Source: Desulfobaccales bacterium (GTDB lineage Bacteria > Desulfobacterota > Desulfobaccia > Desulfobaccales > 0-14-0-80-60-11). Taken from it: DNA of 64,000 nucleotides. Shown here one piece after another: positions 1 through 64,000 of the stretch. A program made the position numbers and the translations under genes. The notes below the pieces were generated by a model. It searched no databases and was not told the origin of the DNA. It saw only the letters and a list, made by a program, of their open reading frames with translations. The DNA is taken from the NCBI GenBank assembly GCA_052139855.1, contig JBKQVS010000155.1:2183-66182 (forward strand), in the 5' to 3' direction. Every line of letters begins with the position of its first letter. Position 1 is the stretch's first letter.

Positions 1-1
1 G

Positions 2-391
2 GAATATATCCAACTGGCCGGCAAGGCCTCCGAGGGCGACCGCATGCCCTCCACGAAACTGATGGCCGCCGCTCAGCTCCCTGATACCGATCCCCAAAAG
101 AAGGTGATTCAGAACTTTATCCATCTCTATAACGACCAGTACCATCTGGACAAGCAGTTCCCCATCAACACCCACTCGGGCTACGCCTGGGACGCCATCA
201 CCATTGTGGCCGATGCCCTGCGCAAAGCGGGCACCGATCCCAAGGCCCTGCGCACCGCCATCGAGAACACCAAGGGTTACGTGGGAGTGTCCGGGATCTA
301 TACCCTGAGCCCCGAGGACCACAATGGCCTGGGCCCCGACTCCATGGTCATCATCCAGGTCAAGGACGGCAAGTTCGAAATGGCTAAATAG
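2..391 (+). CDS. ABC-transporter periplasmic substrate-binding protein (branched-chain amino-acid LivK-like family), C-terminal part; 5' end outside the window
   Basis: The frame is open from nt 2 (EYIQLAGKASEGDR precedes the first Met at 44). The C-terminal sequence GYAWDAITIVADALRKAGTDPKALRTAIENTKGYVGVSGIYTLSPEDHNG is typical of type-I periplasmic binding proteins. Confidence 0.6.
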   Translation, partial: EYIQLAGKASEGDRMPSTKLMAAAQLPDTDPQKKVIQNFIHLYNDQYHLDKQFPINTHSGYAWDAITIVADALRKAGTDPKALRTAIENTKGYVGVSGIYTLSPEDHNGLGPDSMVIIQVKDGKFEMAK

Positions 392-567
392 CGCTATTTT
401 CCAGTTCCAGACTCATCTGCAGCGGGGTCCGTGCCAACGGGCCCCGCTGCCGTTCTCTCTGCCTTCCCGTCTCTCCCGTTCAGCCGCGACCCCTCCCCAG
501 ACCCAAAGAAGCACGCCGGCGGGGCGCCTCTGCCGCCTGGAAGAAACCGGCCATGGCCTTCCAGATG

Positions 568-3090
568 CTAATAGGTGAATTTCCGGTAAAAATACCGCTT
601 CAGCAGCTCCGCCGACAGGATATACAGGAGCAGAATGACGCTCAGCACCAGGTAAAACGACAAGGGTAGCACCTGGAATTCAAACACGCCCTTAAGCGGC
701 GAGGCCGGGAAGATCAGGGTGACCCCGATAATCGCCAGGGACATGATCAACAGGTACTTTCCGGGTGTGCTCTTTATGAACGGCCGCCGGGTTCGGATGA
801 CCAGGACGATCATCACCGCCGAGATCACCGATTCCTGGAACCAGCCGGTCCGGAACAATTCCGGGGTGGCCCGGAGGATATAAATCAGGGCCCCGAACGT
901 CAGGTAGTCAAATACCGAACTCAGGATGCCGAAAAACACCATAAATCGCCGAATGAACCCGATATCCCACCGGTGCGGCCGGTCCACCAACTCATGATCC
1001 ACACTGTCGGTGGCAATGGTCATTTCCGGAAAATCCGTCAGCAGGTTGGTAAGCAATATCTGGGTGGGCAGCAGCGGCAGGAAGGGCAGCAGCAGCGAAG
1101 CCCCGGCCATGCTGAACATATTCCCGAAATTGGCGCTGGTGGCCATGAAAACATACTTGAGGGTATTGGCGAAGGTCTTCCGGCCTTCCTGCACCCCCTG
1201 CTCCAGGACGTTTAAGTCATGCTCCAACAAAACGATGTCCGCGGCCTCCTTGGCCACGTCCACGGCGCTGTCCACCGAGATGCCCACGTCCGCGGCATGC
1301 AGCGCCGAGGCGTCGTTGATCCCGTCACCCATGTAACCCACCACGTTACCTGCCTTTTTCAGGGCCAGGATGATCAGCTCCTTCTGGTTGGGCTCCACTT
1401 CCGCAAAGATGTCCACTTCTTGGACCTTGGTGACGAGTGCTTCCGGGCTCATCTGGCGCATTTCCTGGCCGGTGAGGACAATGGTGTTGGTCAGACCCAC
1501 CTGGCGGGCGATGGTGCCCGCGATCAAGTGGTTGTCCCCGGTAATCACCTTCAGAGTGACCCCCAGGTCGGCCAGCCGGTTGATGGTCTCAAGGATTCCC
1601 GGTTTGGGAGGATCGTGGACGATCAGGAATCCCAGTAAGGTCATGGCGGTCTCATGGTCTTTGGTGATGTCCGTGACCGTCCCCATATCCCGATAGGCCA
1701 GGGCCAGAGTCCGCCGGCCTTGCTCGCTGGACGTCTTCACCAATTCCTGGACCTGGGCCTCGATCTCTTTCAGGTTGATGGTGGCCCCGTCCACGGTTTC
1801 CGCCGCGGTGCAGATGGACAGCACGTTGGGCACGGCCCCCTTGGTAATCATCACCCGGCGCCCCTCGTGGCCTACCAGAATACTCAAGCGTTTGCGGATA
1901 AAGTCATAGGGCACTTCATCCAGTTTCTCGTAGCCGCTGATGTCGCAGGCAGCCTGGTTGCGGATGGCCAGGTCAATGGGATTGGTAAAGCCGCTCTCGA
2001 ACATGGCGTTGAGGTAGGCGTATAAAGCCACTTTTTTGCTGTCAGCGCCCTCCACGCCCACCATGGCATGGAGGTGCACCGTGCCTTCGGTGATGGTGCC
2101 GGTCTTGTCGGAGCACAGCACGTTCATACTGCCAAAGTTTTCGATGGAGGCCAGCTTCCGGACAATGACCTTGGCCTCGGCCATGCGTTTGGCCCCGGTG
2201 GCCAGGTTGACGCTGATAATCGCCGGCAGGAGCTGGGGGGTCAGGCCCACGGCCAGGGCCATGGCGAACAGGAAGGAATCCAGGATCGGGCGCTTCAAGA
2301 GGATGTTTCCCATAAAAATGATGGTCACCATGACAAACGTCACTTCCATCAGGAGGAAGCCGAAGCGCCGCACCCCTCGTTCAAATTCGGTGATGGGCGG
2401 CCGCAGCACCAGCCGTTCGGAGACCTTGCCGAATTCGGTCCGGGTGCCGGTAGCCAGGACCAGGGCCCGGGCGCTGCCGCTGACCACGTGGGTGCCCATA
2501 AACAAGGTATTGGCCCTCTGGTTGAGAGGCGTGTCCGCCGGCAGCACCGTTACCGACTTTTCGGCAGGGAAAGTCTCGCCGGTCAGGGCCGCTTCATCCA
2601 TGAACAGCTCGTTGGATGTGAGCAGCAGGCAATCTCCCGGGATCACATCGCCCGCGGCCAGGATGACGATATCCCCGGGCACGATGTTCTCCACCGGGAC
2701 TTCCCCCTGCTTGCCGTCCCGACAGACCGTGGCCTTAATTTGCACCACCGCCAGGAGCTTCGACAGCGCATTGGCCGCGCCCCGCTCCTGCCAGAACCCC
2801 AGCAGACTGCTGATCACCACGATGAAGCAGATGATGATGGCATCCGGTTTGTCCGCCAGGAAATAGGAGAGGATGGCCGCCCCAAGCAAAATGATGATGA
2901 TGGGGCTCTTGAACTGGGCCAGCAGCAGGGTGAGGGAATCGGTCTTCCGTTTCGATTTAAGCAGATTGGGGCCATACCGGGCCAGGCGGTTGCGGGCCGC
3001 AGCCGTGGTCAAGCCAGCCGTGCTGGTCTTCAAGCGGCTCAGCAGTTCCGCCGCGGGCACACTCCAAAATTCTCCGGCGTCCGGTTCCAA
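568..3090 (-). CDS. mgtA: Magnesium-translocating P-type ATPase
   Basis: 840 aa with TTG start and an AGAGGA Shine-Dalgarno 8 nt upstream. P-type motifs are present: TGE(T) actuator (LTGETFP), phosphorylation site CSDKTGTITEG, TGDN, and GDGINDASAL. The N-terminus (FWS...GLT..AA..RL..YGPN) and overall layout resemble MgtA. Confidence 0.85.
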   Translation of the reverse strand: MEPDAGEFWSVPAAELLSRLKTSTAGLTTAAARNRLARYGPNLLKSKRKTDSLTLLLAQFKSPIIIILLGAAILSYFLADKPDAIIICFIVVISSLLGFWQERGAANALSKLLAVVQIKATVCRDGKQGEVPVENIVPGDIVILAAGDVIPGDCLLLTSNELFMDEAALTGETFPAEKSVTVLPADTPLNQRANTLFMGTHVVSGSARALVLATGTRTEFGKVSERLVLRPPITEFERGVRRFGFLLMEVTFVMVTIIFMGNILLKRPILDSFLFAMALAVGLTPQLLPAIISVNLATGAKRMAEAKVIVRKLASIENFGSMNVLCSDKTGTITEGTVHLHAMVGVEGADSKKVALYAYLNAMFESGFTNPIDLAIRNQAACDISGYEKLDEVPYDFIRKRLSILVGHEGRRVMITKGAVPNVLSICTAAETVDGATINLKEIEAQVQELVKTSSEQGRRTLALAYRDMGTVTDITKDHETAMTLLGFLIVHDPPKPGILETINRLADLGVTLKVITGDNHLIAGTIARQVGLTNTIVLTGQEMRQMSPEALVTKVQEVDIFAEVEPNQKELIILALKKAGNVVGYMGDGINDASALHAADVGISVDSAVDVAKEAADIVLLEHDLNVLEQGVQEGRKTFANTLKYVFMATSANFGNMFSMAGASLLLPFLPLLPTQILLTNLLTDFPEMTIATDSVDHELVDRPHRWDIGFIRRFMVFFGILSSVFDYLTFGALIYILRATPELFRTGWFQESVISAVMIVLVIRTRRPFIKSTPGKYLLIMSLAIIGVTLIFPASPLKGVFEFQVLPLSFYLVLSVILLLYILSAELLKRYFYRKFTY

Positions 3091-3533
3091 GGGATTTTCC
3101 TCTTTAGCAGTGATCGTCGGCCCCTCGAGGCTTGGCCGGGGGCCATCCTGAAGATATCAGGAGGTGGAAATCAATGGGCCTGGTGGGATGGGCACCCAGG
3201 AGACCCCGACCCGTTGATAATAGTGCGTCAATTGCCGCCATGAGCTTTAATGATCTCCCCCCATAAAATCGTTGCCGGAAGGAGAGTTGGGGCTTGCGTC
3301 CGAATTGATAAATATTATCTTAAATCCAGCCAATTGAATATAATCTCATTGTGGTTTAATTGTTTTCTAGCGGCGCCTCATCTGACGGGGGGTAATGTGA
3401 AGATATATTAATAAATATCACCAGTTATGCCGATAATTTCAGGCATCCCTCGGGCGGCCGCGGGCCCGCGACCCCACGGATGAAGACTCAGGTTCCTCTT
3501 TCCACGGTTATTTACCGTATGGTCCTACCCCAA

Positions 3534-3565
3534 CCTTGAACTTTGAACCTTGAACTTCTCGAACC
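3534..3565 (+). repeat. Heptad direct repeats CYTTGAA x3 plus a degenerate fourth copy (TTGAAC at 3536, 3543, 3550; TCGAAC at 3559) in the 5' leader of the A2M gene
   Basis: Read directly: CCTTGAA CTTTGAA CCTTGAA CTTCTCGAA CC. The repeats end 16 nt before the ATG at 3581, and a GGAAGGG Shine-Dalgarno follows them. Confidence 0.6.
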
Positions 3566-3580
3566 AGGAAGGGTCACACC

Positions 3581-6500
3581 ATGGGTCTATCAAGCAAGAT
3601 GTTCCCCCATTCGTCTCGGGGCGCTGGCGCTTGCGCCCGCCAACTGGCTTCTTTATTGATCCTGGCGCTGGCCCTGGTTTGGTGGATGGCCCCAAATCTG
3701 GCCGCGGCCCAGGAAACTCCCAAATCCGCCGCCGGGTTCGACTCCAAGAAACACGTTACCATCGTCAAGATCGAACCCGACCCCGGGGCCGAGGAGGTCA
3801 GGATCTTTTTTAGCCAGCCCTTCTTGCTTGAAAGCCTCCAGGGCAATCTGCGCCTGCTGCCCCGCATCAAGATCGATTGGAACCGCACCACCATCGACCC
3901 CAAAGGAGTCCTGACCCTGCGGGGGGCTTTCCGGTACGGCACCGGCTATCTCATCAACCTGCCCGAAACGCTCCGGCTGGGAAAAAAGACCTACTTCAAA
4001 ACGGTCAACTCCTTTTTCATGGGCGACCGGCCCCCCAAGGTGGACTTTGTCGGGCCCCAAAGCGTCATCGAGCGCGACAGCCGGCAGTTGCTCCACGTCC
4101 GGGCCCAGAACGTCAACAACCTGAAGTTTGAAGGCATCCGGGTGCCGCCGCTCCTGCTGCCCCTGGCCCTGGCGGTGGAAAAATCCCCGGCCGACTGGGA
4201 CCGTGTCCTCGAAGAGCTCAACACCGCCTCCGCCGGCCTCAAACCCTTGGTCGCCTCCCATAAGGACCTGGCCGACTTTGTCACCCCGTCCCTCTCCGAG
4301 AAGCAACTCTTTCCCGCCGCCGGCGAAAAGAACAAGCCTTGGGCGGTCACCCTGCCGCTAAGCTTTCGCCAGGGCAAGGAGGCCGGCGCCCTGGAACTCA
4401 TCCGGGTGCAGAACAACGAGGCCGGCAGCAGTGCCGCCACCCCGCCCCGGGTCTTTGAAATCACCAACCTGGGCCTGACCTATAAGCGCAGCCCACAGAA
4501 TCTCCTCCTCTGGGTCACCTCGCTTAAGGCGGGGACTCCCATGGCCGGAGCCCGTGTCATCGGTTTCACCCGGGATATGGAGGTCTTTCCCCTGGGGCAG
4601 ACCAACGCCGACGGGGTGTTGCTCTACACCTCCCATGAACTGGCCGGCCTGTCCCTCAAAAACCCCAAAAACCTGCAGCCGGTGAAGCGGCTGGTGAACC
4701 AGGACGACCTGGTGCTGCTGGTGGCCGGAACCAGCGACGACGTGGCCTTCATCCAGGTAACCCCCCAGGGCAACCTCAAGCCCCAGGGCATCTGGCAGAT
4801 AACCTCCGGCGCTAAAATTCGCAACCTCAGGGGCAACGTCTTCACCGAGCGCGGCGTCTACCGGCCCGGCGAAAAAGTCTTTTTCAAAGGCGCGGTCCGG
4901 GAATATAGCCAGGGTCGCATCTTCCCCTTCAAGGATGAAGTCTGTTTTTTTGAGCTCATCAGCCCCAAGGGCGAGCAGGTCTTTACCTCCGAGGACCGGA
5001 CTTCGGATTTCGGCACCGCCGCCGGGGAAATGGTCACCCAGAGTTACTGGCCCCTGGGGACCTACACCCTGAACATGACCTATGGCCCGGAAACTCCCGC
5101 TGAAGCCGCCTCCGGTAAAGGCCGCCGGGGCCGCCGGGAAGGGGAGCCCTCCGCCGAGGAGGCCGGCCCCAAAAACCAGGTAAGCGTCACCTTTCAGATC
5201 CAGGAGTTCAAGCCCCCCCGGCACTTCGTATCCATCGACTTTAAGCAGATCGTCAAACCCCTGCAGGGTTATGTCAATCGCGGCGAACAGCAATCTCCTT
5301 TTGTCAAGATCATGCTCACCGGCTCGTACTACGCCGGGGGTCAGGTCAAGCACGGCCAGGTGCGCTGGAAGATTTTTCAAGCCAAAACCAGTTACCAGGT
5401 CCCGGGATATGACAACTTCACCTTTGGTTATGGCAGTGAAGATCAGGGATCGTTGATCGAGAGCGGCCAGGCCATTTTGGACGAGAAGGGGAGGGCGGAA
5501 CTGGAGTTTCCCCTGGACCGTCAGATCATGAGCGGGGAGCACGGCCTCTCCGTGGTGGCCACCGTGGTGGACTTTGACGGCCGGGCCGCCTCCGAAACCA
5601 AGGCTTTTCAAGTGACCCCGGAGGTCCTGGTGGGCATCAGCGGCCACCCCGACGAGATCCGGTCCGATGAGGAGCAGGTCCTCACGGTTATGGTGGCCAA
5701 GCCCGATGGCAAGCGCATCCACCGGGGCGCCCTCCAGGCCGAGATCCTGCAAAAAAGCTGGGCCTACGTCGCCAAGCGCAACGAGCAGGGCGACCTCTAT
5801 TGGGATGAGCAGGAAATCTGGCGCAAGACCGTCACCAGCGACCTCACCCTGGCGAAGGGCACAGCCTCCTTCCGGTTCGGCTTCGCCTGGGGCGGCCGCT
5901 ATCTCCTGGCCTTTACCTATAAAGACGACGCCGGCCATAGTTTCACCTCGGCCACGCCCTTTGAGGTGACCGGCGAAAGTTATGCCTATGAGAACCGGGA
6001 CCTGCCTTACCTGCCCCTGGCCCTGTCCGCCGACCAGCCCGCCTATAAGCCCGGCGAGACCGCCAGGCTCACGGCCCGGCCCCGGAGCCCGGTGTCCCGC
6101 TACCTGGTCACCCTCGAGCAGGAAGGCGTGCTCAAGTACCAGGTGATCACCCCGAAATCTGAGGCCGATAGCCTGCCAATTCCCATTCAGGCCGAATATG
6201 CCCCCAATGTCTATGTCTCGGTCCTGGGCCTGACGCCTCGGGGCGAATTCCCGGTGTACGCCGGCCACTACGACAGCCAGGCTCCCGGCTTCTACTGGGC
6301 CACCCTCAACCTGCCGGTCCGCCACGAAATCGAGGCTCTCCAGGTCAAGATCAGCCCCGCGGTCAAGGACCTCAGGGCTGAGCCCGGGGACAAAATAACC
6401 CTGGATTTCACCGTCCAGGGCCCCAAGGGCGCCCCGGTGGAAGCGGAGATGGCCGTGGCCGTGGTGGATGAAGCCGTTCTGGCCCTTACCGGGTTTAAAA

Positions 6501-8746
6501 CCCCCACTTTGGAAAACCTCACCAAGTTTGACCGTCCCCTGGAGGTCTTCACCGGGGAACTCCGTTCGTTACTGGTCCACCAGACGCCCTTCTATCTCTC
6601 CAAAAACGAGCCCTTGACCGGCGGCGGCGGTATGAGCGAAGAAGTCATGTCCAAGCTCAGGCGCCGCTTCGAAGCGGTGGCCTATTTCAATGCCCGGGTG
6701 CGCACCGACGCCCAGGGACGCGCCCAGGTGGCCTTTACCCTGCCAGACAATATGACCACCTACCGGGTTTACGCCGTGGTCTTGGACCGGGGCAGCCGCT
6801 TTGCCAGCGTCCAGCGCCCCCTCCTGGCCACCAAGGACTTTTATCTGGAGCCCGGTCTGCCCGGGTTCTTCACCAAGGGGGACCAATTTAAGTTCCGGGT
6901 GGCCGCCTTCAACGCCAGCGGCGAGAAGGGGCCGGTGCAATTCAGCGCCGTGGGCGATGGCGGGCTCTTTCTCACCGCCGTGGCACCCAAGGAGCAGCTC
7001 AATCCCAAAGACAGCTTAAAGCTCGAAGTCACCGGCCAGGCCGCCGCCAGCGGGCCGGCCGGCGCCCGTTTTGCCGGCAAATTCCAGGGGCGCACCGACG
7101 CGGTGGAACTCAAGCTGCCAATCAACTCCGGCCACGTCCGGGACACCCAGGTGTGGTTCGGTTCCCTGGCCGGGACCTCCGAGATCAAGGTCCCGCTCCC
7201 CGCCTACCTGACCGGCAAAGCCGCCGGGCAGATTAACCCCGAAGAGGTCAAGGCCGTCCTCACCGTGGCCGGGTCGCCTTTTTTGCGGATGACCGAGGCG
7301 ATTAACTATCTCCTCACTTACCCGTACGGTTGCGTCGAACAAACCAGTTCCGGGGTCCTGGCCCTGGCGGCCCTCCGCGGCGCCGTTCAGAAAGGCCTCG
7401 TGTTCGGGGTGACTCTGCCTGAAACCGACAAATATCTGAACCGCGGGGTGCAGCGTATCCTGGGCCTCCAGACCGACACCGGCGGCTTTGCCTACTGGCC
7501 GGGGCAGCGGCAACCCCACCTCTGGGGCTCGATTTACGCCGTCGCGGCCTTGAGCCAGGCCCGCGCCAACGGGGTCGCGGTGCCGGAAGATGCCTTGAGC
7601 CAGGCTTCTGCGTACTTGAAAACTCAAATGCAGGAGGAGAAACGCTCCCCCGCCTTCAAGGCCTTCGCCGCCTACGTCCTGGCCCTCAACCAGGCCCTGG
7701 ACCGCGACACCTTCAATACCGTGAACGCTCAGTTCGTGCGGATGTACCGGGAGAGCAAAATTCTGCTGCTGTTGGCGGCCAGGCAAGCCAACCTGCGCCC
7801 CCTGGACGAACTCCAGGCCGATCTGAAACCCCTGTTGGGCGGCAAGGCCGAGGCGGCTGAAGACGATCCCGAGGATTTCTCCAGCCGGTTCCGCAGCCCG
7901 GCCCTGGCCCTCCTGGCGGCCCAGGCCATCCTGCCCAAAGACCCCCTCACCCGGGAAGAGGCGCTCCTCCTCCTGGGGGGCCTGGACAGCCAGGGCATCT
8001 GGACCTCCACCAGCGATACCGGCTGGGCCTTGCTGGCCCTGGGCAGTTACTTCAAGGATGCGGCCTTTGGGTCCGCGCCGGTGGAGATCGCCATCAGCCA
8101 GCCCGGCGTTCCCGGCCCCCAGCGCCTCAAACTGGACCCGAACGGCTTCCGCACCGTGGGGCTTAACCCCGGGGCCCTGCTCAAGAACCCGGTAGTCAAG
8201 GTTGAGGGCCAGGCCGGCAAAACCTGGCTCTACAAGCTGGAGTTGACCGCCCCGCGGCTCGATATCGCCGCCGCCGGGGCCGCCAACGGCTTCAAGGTCC
8301 GCCGCGTCATCAAAAATACTGATGGCTCAGACGTTGTCACGGTGGGTGACCTGGTGAAAGTCACGATCTTTATCGAAGTCGCCGGCCGCGGGCAGCGCTA
8401 CGTAGTGCTGGATGACCCCCTGCCCGCCGGCCTGATGGCCCTCAACACCGCCTTCAAGACCGAGGAACCGATCTCCGAAGGCGACGAGTCCGAGCGCTAC
8501 GACGATTTCGATTATGTCACTTCGGATGGCACCATCCGGTTCCGTCCCAATTATTTCGAGATCAGGACCGACCGGGTCTTGGCCTTCCGGGACCAGGTTT
8601 ACTCCGGCTCCCAGCGGTTCGAGTATTACTGCCGGGCCGTGTGCGAGGGCAAGTTTATGGTCCCCGCCACCCGGGTGGCGGCCATGTACTCGCCGGGAGT
8701 TAACGGCTACTCCCCCCAGGGAGAACTTACCGTCAAGGGACGCTGA
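3581..8746 (+). CDS. yfhM: Bacterial alpha-2-macroglobulin family protein (thioester-containing, YfhM/ECAM type)
   Basis: 1721 aa with an N-terminal signal peptide. Thioester motif GCVEQ lies in YPYGCVEQTSSG. The large multi-domain size fits, and the stop overlaps the start of a pbpC-like gene by 1 nt, which is the classic yfhM-pbpC pairing. Confidence 0.9.
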   Translation: MGLSSKMFPHSSRGAGACARQLASLLILALALVWWMAPNLAAAQETPKSAAGFDSKKHVTIVKIEPDPGAEEVRIFFSQPFLLESLQGNLRLLPRIKIDWNRTTIDPKGVLTLRGAFRYGTGYLINLPETLRLGKKTYFKTVNSFFMGDRPPKVDFVGPQSVIERDSRQLLHVRAQNVNNLKFEGIRVPPLLLPLALAVEKSPADWDRVLEELNTASAGLKPLVASHKDLADFVTPSLSEKQLFPAAGEKNKPWAVTLPLSFRQGKEAGALELIRVQNNEAGSSAATPPRVFEITNLGLTYKRSPQNLLLWVTSLKAGTPMAGARVIGFTRDMEVFPLGQTNADGVLLYTSHELAGLSLKNPKNLQPVKRLVNQDDLVLLVAGTSDDVAFIQVTPQGNLKPQGIWQITSGAKIRNLRGNVFTERGVYRPGEKVFFKGAVREYSQGRIFPFKDEVCFFELISPKGEQVFTSEDRTSDFGTAAGEMVTQSYWPLGTYTLNMTYGPETPAEAASGKGRRGRREGEPSAEEAGPKNQVSVTFQIQEFKPPRHFVSIDFKQIVKPLQGYVNRGEQQSPFVKIMLTGSYYAGGQVKHGQVRWKIFQAKTSYQVPGYDNFTFGYGSEDQGSLIESGQAILDEKGRAELEFPLDRQIMSGEHGLSVVATVVDFDGRAASETKAFQVTPEVLVGISGHPDEIRSDEEQVLTVMVAKPDGKRIHRGALQAEILQKSWAYVAKRNEQGDLYWDEQEIWRKTVTSDLTLAKGTASFRFGFAWGGRYLLAFTYKDDAGHSFTSATPFEVTGESYAYENRDLPYLPLALSADQPAYKPGETARLTARPRSPVSRYLVTLEQEGVLKYQVITPKSEADSLPIPIQAEYAPNVYVSVLGLTPRGEFPVYAGHYDSQAPGFYWATLNLPVRHEIEALQVKISPAVKDLRAEPGDKITLDFTVQGPKGAPVEAEMAVAVVDEAVLALTGFKTPTLENLTKFDRPLEVFTGELRSLLVHQTPFYLSKNEPLTGGGGMSEEVMSKLRRRFEAVAYFNARVRTDAQGRAQVAFTLPDNMTTYRVYAVVLDRGSRFASVQRPLLATKDFYLEPGLPGFFTKGDQFKFRVAAFNASGEKGPVQFSAVGDGGLFLTAVAPKEQLNPKDSLKLEVTGQAAASGPAGARFAGKFQGRTDAVELKLPINSGHVRDTQVWFGSLAGTSEIKVPLPAYLTGKAAGQINPEEVKAVLTVAGSPFLRMTEAINYLLTYPYGCVEQTSSGVLALAALRGAVQKGLVFGVTLPETDKYLNRGVQRILGLQTDTGGFAYWPGQRQPHLWGSIYAVAALSQARANGVAVPEDALSQASAYLKTQMQEEKRSPAFKAFAAYVLALNQALDRDTFNTVNAQFVRMYRESKILLLLAARQANLRPLDELQADLKPLLGGKAEAAEDDPEDFSSRFRSPALALLAAQAILPKDPLTREEALLLLGGLDSQGIWTSTSDTGWALLALGSYFKDAAFGSAPVEIAISQPGVPGPQRLKLDPNGFRTVGLNPGALLKNPVVKVEGQAGKTWLYKLELTAPRLDIAAAGAANGFKVRRVIKNTDGSDVVTVGDLVKVTIFIEVAGRGQRYVVLDDPLPAGLMALNTAFKTEEPISEGDESERYDDFDYVTSDGTIRFRPNYFEIRTDRVLAFRDQVYSGSQRFEYYCRAVCEGKFMVPATRVAAMYSPGVNGYSPQGELTVKGR
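7331..7342 (+). other. CVEQ thioester-forming site of the alpha-2-macroglobulin
   Basis: In-frame codons TGC GTC GAA CAA (CxEQ). Confidence 0.85.
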
Positions 8747-11175
8747 TGCTGAAGTGGCTGCCATCGGGCCGGCTCGCCTGGTGCCTGGCCGCGGCCCTGC
8801 TGGTACTGGGCGGCCTGGCCTGGCATCTTGCAGCCGCCTCCCGCCTCAACCCGGAGGCCCTGAAAACCAGGCCCGGTCCCCTGGTGCTGGACCGCACCGG
8901 CCGCATCTTGCGCCTGGTGCCCGAGGCCCAGGGGGGCAAACTCCTGACCTTGCCCGACCGCGCCGTTCCCCAACCGGTGGCCGCGGCCTTCGTGGCCGCG
9001 GAAGACCAGAGGTTCTGGCGCCATCCGGGCATCGACCCCCTGGCCGTCCTCCGGGCCGCCATAAGCAACCTGAGCCGCGGCCGCGTCGTTTCCGGGGCTT
9101 CCACCATCACCATGCAACTGGCCCGCCTCGCCTACCCCGGACCCCGCAGCTATTATCGCAAGCTGGTAGAGTCCTGCCGCAGCCTCAGGATCGAGATGGC
9201 CCTCAGCAAGGACGAGATCCTGCGGCTTTACCTCGACCGGGTGCCCCTGGGCAATAACCTCATGGGGGTGGAGGCCGGCGCCCAAGCCTATTTCGGCAAG
9301 ACCGCCGCCCGCTTGACCGTAAGTGAAGCCGCCCTCCTGGCCGCCCTGGTCAAAGCCCCCGGCGCCTTAAACCCCTATGGCCCCCACCGCGACCGCCTCA
9401 TGGCGCGCCAGCGTTGGGTTCTCGCCCGCATGGCGCGGCTGGGCTCTCTCAATCCCCAGGAACTCCAGGCCCGGCAGTCTGACCTCGTCATCTTTCGAGG
9501 CCGCGGCCCCCGGCCCCCGGCCTTCCCCTTTGAAGCCCCGCATTTTGTCAACCTCGTCTTGGCCCGGGAAAAACCCGCGGCCCCAGGTTCCCAGCGGCTC
9601 ATCACCACCCTGGATCTGACCCTCCAGCGCCGGGCCCAGGCCATCGTCGCCTCGCATCAGACCCGCCTCCTGAAAGCCGGTGCCTCCCAGGCCGCCGCGG
9701 TGATCGTCGCCAACGCCTCCCGGGAAATCCTGGCCCTGGTGGGCTCCTGCGCCTATGGCCGCAGGGATCAGGGCTTCAACAACGGCGCCGCCGCCTGGCG
9801 CTCCCCGGGTTCCGCCCTCAAGCCGTTTCTCTACGCCCTGGCCCTGGACCAGGGCTTCACCCCCGCTTCGGTGCTGGAAGACGTGGAACGGCGCTACCGC
9901 ACCCCCCGGGGCGAGTTTATCCCGGCCAACTTCGATCGCGTCTCCCACGGCCCCATTTCTTTCCGGGAGGCCCTGGGCAATTCCCTGAACCTCTCCACCG
10001 TCCACCTCCTCAACCTCATGGGGCCCGAGACCTACTATGACACCCTGGCCGGACTCCACCTCATCAACCATCCGGAATTCACCCCGGAGCACTACGGCCT
10101 GGGTATGGTGGTGGGCAACCCCGAGGTCAGCCTCCTGCAACTGGCCGCGGCCTACGCCTCTCTGGCGAACCACGGCAGATTCGGACCCCTGCGCCTCACC
10201 CTGGACGCCCCCAAAGCTGACACCACGCCGGTCTTTTCTCCCCAGGCCGCCTTTATCATCAGCGACATCTTAAGCGACCCCATGGCTCGGACCCGCATCT
10301 TCGGCGGCGCCTCGGCCATGAACCCGCCTTACCGCATGGCCATCAAAACCGGGACCAGCACCCACTTTCGGGACTTGTGGGCCGTGGCCTACACCCCGGA
10401 GTACACCCTGGCCGTGTGGGTGGGTAATTTCAACGGCCGGCCCACCGCGGATATGAGCGGCGCCGGCGCCGCCGCGCCCATTGTGGCCGACCTGGCCGAG
10501 GCCCTGTTCGCCGGCAGCATGCCTGCCCCCTTCATTAAACCCACCGGGGTCGTGACCGCCGAGGTCTGCGCCTTCTCCGGCATGAAACCTGGCCCGGGCT
10601 GCCTCCACCGGCGTCAGGAATTGTTCATGGCCGGCACCGAACCCCAGGCGCTCTGTTCCTATCACCAGCCCCGGGAACCCTGGCACCGCATGCCCGCCAA
10701 TTATGCCGGCTGGCTCCATCAGCGCTATGAGAAAGGCGGCGAAGGCCGATTCCGCCTGGCCGACTTCGATCAGGATTTGGGTACAACCTTTCAGGGCCCG
10801 GTGGCCGCGGACCCCAAGGCCGGGGCCCAACCCCGCAGGCGGGGAGCTGCCTTGGTTATCGGTCGCCCCACGGCTTTCCCGGTCGCCGCTCATCCCCCCG
10901 CCCGTGACAGTGGCCTGGCCCTGCGCGTCAGCATCAGCTACCCGTTGCCCGGGGACCGGTTTCTGCTGGCGCCCAGGGCCGAGGTAATCCGGGTGGTTTC
11001 CAAAGCCCTGTGCCGGGACCCCCTCAAGGCAGTCACCTGGTTCGTGGACGGGCGGGAAGTCGCGGCCACCGGGCCCCCCTATGAACTTCCCCTGGACTTA
11101 TCCCGCGGCCGCCACCGGCTTACCGTGGTGGGGCCGGGCGGGCAGGGCGATGCCGTGGAGGTGACCGTCCAATGA
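8746..11175 (+). CDS. pbpC: Penicillin-binding protein 1C (bifunctional glycosyltransferase/transpeptidase-like)
   Basis: 809 aa. GT51 motifs are present (AAEDQRFWRHPGIDP, then RKLVE). Transpeptidase motifs SxxK (SPGSALKP), SxN (GNSLN) and KTG (KTGTS) are present. The gene is translationally coupled to the A2M gene (TGATG overlap at 8744-8748). Confidence 0.85.
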   Translation: MLKWLPSGRLAWCLAAALLVLGGLAWHLAAASRLNPEALKTRPGPLVLDRTGRILRLVPEAQGGKLLTLPDRAVPQPVAAAFVAAEDQRFWRHPGIDPLAVLRAAISNLSRGRVVSGASTITMQLARLAYPGPRSYYRKLVESCRSLRIEMALSKDEILRLYLDRVPLGNNLMGVEAGAQAYFGKTAARLTVSEAALLAALVKAPGALNPYGPHRDRLMARQRWVLARMARLGSLNPQELQARQSDLVIFRGRGPRPPAFPFEAPHFVNLVLAREKPAAPGSQRLITTLDLTLQRRAQAIVASHQTRLLKAGASQAAAVIVANASREILALVGSCAYGRRDQGFNNGAAAWRSPGSALKPFLYALALDQGFTPASVLEDVERRYRTPRGEFIPANFDRVSHGPISFREALGNSLNLSTVHLLNLMGPETYYDTLAGLHLINHPEFTPEHYGLGMVVGNPEVSLLQLAAAYASLANHGRFGPLRLTLDAPKADTTPVFSPQAAFIISDILSDPMARTRIFGGASAMNPPYRMAIKTGTSTHFRDLWAVAYTPEYTLAVWVGNFNGRPTADMSGAGAAAPIVADLAEALFAGSMPAPFIKPTGVVTAEVCAFSGMKPGPGCLHRRQELFMAGTEPQALCSYHQPREPWHRMPANYAGWLHQRYEKGGEGRFRLADFDQDLGTTFQGPVAADPKAGAQPRRRGAALVIGRPTAFPVAAHPPARDSGLALRVSISYPLPGDRFLLAPRAEVIRVVSKALCRDPLKAVTWFVDGREVAATGPPYELPLDLSRGRHRLTVVGPGGQGDAVEVTVQ

Positions 11176-11283
11176 GGCCTGCCGCCCGAGAGGCTGATCT
11201 TTCCTGTTAGGTTGTTCTTAAAATATTTTTGGAGGGGCGAACCTCTGGGTCCGCCCGTGGGGTGGGCGTCTTCCGGTCAAACC

Positions 11284-11808
11284 TTACTTGGGCACCGGGT
11301 TTTCTATCGCCTCAATCTTCAGAGGTTTTTTGAGGACGGCTTTGAGGGATTTGGCCGCCTCTTCGGCCTCGCTCTGGGAGGAAAACGGCCCCAGCCAGAC
11401 CTGATAGCGGTTTGAATTCCTGGGGTCCCGCTGACTAAAGGCGGGGTTTCCCTCCTTCTTTAACCTGGCCAGCATCTTGCCGGCGTCCCGGTATTTCTTA
11501 TAACTGCCCGCCAAAATACCGTACTGCTCTTTTCCCTCCTGGGGCGGCAAAACCGTAACTTTGGGCTCCGCTCCGGGAGCTACACCTTGGGGAGGGCCTG
11601 CGGGTTCAAGGGGAGGCGCGGGCTGGGTGGCGGCCGGGGCCGCCGGAGTTTCCGGCTTGGCCGGCGCCGTCGCCCCGGGGGGCTCGGGGGCCGTGACCGC
11701 GCTCGGCCCGATTTTCCCAGGGCCGCTGCTCCAGAGATAATACAGGACCACCAGCAGCACAATCAGGATGGTCCCCACTGCCAATCCGCCCCCGATTTTC
11801 TTATTCAT
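11284..11808 (-). CDS. SPOR domain-containing membrane-anchored protein
   Basis: N-terminal TM helix, Pro/Ala-rich linker, and a C-terminal SPOR-like module (YGILAGSYKKYRDAGKMLARLKKEG...YQVWLGPFSSQSEAEEAAKSLK). Confidence 0.7.
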   Translation of the reverse strand: MNKKIGGGLAVGTILIVLLVVLYYLWSSGPGKIGPSAVTAPEPPGATAPAKPETPAAPAATQPAPPLEPAGPPQGVAPGAEPKVTVLPPQEGKEQYGILAGSYKKYRDAGKMLARLKKEGNPAFSQRDPRNSNRYQVWLGPFSSQSEAEEAAKSLKAVLKKPLKIEAIENPVPK

Positions 11809-11845
11809 AAAGAAGCCTCGGCTCCATCACCGTTAGTCAAGCGTT

Positions 11846-12181
11846 CTACCGCATCGGCTGGACAAGCGGCGTGGTTGTCCAAAGTTCCGGTGGAAACATC
11901 AGCCGTTGGGCCCAGAACTCGTCATAGGTCAGGTACCCTTTTTTCCCGGTGTCGCACTTCTCGAACACTTCCAACCCTTTGGCCTTGTCGTTGGTGCGCG
12001 CCAGGAACTCCTCTTTGCTGATCTTGCCGTCCTTGTTCGTGTCCAGGACCGAACACAGGGCCTCTTTTTCCGACTTCGCCTTCTTGTCCTCCGTGGTGGC
12101 GCAACCGGCCAGCAAAAGTGCAGCTAATCCGAGCACCACTACGATCATCCCTGATCGCATCTTCATCTGTGGCCTCCTCAC
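11846..12181 (-). CDS. EF-hand calcium-binding lipoprotein
   Basis: Lipobox LLAGC after the signal sequence. Two canonical EF loops are present: DTNKDGKISKEEF and DTGKKGYLTYDEF. Confidence 0.6.
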   Translation of the reverse strand: MRRPQMKMRSGMIVVVLGLAALLLAGCATTEDKKAKSEKEALCSVLDTNKDGKISKEEFLARTNDKAKGLEVFEKCDTGKKGYLTYDEFWAQRLMFPPELWTTTPLVQPMR

Positions 12182-12497
12182 ATGCTCCCGATATTCTGAG
12201 ACTCTCTATGACGCACAATAGCACAAAATCTCTTCCCAAAAAACTCTTTATTAAATTTTTCCAAGACCAGCGCCTGCATCATCTGGGTTAACGTGCTTCC
12301 GGACCCGTGAGCTTGACAGGCTGGCGTCCCTGGGATAACAATGAAGGGGAAAACAGATCTTGCCCAAAGCCCCTCCTTGATCCCCCTTCTCCCTGGGGTG
12401 CAAGGCTCGGGGTGAAGGGTGCAAGAGAACAACCCGTGCAAGTATATTCGGCGTACCGGCAAAATATCTTGAGATAACCGCATAAGAGGTCAACATC

Positions 12498-13469
12498 ATG
12501 GAACTGTTATTTCGCCCCCGGCGCCTCAGACGGCGTGAACCCCTGCGGCGCATGCTGCGGGAGACGCATCTGCGCCTCGAAGATTTCATCTACCCCATGT
12601 TCGCGGCTCCCGGTAACCGGGTGCGCCAGGAAGTGCCTTCCATGCCCGGCGTGGCCCGCCTGTCCCCGGACCTTTTGGTGGATGAGGCCAAAGCCGCCCT
12701 GGACCTGGGGGTGCCCGCGGTCCTCCTCTTCGGGCTGCCTGCCAGGAAAGACGACACCGGCTCCGAAGCCGCCTCCCCCAAGGGCGCCGTCCAGCAGGCG
12801 GTGCGGCAGCTCAAGAAACGAGTCCCCGAGCTGGTGGTGATCACCGACGTCTGCCTCTGCGGCTACACCTCCCACGGCCACTGCGGTCTCCTGGTGGGCC
12901 AGGAAGTGGACAACGACCTCACCCTTGAGGTCCTGGGGCAGGTGGCGGTGTCTCACGCCGAGGCCGGAGCCGATATGGTGGCGCCGTCCGATATGATGGA
13001 CGGCAGGGTAGGGGCCATCCGGGAAGCCCTGGACGAGCGGGGTTTCGAAATGGTGCCCATCATGTCCTATGCGGTCAAGTACGCCTCCAGCTTCTACGGC
13101 CCCTTTAGGGACGCGGCGGAGTCCGCCCCGGCCTTCGGGGACCGCCGGGCCTACCAGATGGACCCGGCCAACGCCCGGGAGGCCCTCCGGGAAGCCGCCC
13201 TAGATGTGGAGGAGGGCGCCGATGTCCTCATGGTCAAGCCGGCTCTCCCTTACCTGGACATCATTGCGCAGTTGGCTGCGGAGTTCGATCTGCCCCTGGC
13301 CGCCTACCAGGTAAGCGGCGAGTACGCCATGATCAAGGCCGCCGCCGCCAACGGGTGGCTGGATGAGACCGCGGTGATGCTGGAGTCGCTCCTCTCCATC
13401 AAACGCGCCGGCGCGGATTTGATTTTAACGTATTTTGCCAAACAGGCGGCCCAGGTCCTGGCAAAGTAG
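12498..13469 (+). CDS. hemB: Porphobilinogen synthase (delta-aminolevulinate dehydratase), Zn-type
   Basis: 323 aa. The N-terminus RPRRLRR...R..RET.L...DFIYPMF fits the family. A Cys-rich Zn site ([14 protein letters not shown]) and the Schiff-base lysine context ([13 protein letters not shown]) are present. Confidence 0.9.
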
Positions 13470-13488
13470 GTTTATGGAATAAAAATCC

Positions 13489-13513
13489 GCACAGGTTACA
13501 AACCTGTGCCACC
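13489..13513. repeat. REP-like hairpin (GCACAGGTT-aca-AACCTGTGC + CACC tail), inverted relative to copies 2 and 4
   Basis: Perfect 9-bp stem read directly. It sits 20 nt after the hemB stop and could double as its terminator stem, but there is no U-tract. Confidence 0.7.
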
Positions 13514-13560
13514 AAACATCATTTAAGTTTATCCACCTTTTTGTCTTCAGGTTCACTGGG

Positions 13561-14091
13561 ATGGTAACTTATAAGAAAGATACAGACAGTCAAAGGCAAA
13601 GCCCTGGTGGCACAGGTTTTCAACCTGTGCAATCTTTTCAAATCACCAGGAGGAATCTGCCCCACTGGCAGGAGCCCGGAAGGGTTTATTTCATTACTTG
13701 GCGGTGCCAGAACGGCAAATTTCTTTCCCCGGAAGAGCGCACGATCACCCTTAAGGCCCTCTGCCATTGGGACAGCAAGAAATGGACTCTGTATGCCGCG
13801 GTGGTTTTACCTGATCATGTGCATGGATTAGCGCAACCTTTATGGCGGGACGATGGTGGCGCTTTTAACCTGGGGGAAATTCTCCACAGCATTAAACGCT
13901 TCAGCTCCAGAAAAATCAACCAGGCAAGGGGAGATCAAGGCTCCCTCTGGCAAGATGAGCGCTATGATCGCATTGTCCGGGATGAGGCGGAATTCCTGGA
14001 AAAGTGGCAATACATCAGGAATAATTCTTTAAAAGCGGGGTTAGCATTATATCCAGAAGATTACCCCTGGCTCTATGAAAAGACAGAATGA
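13561..14091 (+). mobile_element. REP-associated tyrosine transposase (RAYT; IS200/IS605 Y1 HUH-transposase-like)
   Basis: 176 aa. The sequence RRNLPHWQEPGRVYFITWR, the HUH motif (LPDHVHGL) and a C-terminal Tyr helix (RYDRIVRDEAEFLEKWQYIRNN) are present. REP hairpins flank it. The first 27 codons from ATG 13561 read through a REP copy, so the true start is uncertain. Confidence 0.75.
13605..13642 (+). repeat. REP element copy (38 nt, identical to 14219-14256)
   Basis: TGGTGGCACAGGTTTTCAACCTGTGCAATCTTTTCAAA, containing the hairpin GCACAGGTT-ttc-AACCTGTGC. It lies inside the annotated 5' end of the RAYT ORF and is translated as GGTGFQPVQSFQ. Confidence 0.85.
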
Positions 14092-14092
14092 A

Positions 14093-14117
14093 GCACAGGC
14101 CGGAAGCCTGTGCCGCC
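14093..14117. repeat. REP-like hairpin variant (GCACAGGC-cggaa-GCCTGTGC + CGCC tail)
   Basis: Read directly. It lies immediately after the RAYT stop codon, in inverted orientation relative to copies 2 and 4. Confidence 0.65.
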
Positions 14118-14218
14118 AGTTCTTCTGGGTCTTCCTTGCTTCTGAAGAGTCCCAAAAGCATCCTTCCAGCCGCACAGAGGATAAGGACGACTGACAACCT
14201 TGATAATCTTAAGAATTT

Positions 14219-14256
14219 TGGTGGCACAGGTTTTCAACCTGTGCAATCTTTTCAAA
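14219..14256 (+). repeat. REP element copy (38 nt, identical to 13605-13642)
   Basis: Exact 38-nt identity with the copy at 13605-13642. Confidence 0.85.
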
Positions 14257-14368
14257 ATTACCCGGAATAACGGAATGGGCTGGACAAAGGCTTGACCTGA
14301 TTCTTCAGAATATTTATGAGATATATTGTTTAACATATTAAGATAACTTCATATACTAACTATAGATT

Positions 14369-15439
14369 ATGGATCATTCTCTGCATAAATCTAATAAAAT
14401 CCCTTCTCTCCGCCTCCTGGCCTGGGAGACCACCCGGCGCTGCAACCTGGCTTGCCTGCACTGCCGGGCCGCCGCGGGCTCCGGCCCCTATCCCGGTGAA
14501 CTGACCACGGACGAGGGCCTCAAACTCCTGGACGACCTGGCCACCATGGGCCAGATCGTGGTCATCCTCACCGGCGGCGAACCCCTGCTTCGGTCCGATA
14601 TCTTCGACCTGGCGGCCCACGGCACCCATCTGGGCCACCGCATGGTCATGGCCGTGAACGGCACCCTCTTGACCCCGGCCATCGCCGCCCGCCTCAAAGA
14701 CGCCGGCATCCAGCGGCTGTCCATCTCCATCGACGGGGCCAGCGCCGCCTCCCACGACCGCCTCCGGGCGGTGAAGGGGGCCTATGACGGGGCCCTGAGC
14801 GGCATCGCCGCCTGCCGGGAGGCCGGGCTCCCCTTTCAGATCAATACCACCGTCACCCGGGCCAACCGGGCCGAACTTCCGGCCATCTACGAACTGGCCC
14901 TGAAACTTGGGGCCGCGGCCCACCATGTCTTTGTGCTGGTGCCCACCGGGCGGGGGGAGCTTATCCGGGAGGAGTTGGTGTCGCCTGCGGAGTACGAAGA
15001 GACTTTGGCCTGGCTCCTGGAACGGCAGCAAGACGGCCGCCTTTTCATCAAGCCTACCTGCGCCCCCCAGTATTACCGGCTCTGGCGCCAGGACGCCGCG
15101 GACCGGGGCGAGCCCATCACCGCCGCCACCCACGGCATGGAGGCCATGACCAAGGGCTGCCTGGGCGGCCAGGGCTTCGCCTTCGTGTCTTATCAGGGGG
15201 AGGTCCAGCCCTGCGGCTACCTGGAGCTGGTTGCGGGCAACATCAGGGAGACGCCGTTTCCGGAAATCTGGGCCAACGCGGAGCTTTTCCGGCAACTGCG
15301 CCGGGTGGACGACTACCACGGCAAGTGCTGCGCCTGCCAGTACCGCAAGGTCTGCGGCGGCTGCCGGGCCCGGGCCTATGCCCTCACCGGCGACGTCCTG
15401 GGCGACGACCCCATCTGCCCTTATGAACCGGTGGGCTAA
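14369..15439 (+). CDS. Radical SAM/SPASM enzyme of the NirJ/AhbC/AhbD family (alternative heme biosynthesis)
   Basis: 356 aa. Radical SAM cluster motif CNLACLHC and a C-terminal SPASM-like motif CCACQYRKVCGGC are present. It lies directly upstream of an AhbA/B-type gene and 0.9 kb downstream of hemB. AhbC and AhbD cannot be told apart by eye. Confidence 0.7.
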   Translation: MDHSLHKSNKIPSLRLLAWETTRRCNLACLHCRAAAGSGPYPGELTTDEGLKLLDDLATMGQIVVILTGGEPLLRSDIFDLAAHGTHLGHRMVMAVNGTLLTPAIAARLKDAGIQRLSISIDGASAASHDRLRAVKGAYDGALSGIAACREAGLPFQINTTVTRANRAELPAIYELALKLGAAAHHVFVLVPTGRGELIREELVSPAEYEETLAWLLERQQDGRLFIKPTCAPQYYRLWRQDAADRGEPITAATHGMEAMTKGCLGGQGFAFVSYQGEVQPCGYLELVAGNIRETPFPEIWANAELFRQLRRVDDYHGKCCACQYRKVCGGCRARAYALTGDVLGDDPICPYEPVG

Positions 15440-15478
15440 TATCTCATTCCAAGACGCCAGGAATAAAGAAACTTCTTT

Positions 15479-15970
15479 ATGACCATAACCAAAACCCAAA
15501 ACCCGGAACCCAAAACCCGGTCTTTAGACGCCCTGGACCGGGCCATCTTAAACGAGATCCAGTCGCATTTTCCCATCGTCTCGCGGCCGTATGCCGCAGT
15601 GGGGGAGAGGGTAGGGGCCTCGGAAGCAGAGGTGGTGGCCCGGGTCCTGGCCATGGCCGAGGCCGGCGTTATCCGGCGCCTCGGGGCCAACTTCACTTCC
15701 CGCAAGCTCGGCTACACCAGCACCCTGGTCGCCGTCCGGGTGGCGCCGGATAAGCTGGACCACTTCGTGGCCGTAGTTAACCGTTACCCCGGGGTCACCC
15801 ACAACTACCTGCGGCGCCACCGCTACAACGTCTGGTTCACCCTCATCGCCGAATCGGAGGAGCGCCTCAAGCAGATCCTGGCCGAAATCTCCCAGGCCTC
15901 GGAAGTGGCGGAAATTCTGAGCCTCCCGGCCCAGGAGGTCTTCAAGATCAAAGTGGATTTTCCGGTATGA
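15479..15970 (+). CDS. AsnC/Lrp-like siroheme decarboxylase subunit (AhbA/AhbB, NirD/H-like)
   Basis: 163 aa. LDALDRAILNEIQSHFPIVSRPYAAVGERVGASEAEVVARV..GVIRRLGANF is the typical AhbA/B N-terminal wHTH plus linker. It is in an operon with the radical SAM gene. Confidence 0.7.
   Translation: MTITKTQNPEPKTRSLDALDRAILNEIQSHFPIVSRPYAAVGERVGASEAEVVARVLAMAEAGVIRRLGANFTSRKLGYTSTLVAVRVAPDKLDHFVAVVNRYPGVTHNYLRRHRYNVWFTLIAESEERLKQILAEISQASEVAEILSLPAQEVFKIKVDFPV
15485..15519 (+). repeat. Heptanucleotide tandem repeat (ATAACCA AAACCCA AAACCCG GAACCCA AAACCCG)
   Basis: Five heptads read directly, starting 6 nt after the ATG of the AhbA/B-like gene. They are translated as ITKTQNPEPKTR. Confidence 0.8.
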
Positions 15971-15977
15971 TAAAGCC

Positions 15978-16004
15978 GCGGCCACAGGCTTTGCCCGTGG
16001 CCGC
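15978..16004 (+). terminator. Stem-loop after the ahb operon (GCGGCCAC-11 nt-GTGGCCGC)
   Basis: 8-bp GC stem 8 nt after the stop codon. There is no clear U-tract (TTGCAAAAACC follows). Confidence 0.35.
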
Positions 16005-16085
16005 TTGCAAAAACCGTTGATTCTGGTCGCCGGGGTTCGGTCACCCCAACCTGGTGAAACTTCGCCTCACGGCTTCTCGTCAACC

Positions 16086-16718
16086 TCAGCCCACCACCAG
16101 CCGGTCCGGCTTCATAAGCTTCCACTGTTCGGTGTATTCCATGATGTGAGCGACGGTATCAATGAACTTATCCTCATAACCGAAGCGCTCCAGCAGATAA
16201 AATCCCATCTCCAGGCCTGAAGTTATGCCTCCCGCGGTGACGATCCGGCCGGTATCCACGATACGGTGGCGGTCGATCTGGCATTTCGGGGCTATTTGCG
16301 CCAGGCGGTCTATGGGCAGGATGACTTCGCTGGGGTCACCGTTCTTGCGGTTCGTGGCCTTGAGCCCGTCCAGGAGACCGGCAATGCCGTAGACCCATGA
16401 TCCGGTACAGACGCTCACCAGCAGGGTTTTCTCCGGCAACCCTTTCACAAACGCGATGAGGCGGCCATTATGCATTTCGGCCCGGGAACCGATACCTCCG
16501 GGGATCAGGAAGGCGTCCATATCCGGCTTCTGATCCAGAGCATAGCGCGGCTGCACCGTCAAGTTACCGGTGGCCATCACCGGGGCCAGAGAATCGCCGA
16601 TGAGAAAAACCTCCAACTCGGGGTCCATCCGCCGCGCCACGGCAAACACCCCCACCGGCCCCGCCCAATCAATAACTTCGGCCCCGTTATAAATGTAAAT
16701 GCCCAATCTCTTAGCCAT
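16086..16718 (-). CDS. DJ-1/PfpI family protein (class-I glutamine amidotransferase-like fold)
   Basis: 210 aa. The nucleophile-elbow Cys is present (LLVSVCTGSW), as is the FLIPGG motif. It lies downstream of a TetR gene on the same strand. Confidence 0.75.
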   Translation of the reverse strand: MAKRLGIYIYNGAEVIDWAGPVGVFAVARRMDPELEVFLIGDSLAPVMATGNLTVQPRYALDQKPDMDAFLIPGGIGSRAEMHNGRLIAFVKGLPEKTLLVSVCTGSWVYGIAGLLDGLKATNRKNGDPSEVILPIDRLAQIAPKCQIDRHRIVDTGRIVTAGGITSGLEMGFYLLERFGYEDKFIDTVAHIMEYTEQWKLMKPDRLVVG

Positions 16719-16810
16719 GCTGCCTCCTCCATTTTTGTTTTATTTCCGGTAACGAGCCCGGTTTCACTCTTTATATACAAACAAGTTTGTCTTATATGCG
16801 GCAAAAAAAA

Positions 16811-17404
16811 TTATGGCGCACCCCTCAGGACCCGGTCGAAATTCTGCCGGGCCGCGGCAATAAGGGAGCTATCGCCATAGATCTGGCAGGAACCGATGAT
16901 CCCTTCAACGATTACGTACAAAATCTCCGTCAAAAACTTCGGATTGATCTCAGCAAATCTCCGGTCCCGGCACTTCAAATCTTCAAGCAATTCCCGCAAT
17001 AAAATTCGCAACTCGTCCTTATGAGCGATAACCTCTTTTCTGATCCGATTATTGATGTCGGGAACCTCAGAGGCGATATTGAGAAACGCGCATCCCCTGA
17101 AATCGCTGGCCTTGAGCCATGATTCAAGGAATGCAAAGACACTCATGAGTCGCTCATAAGGCGCCTCATATTTATCAAGCCATTCCTGCAGCCATGCCAT
17201 CCAGACCTTATGCCGCTCCACCAGATATGCAACGCAGAGATCCTTTTTGGACGGAAAGTAATAATAGAAGGTATTCTTGGATACGCTTGCCTCGGCGATC
17301 ACCTGATTGATCCCGGTCGCCAGATATCCCTGAAGGTAAAAAAGACGCAGGGCAGTTTGGATGATGCGCTGCCGCGCTTCGCTCGGGCCTGCTGACTTCT
17401 TCAT
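16811..17404 (-). CDS. TetR/AcrR family transcriptional regulator
   Basis: 197 aa. N-terminal HTH: RIIQTALRLFYLQGYLATGINQVIAEASVSKNTFYYYFPSKKDL. Confidence 0.85.
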   Translation of the reverse strand: MKKSAGPSEARQRIIQTALRLFYLQGYLATGINQVIAEASVSKNTFYYYFPSKKDLCVAYLVERHKVWMAWLQEWLDKYEAPYERLMSVFAFLESWLKASDFRGCAFLNIASEVPDINNRIRKEVIAHKDELRILLRELLEDLKCRDRRFAEINPKFLTEILYVIVEGIIGSCQIYGDSSLIAAARQNFDRVLRGAP

Positions 17405-17543
17405 ATGGGAAGCTTATAGTAGACAGACCGGTCTGTCAAGCAGCTAAGGGGAAATTTTTCCGGCCTGAAGGAGGGAAGCTGAGCCCTCCATGCTTTGTCA
17501 ATAGCGGAGGGACCCATGACCGCAACATCCCTGGCCATCGCTT

Positions 17544-18011
17544 CTATTCTTCTTTCTTTACACTCTCCCAGGGCACGCACAACACCGGACAGGGCAGCAG
17601 GCGCACCACTTTTTCAGCCGTGGACCCGAAAAAGACCTCCTCTATGGGCCCCCGGCCGCTCCGGCCATACCCCCCGATGACAATTAAATCCGCCGCCAGG
17701 TCCCGGGCCATCACCGCAATCTCCTGAAAGGGGATGCCCACGGTCACCATGCTGGTCACCTCCAGGTCAGCGGCGCAGCACTTCTCCAAAAATTCATCCA
17801 GGTACTGTTGCGCTTCCTCCCGGAAGGCCGGCAGGAGTTTGTCCGGCGCAACTTTCAAATGTTCGGCCACCCGGGCCACAATCCGCTGTTGGATGACATG
17901 CAGGAGAACGATTTTGGCTCCGAACTGCCGGGCCAGCTTCTTGGCCACCTTAAAAGCGGCGCCGGCGCATTCGGAAAAGTCCGTGGCTACCAGAATGGCT
18001 TTGAAACCCAT
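17544..18011 (-). CDS. Universal stress protein (UspA family)
   Basis: 155 aa. ILVATDFSE...LLHV...and the C-terminal ATP-binding-type motif GGYGRSG...GSTAEKVVR are present. Confidence 0.8.
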   Translation of the reverse strand: MGFKAILVATDFSECAGAAFKVAKKLARQFGAKIVLLHVIQQRIVARVAEHLKVAPDKLLPAFREEAQQYLDEFLEKCCAADLEVTSMVTVGIPFQEIAVMARDLAADLIVIGGYGRSGRGPIEEVFFGSTAEKVVRLLPCPVLCVPWESVKKEE

Positions 18012-18080
18012 CGGGAAGATTCCCCTTCAACAGGCCCGGAATCGGGGAGAGGCCGGCACTGCCGCGCCCCCGCCTCCCGG

Positions 18081-18632
18081 CTATTTTATTTTCGCCTTGA
18101 TTTTCTTGAATACTGCCCCGGCGCTGTCAAAGACCCCGTCTTCCACCAGCAGCACCTTGCCGCCCTTATCTACCAGCACGGTGGTGGGGGTGCCGCTGAT
18201 ATGGAAAAGGTCAACGCCGATGGCCCAATCGGGATCGGTCACCATGGGGAAAGGCACTTTATAAGCGGCTTTGAACCGCTTTAAGGACGCCGCGTTATCG
18301 CTCTCGCCTACCGCAATAAACTTTACCTTGTCTCTGAGGTCCGAATTCGCCACCAGATTGTACAACCGGTTCACGACCGGTTCCTGGTCCACGCAGTGGG
18401 GTCAGGCGGTGCGCATGATTTCCATCAACACATACGGGGCCTTGATGTCCTGGAGGGTAAAGGCTCCCGGCTTTTCCAGGCCCAGATACTCCTGATCCGC
18501 TTCTGAAAGGCTGCCGGAGAACTTGAGATTGGCGACTTTTTGTTGCGGCGGGGCCGCCGACGCCAGGGAACTGCCAGCCAGCCAGATCATCAGGCAGCCG
18601 GCCAGGGCCATGAGCAGGGTTTTACGGTGCAT
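18081..18632 (-). CDS. Secreted thioredoxin-fold (TlpA/redoxin-like) selenoprotein with a U-P-H-C redox motif; in-frame UGA at 18402-18404
   Basis: ORFs 18402..18704 and 18081..18392 share one frame and are separated only by TGA plus 3 codons. The joined product ...APYVLMEIMRTA-U-PHCVDQEPVVN... aligns residue for residue with the neighbouring paralogue ...APYLLVEQFNTS-C-PHCMAQAPVMN.... The signal peptide starts at Met 18632, with an AAGGGGG Shine-Dalgarno. A hairpin lies 19 nt after the UGA. Confidence 0.7.
18364..18382 (-). promoter_or_regulatory. Candidate bacterial SECIS hairpin (AACCGGU-CGUGA-ACCGGUU)
   Basis: A perfect 7-bp stem begins 19 nt 3' of the in-frame UGA, and the apical loop contains GU. 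Position and size are compatible with bacterial SECIS elements. It has not been scored with a model. Confidence 0.5.
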
Positions 18633-18761
18633 ATTGCCCCCTTTGGGTCTCTCCATGGGTGAACTGCTGCCCTTTATCATAGTGTCAAAGGAGGGTGGCG
18701 TCAATCAGGCGGGACCGGGTCAGGCTGCCTCAACGGCTGGCCTGACCCGTTGATGGCGAGG

Positions 18762-19328
18762 TTATTTTACGACAGCTTTGATCTTCGCAAGCACTTCATC
18801 AGCGTTATCGAAGGCCCCGATATGGACGAACAGGATTTTGCCGGTCTTATCCAGGACGACCGTGACCGGGTAAGGGGTAAAATTCATGGCCTTGCCGAAG
18901 GAGTTGTCGGGGTCGGGCACCAGGGCGAAGGGCACCTTATGAAAAGCCTGCCACATCTTTATCTGGGGGACCTCATTGCCCTGTCCGGCGCCGACGAATT
19001 TCAGCTTGCCTTTCAGTTGCGGGTCCGCCTCGACCTTGGTGAACAGGACGTTCATCACCGGAGCCTGGGCCATGCAGTGCGGGCAGCTGGTATTGAACTG
19101 CTCCACCAGCAAATAGGGCGCTTTGACGTCCTTTAACGTAAAGGGCTCCGCCTTGGCCAGACCCAGATATTTAGCCCCTTCTTCGCTTACAGGCGCCTTG
19201 AATTTGGAGATCCCCACCGATTGGCCGACCACGGGATCCTTTTCTTGTGCTCCCGCCAGGGAAACTGCGCCCAGGAAACAAACCAGGGCCAGGATGCAAC
19301 TCAACACCAGTACCTTATTTTTCATCAT
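18762..19328 (-). CDS. Secreted thioredoxin-fold (TlpA/redoxin-like) thiol:disulfide oxidoreductase, Cys form (CPHC)
   Basis: 188 aa with a signal peptide and a CPHC motif. It is a full-length paralogue of the adjacent UGA-containing gene. Confidence 0.75.
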   Translation of the reverse strand: MMKNKVLVLSCILALVCFLGAVSLAGAQEKDPVVGQSVGISKFKAPVSEEGAKYLGLAKAEPFTLKDVKAPYLLVEQFNTSCPHCMAQAPVMNVLFTKVEADPQLKGKLKFVGAGQGNEVPQIKMWQAFHKVPFALVPDPDNSFGKAMNFTPYPVTVVLDKTGKILFVHIGAFDNADEVLAKIKAVVK

Positions 19329-19515
19329 GAAAAAGCCCCCTTTCTACTTTTAGCTGAATGATAAATCAACCTCCGCCAAAGGGCAAAAGAAAACCGCCTC
19401 TGGGGCGCTTTTTCGGCCAAATTTTTTGAGACTTTAGTAAAAAATCCCGGTTCCCCTTCCAGGTCCCGGGATAATTGCCGTAAGTTGCGTGGGTCCACCC
19501 CTCCGGCCGCCGCCC

Positions 19516-22413
19516 TCAAGCAAAAAAGCGCTCTTCCCGCCAATCCACCGGCACCCGGACCAGGGCCCCTTGCCGGTGCTCATAGACCAGATAACCGTGG
19601 CGCACCCCGTACTCGAAGAGGCGGAGGGTCAGAAGCACGTCCTGGCGGCAGTAGGATTCCAGCTCTTCCCATTTGCCCGCGGCATAGAGTTCCAGGGCGA
19701 GCAAACCGTCGCCGGTCTTTTTCTCCCCCAACGTCTTTTCCGCCAGGTGATTGAGGGACAGCCGGTGTCCCAGGAGGGCATGGACCTCTTCCAGGATGTC
19801 CAGGGTGGGCAGCTCCGCCAACGGCACCCTCGTGTAGGGCTGCAAGACCTGGTAATCGAAGCGTTTAATATTGAAGCCCACTATCAGGTCCAATTTCTTT
19901 AGGCGCTCCCCGAGGCGCTTCAAATCATGCTCCCGATAGGTGGTGGCGACTCCCGTATGGCTCTCGTGGACCACCACCAGCGACACCCCCATGCGGTGGC
20001 ACTGGCCCCAACCCCCCACGTCCGCCGCGGAACAGCAGGTTTCCAGGTCAAGAACACCGATCTTCCGGTTCCGGAACCAGGGAATTTCCGTCTCCGCCTC
20101 CGGTACGGGTTCGGCCGCCGCCTCCGGCGCCGCCGCGATCTGGACCTCCGCCGGCGGCTCCACCTCTTCTTCGCCCAGCAGCAGCGCCGCGATCTTCACG
20201 GTCGATTCCTTGTCCAGGGGCTTGTTGCCCGAGCCGCACTTGGGCGAGTGGATGCACGACGGGCAGCCGTCCTCGCAGGGACAGGCGGTGGTAAGCGACA
20301 GGGCGCGCCGCATTAGGTCCTCCAGAATCTCGTAGGCCCGGACCGACAGACCCACTCCGCCGGGATAGCCGTCATAGATGAAGATGGCCGCCCGGCCCAC
20401 CTGGGGATGCGCCGGATGCGAGATGCCGCCGATGTCGTAGCGGTCCGCCAGGGCAAAGAGCGGGAACATGCTGATCAGGACGTGCTCCAGGGCGTGGATG
20501 CCCCCCATGAAATGAAGTCCGGCGGCATAAAGGGCGTACTTCACCGGGGCCGGGATTTCCAGCCACATGCCCACGGTTTCGAAGATCTGGGGGGGCAGCT
20601 CCAGGGAGACCTGGCCCAGAAGCTCCTGGCCCGGCAGCCGCCGCTTTTCATAGCTCAACAGGTGCTCGGTGACCTTGAGCCGCCCGATGTGGGCCGTGAA
20701 CCGGGCCACCTGGCGGGTCGCCAGCACCTCCAGGATCTCCGTCTCCTTGTCTGTCTGGATGCGGGTGAAATAGTTGGGCTCGATGGGGTTGACCCAAACG
20801 TTACGCCGGGCCAGGTCCAATTTCTCCACCACCCAGGTCTGGGCCTTGTGGAGGTAAATCGCCCCGGGGTGGCACTCCCTGAGCGCCCGATGGCCGTCAA
20901 TGGAGCCCAGGGGGCGCTTCTTGCCCGTCTGGAAAATGGCGAAGCTCTCCCCGATCCCCCGGATATTCACTTCCTTCTGGGGGAAGCGGGAGCGGGCGAA
21001 CCAGGCGTCCCCCGCGGCGGAATGCAGCAGGTGGCGCTCCCGGGCTAGTTCGGCAATCACCGGTTCGTGCGCCTTGAGGTCGAAAAAGGTCTCGCTCCGG
21101 GTATTGAGCGGCAATTCCTGGGCCGCACAGGGCAGGTGGGCCTTTACCACAAAACGGTTGTCCGGGTCCACCACCGCGGTTTCCATGGGCCGCCCGAAAA
21201 ACTCCTCCGGGTACTTGATGAAGTACTGGTCCAGGGCGTCGGCCTGGGCCACCATAACGATGAGGGAGTCCCGGCCCTGGCGCCCCACCCGGCCGGCCCG
21301 CTGCCAAGTGGTCACCATGGTGCCGGGATAGCCCACCAGGATGCAGACGTCCAGGCCGCCGATGTCGATGCCCATCTCCAGCGCACTGGTGGAAATCACG
21401 CCCTTCATCGTGCCGCTGGCCAGGGCCCGCTCGATCTCCCGGCGCTCCTCCGGCAAAAACCCGGCCCGGTAGGAGCTGATGAACCGGCGCATCTCCGGCG
21501 CCAGCCGCTGGGACCAGACATGGATCAGTTCGGTCAGCTTCCGGGCCTGGGTGAAGCAGATGGTGTTGAGACCCTTCCTGATCGCCTGGGCAAAGATCTG
21601 GGACGCGGTGACCGGTGCGCCGCCCGGGGGATTAAGGAACAAAAAGTGCCGCCCTGACTGGGGCGCGCCGCTTTCCGTGATGACTTCCACATCAAAGCCG
21701 GTAAGCATCTTGACGAAAAGATCGGGCTGGGCGATGGTGGCGGAGGACAGCAAAAATTGCGGCTGCGAGCCATAATGCGCGCAAATCCGCCGCAGGCGCC
21801 GCAGCACCTGGGCCATGTGGCTGCCCATGATGCCCCGGTAGGTGTGGACTTCGTCGATCACTACGAACTTCAGCCGGGCAAAGAAGCCGGACCACGAGGC
21901 GTGATAGGGCATGAGCCCCATGTGGAGCATATCCGGGTTGCTGATGACCACGTGCGGCGGCTGCGCCTTGATGGCCTGGCGCTGCGCCGGGGGCGTGTCG
22001 CCGTCATAAATGGCCGCACTCAGGGTAGGGTAGGGCAGGGCCCCGTCCAGCTCCTGGAGGGCCTTGAGCTGGTCTTGCTCCAGCGCCTTCAGGGGAAAAA
22101 GATACAGGGCGTGTCCCCGGGGTTCGGCCAGGAGCGACTCCAATACCGGCAAATTATAAATCAGGGTCTTGCCGCTGGCCGTGGGAGTGGCCACCAGCAG
22201 GTTCTTGCCCGCCCGGATGTGCGCCAGGGCCTCTCCCTGATGACGGTAAAGCCGGGGAATTCCCAGATGCTCCAAAGCCGCCATCACCGCCGGCGACAGC
22301 CCCTGGTCCCCCACCGCATACTCTACCGGCTTCTCAGGCAAGTAATGATAATGCCCGAGAATATCTCGGTATTCTGCATTTTCTTTCAGTGAATTTATGA
22401 AATCCAGGAGCAT
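19516..22413 (-). CDS. MrfA/YprA-like DEAD/DEAH-box helicase with DUF1998 zinc domain, fused to a C-terminal RNase-H-fold (YprB/MrfB-like) exonuclease
   Basis: Motif I TPTASGKT and motif II VIDEVH are present. The DUF1998 Cys cluster is ACPCEDGCPSCIHSPKCG. After a Pro/Ala/Glu linker comes an exonuclease-like module (IGVLDLET...GFNIKRFDYQ...YCRQDV). The likely start is MLLDFINSL at 22413; the track ORF extends to 22512 through repeat sequence. Confidence 0.8.
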   Translation of the reverse strand: MLLDFINSLKENAEYRDILGHYHYLPEKPVEYAVGDQGLSPAVMAALEHLGIPRLYRHQGEALAHIRAGKNLLVATPTASGKTLIYNLPVLESLLAEPRGHALYLFPLKALEQDQLKALQELDGALPYPTLSAAIYDGDTPPAQRQAIKAQPPHVVISNPDMLHMGLMPYHASWSGFFARLKFVVIDEVHTYRGIMGSHMAQVLRRLRRICAHYGSQPQFLLSSATIAQPDLFVKMLTGFDVEVITESGAPQSGRHFLFLNPPGGAPVTASQIFAQAIRKGLNTICFTQARKLTELIHVWSQRLAPEMRRFISSYRAGFLPEERREIERALASGTMKGVISTSALEMGIDIGGLDVCILVGYPGTMVTTWQRAGRVGRQGRDSLIVMVAQADALDQYFIKYPEEFFGRPMETAVVDPDNRFVVKAHLPCAAQELPLNTRSETFFDLKAHEPVIAELARERHLLHSAAGDAWFARSRFPQKEVNIRGIGESFAIFQTGKKRPLGSIDGHRALRECHPGAIYLHKAQTWVVEKLDLARRNVWVNPIEPNYFTRIQTDKETEILEVLATRQVARFTAHIGRLKVTEHLLSYEKRRLPGQELLGQVSLELPPQIFETVGMWLEIPAPVKYALYAAGLHFMGGIHALEHVLISMFPLFALADRYDIGGISHPAHPQVGRAAIFIYDGYPGGVGLSVRAYEILEDLMRRALSLTTACPCEDGCPSCIHSPKCGSGNKPLDKESTVKIAALLLGEEEVEPPAEVQIAAAPEAAAEPVPEAETEIPWFRNRKIGVLDLETCCSAADVGGWGQCHRMGVSLVVVHESHTGVATTYREHDLKRLGERLKKLDLIVGFNIKRFDYQVLQPYTRVPLAELPTLDILEEVHALLGHRLSLNHLAEKTLGEKKTGDGLLALELYAAGKWEELESYCRQDVLLTLRLFEYGVRHGYLVYEHRQGALVRVPVDWREERFFA

Positions 22414-22418
22414 GGGAT

Positions 22419-22441
22419 GGTTTTCGGTTTCCGGTTTTTCT
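22419..22441 (-). repeat. Heptad repeat (GAAAAAC CGGAAAC CGAAAAC) immediately upstream of the helicase start
   Basis: Read on the minus strand. It ends 5 nt before ATG 22413 and is related to the RAACCCR heptads elsewhere in the window. Confidence 0.55.
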
Positions 22442-22525
22442 CGTTCCCAAGTTGCACTTGGGAACGAATTTGGAGCCCAAGCCCAGCTTGGGCACATTAT
22501 AACCATTCCCAAGCCCAGCTTGGAA
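22442..22525. repeat. Three tandem REP-like hairpins of the CCCAAG...CTTGGG family
   Basis: CGTTCCCAAG-ttgca-CTTGGGAACG (22442-22466), GCCCAAGC-cca-GCTTGGGC (22475-22493), and TTCCCAAGC-cca-GCTTGGAA (22506-22525). Confidence 0.75.
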
Positions 22526-22620
22526 ACGAGGAGATCATAGCAAAGATACTAAGCGGCGCGGCCTAAAACCTGCGGCTACAAAAACTGACTACTGGCAACT
22601 GACCACTGGCAACTGCCCCC

Positions 22621-23742
22621 TCACTTCGTTCCCACGTCGATATGTTCCCAGTCGGTATTATAGCCCGGGTAGGACCATGACTGGGGGATACGGCAGCCCA
22701 TCCAGCTCGCGGCCTGATAGACCCACATGGGCAGTTGCCGGGCGTCCAGTTTATGCATTGCGTCCCGGTTATATTGCCGGATCGCCCGGCTGATGGGGTT
22801 AGGGGTGCCGTCCACCACCCCGGGATAGTTGGAATCATTGAAGTCTATGGCCAGGCCCAGGCGGTGATTGGACCCCGGCGCGTGGCGGCCGTGGTAGATA
22901 TCCGCCAGGCTGTTATAGGTGTATTGGGCCACGGTGGCCGCCATGGAGCTCCCCTCGCAGTCGGGAAAGGTCAGGCATTCCACGGTTATCGGCCCCGAGG
23001 CGGCGGCGCTCACCGCGTAAGTGTCTTCCCCCATCCGCAGCGACAACAGCGGCACCCGCCGGGTGCTGTCGTACCAGCCTTCCCGGAAGATGTATTCCAC
23101 CAGCAGCGCCGCCAGGGGGGCGAACTTGCTATTTACCTCCACCTGGATCGCAGCCACGCGGTAGTCGGCCTTATGATTGACCTCAGCCATGGTCCGCACG
23201 AACCAGACATAGCCTGAAGGCCGGGGCGTGGCCAGGGCCACCGTCTGCCACTTCTTTTCGAAGCCGCTGTAGGTCTTGAGGCGCTGGGCCCGGGCCGGGA
23301 TCCACACCGGGACCTCCAGGGTCACGCCCACCTGGTCGCCTCCGGGCCAGCGGCGGTGGCGCACGTCTTCCCAGGAGACTTCCTGTCCCGGCCCCAGCAG
23401 GTTCAGGGTTTCATGGCGCAGGTCCACCAGGCGCCCCACTCCCAGGAGGCGCTTGGCCAGGGCCACTTTCTGGATGAAATCTATCTCCCGGTCCCGTTGC
23501 AGCATCTCGGGCGCGTAGGTCAGGGCCACCCGGCGCACAATGCTGGACGTTTGCGGGGCCTGGGTGGCCTCCATGATGCGGGGATGAGGCGGCGGGGCAG
23601 GGGAGTCGGCGCTCCGGGTGACTGTGGCGGGAAAAATTCCCCCGGGGAGGATAATCGCCAGACAGATCGCCAGGACCGGTAACGTCAGGGCAGACCGAAA
23701 TCGCATGGCTGTAATTGTATGTGAGGCGGGCAGGGCCGTCAA
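22621..23742 (-). CDS. Secreted protein with a C-terminal LAS-type (peptidase M15-like) zinc-peptidase signature
   Basis: 373 aa with a signal peptide. H-x6-D (NHRLGLAID) and a distal His (TDWEHIDVG) resemble the HxxxxxxD...H metal triad of VanY/M15 D,D- or L,D-peptidases. The N-terminal ~270 aa are unassigned. Confidence 0.5.
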   Translation of the reverse strand: MTALPASHTITAMRFRSALTLPVLAICLAIILPGGIFPATVTRSADSPAPPPHPRIMEATQAPQTSSIVRRVALTYAPEMLQRDREIDFIQKVALAKRLLGVGRLVDLRHETLNLLGPGQEVSWEDVRHRRWPGGDQVGVTLEVPVWIPARAQRLKTYSGFEKKWQTVALATPRPSGYVWFVRTMAEVNHKADYRVAAIQVEVNSKFAPLAALLVEYIFREGWYDSTRRVPLLSLRMGEDTYAVSAAASGPITVECLTFPDCEGSSMAATVAQYTYNSLADIYHGRHAPGSNHRLGLAIDFNDSNYPGVVDGTPNPISRAIRQYNRDAMHKLDARQLPMWVYQAASWMGCRIPQSWSYPGYNTDWEHIDVGTK

Positions 23743-23933
23743 TGCGAGAATGACCTGGCGTCGCGCCCGCTTCGACCCCGCGCCACCAATTTATAATATT
23801 GCTCTAACCTCATTTAATAATTGTTAATATTTTTCTAGCTCACTTCTACTAAACCTCAAGCCGAGTTCAAATAATTAAGGATTATTGTCCTCTTCAAGAA
23901 GGCATAAAAATTAATTCGAGAGGAGGACAGTTT

Positions 23934-24224
23934 ATGGGATCTAAACTTTCAAAGGGGTTGCTTCTGGTGGCCGCAGCCATCCTCTGCTTCTCATCCGTTG
24001 CCTGGGCAGGTGATGCAAAACTGCTTTGCATTTCCAAGGCAAATCTAAAGGGAGAGGAGACAGTGAACTCATGCCTTACCAAAGGCGAACGCTTCGCGAT
24101 TGTGGATGAATATGGCCTCGTTCGCATCTTGCAACCGGAGGAAGTGGAATTGTCCAAGGCCTTTAACCCCAAGGTCTTTGAGCAGCGGGCCTATGGTATG
24201 CGGTACGAAAAAACTCCTGAATAA
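23934..24224 (+). CDS. Small secreted hypothetical protein
   Basis: 96 aa. GAGGAGGA Shine-Dalgarno 7 nt upstream, a signal peptide (LLLVAAAILCFSSVAWA), and a 10-bp stem-loop at 24282-24309 downstream. It lies in a lower-GC stretch. Confidence 0.4.
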   Translation: MGSKLSKGLLLVAAAILCFSSVAWAGDAKLLCISKANLKGEETVNSCLTKGERFAIVDEYGLVRILQPEEVELSKAFNPKVFEQRAYGMRYEKTPE

Positions 24225-24371
24225 ATTTAGTGGAAATAATCTAGTTGTCGTGGCGCTCCCTGAACTCCCTTCGGATAAGAAACGGGCTATGATGGGAGCC
24301 ATAGCCCGTCTCGAATGGCCTGTCTCCAGGACCACATTTTTGGTTAGTCATAATTCATCAATTGCTGATCA

Positions 24372-24611
24372 ATGCCTTTACATCAATATCATTGCATAGA
24401 TTGTGCTGGTTGGACTCAGCAGATGGTGAACCACACTTGCCGAAGAGAGCTGGTGGCCATGTTCATGGAAAGTCCCTTTTACTTCGAGCTGTCGCTCCGG
24501 GAACGCCTTACCCTTGTAAAGCGGCACGAGTGGCGCTGTTCCCACTGCGACGGACGGACCCACTGCACCGTTACCAGGACGGTTGCCCTCTATTATCAAT
24601 ACGGGCCGTAA
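24372..24611 (+). CDS. Hypothetical Cys-rich small protein (possible zinc ribbon)
   Basis: 79 aa with CIDC...CSHC pairs. No recognisable family and weak support. Confidence 0.3.
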   Translation: MPLHQYHCIDCAGWTQQMVNHTCRRELVAMFMESPFYFELSLRERLTLVKRHEWRCSHCDGRTHCTVTRTVALYYQYGP

Positions 24612-24658
24612 CGTCTCGTGCAGATCAACCCCGTTTGACCCGGCCTTTCTCCGGCTGA

Positions 24659-25849
24659 TTACTCCGCCTCCAATATGAAACACTTCAAATAGAGACTCTC
24701 CGGCAAGGACAAGAGCGCCGGGTGGTCCTTGGCCGCGCCCCGGCGTTCCACCAGCCTGGCCTGGCGGTGGGCATCGGCCGCCGCGGCCCGCACGATCTCC
24801 AAAAACTCCGGCTCACTCAGGTTATACGAGCAGGAACAGGTGACCAGGACGCCCCCGGGGTTCAAAAGCTGAAAGGCCCGGCGGTTGATCTCCTTATACC
24901 CCTTGACGGCCCCCTCCCGGTCCCGACGGCTCTTGGCAAAGGCCGGCGGGTCCAGGGAAATAAGGTCGAAGCGCCGGCCCGCCGCCACCGCCTCCTTCAG
25001 GAAACCAAAGACGTTGGCCTTGACCAGGTCCAGATTCTCATAGCCATTGAGGCTTGCATTGTCCTTGGCCATGCCTAAGGCTGCGCCCGAGCTCTCCACC
25101 AGGGTGACCCGCTGGGCCCCGGGGGCCAGGTGCATGGCAAAACCGCCCTGGTAGGCGAAGGCGTCCAGGACTTCCCCCCGGGAAAAGGCCGCCGCGGCCA
25201 GGCGGTTTTCCCGCTGGTCCAGAAACAGCCCGGTCTTCTGGCCGCCCCGGATATCCACCCACAGCCTTACGAGTCCCTCACGGATTTCCACCCGGTCCGG
25301 CAGTTCGCCCAAAACCGTTTGGACGGAAAGGGGCAGCCCCTCCTGGAGCCTCACCTCGGCATCGTGGCGAAGAGTCAGGGAGGCTGGCGACAGGTGCGCC
25401 ACCAAGAGCTCGATGATCTCCGGCAGCCGCCGCTCCATGCCGGGATGCAGGGTTTGCAGGACCAGATGCCCGGCATAGGAATCCGCCACCAGGCCGGGAA
25501 AGCCGTCCGTCTCGCCAAAGATCAGCCGAAACGCGTCGGTATCCGCCACCACCCGCCGCCGATAGTCCAGAGCCCGTTTGAGCCGGCCCTCCCAAAAGTC
25601 ACGGTCCACCGGCTCGTCGCTCAGGGTCACTATTCTTAAGGCGATGCGGGACGCGGCGCTGTAAAAGGCCTGGCCCAGAAAACGGCCTGACAGGTCGGCC
25701 ACGGCCACCAGGTCGCCCGAAGGAATTTCCGGCTGGCCTTCCAGGTCATTGCGGTAGACCCAGGGGTGCCCGGTGCGGCGCCACCTGACTCCCTTGGCCG
25801 TTAACCGAACCATCCCCAGGGGGCTGGGGCCCGGCGTTCCGTTCTGCAT
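24659..25849 (-). CDS. Class I SAM-dependent rRNA methyltransferase (RlmI-like, PUA + MTase)
   Basis: 396 aa. The N-terminus has GHPWVYRNDL (PUA-type). SAM motif VLDAFAYQGGF and motif IV (DLISLDPPAF) are present. Confidence 0.8.
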   Translation of the reverse strand: MQNGTPGPSPLGMVRLTAKGVRWRRTGHPWVYRNDLEGQPEIPSGDLVAVADLSGRFLGQAFYSAASRIALRIVTLSDEPVDRDFWEGRLKRALDYRRRVVADTDAFRLIFGETDGFPGLVADSYAGHLVLQTLHPGMERRLPEIIELLVAHLSPASLTLRHDAEVRLQEGLPLSVQTVLGELPDRVEIREGLVRLWVDIRGGQKTGLFLDQRENRLAAAAFSRGEVLDAFAYQGGFAMHLAPGAQRVTLVESSGAALGMAKDNASLNGYENLDLVKANVFGFLKEAVAAGRRFDLISLDPPAFAKSRRDREGAVKGYKEINRRAFQLLNPGGVLVTCSCSYNLSEPEFLEIVRAAAADAHRQARLVERRGAAKDHPALLSLPESLYLKCFILEAE

Positions 25850-25967
25850 GACTCTCTCCGGTATCGTGGGCTCAGGCGTATTTATTGAGCCGTTTTAGTA
25901 AGATAGAAGGGTAGGGGAGGGACGCGGCCGGTCAGGCGCCGTCGGCACCTCTGGTATCCAAACGCTG

Positions 25968-26345
25968 TCACTGCTGCAATTCCCGGAGTTCCGCGACCTT
26001 TTTGCGGACGAACCTGGCGGCGAACTCGGCGTGCCCGAAATAAGTGGGCGCCAGGGCCAGAATCCTCTCTTGCATCTCCTTCAGGAGGACCGGGGCTTCA
26101 GACGCGGCAATAAAGTTGCGCTCCTCCGTGTGAGAGAAAATAATTTCCTCACCCAGGGCCTCCACCAGCGGCGCCGTGTGTAGTTTCAACTCGGGCGGCA
26201 GCGTCTCGGCCCGCACGGGAATGGCTATCCGGGCCTCCAGGCGCACAAACCACCGGTCGCCTACCAGCGGCCGGGAGTAATCCCAGAACTCCAGGGTCAG
26301 CCCGTTGTCCAGAGGCTGCCGGTCAAGCAATCGTGGGGAGCTCAT
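25968..26345 (-). CDS. Hypothetical protein
   Basis: 125-aa ORF with balanced, non-low-complexity composition. No motif recognised. Confidence 0.45.
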   Translation of the reverse strand: MSSPRLLDRQPLDNGLTLEFWDYSRPLVGDRWFVRLEARIAIPVRAETLPPELKLHTAPLVEALGEEIIFSHTEERNFIAASEAPVLLKEMQERILALAPTYFGHAEFAARFVRKKVAELRELQQ

Positions 26346-26447
26346 CGCCCTCCTTCAACGCAGTTTTTCATTGCGGTTCAATCCCGCGATCAATTAGGGT
26401 ATGGTATAATTCCTGTGACTATAGCAAAACCAGACCAAAGGTGCACC

Positions 26448-27026
26448 ATGCGGCGCAAAACCTGGATCATTGCAGTAGCCATCGTGGTCCTGGGCGGGGC
26501 CATGGCCGGAGGCCTCTACTGGCGATGGGCCAACTCTCCCCGCTACGCCTTGCAGCAGGCGGCCCTGGCCCTGGAAACCAGGGACATGCCTAAGTTTTTT
26601 AACTATCTGGATTTAAAGGAGATATTAAATAATTTCATCTCGGCTTCCAGCAAGGACCTGGATACCCCGGCAGACCAACCGGCCGATGACTGGACCCGGT
26701 ATTCCCGGCAAATGGGCCGCAAATTCGCCCATCTTTTCTTGCCGAAAATCTTTGAGGCCTTCGAGACCCAGATACGCGGGGTCATAGAACGTTATCTGCT
26801 TAATCTGAACAACTCCCAGATCCTGGCCATCGCCGCGGCCGCCACCGTGGCCCGGATCGACACCCGGGATGATGAGGCCTCGGTGACCTTGACCGATCCC
26901 AAGACCAAGGATATCTTTCGCTTTCAAATGCGCCGCCAACTCAACCATGGTGACTGGCGGATCGTCTCGGTGAATTATGATGATCTCAAAAGATTCACCA
27001 AACGAGAATTTCACCCTAAACCATAA
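26448..27026 (+). CDS. Membrane-anchored hypothetical protein (DUF2939-like pattern)
   Basis: Likely start MRRKTWIIAV (ATG 26448), with one N-terminal TM helix. The SPRYALQQAALALETRDMPKFFNYLD pattern recalls DUF2939, but that match is from memory only. Confidence 0.5.
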   Translation: MRRKTWIIAVAIVVLGGAMAGGLYWRWANSPRYALQQAALALETRDMPKFFNYLDLKEILNNFISASSKDLDTPADQPADDWTRYSRQMGRKFAHLFLPKIFEAFETQIRGVIERYLLNLNNSQILAIAAAATVARIDTRDDEASVTLTDPKTKDIFRFQMRRQLNHGDWRIVSVNYDDLKRFTKREFHPKP

Positions 27027-27058
27027 CGTCTGATAATATATATTATGTCAACTAAGGT

Positions 27059-27535
27059 ATGCTGACCGAAGAAAAATGCCCCAACTGCGGTAACGTCACC
27101 CGGCGGCACCGCAATCCGGTGCCCACCGTGGACATTATTATCGAGTACCGGGACCAGGGTCTGATCTTGATTGAACGGGCCAATCCGCCGCACGGCTGGG
27201 CCTTGCCCGGAGGATTCGTCGATTACGGCGAATCTCTGGAGGCCGCGGCCATACGAGAAGCCCGGGAGGAAACGGGACTTGCCGTGACCCTCCTGGGTCA
27301 GTTTCACACCTATTCTGACCCCCGGCGCGACCCCCGGCAACACACCATCACCACCGTGTTCGTGGCTCAGGGTTCGGGTACGCCCCAGGCCGCCTCCGAC
27401 ACCCGGCGCCTGGGGATCTTTCCCCCGCAGCAGTTACCCTCGATCCTGGCCTTTGACCATGGCCTTATCCTGGCGGAATATCTCAAGGTTCGCTCCCAAT
27501 GGCTGACAAAACTTAAGAAGTTACCTGAGATATAG
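27059..27535 (+). CDS. NUDIX hydrolase with N-terminal zinc-ribbon-like CxxC
   Basis: Nudix box [24 protein letters not shown]. Confidence 0.8.
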
Positions 27536-28866
27536 TGGATAACCAATTATTATTCCCTTATAAAATGTATAAAATGTTCAGTACCCTGGCCGGTCTGGTG
27601 GGTTGGCCCTATTTTTTCTGGCACCTGAAATCCCGGGGCCAGGCGGAAAGCTTTCTCCCCCGCTTGGGCCTGAAGCTGCCGGAGGCCCCGCCCCCGCCGG
27701 GCTCGCCCCGCTTGTGGCTCCACGGCGTTTCCGTGGGAGAAATCCAGGCCGCCATCCCCCTGGTCGCCGAACTCCGGAACCTTCTGCCCCAAGCCGCCTT
27801 CATCATCAGCACCGGCACCGAAACCGGGCAAATGCTGGCCCGCAAACACTTTTCCCCCCAAGGCGCCCTGGTCTGCTACTTTCCTCTGGACATCCCCTGG
27901 GCCGTGAGCCGCTATCTGGACTATCTGCGCCCCCAGGTGTTCATCGGCCTGGAATCCGAGATCTGGCCGAATTTTCTCAGCCAGGCCCACCAATCCGGAG
28001 TGCGCCTGGCCCTGGTCAACGCCCGCCTCTCCGACCGTTCTTTAAGAAGGTTTCTGAGATATAGTAGATATCTATCCGGTATCTTTAACCTTTATGATGT
28101 CGTCGGCGCGGGGTCACTCCCCGATTTTCAGCGCTTTCACCGCCTGGGCATTGCCCCTTCCCGGCTGCATCTCACCGGCAACCTGAAGTACGACCGTTTG
28201 CTCCAGGGCCGGGATGAGACCCGCCTCCAAGAATTTCGCGCCTGCTTGCAGTTGACGGAAATTCCATCAGGCCATGCCCCCGGGCCGGTGTGGCTGGCGG
28301 CCTCCACCCATCCCGGCGAAGAAGAATCCGTTACCGACGCCTACCGGGAACTCCTGGGCCCCTACCCTGCTCTTACCCTCGTGCTGGCCCCCCGGCATCC
28401 CCAACGCGCCCCCGAGTTGGCCCGCCTCCTGGCCCGCCGCGGCCTTCCCAGCCAAATGTGGACCACCCTCAAGGCCGGCCGGGAGACCCGCACCCAACCG
28501 GTAGTAATCATCGATACCATCGGCGACCTCTTCACCCTGTACGGCGCCGCGGATGTCACCTTTGTGGGCGGATCCCTGGTGCCCCATGGCGGTCAGAACA
28601 TCCTGGAGCCCGCCGCCTGGGGCCGGGCGCCCATCTACGGCCCGAATATGGGAAATTTCCTCTGGGCCAAACAGATACTGGAAGAGGCCGGCGCCGGGAT
28701 CATGGCCGCCGACACCGCCGCCCTGGTCCTGGCCGTCAAAGAACTTCTGGACCACCCCCGTAAACGGCAGGATCTGGGCCGGCGGGCCCAGGCGGCCTTG
28801 ACCCCGCACCAAGGCGCCTCCCGCCGCCAGGCGGAATTGATTGCGGCACTGGTGGGAGACCAATGA
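27535..28866 (+). CDS. waaA: 3-deoxy-D-manno-octulosonic acid (Kdo) transferase
   Basis: 443 aa. LWLHGVSVGE, a typical N-terminal WaaA motif, is present, along with GGSL.PHGGQN.LEPAA in the C-terminal GT-B half. The start could be GTG 27535 or ATG 27565. Confidence 0.85.
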   Translation: MDNQLLFPYKMYKMFSTLAGLVGWPYFFWHLKSRGQAESFLPRLGLKLPEAPPPPGSPRLWLHGVSVGEIQAAIPLVAELRNLLPQAAFIISTGTETGQMLARKHFSPQGALVCYFPLDIPWAVSRYLDYLRPQVFIGLESEIWPNFLSQAHQSGVRLALVNARLSDRSLRRFLRYSRYLSGIFNLYDVVGAGSLPDFQRFHRLGIAPSRLHLTGNLKYDRLLQGRDETRLQEFRACLQLTEIPSGHAPGPVWLAASTHPGEEESVTDAYRELLGPYPALTLVLAPRHPQRAPELARLLARRGLPSQMWTTLKAGRETRTQPVVIIDTIGDLFTLYGAADVTFVGGSLVPHGGQNILEPAAWGRAPIYGPNMGNFLWAKQILEEAGAGIMAADTAALVLAVKELLDHPRKRQDLGRRAQAALTPHQGASRRQAELIAALVGDQ

Positions 28867-28961
28867 TTGCCGAGACAGGATCGGCTTATGGTACCAGGTT
28901 TCCGGGGAAAATCGCCTTCATCTGATGGCTCGGTAACCGCCGCACCGACACGCCGCTCGGG

Positions 28962-29981
28962 CTAGATGACCCGCGCCCAGGCAAAGTGCCCATGTTCACA
29001 GGCATGATAACCATCCGGGCGTCCCGCAAAAAAGCGTCCTTCGATGTCGGAGGGGCTCAGATCCTCTTGGACCCGTAAGCCCAGGCGGCCAAGGTCCGCC
29101 GCCAAAGTTGGCGGCTCAAAGCCCGTGAGCATCGGCTCCCCCACCCGCCTCACAATCTCCATCATAAATTGCACCCGTCTGGCCGCCTTATCCGGCGCAA
29201 ACGCGTCGGTATGGAGATAATCAAAGATGATGGAGCTGCCGGCCGGCGCAGCCTCGGCGATGGCGCCCAGCGTGGCCGACACCGCCTCGCGGCTGAGATA
29301 ATAGGTGACCCCCAGCCAGCTAAAAAAACTCGGGGCCTGGGGGTCATACGCTGAACGCCGGAGCGCCGCGGCCAGATTCTCCCGGTTAAAATCCACCGGT
29401 ATGAAATGCAGTTGCTCCGTGAGTTTCCGGCCCGCTTCCCGGAGGCGCCGGCGCTTGTGGGCTTGCGTGCCGGGATGATCCACCTCAAACACCTGCAGCC
29501 GCGCCACCAGATCCGGCCGCCGCAACCCAAAGGTGTCCATCCCGGCCCCGAGGATCACATATTGCTTCACCTCCTCCTGCCTAACCGCCTTTTCCAAGAG
29601 GTCTTCCGTATACCTGGCCCGGCTGAAGACAATGGCGGGGGCGGCCCCCATCTGCATCCAGCATGCCAGGGCCTCGGCTCGATCCGGGATCGAGGCGGCC
29701 CGGGCCGAATCAAAAAGCTGGAAGGCCCTGAGGTGGCGCTCTTCGCTGGCCTGGCGCTCTTCCGCCGTGATCAGGTGATCTGCCAGGAAGTCATCGAAGA
29801 TTTTGGGGTGGTCGTGGGCGGCGTGGTAAGCGCGCATAAAAGCCGTGCCCATGGCGGTTAGACTCACCTGATTGGCTTCCAATCCCCCTCCCCTCCCTGC
29901 TGCCGCATTTCCCCGGCGCAGTCCGGCGGCTCTCTCGCCGGCTAAAAGCCGGTCCTTCTCACTACTGTCATGATAGCACAA
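28962..29981 (-). CDS. Class I SAM-dependent methyltransferase (leucine carboxyl / O-methyltransferase TIGR00027-like)
   Basis: SLTAMGTAFMRAYHA, VILGAGMDTFGLR and FEVDHP motifs are present. The N-terminal ~40 aa are low-complexity, so the start is uncertain. Confidence 0.7.
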   Translation of the reverse strand: MCYHDSSEKDRLLAGERAAGLRRGNAAAGRGGGLEANQVSLTAMGTAFMRAYHAAHDHPKIFDDFLADHLITAEERQASEERHLRAFQLFDSARAASIPDRAEALACWMQMGAAPAIVFSRARYTEDLLEKAVRQEEVKQYVILGAGMDTFGLRRPDLVARLQVFEVDHPGTQAHKRRRLREAGRKLTEQLHFIPVDFNRENLAAALRRSAYDPQAPSFFSWLGVTYYLSREAVSATLGAIAEAAPAGSSIIFDYLHTDAFAPDKAARRVQFMMEIVRRVGEPMLTGFEPPTLAADLGRLGLRVQEDLSPSDIEGRFFAGRPDGYHACEHGHFAWARVI

Positions 29982-30102
29982 ATTTCTCTTAAGAGAGCCG
30001 GTCTGGCCTTGGCCATCAGATTACTTCTCCGGCATGAAGCTCAAAACTTTCGGACGGTCGACTCCCGCTTTTGGCAACCCAGGCTAAACCCTTGGTTCCC
30101 CT

Positions 30103-30143
30103 CCGATCGCCCCGCCACCGGCGTTAGAGGCGGTCGGTTTTTT
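30103..30143 (+). terminator. Orphan intrinsic terminator-like hairpin (CCGATCGCC...GGCGGTCGG + TTTTTT)
   Basis: 9-bp stem (one G-U pair) with a 17-nt loop, followed by T6. No plus-strand CDS lies upstream. It sits 200 nt before carA, and an AT-rich block follows it. Confidence 0.5.
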
Positions 30144-30342
30144 GCTTTCCTTAACTAATTGATTTAATTAATTAATTATGGCTTGGTTCCTCTCCCGGCT
30201 GGCGCATCGGCCTGAAGCCCCTCATCTAGCCCCGCCGTGGGGCGCAATATTTGAAACCTCAAATACAAAACACAAAAAATAACCGCGACCGGCCCTGGCT
30301 ATGGTATATTTTAAGGAAAATCAGGGAAGGTAGAGGTAGACT

Positions 30343-31470
30343 TTGAAAGCGTTACTGGCTTTGGAAGATGGTTTGGTTTTATGGGGGCGCTCTTTCACCG
30401 GCGCCGGCGAGTGTGCAGGCGAAGTGGTGTTCAACACCGCCATGACCGGTTATCAGGAGGTCCTCACCGACCCGTCCTACAAAGGCCAGATCGTCACCAT
30501 GACCTATCCCCTCATGGGCAATTATGGGGTCAACCTTGAGGACCTGGAATCCCGTGGGGTCCAGGTGGAAGGGTTTATTGTCAAGGAGTACCACCCCTAC
30601 CCTTCCAATTGGCGCTCCCAAGGCAACCTGGCCGATTACCTCAAGGCCGCCGGCAAACTGGGCGTGGAAGGCCTCGATACCCGCGCCGTTACCAAGCGCC
30701 TGCGCGAAGTGGGCGCCATGCGGGGCATCATCTCGACCCTCGACCTGGACCCCGCTTCCCTGGTGCGCCGGGCCCGGGAACTCCCCAGCATGGAGGGCCA
30801 GGACCTTGTGCCCCTGGTGACCTGTTCCCAGCCTTACTGGTGGCCCGAGTTTCCCGTTGAGGGCCGCGCCCCCGCCGATCTGGCCGCCCTGTGGGCCCAA
30901 AAGTCCGGCACCAAGGTTATCCTTTACGACTATGGGGTAAAGTTCAATATTATCAGGAGCTTGAAAGACCGAGGTCTGGAAGTCCTGGTGGTCCCGGCCA
31001 CCACTCCGGCCGCCGCGCTCCTGGCGCTCAAGCCCCATGGCATCGTCCTGAGCAACGGTCCCGGAGACCCCGCCGCGGTCACCTACGCCATCGACAACGT
31101 CCGCCAGTGTCTCGGCTCCCAGCCCATGTTCGGCATCTGCCTGGGACACCAACTCATGGGGCTGGCCTTAGGGGGCCGAACCTTCAAGCTCAAATTTGGG
31201 CACCGGGGCGCCAACCAGCCGGTTAAAAATAAACTCTCCGGCCGGGTGGAGATCACTTCCCAGAATCACGGCTTTGCCGTGGATCTGGAATCCATCCCTG
31301 ACCCGGCGGTGGAGCTGACCCATGTCAACCTCAACGACGGCACTCTGGAGGGGCTGCGCCACGCTAAACTCCGGGCCTTCTCGGTGCAATACCACCCCGA
31401 GGCCTCCCCGGGCCCCCATGATGCCGATTATCTGTTTGAGGAATTCTTGAATATGGTGGAGACATACTGA
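30343..31470 (+). CDS. carA: Carbamoyl-phosphate synthase small (glutaminase) subunit
   Basis: 375 aa with TTG start. The catalytic Cys context is GICLGHQL, and the C-terminus contains [10 protein letters not shown]. Confidence 0.9.
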
Positions 31471-31510
31471 GCCGGCCGGTAAGCCGATTTGCTCATCACC
31501 GGCTCCACTG

Positions 31511-31831
31511 ATGGTTTTTCGGTTGTCTGGACCACTGCCGTGCCGGGGCGCGCTGTCTGGATGGAAAGTCCCCTCGCTGTCATCGCCACGACCTCCTGTG
31601 GCCTACCACGGTTCCTGGAACCGCACCGTGCCCACAGGCTATAAGGTCGTGGGCTATAAGCTGGATGCCGCCGGCAATTTCCTGGACGTGGAGGACTTCA
31701 TCACCGGCTGGCTGACCCCGGCAGGTGCCCTGGGCCGCCCGGTGGACATCCTGATCAAGGACGAGGGGGTGATTTTTATTTCTGGCGATAAGGCGGGAGT
31801 GGTGTATCGGGTGGTCTATGGGAAGATGTAG
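31511..31831 (+). pseudogene. Remnant of a PQQ-dependent sugar (glucose/sorbosone) dehydrogenase: C-terminal ~85 codons only
   Basis: AYHGSWNRTVPTGYKVVGYKL...GRPVDILIKDEGVIFISGDKAGVVYRVVY matches the conserved C-terminal blade of the GSDH beta-propeller family. The ~300 residues expected upstream are absent, because carA ends only 40 nt before. Confidence 0.55.
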
Positions 31832-31969
31832 GTTGGACCGGCATGAACCATATCTTGTTGGAGCCCAAGGCTTGATTCATTTTTGCACTCAGAATGGCCG
31901 ATATTTAACCTGACTCGGTTGGAGAACGTCACCGGCCAGACGCCGGTGCCATCAAAAGGAGGGGATGTC

Positions 31970-32755
31970 ATGCGGCAAAAAATCCGGTTATGCGTGATGA
32001 TTCTGACATTAGCGCTGTTCGTGCTGCCCTTAACCGCGCAGGCCTCCGCAGTAGGCCACTTCAGCCTGGTGACGGGCGAGGTGGATGTGCTCAAACAGGG
32101 CAAGCTCCCCGCTGTCCCCGCCAAACTCCAGGACGGCGTGGAGATCGGTGACGTCGTCCGCACCAAGAGCAAGGCCAAGGCCCAGCTGACCATGGTGGAC
32201 GACTCCGTCATCACCCTGGCGCCGGATTCTCGCCTGGCCATCGCCGACTATCAATACAATTCCGCCTCCCAGGAGCGCCGGGCGGTAGTGCGCGCCTTCC
32301 AGGGTCTGGTGCACACCGTGGTTAACCGCATTATCAAGACCGAGGAGCCGGATTTTATCATGGAGACCCACACCGCCACCATCGGGGTCCGAGGCACCGA
32401 CTTTTATAACCTCGAGGGCCCCAATTTCTCCCTTGTGGCCCTGCGCAATGGTTCTTTGGCGGTAAATGGTGTCATTTTACATTCCATGCAATTTATCCAT
32501 GCGCCCAAACCCCTCGTGCCCCAGACTCTGACTCCGGAAATTCTCAGGATGCTTGAACAGATGATGGACACGGGGATATCCGGCGGCGGCCTTAATCTCG
32601 GCGGGCTGAGCTCCGGTAAGGGCAGCCAATTTCAATCTCCCGTTAACCCGCTGTTGAGCCCGGACCAGAAACTCTTAATGCAAACGATTCCCCCGGTGCT
32701 CTTGCCCCAGCAACAACAGCCGGCTCCGGTTCATACGCAACCGTTTGGCACCTAA
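31970..32755 (+). CDS. Secreted FecR-domain protein
   Basis: Start at MRQKIRL (ATG 31970, AAAGGAGGGG Shine-Dalgarno), with a signal peptide. The FecR-like region is VGHFSLVTGEVDVLKQGK...GDVVRTKSKAKAQLTMVDDSVITLAPDSRLAI. Confidence 0.6.
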   Translation: MRQKIRLCVMILTLALFVLPLTAQASAVGHFSLVTGEVDVLKQGKLPAVPAKLQDGVEIGDVVRTKSKAKAQLTMVDDSVITLAPDSRLAIADYQYNSASQERRAVVRAFQGLVHTVVNRIIKTEEPDFIMETHTATIGVRGTDFYNLEGPNFSLVALRNGSLAVNGVILHSMQFIHAPKPLVPQTLTPEILRMLEQMMDTGISGGGLNLGGLSSGKGSQFQSPVNPLLSPDQKLLMQTIPPVLLPQQQQPAPVHTQPFGT

Positions 32756-33065
32756 GCTCAACCGGCTGACCCTGCTCTCGTTGGCCGCATGCGGTTATAG
32801 CACTGCTTGTCGATCTCGGACGCGGGCCGCGACCTGCGCCCGCGCCCGGGACTGGCAAAAATCTACTGGCCTTGATAGGCGCAAAAGCATATTATTGATA
32901 GGGTTTCTTTCAGGCGCTCCACCTGCCGGGCCATCTCACCGGCCCCAGCCGGCAAATCTCAATACACCCGCATAACTGCGCCGTTAGAGTTACGGGTAAG
33001 GGAAAGGAAAATCAGGGTAGGCCGGGATATCCGTCTCAGCCGCCGCCCCGATCATCAAGTAAAAA

Positions 33066-36356
<3,291 letters not shown>

Positions 36357-36491
36357 ACCAGGTCAACCATGTATCCGCAGGCTTTAGCCGGCGTCCAAGA
36401 ACTGGTAGAATAGGCGTCACACCTGTGTTTCGAAGAAGATATTTTTGATAGCTATCATAAATATACATTTAAACACAAGGGGAGAAAATCT

Positions 36492-38081
36492 ATGACAACT
36501 GGAGATATTGCTCCTTCATCTTTAAAAATTGATAAATTAATGCGGAGAATTGAAGATGGAGATATTAAAATCCCTGCCTTCCAAAGAGGTTATGTCTGGA
36601 ACCAACAACAGGTAATAGATATTTTAGATAGTATCTATAATGATTATCCTATTGGGAGCATACTACTGTGGAATTAAAACGAAAGGCTAAAATCTACTAG
36701 AAATATTGGGGGCTTTTTAATACCTGAAAAAGAGCCGGAATATCCAGTAAGTTATGTTCTTGATGGACAGCAGAGGTTATCATCAATTTATGCTGTTTTT
36801 TGCCAAAACAGGGAGCAAGCTCCTGATAATCAAAAATATAATTTAGATATTAATATATTTGATATTTATTTTGATTTCGACGATGAAAAGTTCATCTCAA
36901 AAGATGATATAATTGAAGATCATATATGCTTTAATATAGATTCTCTATTGTTTACCGATAAATTTATTAAGGAATATAATAAATTACCTGAAAAATATCG
37001 CAAAGAGGCTGAAAACCTTAATTCAAAATTCATCAATTATGAAATTCCAATCGTAACTATTTCAAAAAAAAGTAAAAATGATGTGGGTGTTATTTTTGAA
37101 AGAATAAACAACACCGGTACTAAACTTACTCCATTAGACTTATTGGTTGCTTGGACCTGGAGCGATGATTTTCATTTAAGAGAAAAGATTGACGAGATAT
37201 TACAAATACTTGAATTAAAAAGTTTTGGGGACACCCCTGATAAAATTGTTTTGCAATGCTTAGGAGCTATAATCAAAAAGACAACGACCACGAAGGTTAT
37301 CCTTAGCCTAGCCCCGGAAGCAGTTAAGGAAAGGATCGATCAATTAAAATCAAGCTTAGAGAAAACAATTGACTATTTATCCACAGAATTAAAAGTAAAA
37401 TCTAGAGACTTTCTGCCCCACTCTCACCAGATGGTCCCTTTGGCCTATTTTTTCTCAAAAATAAATCATCCTAGTAACGAACAAAGCGCTATTTTAAAGC
37501 AATGGTTCTGGAAAACATCATTTTCTAAGAGGTATGCTGGATCAACTGATAAAAAGATGAATGATGACATTATGTTTATTGATAATATCATATCAGGAGA
37601 TTATTCTGATATAGTCAAATACTCACATTCTATAAATAAAGAAATTTTGATTAATCAGCAGTTCAGCAAAAGTAGCCCTTATACCCGTGCATTCTTATTA
37701 TTACTAGCACAAAAAAAACCCCTAAATATTGCTAATGGAAATAAAATAGATTTAGGTAAAGCATTATCTAAATATAATTTAAAAGAATATCATCATATAT
37801 TCCCAAAATCATTTTTAAGAGATAATAAATATGGAACTGATATGATAAACTCATTGTGTAATTTTACATTTCTACCTTCTTCTTCTAATAAATTTATATC
37901 AAATAAGGCACCATCAGAATATATATTAGAAATTACTCCTAAAGATAAATTAGATATAATTCTTAATTCTAATTTGATGCCGCCAGATAACGACATTTAT
38001 GAGAAGAATTCGTACAAAGATTTCTTGGAAAATCGTGCAGAATTAATAATACAATACATAGAGACTATATCTAACCAATGA
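36492..38081 (+). pseudogene. DUF262 (ParB-like NTPase) + DUF1524 (His-Me/HNH nuclease) protein, GmrSD-like type IV restriction family, interrupted by one in-frame TAA (36675-36677)
   Basis: ORFs 36492..36677 and 36948..38081 are in the same frame, and no other stop lies between them. The N-terminal part has IPAFQRGYVW...YPIGSILLWN-stop-NERL...YVLDGQQRLSSIY (DGQQR motif). The C-terminal part has YHHIFPKSFL...NFTFLPSSSNKFISNK. The region is strongly AT-rich. Confidence 0.75.
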
Positions 38082-38419
38082 GACATATAGGGTGCACACT
38101 TACCGCCATCAAAACGCGGTGCTACAGGTTTGCTCTCTCTATACTGGAACTATCCATTTACGGAAAAACCTGCTATCCTTAAGTTAGGCATAACCTTGTT
38201 AAGTCAATGTAGGGTGCGCCCTGCATACCATTAATGGCGGGCCGTCCCCGCCCCACCGTGAATGATTTCTCTAGGGTGGCCCCGGCCCACCACCCACCGC
38301 CCCGAGGCCGATACCGCGTTTTTCTTGTCAGGTTATATTAGACTTCTGAGCCAAAATAGCTTACTCTAGAAAATATCACGACCAGAGAAAGCCACTGCAT
38401 TGACTGACCCGATTGACCT

Positions 38420-39955
38420 ATGAAGAACACCCAAAACCCGGAGCCCAAAACCGAAAACCCGCCCATCATCCTCCCGGATGATCGGCCCAGAGAACACTGC
38501 GGCGTCTTCGGCATCTACGGCCACCCCGACGCGGCCCGCATCACCTACTTCGGCCTCTACGCCCTCCAGCACCGCGGCCAGGAGTCCTGCGGCATCGTCG
38601 CCGGCGACGGCAAGCGGGTCACCATGCACCGGGGCCTGGGGCTGGTACCCGAGGTCTTCAACCCGGAACTCCTGGATCAGCTTCCGGGCCATCTGGCCAT
38701 CGGCCACGTGCGCTATTCCACTACCGGCTCCACCATGCTCATCAACGCCCAGCCCTTCGTGGTGCAGCACGGCGGCCAGATGATCGCCATCGGCCACAAC
38801 GGCACCCTCACCAATGCCCGGGAAATCCGCTGCCGCCTCGAGGCCGCCGGCTCCATCTTCCAATCCACCATGGACACCGAAATCATCGTTCACCTCATGG
38901 CCCGGCACCCCGGCGCCGACCTGAAGGAGTCCCTGGTAAATGCTCTGGAGCACGTCAAAGGCTCCTATTCCCTGGTGATCTCCACCGCCGATCAGGTCAT
39001 CGCCGCCCGGGACCCTTACGGCTTCCGGCCCCTCTGCCTGGGCCAGTTGAACGGCTCCTGGGTGGTGGCCTCCGAGACCTGCGCCCTGGACCTGATCCAG
39101 GCCGATTACTGGCGTGACGTGGAGCCCGGCGAAATCGTGGTCATGGACAAAAACGGCCTGCATTCCCAAAAGCCTTTTGCGCCGGCGCCGCGCCGTTTCT
39201 GCATCTTCGAATACGTCTATTTCGCCCGGCCCGACAGCCTGGTCTATGGCCAGAGCGTCTATCTGGTGCGCAAGCGCCTGGGCGCCGCCCTGGCCCTGGA
39301 ACACCCCCTCACCGCCGACCTGGTCATGCCCTTCCCCGACTCCGGCACTTACGCCGCCCTGGGCTACGCCGCGGCCACCGGCTTCCCCTTCGAAATGGGG
39401 GTGATCCGCAATCACTACGTTGGCCGCACCTTTATCCAGCCTTCCCAGAGCATGCGGGACTTCTCCGTCCGCATCAAACTCAACCCGGTCCGGGACATTC
39501 TCAAAGGCCAACGCGTGGTGGTCATCGAAGACTCCATCATCCGGGGCACCACTACCCGCTCCCGGGTCAAGTCCCTGCGGGAAGCCGGCGCCAAGGAAGT
39601 GAGCATGCTGGTAAGCTGCCCGCCCCACCGCTTCCCATGCTACTACGGCATCGATTTTTCCAGCAAAGGCGAACTCATCGCCTCCCAGCAGGAAATCGGC
39701 CAGATCCGCGACTTCCTGGGCCTGGATTACCTGGGCTACCTGAGCCTCGAGGGCCTGGTGGAGGCCACCCAGTTAAACCATAGCGACTTCTGCCTCTCCT
39801 GCTTTTCCGGCGACTACCCCGTCCCCCTGGAGTCCGACTTCTCCAAGACCTGCTTCGAAGACGAGGTCTGCTCCCCCTCCCACGGCGAGTCCCTCCTGCC
39901 CCCGGTCTGCGGCATCGGGGGAAAAGCCAAAGCGGCGAAACGGCGAAAAGGGTAA
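38420..39955 (+). CDS. purF: Amidophosphoribosyltransferase (glutamine PRPP amidotransferase), [4Fe-4S] type with N-terminal propeptide
   Basis: 511 aa. The Ntn nucleophile is in REHCGVFGIYGH. The PRTase motif VVVIEDSIIRGTT and the cluster cysteines (CPPHRFPCYYGID; CLSCFSG) are present. The predicted propeptide is unusually long at 26 aa and contains a heptad-repeat translation. Confidence 0.9.
   Translation: MKNTQNPEPKTENPPIILPDDRPREHCGVFGIYGHPDAARITYFGLYALQHRGQESCGIVAGDGKRVTMHRGLGLVPEVFNPELLDQLPGHLAIGHVRYSTTGSTMLINAQPFVVQHGGQMIAIGHNGTLTNAREIRCRLEAAGSIFQSTMDTEIIVHLMARHPGADLKESLVNALEHVKGSYSLVISTADQVIAARDPYGFRPLCLGQLNGSWVVASETCALDLIQADYWRDVEPGEIVVMDKNGLHSQKPFAPAPRRFCIFEYVYFARPDSLVYGQSVYLVRKRLGAALALEHPLTADLVMPFPDSGTYAALGYAAATGFPFEMGVIRNHYVGRTFIQPSQSMRDFSVRIKLNPVRDILKGQRVVVIEDSIIRGTTTRSRVKSLREAGAKEVSMLVSCPPHRFPCYYGIDFSSKGELIASQQEIGQIRDFLGLDYLGYLSLEGLVEATQLNHSDFCLSCFSGDYPVPLESDFSKTCFEDEVCSPSHGESLLPPVCGIGGKAKAAKRRKG
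38427..38461 (+). repeat. Heptanucleotide tandem repeat (ACACCCA AAACCCG GAGCCCA AAACCGA AAACCCG)
   Basis: Five heptads starting 7 nt after the purF ATG, translated as TQNPEPKTENP. The 24-nt core ACCCAAAACCCGGARCCCAAAACC is shared with 15494-15517. Confidence 0.8.
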
Positions 39956-40162
39956 CAATATTTGTAGGAAACCCGACGAGGTTTTGCCATAGACAGGCCC
40001 CCTCCCCTGCTTCCCGCCATCACCGCGACTCTGCTGCGCCGGCTTTACGCTGGCCCGCTTCCCTGCCTTTCCTCATCTAAAGACTTGAAATTTACCGCAG
40101 GTTTAGTATGATGGCCGTAATTACCATGAATTTTACGGCAGTTAGCCGGACAGGAGAATCCG

Positions 40163-40375
40163 ATGCCTGAATGCGCCTGCGGTTGCGGAGAGCCGACCAA
40201 GAAGGGGAAATATCTTCAGGGTCATGATCAGAAACTGCGCAAACAGTTGGAGGAAAAGGTGGGGAGCCTCCCCCTCCTTGCCTCCCTGGTGAAGGTGACC
40301 CAAACCTACGCCCAGGACCGCATGAGCACGGAAGACCTGGGCCGCCTGGTCAAACGGATTTACCAAAAGGATTAA
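40163..40375 (+). CDS. Small hypothetical protein (N-terminal CxCxC cluster)
   Basis: 70 aa, with a GGAGAA Shine-Dalgarno-like sequence upstream. A good intrinsic terminator directly downstream supports expression. Confidence 0.4.
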   Translation: MPECACGCGEPTKKGKYLQGHDQKLRKQLEEKVGSLPLLASLVKVTQTYAQDRMSTEDLGRLVKRIYQKD

Positions 40376-40385
40376 CCGCGGCGGG

Positions 40386-40415
40386 GCGGCGACCCACGGG
40401 GGTTGCCGCTTTTTC
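40386..40415 (+). terminator. Rho-independent terminator
   Basis: GCGGCGACCC-acg-GGGGTTGCCGC stem followed by TTTTT. Confidence 0.6.
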
Positions 40416-40558
40416 CCGGTTAGAGGCCTTGCCGAAGGTTCCTGCCTTTATTCCCTTCTCCCCTTCGCCGGAGAGGAGCAGGGGGAGGGTTGAGTAAACC
40501 TATTTTTTGGCAAGCCATATAGCCGTTATCGTCTGGTGACCTGCCCTACCCTCCCGCC

Positions 40559-41026
40559 ATGCCTGAATATCGCATCGGGGTGATCTCCGATACCCACGGA
40601 TTGTTGCGCCCCCAGTCGCTGGCCGCCCTGAGCGGCGTGGAACTCATCATCCACGCCGGCGACATCGGTGACCCGCGCATCTTACGTCAACTGGAACGCC
40701 TCGCCCCGGTGCATGCGGTCCGGGGCAACATTGACCGGGGCGACTGGGCCGCCGATCTGCCTCTCAACCGGGTGGTGGAGGTGGGGGGCATCCACCTCTA
40801 TGTCCTCCACGAACTCTTCTGTCTCGACCTGGACCCCGCCGCGGCCGGCTTCGTCGCGGTCATCTTCGGCCACTCCCACTCTCCCCACCTGGAGCGCAAA
40901 AACGGCGTCCTCTACCTCAACCCCGGCAGCTCCGGCCCCAAGCGCTTTACCCTGCCGGTCACCCTGGCGCGACTTACCGTGCAGGGCCTCTCCCTCCACG
41001 CGGAACTTATTGAATTGAAGGTCTGA
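40559..41026 (+). CDS. YfcE/MJ0936-family metallophosphoesterase
   Basis: 155 aa. Motifs ISDTHG, HAGDIGD, GNID and GHSH are present. Confidence 0.8.
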   Translation: MPEYRIGVISDTHGLLRPQSLAALSGVELIIHAGDIGDPRILRQLERLAPVHAVRGNIDRGDWAADLPLNRVVEVGGIHLYVLHELFCLDLDPAAAGFVAVIFGHSHSPHLERKNGVLYLNPGSSGPKRFTLPVTLARLTVQGLSLHAELIELKV

Positions 41027-41030
41027 ATCC

Positions 41031-41336
41031 TCACCCGCCGACGTAGCCCCCGGCAATATGCGTGGCATCCCACCAGTTGATCTTTTCCCGGAGTTGCTCT
41101 TTCAGTTCTTCGATCTCCATCTTGGCCTTGCTCCAGTCGGCCGGGCATTCCGTCATCAGCCGGTCGATTCTCCGGCTCAGATCACCCACCATGATATGGA
41201 GTTCCGAGGTCTGGGGCCTGATTTTGGCCCTGGATTCAACCGGCATTTGGTCGATCACCCGCAGGATATCGTAAACCCGCGCCTTCATTCCGGTCAACTC
41301 CGCATACATGGATTCACAGTAATATTTAGGATCCAT
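41031..41336 (-). CDS. Hypothetical protein
   Basis: 101-aa ORF with helical, non-repetitive composition. No motif recognised. Confidence 0.45.
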   Translation of the reverse strand: MDPKYYCESMYAELTGMKARVYDILRVIDQMPVESRAKIRPQTSELHIMVGDLSRRIDRLMTECPADWSKAKMEIEELKEQLREKINWWDATHIAGGYVGG

Positions 41337-41512
41337 TTTTATAACCCCTTTGTGCTCTTGTTATTTTTAAAGCTAGTCCAGGTCAACGTCATTGTCAATG
41401 GCCTTCATTGCCTATATAATGCCCATTCATAGCCCAACCCGCCGGGGACCGGCATGATTACTCCGGAAGTAAGGAGTAATGGTCCCGGACGCACTCGGGA
41501 TTGAGACCATCT

Positions 41513-43495
41513 ATGACCCCTAAACGCCCCGTCTACCCCTTCTCGGCCCTGGTGGGCCAGGAGCGCCTCAAGCAGGCCCTCATCCTCAACGCGGTCAATC
41601 CCCTCATCGGCGGGGTGTTGATCCGGGGTGAGAAGGGCACGGCCAAGTCCACCGCGGCCCGGGGCCTGGCGGAGCTTTTGCCCCCCATTGCTAGGGTGGC
41701 GGGCTGTCCGTTTCACTGCCACCCGGAGTTGACCGAGCTCATGTGCGACGCCTGCCGCAAGCGCCGGGCCCAGGGCGAGGTCCTGCCCCGCCGGGACCGG
41801 CCCATGGTGGTGGTGGATCTGCCCCTGGGCACCACCGAGGACCGGCTTTTGGGCACCATCGATCTGGAACGCGCCATCAAAAGCGGCGAGAAGCATTTTG
41901 AGCCGGGTCTGCTTGCCGCGGCCAACCGCGGCATTCTGTACGTCGATGAAGTGAACCTGCTGGACGACCACCTGGTGGACGTGCTCCTGGACGCTGCGGC
42001 CATGGGGGTCAACGTGGTGGAGCGCGAGGGGATTTCCTTCGCCCACCCGGCCCGCTTCATCCTGGTGGGCACCATGAACCCCGAAGAGGGCGAGCTCCGG
42101 CCCCAGCTCCTGGACCGCTTCGGGTTATGCGTCGAAGTCACCGGTCTCAGCCATCTCGAGGCCCGCATGGCCGTGGTGGAGCGCCGCCTGGCCTTTGAGG
42201 CCGACCCCGATAGTTTTGCCGCCCACTGGCAGGGTGAGCAGCAAATCATCCGTCAGGCCATTTTGGACGCCCGGGAGCGCCTGCCCCGGGTGAGCTTCTC
42301 AACCGATCTCCTGCGGCTCATTACCGCCATCTGTGTGGACCAGGGCGTCGACGGCCACCGGGCCGACATCTTCATGCTCAAAGTGGCCCAAACCCTGGCC
42401 GCCTACCGCGGCCGGGAGGAAGTGAGCCCCCCGGACGTCCGCCAGGCCGCGTCCCTGGTCTTGCCCCACCGCCTGCGCCGCCAACCCTTCAGCGAATCCG
42501 AAATGGACGAAAACCGGCTGGAGGAAACTTTCCGCAAGCACGCCGAAGAGGTTGCCTCACCCCGCGCCGCGCCGCCCCCGTCTCAACCGGGAGACGCCGC
42601 CGCCGAGGGGGAGGAGGCGGTTTTGGTCGCTGAAACCACGGTGGCGCCGGGGGCCACCTTTCCGGTGCGGCCCTTGGAGTTACCCCCCGACCGCCAGGCC
42701 AAAAAGGCCCCGGGGTCCCGCACCCGGGCCCGGAGCGATGATCACACCGGCCGCTATGTGCGTCCCACCCTGGTCCGTTCCCCCATTCCCGATCTGGCCA
42801 TTGACGCCACCCTAAGGGCCGCGGCCCCTTACCAAAGGCTGAGGCAACGCGGCAACCTGGCCCTGGCCATCCGTGAGCCTGACCTGCGCTACAAGGTGCG
42901 GGAGAAGCGCATCGGTCGGAATATCCTGTTCGTAGTGGACGCCTCCGGCTCCATGGGCGCGGCTGAACGCCTGGCCGAAACCAAGGCCGCGATCCTGTCG
43001 CTCTTGATCGACGCCTACCAGAAGCGGGAGCGGGTGGGGCTCATCGTCTTCAGGGGCCGCGAGGCCCGGGTGGCGCTGCCTTTTACCCATAGCGTCGAGA
43101 TGGCCCAACGGTATCTGACGCACCTGCCCACCGGCGGCAAGACCCCCCTGCCCCATGCCCTTTTCCTGGCCCGGGAACTGCTGCGCCAGGAAAAAGCCCG
43201 GCATCCCCGGGACGCCTTTCTCCTGGTCCTCATCACCGACGGCCGGGCCAACCTCAGCCTCAGGCAGGGGAAAAGGCCCATGGAGGAAGTCAAAGAGCTG
43301 GCCGGGCAGCTCGGGTCCATGGGGATTAACGCCCTGGTGCTGGACACGGAGCGCTTTGCCCCCTGCCTCGACCTGGGCTGTCTGCCGGAGCTGAGCCGGC
43401 TCATGGGGGGCCGGTACCATTCGGTGCAGAGCCTGCGGGCCCCGGAGGTCGTGGCCCGTATCACCGCCGCCTTGGGCGATGCCGCGGCCCCATAA
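41513..43495 (+). CDS. Fused ChlI/BchI-type AAA+ ATPase and ChlD/BchD-type VWA protein (chelatase ATPase component)
   Basis: The N-terminus YPFSALVGQE..K.AL.L is present, with Walker A GEKGTAKS and Walker B ILYVDEVNLL. A Pro-rich linker leads to a VWA domain with MIDAS (VVDASGSM). The likely start is ATG 41513. Confidence 0.8.
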   Translation: MTPKRPVYPFSALVGQERLKQALILNAVNPLIGGVLIRGEKGTAKSTAARGLAELLPPIARVAGCPFHCHPELTELMCDACRKRRAQGEVLPRRDRPMVVVDLPLGTTEDRLLGTIDLERAIKSGEKHFEPGLLAAANRGILYVDEVNLLDDHLVDVLLDAAAMGVNVVEREGISFAHPARFILVGTMNPEEGELRPQLLDRFGLCVEVTGLSHLEARMAVVERRLAFEADPDSFAAHWQGEQQIIRQAILDARERLPRVSFSTDLLRLITAICVDQGVDGHRADIFMLKVAQTLAAYRGREEVSPPDVRQAASLVLPHRLRRQPFSESEMDENRLEETFRKHAEEVASPRAAPPPSQPGDAAAEGEEAVLVAETTVAPGATFPVRPLELPPDRQAKKAPGSRTRARSDDHTGRYVRPTLVRSPIPDLAIDATLRAAAPYQRLRQRGNLALAIREPDLRYKVREKRIGRNILFVVDASGSMGAAERLAETKAAILSLLIDAYQKRERVGLIVFRGREARVALPFTHSVEMAQRYLTHLPTGGKTPLPHALFLARELLRQEKARHPRDAFLLVLITDGRANLSLRQGKRPMEEVKELAGQLGSMGINALVLDTERFAPCLDLGCLPELSRLMGGRYHSVQSLRAPEVVARITAALGDAAAP

Positions 43496-43684
43496 AGGAG
43501 GCGCGCCGCTGCCGCCAATCCACTTCACCTTAACGAACCATTGACAATGAACGCCGGTTAAGCTACAGGATAAATACACCTCGCCCGCCGGTCGGCTGGA
43601 CGCTGCCTATAAGTCACTATATTGAAATTACAAGGTTTATCAGTTTACCGGCCTGAGGCCGATGGAAAGTAACGGGGACATGTC

Positions 43685-44209
43685 ATGCCGGAACCGCAGC
43701 AAGAATCCTGGCTCAAGCTGGTAGTTCTGACCATCATCATCCTGGCGGCGGCCGCAGGGGTCTCGGCCCTTAAATCAAACGGTTACGCCACCCGGGCGCA
43801 GATTTTTGCCGCCCGGGAGGCCCAGCAATGGCAGGATTACCAGGTGGAAAGCCTCAGAAAGGATAATTTCGGCCTGCACCGGGATATCCTGGCATCCCTG
43901 GGGCTTTCGGAAGGCAAAACCGCCAAGGCCCCAAAGACCGCGACCGCCAGGATCAAGGCCTACGAAGACGAAATGGGCCGCTTGAACCGGGAGAGGGACC
44001 AGATCAAACAGGTGGCCCAATCCCTGGCCGCCCAGGAGGAAGCCCTGGCCCAGAAGGCAGGAGAACTTGGCCTGGCCGTGATGCTCTTCCAACTGGCCAT
44101 CATGAGTTCCGCGGCGGGGGCCCTCACCCGGAAAAAAATCCTGTGGCTGATGGGCCTGGTCCTGGGCCTCTGGGGCCTGGTTTACCTGGTGAAGGATTTG
44201 ATCCTCTGA
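43685..44209 (+). CDS. DUF4337-like membrane protein
   Basis: 174 aa. An N-terminal TM helix is followed by EAQQWQDYQVESLR, a coiled coil and a C-terminal TM pair. It is a paralogue of 44453..45040. Confidence 0.6.
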   Translation: MPEPQQESWLKLVVLTIIILAAAAGVSALKSNGYATRAQIFAAREAQQWQDYQVESLRKDNFGLHRDILASLGLSEGKTAKAPKTATARIKAYEDEMGRLNRERDQIKQVAQSLAAQEEALAQKAGELGLAVMLFQLAIMSSAAGALTRKKILWLMGLVLGLWGLVYLVKDLIL

Positions 44210-44305
44210 GGCAGGTGCGAGTTCACGAGGGTGAGAGCTGGGGATAGTCTTGTGTCCCAGATATATCTTGCAAAAATATTCTCATTTTTTTTAGTGGTTT
44301 TCGTA

Positions 44306-44327
44306 GGGGCGGTGCCCTCACCGCCCC
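44306..44327. repeat. REP-like palindrome GGGGCGGTG-ccct-CACCGCCCC
   Basis: Perfect 9-bp stem between two convergent genes, with no U-tract on either side. Confidence 0.55.
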
Positions 44328-44452
44328 CATAATGGCCTTCGGAATAGGGGCCGGAATTTGCAAGATACTCCCGTAACACGATACTATAGCTTTTGCTGCA
44401 TTTCCGTAAACGCCCCTGCCCCTCCCCATCCCACCGATAAACCTGGCTCCCC

Positions 44453-45040
44453 TTAATGCGACAAAAACGGCAGGTGAACCAACAGGAAAAACCCGTTCAG
44501 GCTCAACAGGCTGCCGAGAATGGCGGCGCCGAGGGCCACCCCGAAAATGGCCCGGGATTGGGACAAAATTGACACGGTGGCCATCACAATGGCGATCTGC
44601 AGCAGGACCTCGGCGAAGTCAAAATAGGGATCTTTGCTGCTGGCCGCATCCCGTTCGTGTTCCAGCTTCCGGGCCGCTTTTTCTATGTCCTGGCGCTCCT
44701 TGCCGTAGCGCTCTTCCTGGGTGGTCATCTCCTTGAGCACAGTTTGATAGCGCTGCCTGATCTCCGGCTTCAAGGTCTCTTTTTCCAGGAGGTCCAGCTC
44801 CAGGCGCATCTTCTGGCCCCGATAGAAATGCTCCCGGCCGGCCTTGGCCTGGTAGTAAGCCCACTGATCGGAAGCCTGCTGCTGCGCCAGGATCATGTCC
44901 TTCATGGCGTTGTTGCCGCCCAGGGAGCTTATGGCCAGGATGACCGCAAAAATCGCGGTGGTGAGCGCCACCCGCCGGGTAAAGGCGTGGACCTTGATTT
45001 CTTCCAATTCTTCGGGCTTGGGCAGTTCAATCTCTTCCAT
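44453..45040 (-). CDS. DUF4337 family membrane protein
   Basis: 195 aa. ...AVILAISSLGGNNAMKDMILAQQQASDQWAYYQAKAGRE... is the hallmark DUF4337 segment, and C-terminal TM helices are present. Confidence 0.65.
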   Translation of the reverse strand: MEEIELPKPEELEEIKVHAFTRRVALTTAIFAVILAISSLGGNNAMKDMILAQQQASDQWAYYQAKAGREHFYRGQKMRLELDLLEKETLKPEIRQRYQTVLKEMTTQEERYGKERQDIEKAARKLEHERDAASSKDPYFDFAEVLLQIAIVMATVSILSQSRAIFGVALGAAILGSLLSLNGFFLLVHLPFLSH

Positions 45041-45060
45041 GCCGGTCTCCCTTCAGGACT

Positions 45061-45243
45061 CTATTTCACAAAAATCTTCATGCCGTCGGCCAACGCCCCG
45101 TCCAGGCCCAGTTCATGGCCCCAGGCATCATAGACTTTGAGACCCGCGCCGATCTCCGCCATCCGGCCGGCGCCAATCAAGGCGTGTTTCACCTGCATCC
45201 CCGGAACCAGATCCACCGGTTTTTCATCAACATATACCCGCAT
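45061..45243 (-). CDS. Small hypothetical protein
   Basis: 60 aa. It starts 2 nt after the stop of the 5'-nucleotidase gene, so it is possibly co-translated. No motif recognised. Confidence 0.35.
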   Translation of the reverse strand: MRVYVDEKPVDLVPGMQVKHALIGAGRMAEIGAGLKVYDAWGHELGLDGALADGMKIFVK

Positions 45244-45244
45244 A

Positions 45245-46783
45245 TCAATCCACAGCTTTGATGCGGCCGTCCACTTGAGGGGCGATGCTTTTCCGTGCCT
45301 GGATCACGCCGATCACCAGGTCCCGCAGCCAGGTGCCGGGGTCATTGTAGGCCAGTTTGCTGCTGGTGAGCGTGCCCCCCAGGTTGCCATAATCGCCGGC
45401 GCTTTTCAGGGCCTCGCCGAAGGCCGTATACCCATCCCCCCCGGCCACCAGAAAATCATTGGTGGCCACCACGTATTCTTTCTGGGGCTCCAGAGGTGCG
45501 CCCCCCACCGTGACCTCCTTAACCCGGGACTCTGCGGGGGCGCTGCGGCTATAGGTAAAGGTGAGCCCCGATACCTGAGGAAATCTGCCGGACGGCTCTT
45601 CCAGCCGGGCCACGCCGTGTTCCAGGGCAGCCTTGAGCTGCGCCCCGGTCAGCCGGATGGCCACCAGATAGTTGTCAAAGGGAAGCGCCGCATAGATGTC
45701 CTTCACTTCGATCTTGCCCTTCGCAATGCTGGTCCTGATGGTTCCGCCGTTGATCAGGGCCACCTCGGCCCCCGCCGCCTCCCGCATGACATCTGCAACA
45801 AAATCCCCCAGGTTGGTTTCCCTTTCCCGTACGTGCTGCCCGTCCAGGTCCACCTGGGTCTCGCCGATGGCCCGATGCAAGAGGGGACCGGCCTGCCCCG
45901 CATAGCGGCTCACAATCTCCTGGACCTGGCAATTTGCCGGGCCGGTGGCGGGGCTGATCTCCTGGAGGGTCCCATCAAACTCCACGACCTTTCCATTTTC
46001 AACCTTAAGGTTCAAAATCCCCAGTGCCTTGGCGTGTTCCCAGGCCTGGACGATGATGGTCTGTCCCACCAACTCGGGTTGGAGCATCTTCGTGTGGGAG
46101 TGGCCGCCGACGATGACATCGATCCCCGGCACCCTGGCGGCCAGTTCTTTGTCCGCCTGGAAGCCGCAGTGCGACAGGACGACGATAATATCGGCCCGGC
46201 CCTTGAGTTCCTTGAGATACTTCTTCACCGCGCTCTCCGGGGTGCTGAAGGTCAGGCCCGCCACATTCCGGGGATGGGTGGTGAAAGGGGTGTCCGGGGT
46301 CACAACCCCGATGATGGCAATTTTGACCCCCTGGAGATTTTTGATCACATAGGCTTTGAGGCCCGGAACCCCTTTGACGTTGGCGCCCAGCACCGGGAAC
46401 CGGGCTTGGGCCACCCTTTCTTTCAAGACCTTGGGGCCGAAATCAAACTCGTGGTTGCCCACCACCATGGCGTCAAACTTCATGGCGTTCATCACGTCGA
46501 TGCTGGATTTCCCCTGAAACAGGTTGGCCCAGCTGTTCCCCTGGATCATATCCCCGCCGGCCAGCAATAAGGACCCTTGTTTCTGGCGAGCCCGGTCCAC
46601 GGCTCCCGCCAGATAAGCGATACCCCCCAGGGGCGGCTCATTAGCCCCTGCTTGATACGGCTCGGCAAAGCCATGAAAATCATTGACATAAAAGATCTGT
46701 AGGGCGACCTGGCCCGCCTGACTCCAGGGCGCCAGGATAAGCAACAGGAGAAGACTGAGTAGAGCGATCCGGAATTTTTTCAT
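45245..46783 (-). CDS. Secreted bifunctional metallophosphatase/5'-nucleotidase (UshA family)
   Basis: 512 aa with a signal peptide. Motifs VNDFHG, GGDMIQG, GNHEFD and GGHSH are present, followed by a C-terminal 5'-nucleotidase domain. Confidence 0.85.
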   Translation of the reverse strand: MKKFRIALLSLLLLLILAPWSQAGQVALQIFYVNDFHGFAEPYQAGANEPPLGGIAYLAGAVDRARQKQGSLLLAGGDMIQGNSWANLFQGKSSIDVMNAMKFDAMVVGNHEFDFGPKVLKERVAQARFPVLGANVKGVPGLKAYVIKNLQGVKIAIIGVVTPDTPFTTHPRNVAGLTFSTPESAVKKYLKELKGRADIIVVLSHCGFQADKELAARVPGIDVIVGGHSHTKMLQPELVGQTIIVQAWEHAKALGILNLKVENGKVVEFDGTLQEISPATGPANCQVQEIVSRYAGQAGPLLHRAIGETQVDLDGQHVRERETNLGDFVADVMREAAGAEVALINGGTIRTSIAKGKIEVKDIYAALPFDNYLVAIRLTGAQLKAALEHGVARLEEPSGRFPQVSGLTFTYSRSAPAESRVKEVTVGGAPLEPQKEYVVATNDFLVAGGDGYTAFGEALKSAGDYGNLGGTLTSSKLAYNDPGTWLRDLVIGVIQARKSIAPQVDGRIKAVD

Positions 46784-46932
46784 GGCAATATTTTAGAGTA
46801 TGGGGAAAACCGCGCAAGGAAAACTTGGCTTGGGAAGTTCAGGGAATATCCGAACGTACCTATTACAAAACTTGTCTGAGGCTCCAAATGTTTTCTGTCA
46901 ACCAATGAAAGATTGGGACCGGAGGTTTTAAG

Positions 46933-46953
46933 TCCCCCTTTCCTAAAGGGGGA
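46933..46953. repeat. REP-like palindrome TCCCCCTTT-cct-AAAGGGGGA
   Basis: Perfect 9-bp stem in the intergenic region, followed by a related partial copy (TTTAGGGGGA). Confidence 0.55.
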
Positions 46954-47037
46954 TTTAGGGGGATTATCAAGCGCTTATTTAATCCCACCTGCCACCCTTG
47001 AGGAAAAAAGGTGTTTCTGAAACAGGCCGCGGGCGCT

Positions 47038-47979
47038 TCAGAGCCGCAGCAGCAATAACTTCGATAAAGAGGGCGCGGCAATCCAAAGGGCTCCGGGGAT
47101 TATGGCCACGTCAAGGGGAGTAAACCCCTCCAACTCCCCCTCCGCTTCCACCCACGCCGGGGGATCGGCGTCAATCGTGACATGGCCGGCGTAAGCCGCG
47201 CTTATCCGGGGATGGTCCAAATGCCGGCCGGCGTAGAGTCTGGGGATCAGGCTCAGTAAATCCAGGCGGCTCAACTTTTCCCCCAGGACCACGTGAAATT
47301 GCCTTGCTTGCGGCGACGCCCCGGGGGTTATCATCAGGCCGCCCCCGAAATAGCGCCCCAGCCCCACGGCCACCAGCATTGCCTCGGTCTTGAAGGGACG
47401 CCCGTCCAACTCCCCAATAATCCGGTGATGCATCAGCCGCCCCAGTTCCTTGAACCCGCCGAGGAAGTAACCAACCTTGCCCGGCAGCCGCAGACGCTGT
47501 TGCCGGAAACTTGCGATGACCCTGGCATCGAACCCTAGCCCCAGGACATTGACGAACACCCGCTGTCGAGGTTGCCCGTCAAACCCCTGAAGCCGAGCCA
47601 ACCCCAGGCTCACCCTGAGGGTGGCCTCCCCCAGGGCGGTAATCACCTTATCCCGGAGGCTCCGCCCCAGGTCAAAACATCGCACGTAATCGCAGCCCGT
47701 GCCGAAGGGGACCACCCCCACGCTGGGCAGCTCCCCCCGGGATTCCCACCATAAGCCGTTCACCACTTCCAGCAGGGTCCCGTCGCCGCCCACCGCCACC
47801 ACCCGCTCAAACCCCTCCCGGCGGGCCCGGGCCGCCAGGCTTTCCGCCTGGCCGGGCGACTCGGTCCACCAGGTGGCCACCCGGGCCCCCGTCTCTCCCA
47901 GGGACGCCAGCAGCCGCGGCCAGTCCCGGCGCGCCCGGCGGTAGCCTGCGGTGGGGTTAACGATGGCCACGGTTTTCAT
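47038..47979 (-). CDS. Diacylglycerol/lipid kinase family protein (YegS/DagK-like)
   Basis: The likely start is MKTVAIVNPTAG (ATG 47979). The signature VAVGGDGTLLEVVNG is present. Confidence 0.8.
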   Translation of the reverse strand: MKTVAIVNPTAGYRRARRDWPRLLASLGETGARVATWWTESPGQAESLAARARREGFERVVAVGGDGTLLEVVNGLWWESRGELPSVGVVPFGTGCDYVRCFDLGRSLRDKVITALGEATLRVSLGLARLQGFDGQPRQRVFVNVLGLGFDARVIASFRQQRLRLPGKVGYFLGGFKELGRLMHHRIIGELDGRPFKTEAMLVAVGLGRYFGGGLMITPGASPQARQFHVVLGEKLSRLDLLSLIPRLYAGRHLDHPRISAAYAGHVTIDADPPAWVEAEGELEGFTPLDVAIIPGALWIAAPSLSKLLLLRL

Positions 47980-48144
47980 AACCTCACCTCTGTGGGGTGG
48001 GAGTCGCTTCGAGATGTTAGGCTGTGCCGGCAGGGGGCGCACCCATTGCGCCCGCCATCCTACCTGCGGCCATCTTAGCAGATTTACGCCCCTGAAGTAG
48101 GAGGAAAAGTATAGCGCAAACCCGCCATTTAAAGGCCGCAGAAA

Positions 48145-48193
48145 GTAGGGTGCGTTTTACGCGCCAAAAAGTGGCGCGTGAAACGCGCCCTAC
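48145..48193. repeat. Long imperfect palindrome of the GTAGGGTGCG REP family (21-nt arms, 7-nt loop)
   Basis: GTAGGGTGCGTTTTACGCGCC-aaaaagt-GGCGCGTGAAACGCGCCCTAC, with 2 G-U positions. It lies 16 nt after the stop of the minus-strand radical SAM gene. Related TAGGGTG(C/G) copies occur at about 38087, 38210 and 38273. Confidence 0.6.
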
Positions 48194-48208
48194 TCGGTAC
48201 CTTTCTCC

Positions 48209-49390
48209 TCAGCTAATCTCGGCGTCGGTGAGGTAGCAGGCGGGGTCCGGGGCCCAGAGGTCCCCGGTGAGGGCTTCGGCCCTGACTCGGAAGTTGCCGC
48301 CGCAAACGTCCAGCCAGGTGCATCCGGCGCAGCGGCCGGTCACAAAGCGCTTCTTGTCTTTGAGGCGGGCCATGAGGGGGTGGGACAGGTCCGTCCAAAT
48401 CCGGCTGAAGGGGCGCTCCCGAACGTTGCCGAAGGACTCGTGGCGCCAGAACTGGTCGGCGTGGACCTGGCCGTCCCAACTGACGCAGCCGATGCCCCGG
48501 CCCGAGCTGTTGCCTTCGTTCATCTTCAGGAGTTTCAGCACTTCCGCGGCCCGGGCCGGGTCTTCCCGGAGCAGCTTCAGATAGATGTAGGGGCCGTCGG
48601 CGTGGTTATCCACCGTCAGCACTTCCACGGCCCGGCCCCCCTCAAACAGCCGCCGGGTGCGGGCGCAGATCAGGTCCACCAGTTCCCGGGTCTGGGCATG
48701 CGTCAGCGCCTCATCCACCAGCTTGCTGCCCCGCCCGGCATAGACCAGATGGTAGAAGCAGATGCGGGGAATGTCATATTCCTCCACCAGATCGAAGATG
48801 GCCGGCACTTCCTGATAATTGAGCCGGCTCACCGTGAAGCGCAGGCCTACCTTGAGACCCATCTCCTGGCAGTTCCGCACCCCGGCCATAGCCGCGGTAA
48901 AGGCCCCGGGCTGTCCCCGGAACCGGTCATGCGTGGCAGCAAGGCCGTCCAGGCTGATGCCCACATAAGACAGGCCCAGGTCTCGCAATTGCCGGGCCTT
49001 CTCCCGGTTGATGAGGGTGCCGTTGGTGGAGATCACCGCCCGCATGCCATGGCTCACCGTCCAATCCACCAGTTCCGGCAGGTCGGGCCGCATCAACGGT
49101 TCCCCCCCGGAAAACAACACCACCGGCACACCCAACTCCTTCAGGTCCTGGAGCAGGGCTATGCCTTCCAGGTGGCTCAGTTCGTCCGGCGCCGCGCCCG
49201 CGGTGGCCTTGGCGTAGCAGTGGAGGCACTTGAGGTTGCACTGCCGGGTGACGTTCCACACCACCACCGGTTTTTTGTCCGACGAAAACTGCAGAAGATG
49301 CGAAGGCAGGTCTTGGGCCCGGCGGTCCCGGTAACGCAGCACATCACCGGCTTCCACCGCACCGCAATAGAGTTTGGAAACTCCGATCAT
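48209..49390 (-). CDS. Radical SAM enzyme of the NirJ/AhbC/AhbD family (alternative heme biosynthesis), second paralogue
   Basis: 393 aa. The N-terminus is KLYCG...VLRY, the cluster motif is CNLKCLHC, and the C-terminal Cys motif is CAGCTWLDVCGG. Confidence 0.7.
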   Translation of the reverse strand: MIGVSKLYCGAVEAGDVLRYRDRRAQDLPSHLLQFSSDKKPVVVWNVTRQCNLKCLHCYAKATAGAAPDELSHLEGIALLQDLKELGVPVVLFSGGEPLMRPDLPELVDWTVSHGMRAVISTNGTLINREKARQLRDLGLSYVGISLDGLAATHDRFRGQPGAFTAAMAGVRNCQEMGLKVGLRFTVSRLNYQEVPAIFDLVEEYDIPRICFYHLVYAGRGSKLVDEALTHAQTRELVDLICARTRRLFEGGRAVEVLTVDNHADGPYIYLKLLREDPARAAEVLKLLKMNEGNSSGRGIGCVSWDGQVHADQFWRHESFGNVRERPFSRIWTDLSHPLMARLKDKKRFVTGRCAGCTWLDVCGGNFRVRAEALTGDLWAPDPACYLTDAEIS

Positions 49391-49399
49391 GGGGGCAGC

Positions 49400-51151
49400 C
49401 TACTCTCTGAACCGCGTGGTCTGGTAGTGTTCCCGAATCACCCGGTTGAGATAGGCATCCAGGTCGCAGAGGGCCTCCCGGGTCAGGATGAACTGGTCCT
49501 GGGAAGTCCGGTCCCGCACCAGTTTCAAGGCGTATTCCAGGTCCTTGGCCATCTCCTGGCACACGGCCAGGGCCGAGGTCTCCCGAACTACGGCCTGCCG
49601 CAGAATCTCATCTATGGCCTCAGGTTCGAAATGGAGTTGAATCCCGTGTTGGTTCAAAAACTTTTCTGAGAAACGGCCCACCTGGTCATGCAGCCGGGCC
49701 AGATCTTCCATGGCGGTCTTTAAGTCACAATCCCAGTGATGGTACAGGTCGGCCAGTAATTCCACCCTGGTTTCGGTGAGTGGCAGGTGGTACCGGTTGA
49801 GCAACTCCGGTTCCCGCCGCTGGATGGACCCTTTCAGGATCTCCCGCTCCTTGACGGCCGCCTGGCTGAATCTCGCCATGTGATCGGGGTCCTCGGGGTG
49901 AGCCAGCAGGCGCTCCAGTTCCTCCCCGGGGTACTGCACCAGTTCCGGCGTGACCACCACGTGTTTGACCTCTGTGGAAGGCAGCCGCTTTTCGAACTGT
50001 ATGAGCACCCGTTCGATGACGCTTACCAGGCCCCGTGCCCCGGTTTTCTCGATGGCGGCCTGGGCCGCCAACATCTTCAGGGCCTCGTCTTCAAAGGTGA
50101 TATCAATGCCGTAAGCCCGGAAGTCCCGCTTCTTGCTGGTGATAATGGGGTTGTTGGGGTTCTGCAGGATATCATAGAGGTCATCGGCCGTGAGTTCATC
50201 CAGCACCGCGATCACCGGCAGGCGGCCCACGAATTCCGATTCAAAACCATATTTGATCAGGTCTTCTGAGGTCACATGCTTGAGAAAAGTCCGGTCCAGT
50301 TCCCGGGAGGTCATCTCGCCCCGGAAGCCGATCTCCTGCTTGCTGATGCGCTCCTTGACAATCTTATCCAGGCCGTTGAAGGCGCCGCTGACGATGAACA
50401 GGATGTGCCGGGTGTTGAGGGTGCGTTTATCCTTTTTGCCGGTGCGCCGGTAGTGCTCGATGGCCTGAATCTGGGAAACCGGGTCATGGGCCACCTTCAG
50501 GTCCACCTCGGTCTCTTCCATGGGCTTCAGCAAGGCCCGCTGCACCCCGGTGCGCGACACATCCGGCCCCCCCCAGGCGTGCCCGGCCGAGGCGATCTTG
50601 TCGATTTCGTCAATATAGATGATGCCGTATTGGGCCAGTTCCAGGTCGTCGCCCGCGGCATAAACCAGGTCCCGCACCAAGTCTTCCACATCGCCGCCCA
50701 CGTAGCCGGTTTCGCTGAATTTCGTGGCATCGCCCTTGATGAACGGCACCCCGATCTTCTTGGCAATGAGTTTGACCAGGTAGGTCTTGCCCACCCCGGT
50801 GGGGCCGATCAGGATGATGTTGTTTTTAATGGAGCCCACCCCGGGTTCCGGGTCCCGGCCTAATTCCAGCGAATGGCGGATCCGGTTGAAATGGGTGCAG
50901 ACCTTGGTGGCCAGGATGGACTTGGCCAAATCCTGCTTGATGACGTACTCCTGGAGATATGCTTCCAACTCCTCCGGTTTCAGGTCGAATTTAATCCGGC
51001 CCAGGTTGGCGCCCTTGCCCTGACCCTCGTCATCTATCTCCGGTTTGGCCACCCAATGCGGCGCCATCACTTTAATCCGGCTGCCATATTTTTTGGTGAG
51101 GTAGTCACTCAGTTCTTTTTCCAGCTCTTTGGGATCGGGGATTTTTTCCAT
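49400..51151 (-). CDS. ClpX-like AAA+ ATPase lacking the N-terminal zinc finger, with a ~170-aa C-terminal extension
   Basis: 583 aa. Walker A LIGPTGVGKT, Walker B IIYIDEIDK, a ClpX/HslU-like GDATKFSETGYVGGDVE segment and an IGF-like loop (KQEIGFRGE) are present. It lies 9 nt upstream of the radical SAM gene. Confidence 0.75.
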   Translation of the reverse strand: MEKIPDPKELEKELSDYLTKKYGSRIKVMAPHWVAKPEIDDEGQGKGANLGRIKFDLKPEELEAYLQEYVIKQDLAKSILATKVCTHFNRIRHSLELGRDPEPGVGSIKNNIILIGPTGVGKTYLVKLIAKKIGVPFIKGDATKFSETGYVGGDVEDLVRDLVYAAGDDLELAQYGIIYIDEIDKIASAGHAWGGPDVSRTGVQRALLKPMEETEVDLKVAHDPVSQIQAIEHYRRTGKKDKRTLNTRHILFIVSGAFNGLDKIVKERISKQEIGFRGEMTSRELDRTFLKHVTSEDLIKYGFESEFVGRLPVIAVLDELTADDLYDILQNPNNPIITSKKRDFRAYGIDITFEDEALKMLAAQAAIEKTGARGLVSVIERVLIQFEKRLPSTEVKHVVVTPELVQYPGEELERLLAHPEDPDHMARFSQAAVKEREILKGSIQRREPELLNRYHLPLTETRVELLADLYHHWDCDLKTAMEDLARLHDQVGRFSEKFLNQHGIQLHFEPEAIDEILRQAVVRETSALAVCQEMAKDLEYALKLVRDRTSQDQFILTREALCDLDAYLNRVIREHYQTTRFRE

Positions 51152-51212
51152 GGTCTCGTGGGGAGGACTGACTTCATCAATAATGCCAAGCCAGCCTTGC
51201 TGTTTTCTTTAA

Positions 51213-51241
51213 ATTATAACCATCTACCAGCACGTGTGCAA
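51213..51241 (-). promoter_or_regulatory. Sigma-70-type promoter TTGCAC-17 nt-TATAAT for the ClpX-like gene
   Basis: Read on the minus strand: TTGCAC (51241-51236), a 17-nt spacer, then TATAAT (51218-51213). It lies about 60 nt upstream of ATG 51151. Confidence 0.45.
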
Positions 51242-51566
51242 GTTAAGCTGAAACAAGCTCAATCCTGATAATTTTTTAATCAAACTGGAGACTCCATGGA
51301 TTTGCTTCCGTAATGCCGCCGCCAACGTTACCCTGCGATTGCCAAGATTTTGCTGATGCCGGTGAAAGTTCTCGTCATACCCGGGCTACCCGGCCGAAAC
51401 CGGGAGGGTGGGCGAGGCCGAACCCCTCGTCAGGGCCGGAGAGATTAGCGGCGATTGATCCGGGGATCACCTCCGTTAATCTTCTTGGCCGGAATCGTTT
51501 AAACTCGCCGCTTTTCTGCTGGAGTGGGTATAAGGGTCAAGCCGGGAACACCTTGATTTCGCAGAC

Positions 51567-51606
51567 AAAATGGTCCCAGATCGCCCAGGTTGAGCGATCT
51601 GGGACC
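51567..51606 (-). terminator. Rho-independent terminator of the Pro/Gly-repeat protein gene
   Basis: 13-bp perfect stem GGTCCCAGATCGC / GCGATCTGGGACC with a 9-nt loop, followed on the minus strand by ATTTTGT. It lies 18 nt after the stop. Confidence 0.65.
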
Positions 51607-51623
51607 TTGAACCGGCAGAAGAA

Positions 51624-52577
51624 CTACTGCTGCTTTTTTTCTTCACCACCCGTAGTCTTTTCAGGTTTACGCACCCCAGGACCAGTGGCGGCAGGTTTCT
51701 GAACGGCCGGCCCTGTGGCTCCGGGTTTTTGAACGGCTGGGCCCGCGGCGCCAGGGGGAGGACCCCCAGGACCTGTGCCTCCCGGTTTATGAACCACCGG
51801 AGCGGTGGCGCCAGCCGGAGCACCGCCGGGACCCGCGGTTCCACGAGGACGCACGCCGGGAGCAGTTGCTCCAGGGGGAGGGCTGCCAGGAACTGTGCCG
51901 CCGGGTTTCTGAACAGCTGGACCAGTGGGACCAGCGGGATGAAACCCGGGACCTGTGCCTCCGGGGGTGTGGACGGCTGGACCGGTGCCGCTGGTGGGAG
52001 GACCACCGGGACCGGTGGCTCTGGGTTCACGAACGGCCGGACCAGGGCCTACAGGGCCACGGACGCCGGTGCCAGGAGTTCCAGGGCCGCGCACGCCGTG
52101 ACCAGGAGCCTCAGGCGGACGGACGCCATGGAATCCTTGCTGCCAACCTTCCCCCTGGCCGCGATGGTGCGTATTATAAAAATTCTGGTCATAGTGCTGG
52201 CCAACCCGATGTCCGCGCCAATAGGGATACTTTTGGGTAAAAGTCTGCCAGTAATGCGGATTGTGTTGATACCACACATTCCACCTCGGCTCATACCACG
52301 TAAAGGGCCTGACAATATAGACGGTCGGATAAGCGTAATACGGGGCCCAGCCATATTGATTGCCGAAAAAATATTGCAGTATGCCATTTAAAAACCAATC
52401 ACCCTGGTAAAAGGTCCAAGGCGTATTAGGCCCAACCCACGGGGTCGCGTAAATATTCTGGGGCGGGGGTGGATAGTTATAGCCATACATCTGAGCGCAA
52501 GAAGGTGCGGACATCGTCCCGATCGCGCCTACAGCCAGCAAAATTGCCAGTGCAAAAATAACACTCAGCCTTCTCAT
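51624..52577 (-). CDS. Secreted hypothetical protein: aromatic-rich N-terminal domain + degenerate Pro/Gly tandem-repeat C-terminus
   Basis: Start at MRRLSVIF (ATG 52577, GGAGG Shine-Dalgarno), with a signal peptide. A Trp/Tyr-rich ~130-aa region is followed by at least 8 degenerate repeats of the type PG(G/A)TGPG..PPPGA.GPAV(Q/H/R)K, and a Lys/Glu tail. Confidence 0.55.
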   Translation of the reverse strand: MRRLSVIFALAILLAVGAIGTMSAPSCAQMYGYNYPPPPQNIYATPWVGPNTPWTFYQGDWFLNGILQYFFGNQYGWAPYYAYPTVYIVRPFTWYEPRWNVWYQHNPHYWQTFTQKYPYWRGHRVGQHYDQNFYNTHHRGQGEGWQQGFHGVRPPEAPGHGVRGPGTPGTGVRGPVGPGPAVREPRATGPGGPPTSGTGPAVHTPGGTGPGFHPAGPTGPAVQKPGGTVPGSPPPGATAPGVRPRGTAGPGGAPAGATAPVVHKPGGTGPGGPPPGAAGPAVQKPGATGPAVQKPAATGPGVRKPEKTTGGEEKKQQ

Positions 52578-52908
52578 ACATTCCTCCGCGAGGTGTAGCA
52601 TTTTGCCAAAATGTCCGATCTGTTCATTTAGATCACCCTAATTCTGAAAAGTTAATAATTTGTAATTATGCGGCACATTTCTGTCTCTGTCAAAAATTGA
52701 TGCGTAAAACCTCTTGCCTCGACGTTGAACCCTTAAAACCAGGTTATCGGCGAACTATCCTGCCCGCTCTTCCATACCGTTAACCCCTCCAGATTGATTT
52801 TTGCTCCAAAGAATAGTTGACCCCGTCTCGACTTGGCCCCACAATAGGGGAAAATTGATCCTACGCCCGGTTACCGTCCCCGGCGCTCACGTTGACCAAG
52901 GGAGAGAC

Positions 52909-53502
52909 ATGGATTCTGCTTTCCTGAAAGCCCTGGCCCTGGCCCGGCCTGACCCCGGCGGCGGTGCCGCCGCGGCCCACAGCGCCGCCCTGGGCTTGGC
53001 CCTGATCGAGAAAGTGGTCCGGCTGGAGCACCATCGCCAGGGGCCTTCGAAAAATCCCGGCCTCCCCTGGGACGATCTTCTGGCCCGGGTAAGCGTTGTG
53101 TCCGCCGCGCTCCGGCGCCTGCAGGCCGAGGATGTCCAGGCCTATTTTTCTCTTGCCAAGGCCTTGGCCGCAGAGGACCCCGAAACCCTGGCCGCGGCCC
53201 TGGAGGAGGCGGTGGCCTGTCCGTTAAGGATCATGCAGCAGACCCAGGAGGGTCTGGCCTTGATTTGCCAGAGCGGCAGCGGCTGTAAACTTCACCTGTT
53301 GGCTGACCTGCTGGTGGCCTGCGAGTTGCTGGGCGCCGCCTTTCGAGGCGCGCACCACATTGCCCGGGCCAACCTGCCGCTCATGCAACAGAACTTCAAG
53401 CGAGCCGTCTGGGCCGAGGAACTTACCCTGACGGTGTCGGCCATTGAGGCTGAGTTGCTCCAGGTGCGGGCCGAGCTCCTCAGAAGGCTGGCATGCTCCT
53501 GA
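52909..53502 (+). CDS. Cyclodeaminase/cyclohydrolase family protein (FTCD C-terminal domain-like)
   Basis: Start at MDSAFL (ATG 52909). PGGGAAAAHSAALGLALIEKV is the hallmark N-terminal motif of the formiminotetrahydrofolate cyclodeaminase family. Confidence 0.7.
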   Translation: MDSAFLKALALARPDPGGGAAAAHSAALGLALIEKVVRLEHHRQGPSKNPGLPWDDLLARVSVVSAALRRLQAEDVQAYFSLAKALAAEDPETLAAALEEAVACPLRIMQQTQEGLALICQSGSGCKLHLLADLLVACELLGAAFRGAHHIARANLPLMQQNFKRAVWAEELTLTVSAIEAELLQVRAELLRRLACS

Positions 53503-54260
53503 TCGTTACCGCGGACAATCTCAACATCCTCAACCCCCCGGTGGCCCAGGCCCTTGACGCCCTCGACCCCCACCCCCTCCAGGAACTGGCCCGCCGCTGT
53601 GAGGAGGCCGGAGCTAACCTCATCGACATCAACCCCGGATTTCTGCCTCCCCGGCGCCACGACCGCATGGGCTTCATGGTGGAAGCGGTGCAGCAGGTCA
53701 CCGGCCTGCGCCTCATCCTGGACAGCCCTAGCGCCCCGGTCCTGGCCCGGGGCCTGGCGGTGGCGGACCAGCCCCCCATCCTCAACGCCTGCACCCTGGA
53801 GACGGAAAAACTCCGGGACATTCTGCCCCTGGCGGCAAGGCATCAGACCGACCTGGTTCTCCTCCTCCTTGACGCCCACTCCCGCCCTGGGGCCTCCCTG
53901 GAAGAAAAACTCACCCTGGCCCTGACGCTCCGGGAACACGCCCTGGCCGCCGGCCTCACGGACGAGCAGTTGATTTTCGACCCGGTCATCCCCAACCTCG
54001 CCTGGCCCGACGCCTGGGCCCAGGTGGGCGAAGTCGTCAAGACCGTGCGGCTGCTGCATGGCGGCGGCCTTTGGGGCGAGCCGGCCCGGACCATGGCCGG
54101 CCTCTCCAACCTCAGGAGCGGCCTCCGGCACACCTATCCCCTCCGCGTCGAGGAAGCCGCCCTGGCGCTCCTGGCCGGGGCCGGGCTCAGCCTCGCCCTG
54201 GTGGACGTCCTCCAGCCCGGCCTGATGGAAACCGTCCGGGTCATTAAGCAAGCGGTTTGA
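53493..54260 (+). CDS. Pterin-binding (DHPS-like TIM barrel) domain protein, methyltetrahydrofolate methyltransferase-like
   Basis: 255 aa. It overlaps the preceding folate-related gene by 10 nt. ADNLNILNPPVAQAL...ELARRCEEAGANLIDINPG resembles the N-terminal strand and helix of pterin-binding domains. This is a moderate, memory-based call. Confidence 0.5.
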   Translation: MLLIVTADNLNILNPPVAQALDALDPHPLQELARRCEEAGANLIDINPGFLPPRRHDRMGFMVEAVQQVTGLRLILDSPSAPVLARGLAVADQPPILNACTLETEKLRDILPLAARHQTDLVLLLLDAHSRPGASLEEKLTLALTLREHALAAGLTDEQLIFDPVIPNLAWPDAWAQVGEVVKTVRLLHGGGLWGEPARTMAGLSNLRSGLRHTYPLRVEEAALALLAGAGLSLALVDVLQPGLMETVRVIKQAV

Positions 54261-54324
54261 AATTCGTGAGTAGTTTCTATCTTTGAGTTTTGTATTTGCA
54301 CAAAAGACTTAGAATATTAATATC

Positions 54325-54353
54325 TTGAAATTTCAATAGACAATCATTATTAT
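54325..54353 (+). promoter_or_regulatory. Candidate sigma-70 promoter TTGAAA-17 nt-TATTAT inside the AT-rich islet
   Basis: Read directly. It lies about 60 nt upstream of ATG 54413, and a GGAG Shine-Dalgarno sits 7 nt before that ATG. Confidence 0.4.
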
Positions 54354-54412
54354 ACGTATAATCTAAATGTTTAGTTCCAAGCGTTGTTCATTGTTTTTCA
54401 TGGAGCTATGAT

Positions 54413-55282
54413 ATGGAGATAGGACCTGCTGGACTCACGAAATTGGCCGAGATGATATGCGGTGACGCACCGTTTACATATTTTCCTTATAGGAGTTCTT
54501 CTTATTTAACTCGCTTTTTTCAAGAGCTTGACCTTGACTATGCCCATGATGGCACAACCCGAAGGCACTGGGTTCGCTCAGTCTTGGATGGAATAAACAA
54601 ACTTTCACCGTCTGGACCGAATATGCCTTCGCGAGCAATGGTGAAAGTGATTGAATATTTGCTACATCCTAATCATTTTATGACCAATTTAGACACAGAC
54701 CATGAAAAAGCCGTTGCTACTGTAAACGACTCGTTGAAGTCTTATGGACTTATGATAAGGATAGATAATCGTACCAAGAATGTTAAACTGACGCCTACTT
54801 ACGGTGAGTTTGTCTCCACTGCAACAGAAGATCGTGTGCCGGAGAAAGTGATTACATTTTGTCCTGAGGTCTTTCGAGTTCCTGAAAAACAACCTCAGGA
54901 CAAATTGATTGCAGTAATGATGCCTTTTCAGGCTGAGTTTCGTCAAACATACGATGCAATAAAGAAGGCCTGCATAGCGGCAGGTTTATTTTGCTTTCGG
55001 GCAGATGATATATGGGAGAATACAACATTTATTCAGGATATTTTCGAGCTTATCTATTGCTCGCGAGTTGTAGTTGTCGATTTTTCTGGCAAAAATCCTA
55101 ATGTAATGTATGAGACTGGAGTAGCTCATACTCTTGGGAAGCATGTCATTCCTATTACCCAATCCATTGATGATGTTCCATCAGATCTACGCCACCATAG
55201 AGTTCTAAAATATCTGCCAAATAGAGAGGGTTATGATTCACTTCAGTCAAACTTGGAAACACGGTTGAGGCGCCTTACATGA
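54413..55282 (+). CDS. Orphan two-domain protein: unassigned N-terminal domain (~165 aa) + C-terminal nucleoside 2-deoxyribosyltransferase-like / TIR-like Rossmannoid module
   Basis: 289 aa in a sharply AT-rich islet. The C-terminal pattern is KLIAVMMPF-(helix FRQTYDAIKKACIAAG)-FCFRADDI-(helix IQDIFELIYCSR)-VVVVDFSGKNPNVMYETGVAHTLGKHVIPI. This matches the beta-alpha pattern and the NV.[FY]E.G.A..LGK.V signature of NDT/DrHyd-type domains. Confidence 0.6.
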   Translation: MEIGPAGLTKLAEMICGDAPFTYFPYRSSSYLTRFFQELDLDYAHDGTTRRHWVRSVLDGINKLSPSGPNMPSRAMVKVIEYLLHPNHFMTNLDTDHEKAVATVNDSLKSYGLMIRIDNRTKNVKLTPTYGEFVSTATEDRVPEKVITFCPEVFRVPEKQPQDKLIAVMMPFQAEFRQTYDAIKKACIAAGLFCFRADDIWENTTFIQDIFELIYCSRVVVVDFSGKNPNVMYETGVAHTLGKHVIPITQSIDDVPSDLRHHRVLKYLPNREGYDSLQSNLETRLRRLT

Positions 55283-55468
55283 ATAAATTATAATTAATTT
55301 AAACTAACAATGGTCAAAACTAATCTTACATCTAATTGTCATAAATTTAAGTAGGTTACTAAGTCTGTGATATAGAAATCCAAGCCTGACATAAAAAATA
55401 AGAGGTCTTCATCCATCCACCGTCCTTTAGGCAATCTCACCGGTTTAAAAACCCATCAAACCAGGGCC

Positions 55469-57091
55469 TTGGAGCGCCTCTATCGCCGCAAGGTGCCGCC
55501 GGCCCAGATGGTTACCCCGGAGTTGGCCCGGCAGCTGGCCGAGATTTCCGCCGAGGTCCGCCGGCAGATCGGCGTCTTGGTCGACCGCCAGGGCGCCGTG
55601 GCCTACGTCATCGTCGGCGACGCCAAGGGTCTCCTCATCCCCACCCTGCCCCGGGAGCGCGGCGTCAAAGGCCGCCTCAAAGGCCTCCGCCTAATCCACA
55701 CCCACCTGGACGCCGGCCCTTTGAACCATGAGGATCTCATGGACCTGGCCCTGCTGCGCCTGGATGCGGTGGCCGCCCTGGCCGTAACCGGCGGCCAGCC
55801 CGGCGCCATCGAGATCGCCCACCTCCTGCCCCAGCCGGTATATGGGCAGAATTGGGCCATCCTGCAGGCCCGGCAGGTGGGCGCCCTGCACCTCGATTTC
55901 GAGGCCCTGATGGCTTCCCTGGAAGCGGAATTCTCCCGCCTGGCCCCTGCCGGCCCGGGTAAAAATCGGGAACGCGCCATCCTTATCGGCGTCTCCGGGG
56001 CCAACCGCCCCGCGACCGAGGATTCCCTGGAAGAGCTCAAGGAACTGGCCCGCTCCGCCGGTCTTAACGTCTCGGCCACCATCCTGCAGCGCCGCCCCCG
56101 GTTCGACCCCCGTTTTCTCATGGGCAAGGGCAAGCTCTCGGAACTGGTCATCCAGGCCCTCCAGCAGGGGGTGGACATGCTGGTGTTCGACGCCGAGCTC
56201 AGCCCCTCCCAGATGCGTTCCATCACCAACTTTTCCGAACTCAAGGTCATCGACCGCACCCAGCTCATCCTGGACCTGTTCGCCCAGCGGGCCCGCAGCC
56301 GGGAAGGCAAGCTCCAGGTCGAGATGGCCCAGGTGAAATATCTCCTGCCCCGGCTGGTGGGCAAAGGCGACGCCCTCTCCCGTCTCATGGGCGGCATCGG
56401 CGGCCGGGGCCCCGGGGAGTCCAAGCTGGAGATTGACCGCCGCCGCCTTAGGGAGCGCCTCCACCGGCTCCAACAAGACCTGTCCCGCATCAGGAATGAA
56501 CGCCGTGAGCGGCGTCAGCCCCGCCGCCGTCTGAACCTGCCCGTCCTCTCCATCATCGGCTACACCAACGCCGGCAAATCCACCCTGTTTAATGCCCTGA
56601 CCCACGCCGCGGTCCTGGCCGAAGACCGCCTCTTCGCCACCCTGGACCCCACCAGCCGCCGCCTTCGCTTCCCCAAAGAAAGGGAGGTGATCATCACCGA
56701 TACGGTGGGTTTCATCAAAAATCTGCCCAAGAATCTCCTGGAAGCCTTCAAAGCCACCCTGGAAGAACTGGAGGACGCCGACCTCCTGATCCACGTCATT
56801 GATCTCAGCAACCCGCGCTTCATGGAGCAAATGGCCGCGGTGGAGCACATCCTGACCTCCCTGGCCCTCCACGACAAACCGGTGCTCATGGTCTTCAACA
56901 AGCAAGACCTGGCGGACCCCAACCTGGCGGCCCCGCAATGCCGCATCCATCACGGGGTGGCCATCTCGGCCCTGGACGAAAACACTCTGCCGCCGCTCAT
57001 GGCCCGCCTGGAGTCCAAAGTGGAGGAAGTGCTGGCCCGCCGCGAGACTGCCCCTCCCAGGCGGAACCCGAGCTTCAAGACGCGGCCGTAG
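55469..57091 (+). CDS. hflX: GTPase HflX
   Basis: 540 aa from TTG 55469. The HflX N-terminal domain is followed by G1 (GYTNAGKST), G3 (DTVGF) and G4 (NKQD). HflX-like sequence (LGNLTGLKTHQTRA) continues in frame upstream of the first canonical start; see findings. Confidence 0.85.
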   Translation: MERLYRRKVPPAQMVTPELARQLAEISAEVRRQIGVLVDRQGAVAYVIVGDAKGLLIPTLPRERGVKGRLKGLRLIHTHLDAGPLNHEDLMDLALLRLDAVAALAVTGGQPGAIEIAHLLPQPVYGQNWAILQARQVGALHLDFEALMASLEAEFSRLAPAGPGKNRERAILIGVSGANRPATEDSLEELKELARSAGLNVSATILQRRPRFDPRFLMGKGKLSELVIQALQQGVDMLVFDAELSPSQMRSITNFSELKVIDRTQLILDLFAQRARSREGKLQVEMAQVKYLLPRLVGKGDALSRLMGGIGGRGPGESKLEIDRRRLRERLHRLQQDLSRIRNERRERRQPRRRLNLPVLSIIGYTNAGKSTLFNALTHAAVLAEDRLFATLDPTSRRLRFPKEREVIITDTVGFIKNLPKNLLEAFKATLEELEDADLLIHVIDLSNPRFMEQMAAVEHILTSLALHDKPVLMVFNKQDLADPNLAAPQCRIHHGVAISALDENTLPPLMARLESKVEEVLARRETAPPRRNPSFKTRP

Positions 57092-57171
57092 AGTGAGGGG
57101 AGTTTTATAGGAAGGCTTTGAGGAAGGGAGCAAAGAGCTCCTGACGAAAATTACGAAAAAACGAATCTGTT

Positions 57172-57205
57172 ATAGGGCGGCCTGTGGCCGCCTATATTTC
57201 TTCTT
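57172..57205 (+). terminator. Rho-independent terminator of hflX
   Basis: ATAGGGCGGCC-tgt-GGCCGCCTAT stem (one bulged G) followed by ATTTCTTCTT. Confidence 0.6.
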
Positions 57206-57249
57206 GGCGTATTTGTCTTTGCGTCTTTGCGCCTTTGCGTGAGATTTCT

Positions 57250-58140
57250 CTAGGTCTGCCATATCTGTGGTTCTAATCGAAGCGAGGCCGAGTCCGCGGC
57301 CATGACAGCCCAGCCGCAGCCCCGGGGGCCCAGCCCGGGGCGCATTACCCCCGGCGTCCCCTGCACCGCCAGGGGCCGTGGCCAGGCGGTGGCCGGCAGG
57401 CCGAAGTGGGTGATGGGCTTCTCAGCATAACCGGCCCCTATCCCCTGCTCCCTAACCCCTGTCTCCAAGCCATGCACGTGGCCGTGGACGCACAACACCT
57501 GATGAAACCGCGCCAGGAGCGGGGCCACCGCCGCTGCGTCACCGGTCCACTGCTGCCAGGGGTGGAAGATCCGCCGGAGGGGGGCGTGGGATAAGATGAT
57601 CAGGGGCGTTGCCGGGGAAAGGGCGGCGAGCTCCCGAGCCAGCCACTGGCGCTGCTCCGCCCCGATCTCAAAGACCGGTCCGCCGGCACTAAACCTGAGC
57701 GCCGTGTCTAATCCCAGGAGATGAAAACCCTGAAACGCCCGGGAGAACCGGGGCTCCCCCCAACATCGGACCCAGGCGGCTTTTCCTCCCGGACCGTGAT
57801 CCCCTTCGCCTCTTACCGCCCAGCAGGGCCCGGGCAGGTCCCCAAGGATTTCTTTCCCCAGGTCCAGGGCGCAGGTCCCGCCCCGGTGGGCCAGGTCGCC
57901 GGCAAAGAGCACCAACGAAGGCGGCGGCGAGAGCTGGCGTATTTCCGCCACCGCCCGGGCCAGGGCTATCGCCTCGGGCCGCCGGTCATTTCCGTCTTTA
58001 AGATGGGCGTCGCCCAACAGCGCCAACCGCAGCTCCGGTCCCGCGCCCCAGGCGCTAAACGGCCAGGACAGCCGGCCCATGGCCCAGCCCGCGGCCAGGC
58101 CCAGCCCCACCCGCTTGACAAATTCCCGTCGTTCCATCAT
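57250..58140 (-). CDS. Tat-exported calcineurin-like metallophosphoesterase
   Basis: Twin-arginine signal MMERREFVKRVGLGLAAG. Motifs LGDAHL, AGDLAHRG and VHGHVHG are present. The start could be Met 58140 or 58137; the track ORF extends to 58176. Confidence 0.75.
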   Translation of the reverse strand: MMERREFVKRVGLGLAAGWAMGRLSWPFSAWGAGPELRLALLGDAHLKDGNDRRPEAIALARAVAEIRQLSPPPSLVLFAGDLAHRGGTCALDLGKEILGDLPGPCWAVRGEGDHGPGGKAAWVRCWGEPRFSRAFQGFHLLGLDTALRFSAGGPVFEIGAEQRQWLARELAALSPATPLIILSHAPLRRIFHPWQQWTGDAAAVAPLLARFHQVLCVHGHVHGLETGVREQGIGAGYAEKPITHFGLPATAWPRPLAVQGTPGVMRPGLGPRGCGWAVMAADSASLRLEPQIWQT

Positions 58141-58921
58141 GTGCCATTGTAGCATAATCGGGCTGGAAAAGGTCATCCGGGAAGCTACGGCTCACTTCAC
58201 CATCTTAAAATAGCGGGAGAATGGGCCGGCTGGCCCAACCCGGCAGGTTATCGCTGGTACGCCAGGCGCACCCTTTGGCAAAGCAAATCGAGGGGTAAAA
58301 CGAAGAGAAGCCGGGAATTCAGACGCCTCCACTCCACGAGGAGACTGCTCTGTTAATCCCCGGCTTCCCGGTACCACGGAACCTTTTTCAATCTTCCCCA
58401 AAGGAAGTCGCCGGACATCCGTCCGGAACGCCCCGTGGCGTCCTTCACCGCTTCAGCTTCCGAGCGGGCATCTACCGCCGCTTCCGGCAATCAGCGCCCC
58501 GCCCACCGTTTGAAAACTTCGGGTCTGCGGCCGGCTCGTGCTCAGGGCCAAAGCAGGTAGCCGTGAAGTCCAGGCCGGAGAGCGACCCTGCCCTCGTTCG
58601 GGGTGCGGCTGGCCGCCGCCTCCCCGGTCACCTTTTTGACCGGTGCTCAGACTCGACTGCCTGGCAAATCTATGTTAATCATCCTTTGCCGAAAAACAAG
58701 ATGGCAAGGAAATTTTTAGAAAATTTTTTGGCTCCCCCAGCCAGGCCGGCCAGCCTTTCTCAACCGGGCTAACTGGCTCAATTTATACCGGCTTTATCCC
58801 CCATTTCTGGTAAAAAGCCCCCGGTCTTTGCTTTAATCGCCAACCGGTCTTATATTTGAATCAGCCAGACTTTTGGTCGGCTAACCACCTGTTCCCGACC
58901 CAGGTGCCAGGGAGAACCATC

Positions 58922-59833
58922 ATGACAACCACCCGAAATATCCGTAAGGTCTTGAAGGCCAAACCTACCCTCGAAGGGGCCGGGGTGCATCTTAAGCGCG
59001 TCTTCGGCTTCAGCGAAGTGCCGGAATTTGACCCCTTCCTGCTCCTGGACGATTTTCGCAATGACCGGCCGGAGCACTATCTCAAGGGGTTCCCCTGGCA
59101 TCCGCACCGGGGCATCGAGACCATCACTTACGTGCTCAAAGGCGCCGTGGAGCACGGCGATAGCATGGGCAATAAGGGCATTATCACCTCCGGCGACGTC
59201 CAATGGATGACCGCGGGCAGTGGGGTCATCCACCAGGAGATGCCCCAGGGGGACCCCCGGGGAGTGATGGACGGCTTTCAGTTGTGGGCCAATCTGCCCA
59301 AATCCCACAAAATGATGCCTCCCCGCTACCGGGACGTGAAGAGCCGGACCATCCCGGAAGTAATCCTGGCCAACGGCGTGAAAATCAAGGTCATCTCCGG
59401 CCGGGTGGGAGAGGTAACCGGCCCGGTTACGGACATCGTCATTGACCCGGAATATCTCGACGTCACCGTCCCGCCCCACGCGGAATTCCTGCACCCCACC
59501 CGGCGGGGCCATACCGTGTTCGCCTATGTCATCGAAGGCAAGGGGTACTTCTGCCGGGAGAAAAACCCGTTTTCCTACGAGGTTGAAGGGATCAACTATT
59601 TCGATATGCAACGAGAGCCGTTCGTGGGGAACGCCACCCTCGTCCTTTTTGGCGACGGCGATCAGGTAATGGTCTCCACGGAAGTGGAGGCGGTGAGGTT
59701 CCTGTTTGTGTCGGGCGCGCCCATTGGCGAGCCGGTGGCCTGGTACGGCCCCATCGTGATGAACACGGAAGAGGAACTGCGGGTGGCCTTCCAAGAGTAT
59801 GAAAACGGTACGTTTATCAAGGCCAAAAGCTAA
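58922..59833 (+). CDS. Pirin family protein
   Basis: Start at MTTTRNIRK (ATG 58922). The cupin metal-site context FPWHPHRGIETITYVLKG is present, and the bicupin length fits. Confidence 0.9.
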   Translation: MTTTRNIRKVLKAKPTLEGAGVHLKRVFGFSEVPEFDPFLLLDDFRNDRPEHYLKGFPWHPHRGIETITYVLKGAVEHGDSMGNKGIITSGDVQWMTAGSGVIHQEMPQGDPRGVMDGFQLWANLPKSHKMMPPRYRDVKSRTIPEVILANGVKIKVISGRVGEVTGPVTDIVIDPEYLDVTVPPHAEFLHPTRRGHTVFAYVIEGKGYFCREKNPFSYEVEGINYFDMQREPFVGNATLVLFGDGDQVMVSTEVEAVRFLFVSGAPIGEPVAWYGPIVMNTEEELRVAFQEYENGTFIKAKS

Positions 59834-59955
59834 GGGCGGACCCGCAGATCCGCCCCCCAAATAATCGAGTGTCAAGGAAACCTGGTTATGATGCCGTTTT
59901 CCCGGTCAAATCCACCCCGGTAAAGCTATATCTCCTTGACGCGCCTCATTTTTCT

Positions 59956-59976
59956 TTACCCAGAACCCAGAACCCG
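59956..59976 (+). repeat. Heptanucleotide tandem repeat (TTACCCA GAACCCA GAACCCG)
   Basis: Three heptads read directly, ending 2 nt from the hisB stop codon (which is on the minus strand). Confidence 0.6.
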
Positions 59977-59978
59977 CC

Positions 59979-60560
59979 TTAAAGCACCCCCTTGGTGGAC
60001 GGGACGCCTTCGGCCCGCGGTTCCGCCGCGGTGGCCTCGTCCAGGGCCCGGCCCGCGGCCTTAAACACCGCTTCCAATACGTGGTGGGTATTCTCGCCGT
60101 AGGGCACGGTGATATGGAGCGTCATGCCGCCATGCACGGTCACGGCCCGCCAGAACTCCTTAAGGAGCTGCGGGTCCAGCCCCGTGTTCCCGGGCGGCAG
60201 TTCCACCTCCAGGTGCAGGAAGGGGCGGTTGCTCAGGTCCACCGTCACCACCGCCAGGGCTTCGTCCATGGGCACCCGGGCCGAGCCGAACCGGCGCACC
60301 CCGGGCCGCAGGGCCAGCGCTTCCTTGAAGGCATGTCCCAGGCAGATGCCGATGTCTTCCACGGTGTGGTGCTGATCCACCTCCAGGTCGCCCACCGCCT
60401 TGAGGCTCAAATCAAAATACCCGTGGGCCGCAAACAGATGCAGCATGTGGTCTAAAAACGGGATGCCGGTGTCGATGGCGGCCCGGCCGCGGCCGTCCAG
60501 CTCCAGTTCCAGATTCACTTCCGTTTCCCGGGTCTGGCGGTGGATTTTGCTCATGGGCAT
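59979..60560 (-). CDS. hisB: Imidazoleglycerol-phosphate dehydratase
   Basis: RQTRETEV..., DQHHTVEDIGI and GENTHHVLEAVFKA motifs are present. The start is probably Met 60560, with an AAGGGGGG Shine-Dalgarno. Confidence 0.9.
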   Translation of the reverse strand: MPMSKIHRQTRETEVNLELELDGRGRAAIDTGIPFLDHMLHLFAAHGYFDLSLKAVGDLEVDQHHTVEDIGICLGHAFKEALALRPGVRRFGSARVPMDEALAVVTVDLSNRPFLHLEVELPPGNTGLDPQLLKEFWRAVTVHGGMTLHITVPYGENTHHVLEAVFKAAGRALDEATAAEPRAEGVPSTKGVL

Positions 60561-60724
60561 GGCTGCTGCCCCCCTTAACCCCAAGATGCCATCCAACCGA
60601 TGGTTTTATGCCAGGGGCGTATTCTATCACACCCCTTAGGTGCCGTGCACTGCACCCTCACACCGAGGTCCACAAATCTTATCAAGAGTTATAAAATATG
60701 AGGCGTAAGTGATGCACCAACCTC

Positions 60725-61009
60725 TTATTTTCTCGGTAAAGGCTGCGACTGCGGTTCCCAACGCGAAGCCGCGTCATTATAAACCATGGGCTGCCCATTG
60801 ATGACGCAGGTCCATTTGTCGCCCACCTTTTTCACCTGTCTTGCTTCCGCGGGCGCCAACGGGGACAACTCGTCCGGCGTGCCCACGGCGCTGCGCATAT
60901 ATGGGGTCATCGGGACTTGCTCGATCTGGGGTGCGGCCAATCCACTTCCCAAGCCGACCCACAGTGCCACGATCATCGCAAGAAAGGCGAGATGTATCTT
61001 AACGTGCAT
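60725..61009 (-). CDS. Small secreted hypothetical protein (paralogue A)
   Basis: 94 aa with a signal peptide. The C-terminal part DELSPLAPAEARQVKKVGDKWTCVINGQPMVYNDAASRWEP is paralogous to 61158..61430. Confidence 0.5.
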   Translation of the reverse strand: MHVKIHLAFLAMIVALWVGLGSGLAAPQIEQVPMTPYMRSAVGTPDELSPLAPAEARQVKKVGDKWTCVINGQPMVYNDAASRWEPQSQPLPRK

Positions 61010-61157
61010 CGATTAATCCTCCTGCCCCGGAAAACTCTTTGAAATTCATAGAATTTTCAAAAGATAGGGTAAGCCGCTCCCCCCTTCACCAATGCCTGCT
61101 CGAGCCCGGCCCTAAAGCCCGGCGCCGGAGCATCGCCTCCCTTTATCCGCCCTGTGG

Positions 61158-61430
61158 TTACTTCCGCCCGGGTTGCCAACAAGAGGCGGCGTCATCATAA
61201 ATCATCAGTCGGCCATTCTGTTCACAGGTCCACTGATTGCCCACTCTTTTGACGTTGGTCGCTCCCACCGGCGCTTGGGGGGACAACTCATCTGCGGTCC
61301 CCTTGGTGCGCTGGCTCGTGGCTTCCACATCCGGATTCTTGTAGCCCTGAGACGAGGCACAACCGCTGCCCAAGATGAGCAACAGCGACGCGGCCACCGC
61401 CATCCCCACCAGACGAATCTTACGGTGCAT
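61158..61430 (-). CDS. Small secreted (lipobox-like SGC) hypothetical protein (paralogue B)
   Basis: 90 aa with a signal peptide. It contains DELSPQAPVGATNVKRVGNQWTCEQNGRLMIYDDAASCWQP. Confidence 0.5.
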   Translation of the reverse strand: MHRKIRLVGMAVAASLLLILGSGCASSQGYKNPDVEATSQRTKGTADELSPQAPVGATNVKRVGNQWTCEQNGRLMIYDDAASCWQPGRK

Positions 61431-61662
61431 CCTTACACCTCCTGCCCTGAAGAAGCCGGTAAGATTCCCCAGGATTTGATTGAGATCACGGAGTTATCAT
61501 AAATCTTTTCGCCTACCTTGACAAATGTTTCTGGTAATATAGAAGGTAAGAATCTTAGGGCTCCACTTCCGGCCGGCCAGGCGAAACCGCAATTTCCCCG
61601 GAAAACCCATACCCGCCAGTCAGACGGGAAGAACGAGCCGCGGCAAGGAGCGTTTACCAACC

Positions 61663-62418
61663 GTGACTAATTCCCATTACTTGAAAATCACCCGGCAGTT
61701 ACGACCTTTCACCTGCGTCTGGACCCTCCTGCTCCTGGGGGCGGGGGCCATCCTCTGGGGCAGCCTGCCCATCCCCGCGGCTGGGGCCGCGCCCCACGCC
61801 GTCGTCCGGGAAACCGCCTTCGATTTCGGCACAATTTTCGAAGACCGGGCCCTGACCCACACCTTCGTGATCCAAAACACCGGCACCGCGCCCTTACATA
61901 TCGAGGATGTGGACCCCGATTGTGCCTGCACCGTGCCCAGCTTTGATAAGACCATCCCTCCCGGCGGTCAGGGGAACATCACTCTGACCATCAAACCTTT
62001 TTCGGTAATCCACCAGTTCAAGAAGGAAACCAAGGTCAGGCTCAATGACCCGGACCAGCCCATGCTGCACCTAACTCTGACGGGAATGGCCCAACCCTTC
62101 ATCGAGATCCAGCCCAGCCATATCGTGCGGTTGCGAGGCGCCCCCGGCAGCAATATCCAGGGCCAGGTGCGGTTCATCTCCCATCTGCCCGGGCCCTTTC
62201 AGATTACCCATTTCCGCACCACCATCCCGGACAAGATCGACGTGAGCCTCAAGGCGGAAGTGCCGGACAAGGTCTATGTCCTGGAGGTGCGCGACAAGAG
62301 CCAGCAGTCGGGCGCCTATGCCGGCCTGATCGAGCTCTTCACCACCTCCAAGGAGCGCCCCCGCCTCATCGTCAGGGTCTTTGGAGAAATTTATTTGCCT
62401 TCGGCGGGCGGCCAGTAA
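61663..62418 (+). CDS. DUF1573 domain-containing secreted protein
   Basis: 251 aa with GTG start. FDFGTIFEDRALTHTFVIQNTGTAPLHIEDVDPDCACTV is the DUF1573 (PapD-like) signature. Confidence 0.7.
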   Translation: MTNSHYLKITRQLRPFTCVWTLLLLGAGAILWGSLPIPAAGAAPHAVVRETAFDFGTIFEDRALTHTFVIQNTGTAPLHIEDVDPDCACTVPSFDKTIPPGGQGNITLTIKPFSVIHQFKKETKVRLNDPDQPMLHLTLTGMAQPFIEIQPSHIVRLRGAPGSNIQGQVRFISHLPGPFQITHFRTTIPDKIDVSLKAEVPDKVYVLEVRDKSQQSGAYAGLIELFTTSKERPRLIVRVFGEIYLPSAGGQ

Positions 62419-62969
62419 AGCAGCATCTCATTGAGCAGGTGGATCGCAAAAGTCCGGGCCGCCAAGCGCAGCAGCAGTTCGGTTTCCTTGGGGGCCGGCG
62501 GGCCGGGATTGACCGGTGAACTCAGGCTGATCCGGTCCTGGCAGGCGAACCAGGTGTCGCTCCCTTTCGTGATGGCCGCGGACACGATCAGGTCGGCCCC
62601 GATCTTGCCGCTCAGAAACCGCCAGGCCCCGCCCCGCACCGCCACAAATTGCACCGTGCCGGTGACCGCGGTGTCTCCCTGGTCAGAGAGCTTGAGGCCG
62701 TTGGCCCGCCAGGCCAGGGTCAATTCTTCCATAAAGAAGCCCTTGAAGGTGTCGGCGGCAACGCCCTGGGCCGTTTCCACCTCGAAGGGCGTAAGGACAT
62801 ACGCCGCCTGGGCCGGGGTAAATTCCGGGGCTCGATAATACAACGTCAGATAGCGGCCGGGCTGCATCGTCACCCCCGCCGGGGTGGCCGGGGCCAGCCG
62901 CGGCGCGCAGCCCCAAAGGCAAAGCAGACCCAGGGCCGCAGCCAGGCCCCAGGAGGTGCGTTTTCTCAT
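62391..62969 (-). CDS. Hypothetical lipoprotein
   Basis: Start at MRKRTSWGLAAALGLLCLWGCA (lipobox LWGC). Its 3' end overlaps the convergent DUF1573 gene by 28 nt. Confidence 0.5.
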   Translation of the reverse strand: MRKRTSWGLAAALGLLCLWGCAPRLAPATPAGVTMQPGRYLTLYYRAPEFTPAQAAYVLTPFEVETAQGVAADTFKGFFMEELTLAWRANGLKLSDQGDTAVTGTVQFVAVRGGAWRFLSGKIGADLIVSAAITKGSDTWFACQDRISLSSPVNPGPPAPKETELLLRLAARTFAIHLLNEMLLYWPPAEGK

Positions 62970-63250
62970 CCCCATGGTCATCTGATTACCATAAACCATC
63001 GTCCTCTGACAAACCATTTAACCTTACCCCGCCAGAAAAAGAGGACCGTCCGGGTCGGATCAGCAGCCTCAGGTGAAAAACCGCCTCCCGGGTTTGACAA
63101 CCGGATATAGATGTCCTACATTTTCTCCTGCAGGCGGCGGCCTCGCTTACCTGAACCGCGTCCCGGCGCGCCCCGGAGTCGGAGATGACCCAGCCGTGCT
63201 TTTCAAACCCTTAGCCGTCGCAGGCCAGAACTTGCAGCCCAACCGCACCC

Positions 63251-64000
63251 ATGGTAACCTTTCGTAAAATCGCCCAGTGGGCCGCCTGCCTGCTGGCGCT
63301 GTTAATCTTCGGCAGCCTGGGCTTCATGTGGCTGGAAGGCTGGAATTTCTTCGACGCCCTCTACATGACGGTGACCACCCTCGCCACCGTGGGCTACGGC
63401 GAGATCCATCCCCTGGACCACATCGGGCGCATCTACAACATGGTGCTCATCCTCACCGGCATGGGGGTCTTGTTCTACATCGTGAGCTCCCTGGCCCGGG
63501 TGGTGATCGAAGGGGAGCTCCAGGCGGTCTTGGGAAGGCGAAAATTGATCAAACACATCAGAAGGCTAAAAAATCACTACATCATATGCGGCTTCGGGCG
63601 CATCGGCGAAATTATCGCCCGGCACCTCACTGCCCGGGGCCTGGCCCTGGTGGTCATCGATAAAACCGCGGACCACATCCCCCGCCTGGAGGAACTGGGT
63701 TATTACTTCCTCACGGGTGACGCCACCCGGGACGAGGTCCTCCTGGAGGCCGGCATCGAGCGGGCCAAGGGGCTGGTGGCGGTGGTGGGCTCCGATGCCG
63801 ACAACGTCTATATCGTCCTGACCGCCCGCAGCCTTAACCCGAAGCTCTTCATCGTGGCCCGGGGCGAAGAGCCGGGTTCGGAACAGAAGCTCCTGCGGGC
63901 CGGGGCCGACAAGGTGGAGTCGCCCTATCGCATGGGCGGGCAGAAAATGGCCCATACCATCCTCCATCCCACCGTGGTGACCTTCATGGAACTGGCCATG
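63251..64000 (+). CDS. Potassium channel protein with RCK/TrkA-N domain (MthK/Kch-like); 3' end outside the window
   Basis: The frame from ATG 63251 is open to the window end and is not in the ORF track. The translation reads MVTFRKIAQW...ALYMTVTTLATVGYGEI (selectivity filter TVGYG), then HYIICGFGRIGEII (Rossmann GxGxxG of RCK). Confidence 0.85.
   Translation, partial: MVTFRKIAQWAACLLALLIFGSLGFMWLEGWNFFDALYMTVTTLATVGYGEIHPLDHIGRIYNMVLILTGMGVLFYIVSSLARVVIEGELQAVLGRRKLIKHIRRLKNHYIICGFGRIGEIIARHLTARGLALVVIDKTADHIPRLEELGYYFLTGDATRDEVLLEAGIERAKGLVAVVGSDADNVYIVLTARSLNPKLFIVARGEEPGSEQKLLRAGADKVESPYRMGGQKMAHTILHPTVVTFMELAM

Follow-up and report, generated by a model that had tools for sequence, protein, structure and literature searches.

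An AT-rich single-gene islet in a Desulfobaccales genome encodes a predicted sensor–effector protein of the AbiJ-NTD1 and nucleoside deoxyribosyltransferase-like type

Introduction

Between a pterin-binding gene and hflX, in a 64,000-nucleotide stretch of a GC-rich Desulfobaccales genome (the whole of this stretch is hereafter called the window), lies a short AT-rich islet with room for a single gene. The locus raises the question of whether such a gene was brought in from elsewhere, to what its protein is related, and what that protein is likely to do for the cell that carries it. An initial annotation read the islet as a horizontally acquired one-gene module, encoding an orphan two-domain protein that was a candidate for an undescribed conflict or defence gene. 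Here we examine the composition and surroundings of the islet, the two domains of its protein and the family to which it belongs, and weigh the functions that these would allow.

Results

The islet (54261..55410, to which no strand is assigned) replaces the short spacer between the pterin-binding gene and hflX. Over its 1150 bp the GC content is 0.378; 53 non-overlapping segments of that size average 0.60 (sd 0.057), which puts the islet at z = −3.9. The GC profile passes from 0.68–0.72 to 0.34–0.43 inside the islet and back to 0.65–0.71, with steps exactly at the 54261 and 55410 borders. GC at third codon positions is 0.355 in the islet gene, 0.863 in the pterin-binding gene and 0.854 in hflX. 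Similarity to related genomes ends at 54250–54260 and restarts at 55409–55415. The abrupt fall in GC, with the borders first assigned to it, is thus borne out by the profile, by the windowed computation and by the breaks in homology.

In at least 8 related Desulfobaccales genomes the site is empty, the pterin-binding gene being followed directly by hflX across a gap of 214–254 bp. The islet gene is missing from all 65 of the related hflX loci, which speaks against a universally conserved housekeeping gene at this locus. In one relative (L065) a bSEFIR homologue (PADLOC, 5e-74) occupies the same chromosomal site, and the islet gene shows the variable presence at a syntenic site that marks defence-island and mobile genes. 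Homologues that are 82% identical occur in unrelated genomic contexts, and the GC content of the family's genes stays at 40–48% regardless of that of the host. Given the empty site in relatives and the foreign composition, we conclude that the islet is foreign DNA acquired horizontally.

No flanking direct repeats, target-site duplications or terminal repeats were found around the islet, no integrase or partner gene adjoins it, and the nearest tRNA, the sole tRNA of the 64-kb window, lies 24 kb away; on direct repeats, integrase, partner gene and tRNA this agrees with the initial annotation. The islet was also screened for a partner ncRNA of the type III antitoxin or retron kind, and Rfam gave only matches far below threshold. 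The non-coding flanks of the islet show no similarity to those of relatives carrying the gene, so the flanks do not travel with it, and the AT-rich 3' tail (55283..55410, + strand) has no recognisable intrinsic terminator and is not conserved at the relatives' loci.

The gene itself (54413..55282, + strand) is an intact open reading frame encoding 289 aa, and an identical protein is on deposit as MGO8763042.1, annotated as hypothetical in a Desulfobaccales MAG. The protein contains the NPNVMYETGVAHTLGKHVIPI motif and keeps all residues that are invariant in the family. With a dN/dS of about 0.08, measured against the 82%-identical homologue, the gene is under purifying selection. It is preceded by a Shine-Dalgarno-like GGAG (54402..54405, + strand, from sequence), 7 nt upstream of the ATG, so that the single reading frame and the ribosome-binding site originally described are both present. 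The sigma-70-like promoter candidate proposed for it, TTGAAA-17-TATTAT (54325..54353, + strand), is there too, as a consensus match with 10/12 positions, but it is weak evidence for a promoter of the islet's own, because such sites are no more than mildly enriched in the AT-rich stretch (6 found, 2.9 ± 1.9 expected).

Structure prediction divides the protein into two parts, joined by what appears to be a flexible linker modelled at low confidence (residues 132–151, 54806..54865, + strand; pLDDT < 50); the full-length model reaches a pTM of no more than 0.49, whereas the N-terminal domain modelled separately has 0.84. This domain (residues 1–135, 54413..54817, + strand) is a predicted sensor module of five helices and a beta-hairpin, with a pLDDT of 89.6 when modelled by itself, and its fold is matched by nothing in the PDB or the viral models of BFVD. 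A profile search with it reached 466 cluster representatives, where its fusion partners are TIR, SEFIR, Abi_C, DUF4145, NDT and REase-like domains. The domains identified behind it are TIR_2 (7), TIR (2), SEFIR, ThsB_TIR, Abi_C (E 5.6e-22), DUF4145 and NDT; HKD and Ymh fusions were not found among 50 proteins sampled. Proteins matching the profile at E ≤ 7e-16 bear Abi_C, DUF4145 and NDT and also include some with REase-like C-termini and a weak Stk2 (kinase) match, and conjugative plasmids of E. coli and Klebsiella carry the domain in front of a nuclease-like one. The effector domain, for its part, is found on plasmids behind unrelated N-termini too, in one case straight after a type II R-M operon. 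The N-terminal and C-terminal domains are therefore two independently shuffled modules, and the fusion of the former to so many effectors supports the earlier suggestion that it is a separate domain, plausibly a sensor.

A domain of this description has been published. AbiJ-NTD1 (representative Bcep1808_2091; gi 397664865) is a mostly helical module of ~140 aa, fused to AbiJ, DUF4145 or Ymh HEPN domains, REase, HKD, a kinase or NDT (Anantharaman et al. 2013, PMC3710099). The islet protein likewise has ~135–140 aa of mostly helical N-terminus before an NDT-fold domain, and the partners recovered here (AbiJ HEPN/Abi_C, DUF4145 HEPN, REase-like, the weak kinase match and NDT) repeat the published list, while the TIR, SEFIR and ThsB-TIR partners are absent from the 2013 list for NTD1. 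Pfam has no model for AbiJ-NTD1; its AbiJ_NTD3, 4 and 5 models match neither the islet protein nor 31 family members, as would be expected for NTD1 or NTD2. We infer that the N-terminal domain is AbiJ-NTD1 from its size, its range of partners and the name that UniRef assigns automatically to family members, and secondary structure agrees.

PADLOC matches among the proteins found with the N-terminal profile include spbK (8e-50), bSEFIR (6e-70) and AbiJ (5e-16). The notion that SpbK or bSEFIR shares the sensor domain was rejected, as in the sister proteins these matches reach no further than the effector half (for spbK, the TIR half); for this reason, no validated system shares the sensor domain. 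Identity with lactococcal AbiJ was rejected as well: the C-terminal domain of the islet protein is NDT-like rather than HEPN (Abi_C), so it is not AbiJ itself and has the type of N-terminal module alone in common with it.

The C-terminal effector module (residues 152–289, 54866..55279, + strand) comprises a conserved 'PxVFxVP' lead-in and a DrHyd/NDT/TIR-like domain. In the AlphaFold model, residues 160–289 have pLDDT values mostly of 82–97 in the ordered parts, with two 10-residue blocks at 71 and 74, and form the three-layer alpha/beta Rossmannoid (flavodoxin-like) fold of the DrHyd/NDT/DNPH1 superfamily. The top Foldseek match in the PDB is an NDT (8qc0, E 2.7e-4, TMt 0.61), then DNPH1 (8rpt, 5e-4), with TIR domains just behind NDT (MAL 1.2e-3; SARM1) and the CMP N-glycosidase BcmB also matched. 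The fold search thus agrees with the NDT/TIR-like domain first proposed from sequence, and the glutamate of its YETG motif aligns with the DNPH1 nucleophile.

This residue, E234 (codon 55112..55114, + strand), is the predicted catalytic nucleophile. In BLASTP (11/28 identical, E 0.002, a single comparison over a 28-residue local alignment) it falls on the Glu of the 'GYELG' in rat Rcl, which is Glu93 in rat Rcl and E104 in human DNPH1, a covalent nucleophile. The islet protein and DNPH1 have in common the local motif VVVxDxxxxxxxVxYExGxAxxLGK, and E234 stands where DrHyd/NDT enzymes place their catalytic Glu (E98 in LlNDT), at the point where the helix following the central strand begins. It is invariant in 31/31 close homologues; a distant one (P0136) has Q in its place.

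Sequence models see this domain less clearly. PF05014 (Nuc_deoxyrib_tr) does not match the islet protein, matches 18 of the 31 close homologues weakly (best E 0.017) and reaches 4.7e-5 in two more distant relatives; the TIR, TIR_2, SEFIR and ThsB_TIR models of Pfam match neither the islet protein nor the 31 homologues at E ≤ 1. In PADLOC v2 no named system and no dedicated model matches the islet protein, which gives only a weak match to the 'Effector TIR' model (E 2.4e-5; 9.5e-11 in relatives). Nothing in Pfam or NCBIfam lies above threshold for the whole protein, and matches to MipZ (E 0.096) and oligoribonuclease (E 1.4) in the whole-protein Pfam, NCBIfam and PDB sequence searches were taken as noise. 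Searched against PDB sequences, the family profile reaches no solved NDT or TIR structure; its sole match, V-ATPase subunit C over the linker region, is spurious. The enzymatic assignment consequently rests on the fold match, whose E-values are modest (about 3e-4), and the 28-residue alignment.

The description of the protein as an orphan does not survive: there are 2,131 homologues at E ≤ 1e-3 (as clusters at 90% identity), with a patchy spread across phyla at about 60% identity (Chlorobium, Shewanella, Legionella, Gallionella), members in Legionella pneumophila and relatives on enterobacterial plasmids. Nor can the protein be called undescribed. The combination of AbiJ-NTD1 with a nucleoside deoxyribosyltransferase was listed by Anantharaman et al. 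2013 (PMC3710099, Table 2), and UniRef names members from Chlorobium and Legionella 'AbiJ N-terminal domain-containing protein'. The islet protein belongs to a widespread, computationally predicted anti-phage family, and so is a genuine case but not one without precedent; we found no experimental study of this architecture in the literature examined.

Homologues usually lie in defence or mobile contexts. One overlaps the hsdS stop in a type I R-M operon within an integrase-flanked island, one adjoins HigB and Mrr, one shares an island with SIR2, AbiH, HEPN, PFIN and integrase fragments, one adjoins AbiGi and DUF5677, and some are ringed by transposases. Some contexts have no obvious defence link (one homologue's locus, L080, and the islet's own 64-kb window). 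Across 13 sampled contexts of the full-length family in other genomes no partner gene is conserved, in keeping with a one-gene module. Phage genomes yield three weak partial matches and no more, and we accordingly rejected both a phage origin and an anti-defence role.

Discussion

Our reading of these results is that the islet is probably a stand-alone immune or conflict gene of the abortive-infection type, combining a sensor domain with a nucleotide N-glycosidase effector; its anti-phage role, trigger, activation mode and substrate are inferred. The AbiJ-NTD1-like domain would be the specificity module, recognising a phage-derived protein or nucleic acid, and the linker would join it to the DrHyd/NDT-like N-glycosidase with E234 as nucleophile. 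Infection, once sensed, would switch the effector on, either by release of an inhibition or by clustering into composite active sites; clustering of effector domains activates SpbK, Swarozyc and the retron Ec86 effector. The active effector would then cut the N-glycosidic bond of an essential nucleotide, most likely NAD+, with a (d)NMP or NTP as the alternative, and the cleavage would lead to growth arrest or abortive infection. The same sensor–effector logic was proposed in the 2013 prediction for AbiJ-NTD fusions (PMC3710099), and the AbiJ-NTD1 and NDT family as a whole is a computational prediction.

Characterised systems offer partial parallels. The working model comes from SpbK of Bacillus subtilis ICEBs1, a single gene on mobile DNA, whose small helical N-terminal domain, flexible linker and Rossmannoid nucleotide-cleaving domain with a catalytic Glu recall the islet protein, and whose sensor docks on a phage assembly, the portal, and so clusters the TIR NADase domains. 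SpbK differs in its N-terminal domain, a four-helix bundle of 94 residues, and in its effector, a TIR NADase, whereas the islet effector is NDT/DrHyd-like with no Pfam TIR match. Retron Ec86 (Eco1) uses an NDT-like domain with a catalytic Glu as its toxic anti-phage effector, which is reported to deplete NAD+ or adenine derivatives, but it is a three-part system controlled by reverse transcriptase and msDNA; the islet has no reverse transcriptase or ncRNA, and control would come from the fused protein domain. Swarozyc (a DUF4062 TIR-like NADase; bioRxiv 2026, doi 10.64898/2026.05.01.722283) is likewise a single protein with an auxiliary and a TIR/NDT-like domain and a catalytic Glu, yet its auxiliary domain is another one, DUF4062 matching 0/31 family members and not the islet protein. 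DNPH1/Rcl, MilB/BcmB and the classical nucleoside 2-deoxyribosyltransferases have the fold and the strand, loop and 'YExG' helix-start motif with its nucleophilic Glu. They act in metabolism, however, as stand-alone proteins of ~150 aa in which strand 1 is followed by a phosphate-binding loop; the islet protein has no such loop, bears a sensor domain and has a mobile, defence-linked distribution.

The choice of substrate is where another reading comes closest. It is possible, if on the unlikely side, that the same sensor–effector logic drives a DNPH1/MilB-like (deoxy)nucleotide N-glycosidase rather than an NADase, depleting or damaging dNMP, NTP or a modified phage nucleotide (hm-dUMP, hm-dCMP). 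NDT and DNPH1 are the best fold matches, slightly ahead of TIR, with BcmB also matched; the motif around E234 fits DNPH1, the family's Pfam matches are to Nuc_deoxyrib_tr and not TIR, and DrHyd enzymes accept a broad range of nucleotides. Yet the glycine-rich phosphate-binding loop that follows strand 1 in DNPH1 (Gly16–Gly20) is VMMPF here, the closest PADLOC model carries a TIR effector label, and the characterised defence effectors of the clade, the NDT-like Ec86 included, are reported as NAD+ depleters. We are also sceptical, more so than of the substrates just considered, that the protein is a ThsB-like generator of a nucleotide second messenger, acting on an effector whose gene lies elsewhere: cADPR-type signals are among the products that TIR and DrHyd enzymes can make, and SpbK yields N1-cADPR besides ADPR, but no partner effector is conserved in the 13 full-length-family contexts, and sister proteins fuse the same sensor to directly toxic HEPN RNases and REase-like nucleases. 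Such a generator seems very unlikely.

Other readings concern the role of the gene rather than its chemistry. The presence of family members and domain relatives on conjugative plasmids beside vapBC, ccdAB and partition genes, and of others among transposases, would suit a toxin or addiction module, or an inter-element weapon, that stabilises or protects its carrier and is not a dedicated anti-phage gene. We regard this as improbable, given that the islet gene is solitary and chromosomal, no mobile element remaining for it to stabilise, that no antitoxin partner is conserved in the sampled contexts, and that neighbours such as R-M, SIR2, AbiH and AbiGi are what a defence island typically contains. 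A housekeeping salvage enzyme for nucleosides or nucleotides (an NDT/DNPH1 homologue), or a functionless decaying remnant, is strongly disfavoured and hardly credible: the weak Pfam similarity to nucleoside 2-deoxyribosyltransferase has to be set against the absence from every related hflX locus, the patchy cross-phylum spread, the foreign composition, the fusion to a conflict-system sensor domain, and an intact reading frame with its low dN/dS. A stand-alone immune gene with an NAD+-cleaving effector remains our preferred reading.

We think it unlikely, though not fanciful, that the AbiJ-NTD1-like domain is a new class of direct receptor for phage cues and its effector the first stand-alone immune (deoxy)nucleotide N-glycosidase. 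If true, an effector attacking (deoxy)nucleotides such as phage-modified dNMPs or dNTP precursors, instead of NAD+, would open a new and widespread nucleotide-depletion branch of immunity.

Validation of the preferred reading would turn a comparative-genomics prediction of 2013 into a working single-gene defence system. For the GC-rich Desulfobaccales, it would provide a chromosomal example of the uptake of an AT-rich one-gene immune cassette, and would mark the intergenic site between the pterin-binding gene and hflX as a recurrent hotspot for such cassettes. The sensor module is reused before at least 6 types of effector (NDT-like, TIR, SEFIR, two HEPN families and nuclease-like), so that identifying what triggers one member would shed light on many systems at once, among them the lactococcal-type AbiJ.

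Composition and borders of the islet

GC content, measured in 300-bp windows, is 0.68-0.72 up to ∼54200, falls to 0.34-0.43 at 54200-55400 and then returns to 0.65-0.71. Across 54261-55410 (1150 bp) it is 0.378, against a mean of 0.60 (sd 0.057) in 53 further non-overlapping windows of equal length (z = -3.9), confirming the sharp AT-rich islet of the initial annotation. At third codon positions the candidate gene has a GC content of 0.355, and the flanking genes 0.863 and 0.854. This candidate gene (54413-55282, + strand) is the sole long open reading frame of the islet; it encodes 289 amino acids and, as annotated, carries a Shine-Dalgarno-like sequence (GGAG, by inspection) 7 nt 5' of its ATG. 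The promoter-like TTGAAA-17-TATTAT (54325-54353, + strand; 10/12 consensus matches) is indeed present but is weak evidence for a promoter, given that such matches are merely about twice as frequent as the shuffled expectation in AT-rich islet DNA, and we treat it as a candidate only. The database entry MGO8763042.1 ('hypothetical protein [Desulfobaccales bacterium]') is identical to the candidate gene's product.

Housekeeping genes flank the islet: a Pterin_bind protein gene (53493-54260), itself preceded by a gene for an FTCD_C protein, on the 5' side, and the HflX gene (55469-57091) on the 3' side. As originally reported, we found neither an adjoining integrase nor flanking direct repeats, and the only tRNA of the window lies 24 kb from the islet. 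Separately, a 325-aa open reading frame at 51624-52601 (- strand), with no Pfam match, has a signal-peptide-like N-terminus, an aromatic, W/Y-rich middle (YGYNYPPPP) and a long, repetitive Gly/Pro-rich tail (PGGTGPG..., AVQKPG... repeats), and GC along it ranges from 0.44 to 0.73.

A recurrent insertion site

Scanning species-representative genomes with HflX yielded 65 loci, mainly from Desulfobaccales or Thermodesulfobacteriota MAGs whose HflX is 71-90% identical, which places the window in this group. The candidate gene is absent from all 65. The empty site that the initial annotation proposed to look for was found in at least eight of them (L013, L032, L040, L044, L045, L047, L064 and L068), where hflX follows the pterin-binding gene after just 214-254 bp, with the caveat that in L032 the gap is 178 bp and the pterin-gene match partial. 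Nucleotide homology with these relatives stops at 54250-54260 and restarts at 55409-55415, in agreement with the borders first drawn.

Insertions have occurred repeatedly at this site, a hotspot in Desulfobaccales relatives, others of which hold unrelated cargo of 1.1-2.7 kb: an IS5-type transposase (L037), a secreted-looking PNP_UDP_1 phosphorylase (L022, L039, L053), a YkuD protein (L018), a GDSL hydrolase (L012), RAYT-like fragments (L016, L020) and, at L065:3704-5185, an AT-rich (GC 0.41) single gene matching bSEFIR (PADLOC 5e-74; Pfam TIR_2 and SEFIR). The bSEFIR protein is a validated single-gene defence protein. At L016:5231-5750 the terminal ∼94 bp of the pterin-binding gene occur twice, once on each side of a small insert in which a REP-like inverted repeat accompanies the beginning of a RAYT/IS200-like open reading frame (MPQYIRPYAPGGTFFF), a duplication which hints that the 3' end of this gene serves as an integration target.

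The window has a second, even AT-richer islet (36360-38400; minimum GC 0.26) between carB (33066-36356) and a purF-like gene (38420-39955). Its gene is of the GmrSD/DUF262-type of type IV restriction (GmrSD_N E 1.9e-6, under the gathering score; DGQQR and HHIFPKSF motifs), and is broken by an in-frame stop after '...LLWN', being either a pseudogene or the product of a sequencing error. Together with the candidate's, this islet brings the genome to at least two AT-rich, single-gene inserts of defence type that lie between housekeeping genes.

A widespread family of two-domain proteins

The protein had been considered an orphan. It is not: 2,131 homologues were found at E <= 1e-3 in a search of 5.8 billion clusters, many matching over the full length at ∼60% identity, from sources including Chlorobium, Pseudoalteromonas, Shewanella, Photobacterium, Neptuniibacter, Gallionella, Thiodiazotropha and Legionella pneumophila (whose version of the protein is recorded on 618 contigs). 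An alignment of 31 members has a mean column identity of 72%, 73 invariant positions and a fixed two-domain architecture, and dN/dS between the candidate and an 82%-identical homologue is ∼0.08. GC content of the family gene is constant at 40-48% across host loci ranging from 38% to 60%; this constancy, the patchy presence and the high conservation across phyla point to frequent horizontal transfer. The divergent homologue P0136 has YQVG for YETG, with Q at the predicted catalytic Glu, and differs elsewhere in the conserved core too; this homologue could be a natural variant that is inactive or acts only as a sensor.

The AlphaFold model (mean pLDDT 83.9) comprises two well-predicted domains and a disordered linker (residues 132-151, pLDDT <50), and its full-length pTM is just 0.49, so that no fixed inter-domain packing is predicted. 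At the linker/effector junction the coding sequence contains a 16-nt, 94% complementary inverted repeat with a 21-nt loop (54855-54907; FCPEVFRVPEKQPQDK). This repeat, the source of a spurious sub-threshold Rfam 'mir-3167' match, could be a hairpin with a regulatory role, the scar of a recombination where the domains join, or simply a chance occurrence.

Both halves are shuffled modules

Modelled alone, residues 1-135 form five helices and a beta-hairpin (pLDDT 89.6, pTM 0.84); neither the PDB (best E 0.42) nor a set of viral models (best E 0.33) gave a significant structural match. Searching 1.84 billion representatives with a profile built on the domain retrieved 466 proteins of varied length at E <= 1e-3, and 258 at <= 1e-10. 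Among 50 of the longer ones, examined for partner domains, 17 have an NDT-like C-terminus as in the candidate; other C-termini are TIR_2 (7), TIR (2), SEFIR (1), ThsB_TIR (1), Abi_C (1, E 5.6e-22), DUF4145 HEPN (1) and SLT (1). Abi_C is the HEPN domain of AbiJ. PADLOC matched spbK (8e-50), bSEFIR (6e-70), AbiJ (5e-16), the candidate families PDC-S66 and PDC-S32 and, weakly, Stk2 in the same 50 proteins. The spbK and bSEFIR matches span the effector halves only, and thus these validated systems share effector types, not the sensor, with the family.

The same N-terminal domain ('LYRSSSRITEFFQ...HDGSTR.AW') defines a large subgroup on conjugative plasmids, the 326-aa hypothetical protein WP_089576189.1, which has no Pfam or PADLOC match and whose C-terminus, from a PD-(D/E)xK-like pattern recognised by eye, looks like a nuclease of that type. 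It is carried by 19 Escherichia and 8 Klebsiella plasmids, and lies directly 3' of vapBC in an E. coli IncI/K plasmid (pYZLc4-1_94k, L087:5001-5981), near genes for a DUF4238 protein and an S-4TM effector, and in a Klebsiella IncF plasmid (L088:5001-5981).

Conversely, the effector module with its 'PxVFxVP' lead-in is 46-57% identical in proteins of Serratia IncFII, Agrobacterium and Sphingorhabdus plasmids whose N-termini are unrelated to the candidate's (hhalign probability 0.2%); the Sphingorhabdus copy is directly 3' of a dcm-vsr-REase operon. With the sensor joined to varied effectors and the effector to unrelated N-termini, both halves are independently shuffled modules, as is typical of conflict-system proteins.

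Anantharaman et al. 2013 (PMC3710099) described five 'AbiJ-NTD' domains, proposing that they sense phage components and/or restrain a toxic C-terminal enzyme; Table 2 of that study lists an architecture in which AbiJ-NTD1 is combined with a nucleoside deoxyribosyltransferase. The partner spectrum found here agrees with that account, Chlorobium and Legionella members are named 'AbiJ N-terminal domain-containing protein' in UniRef, and the Pfam models for AbiJ NTD3, 4 and 5 matched neither the candidate nor 31 family members, on which grounds the N-terminal domain is probably AbiJ-NTD1-like. Our literature search found AbiJ-NTD1 mentioned nowhere but in the 2013 study. For lactococcal AbiJ a mechanism is still lacking; escape mutations lie in phage single-strand annealing proteins.

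The effector domain

The C-terminal domain is modelled as a beta-alpha Rossmannoid, with Foldseek matches in the PDB to a cyanobacterial nucleoside 2'-deoxyribosyltransferase (8qc0, E 2.7e-4), human DNPH1 (8rpt, 5e-4) and the TIR domains of MAL and SARM1 (1-2e-3), and with the SPARTA TIR domain and the CMP N-glycosidase BcmB also among the top matches. At the sequence level the link to NDT/TIR families is weak: the candidate has no Pfam match, profile searches against PDB sequences gave nothing, PF05014 weakly matches 18 of 31 homologues (best E 0.017), and the PADLOC 'Effector TIR' model PDLC00733 reaches 2.4e-5 for the candidate and 9.5e-11 for relatives. Residues 219-246 (VVVVDFSGKNPNVMYETGVAHTLGKHVI) align with rat Rcl/DNPH1 (VVVAEVTQPSLGVGYELGRAVALGKPIL; bait fragment verified beforehand as 100% identical to 2khz_A), making the invariant E234 of the YETG motif the counterpart of rat Glu93, which binds ribose, and human E104, which forms a covalent glycosyl-enzyme intermediate. 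Published work groups TIR, SLOG and DrHyd (NDT/DNPH1/ARC) as a single Rossmannoid clade; for the DrHyd members of conflict systems it predicts NADase activity equivalent to that of TIR. The label 'NDT/TIR-like' was therefore correct, and NDT/DrHyd is the better one.

Genomic neighbourhoods

The check for defence islands proposed at the outset was made in 13 full-length-family contexts sampled from other genomes, several of which hold defence genes. In Gallionella the gene overlaps the hsdS stop after the type I restriction-modification genes hsdR-hsdM-hsdS, within an island that has integrases and recombinases at its borders; in Photobacterium it adjoins higBA, with an Mrr endonuclease too in one strain; in Shewanella it accompanies HEPN_RiboL-PSP, MauJ, a 1,237-aa SIR2_2 protein, PFIN, AbiH, umuDC and an integrase fragment. 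One 82%-identical relative occurs with AbiGi and DUF5677, another adjoins an integrase and IS91, the Chlorobium gene and one other lie amid transposases, and that of Pseudoalteromonas is found with DUF6236 and FRG proteins; one context is unremarkable. No neighbour recurs across the 13, and hence the candidate is a stand-alone gene. At the locus of an 82%-identical homologue, which resembles the window in being GC-rich, a 69-aa open reading frame (L003:6528-6737) overlaps the gene start by 4 nt; having no equivalent in the window or the other contexts, it is probably not a partner gene.

Proposed mechanism

The gene is foreign, intact and selectively maintained, and joins two shuffled domains, the C-terminal one having a DrHyd/NDT fold that retains the nucleophile Glu; family neighbourhoods are mobile and defence-rich. 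We propose that the N-terminal domain would recognise an infection cue and switch on the effector, which would cleave the N-glycosidic bond of an essential nucleotide, leading to cell arrest. Activation through sensor-driven clustering would be attractive, since the active sites of NDT and DNPH1 form where two subunits of a dimer meet, TIR-type NADases require higher-order assembly, and the model, with its long disordered linker and low confidence between domains, is easier to reconcile with a tethered sensor than with an auto-inhibitor in tight packing. In SpbK the N-terminal domain docks on the portal and so clusters the protein; Swarozyc likewise forms an assembly with the portal.

As to the substrate, the closest structural and motif matches, NDT and DNPH1, would speak for a DNPH1-like attack on (deoxy)nucleotides, a serious though less likely alternative. 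We favour NAD+ as the probable substrate, because the only characterised NDT-like defence effector, that of retron Ec86, is reported to deplete NAD+, and TIR-like relatives deplete it too.

The initial reading was right as to the kind of thing, a horizontally acquired single-gene sensor-effector conflict module whose effector is NDT/TIR-like, and mistaken in calling the architecture undescribed. The candidate is a Desulfobaccales-chromosome member of a widespread family predicted computationally in 2013, for which the literature surveyed contained no experimental test. The system, not a categorically new one, is a good choice for experimental validation.
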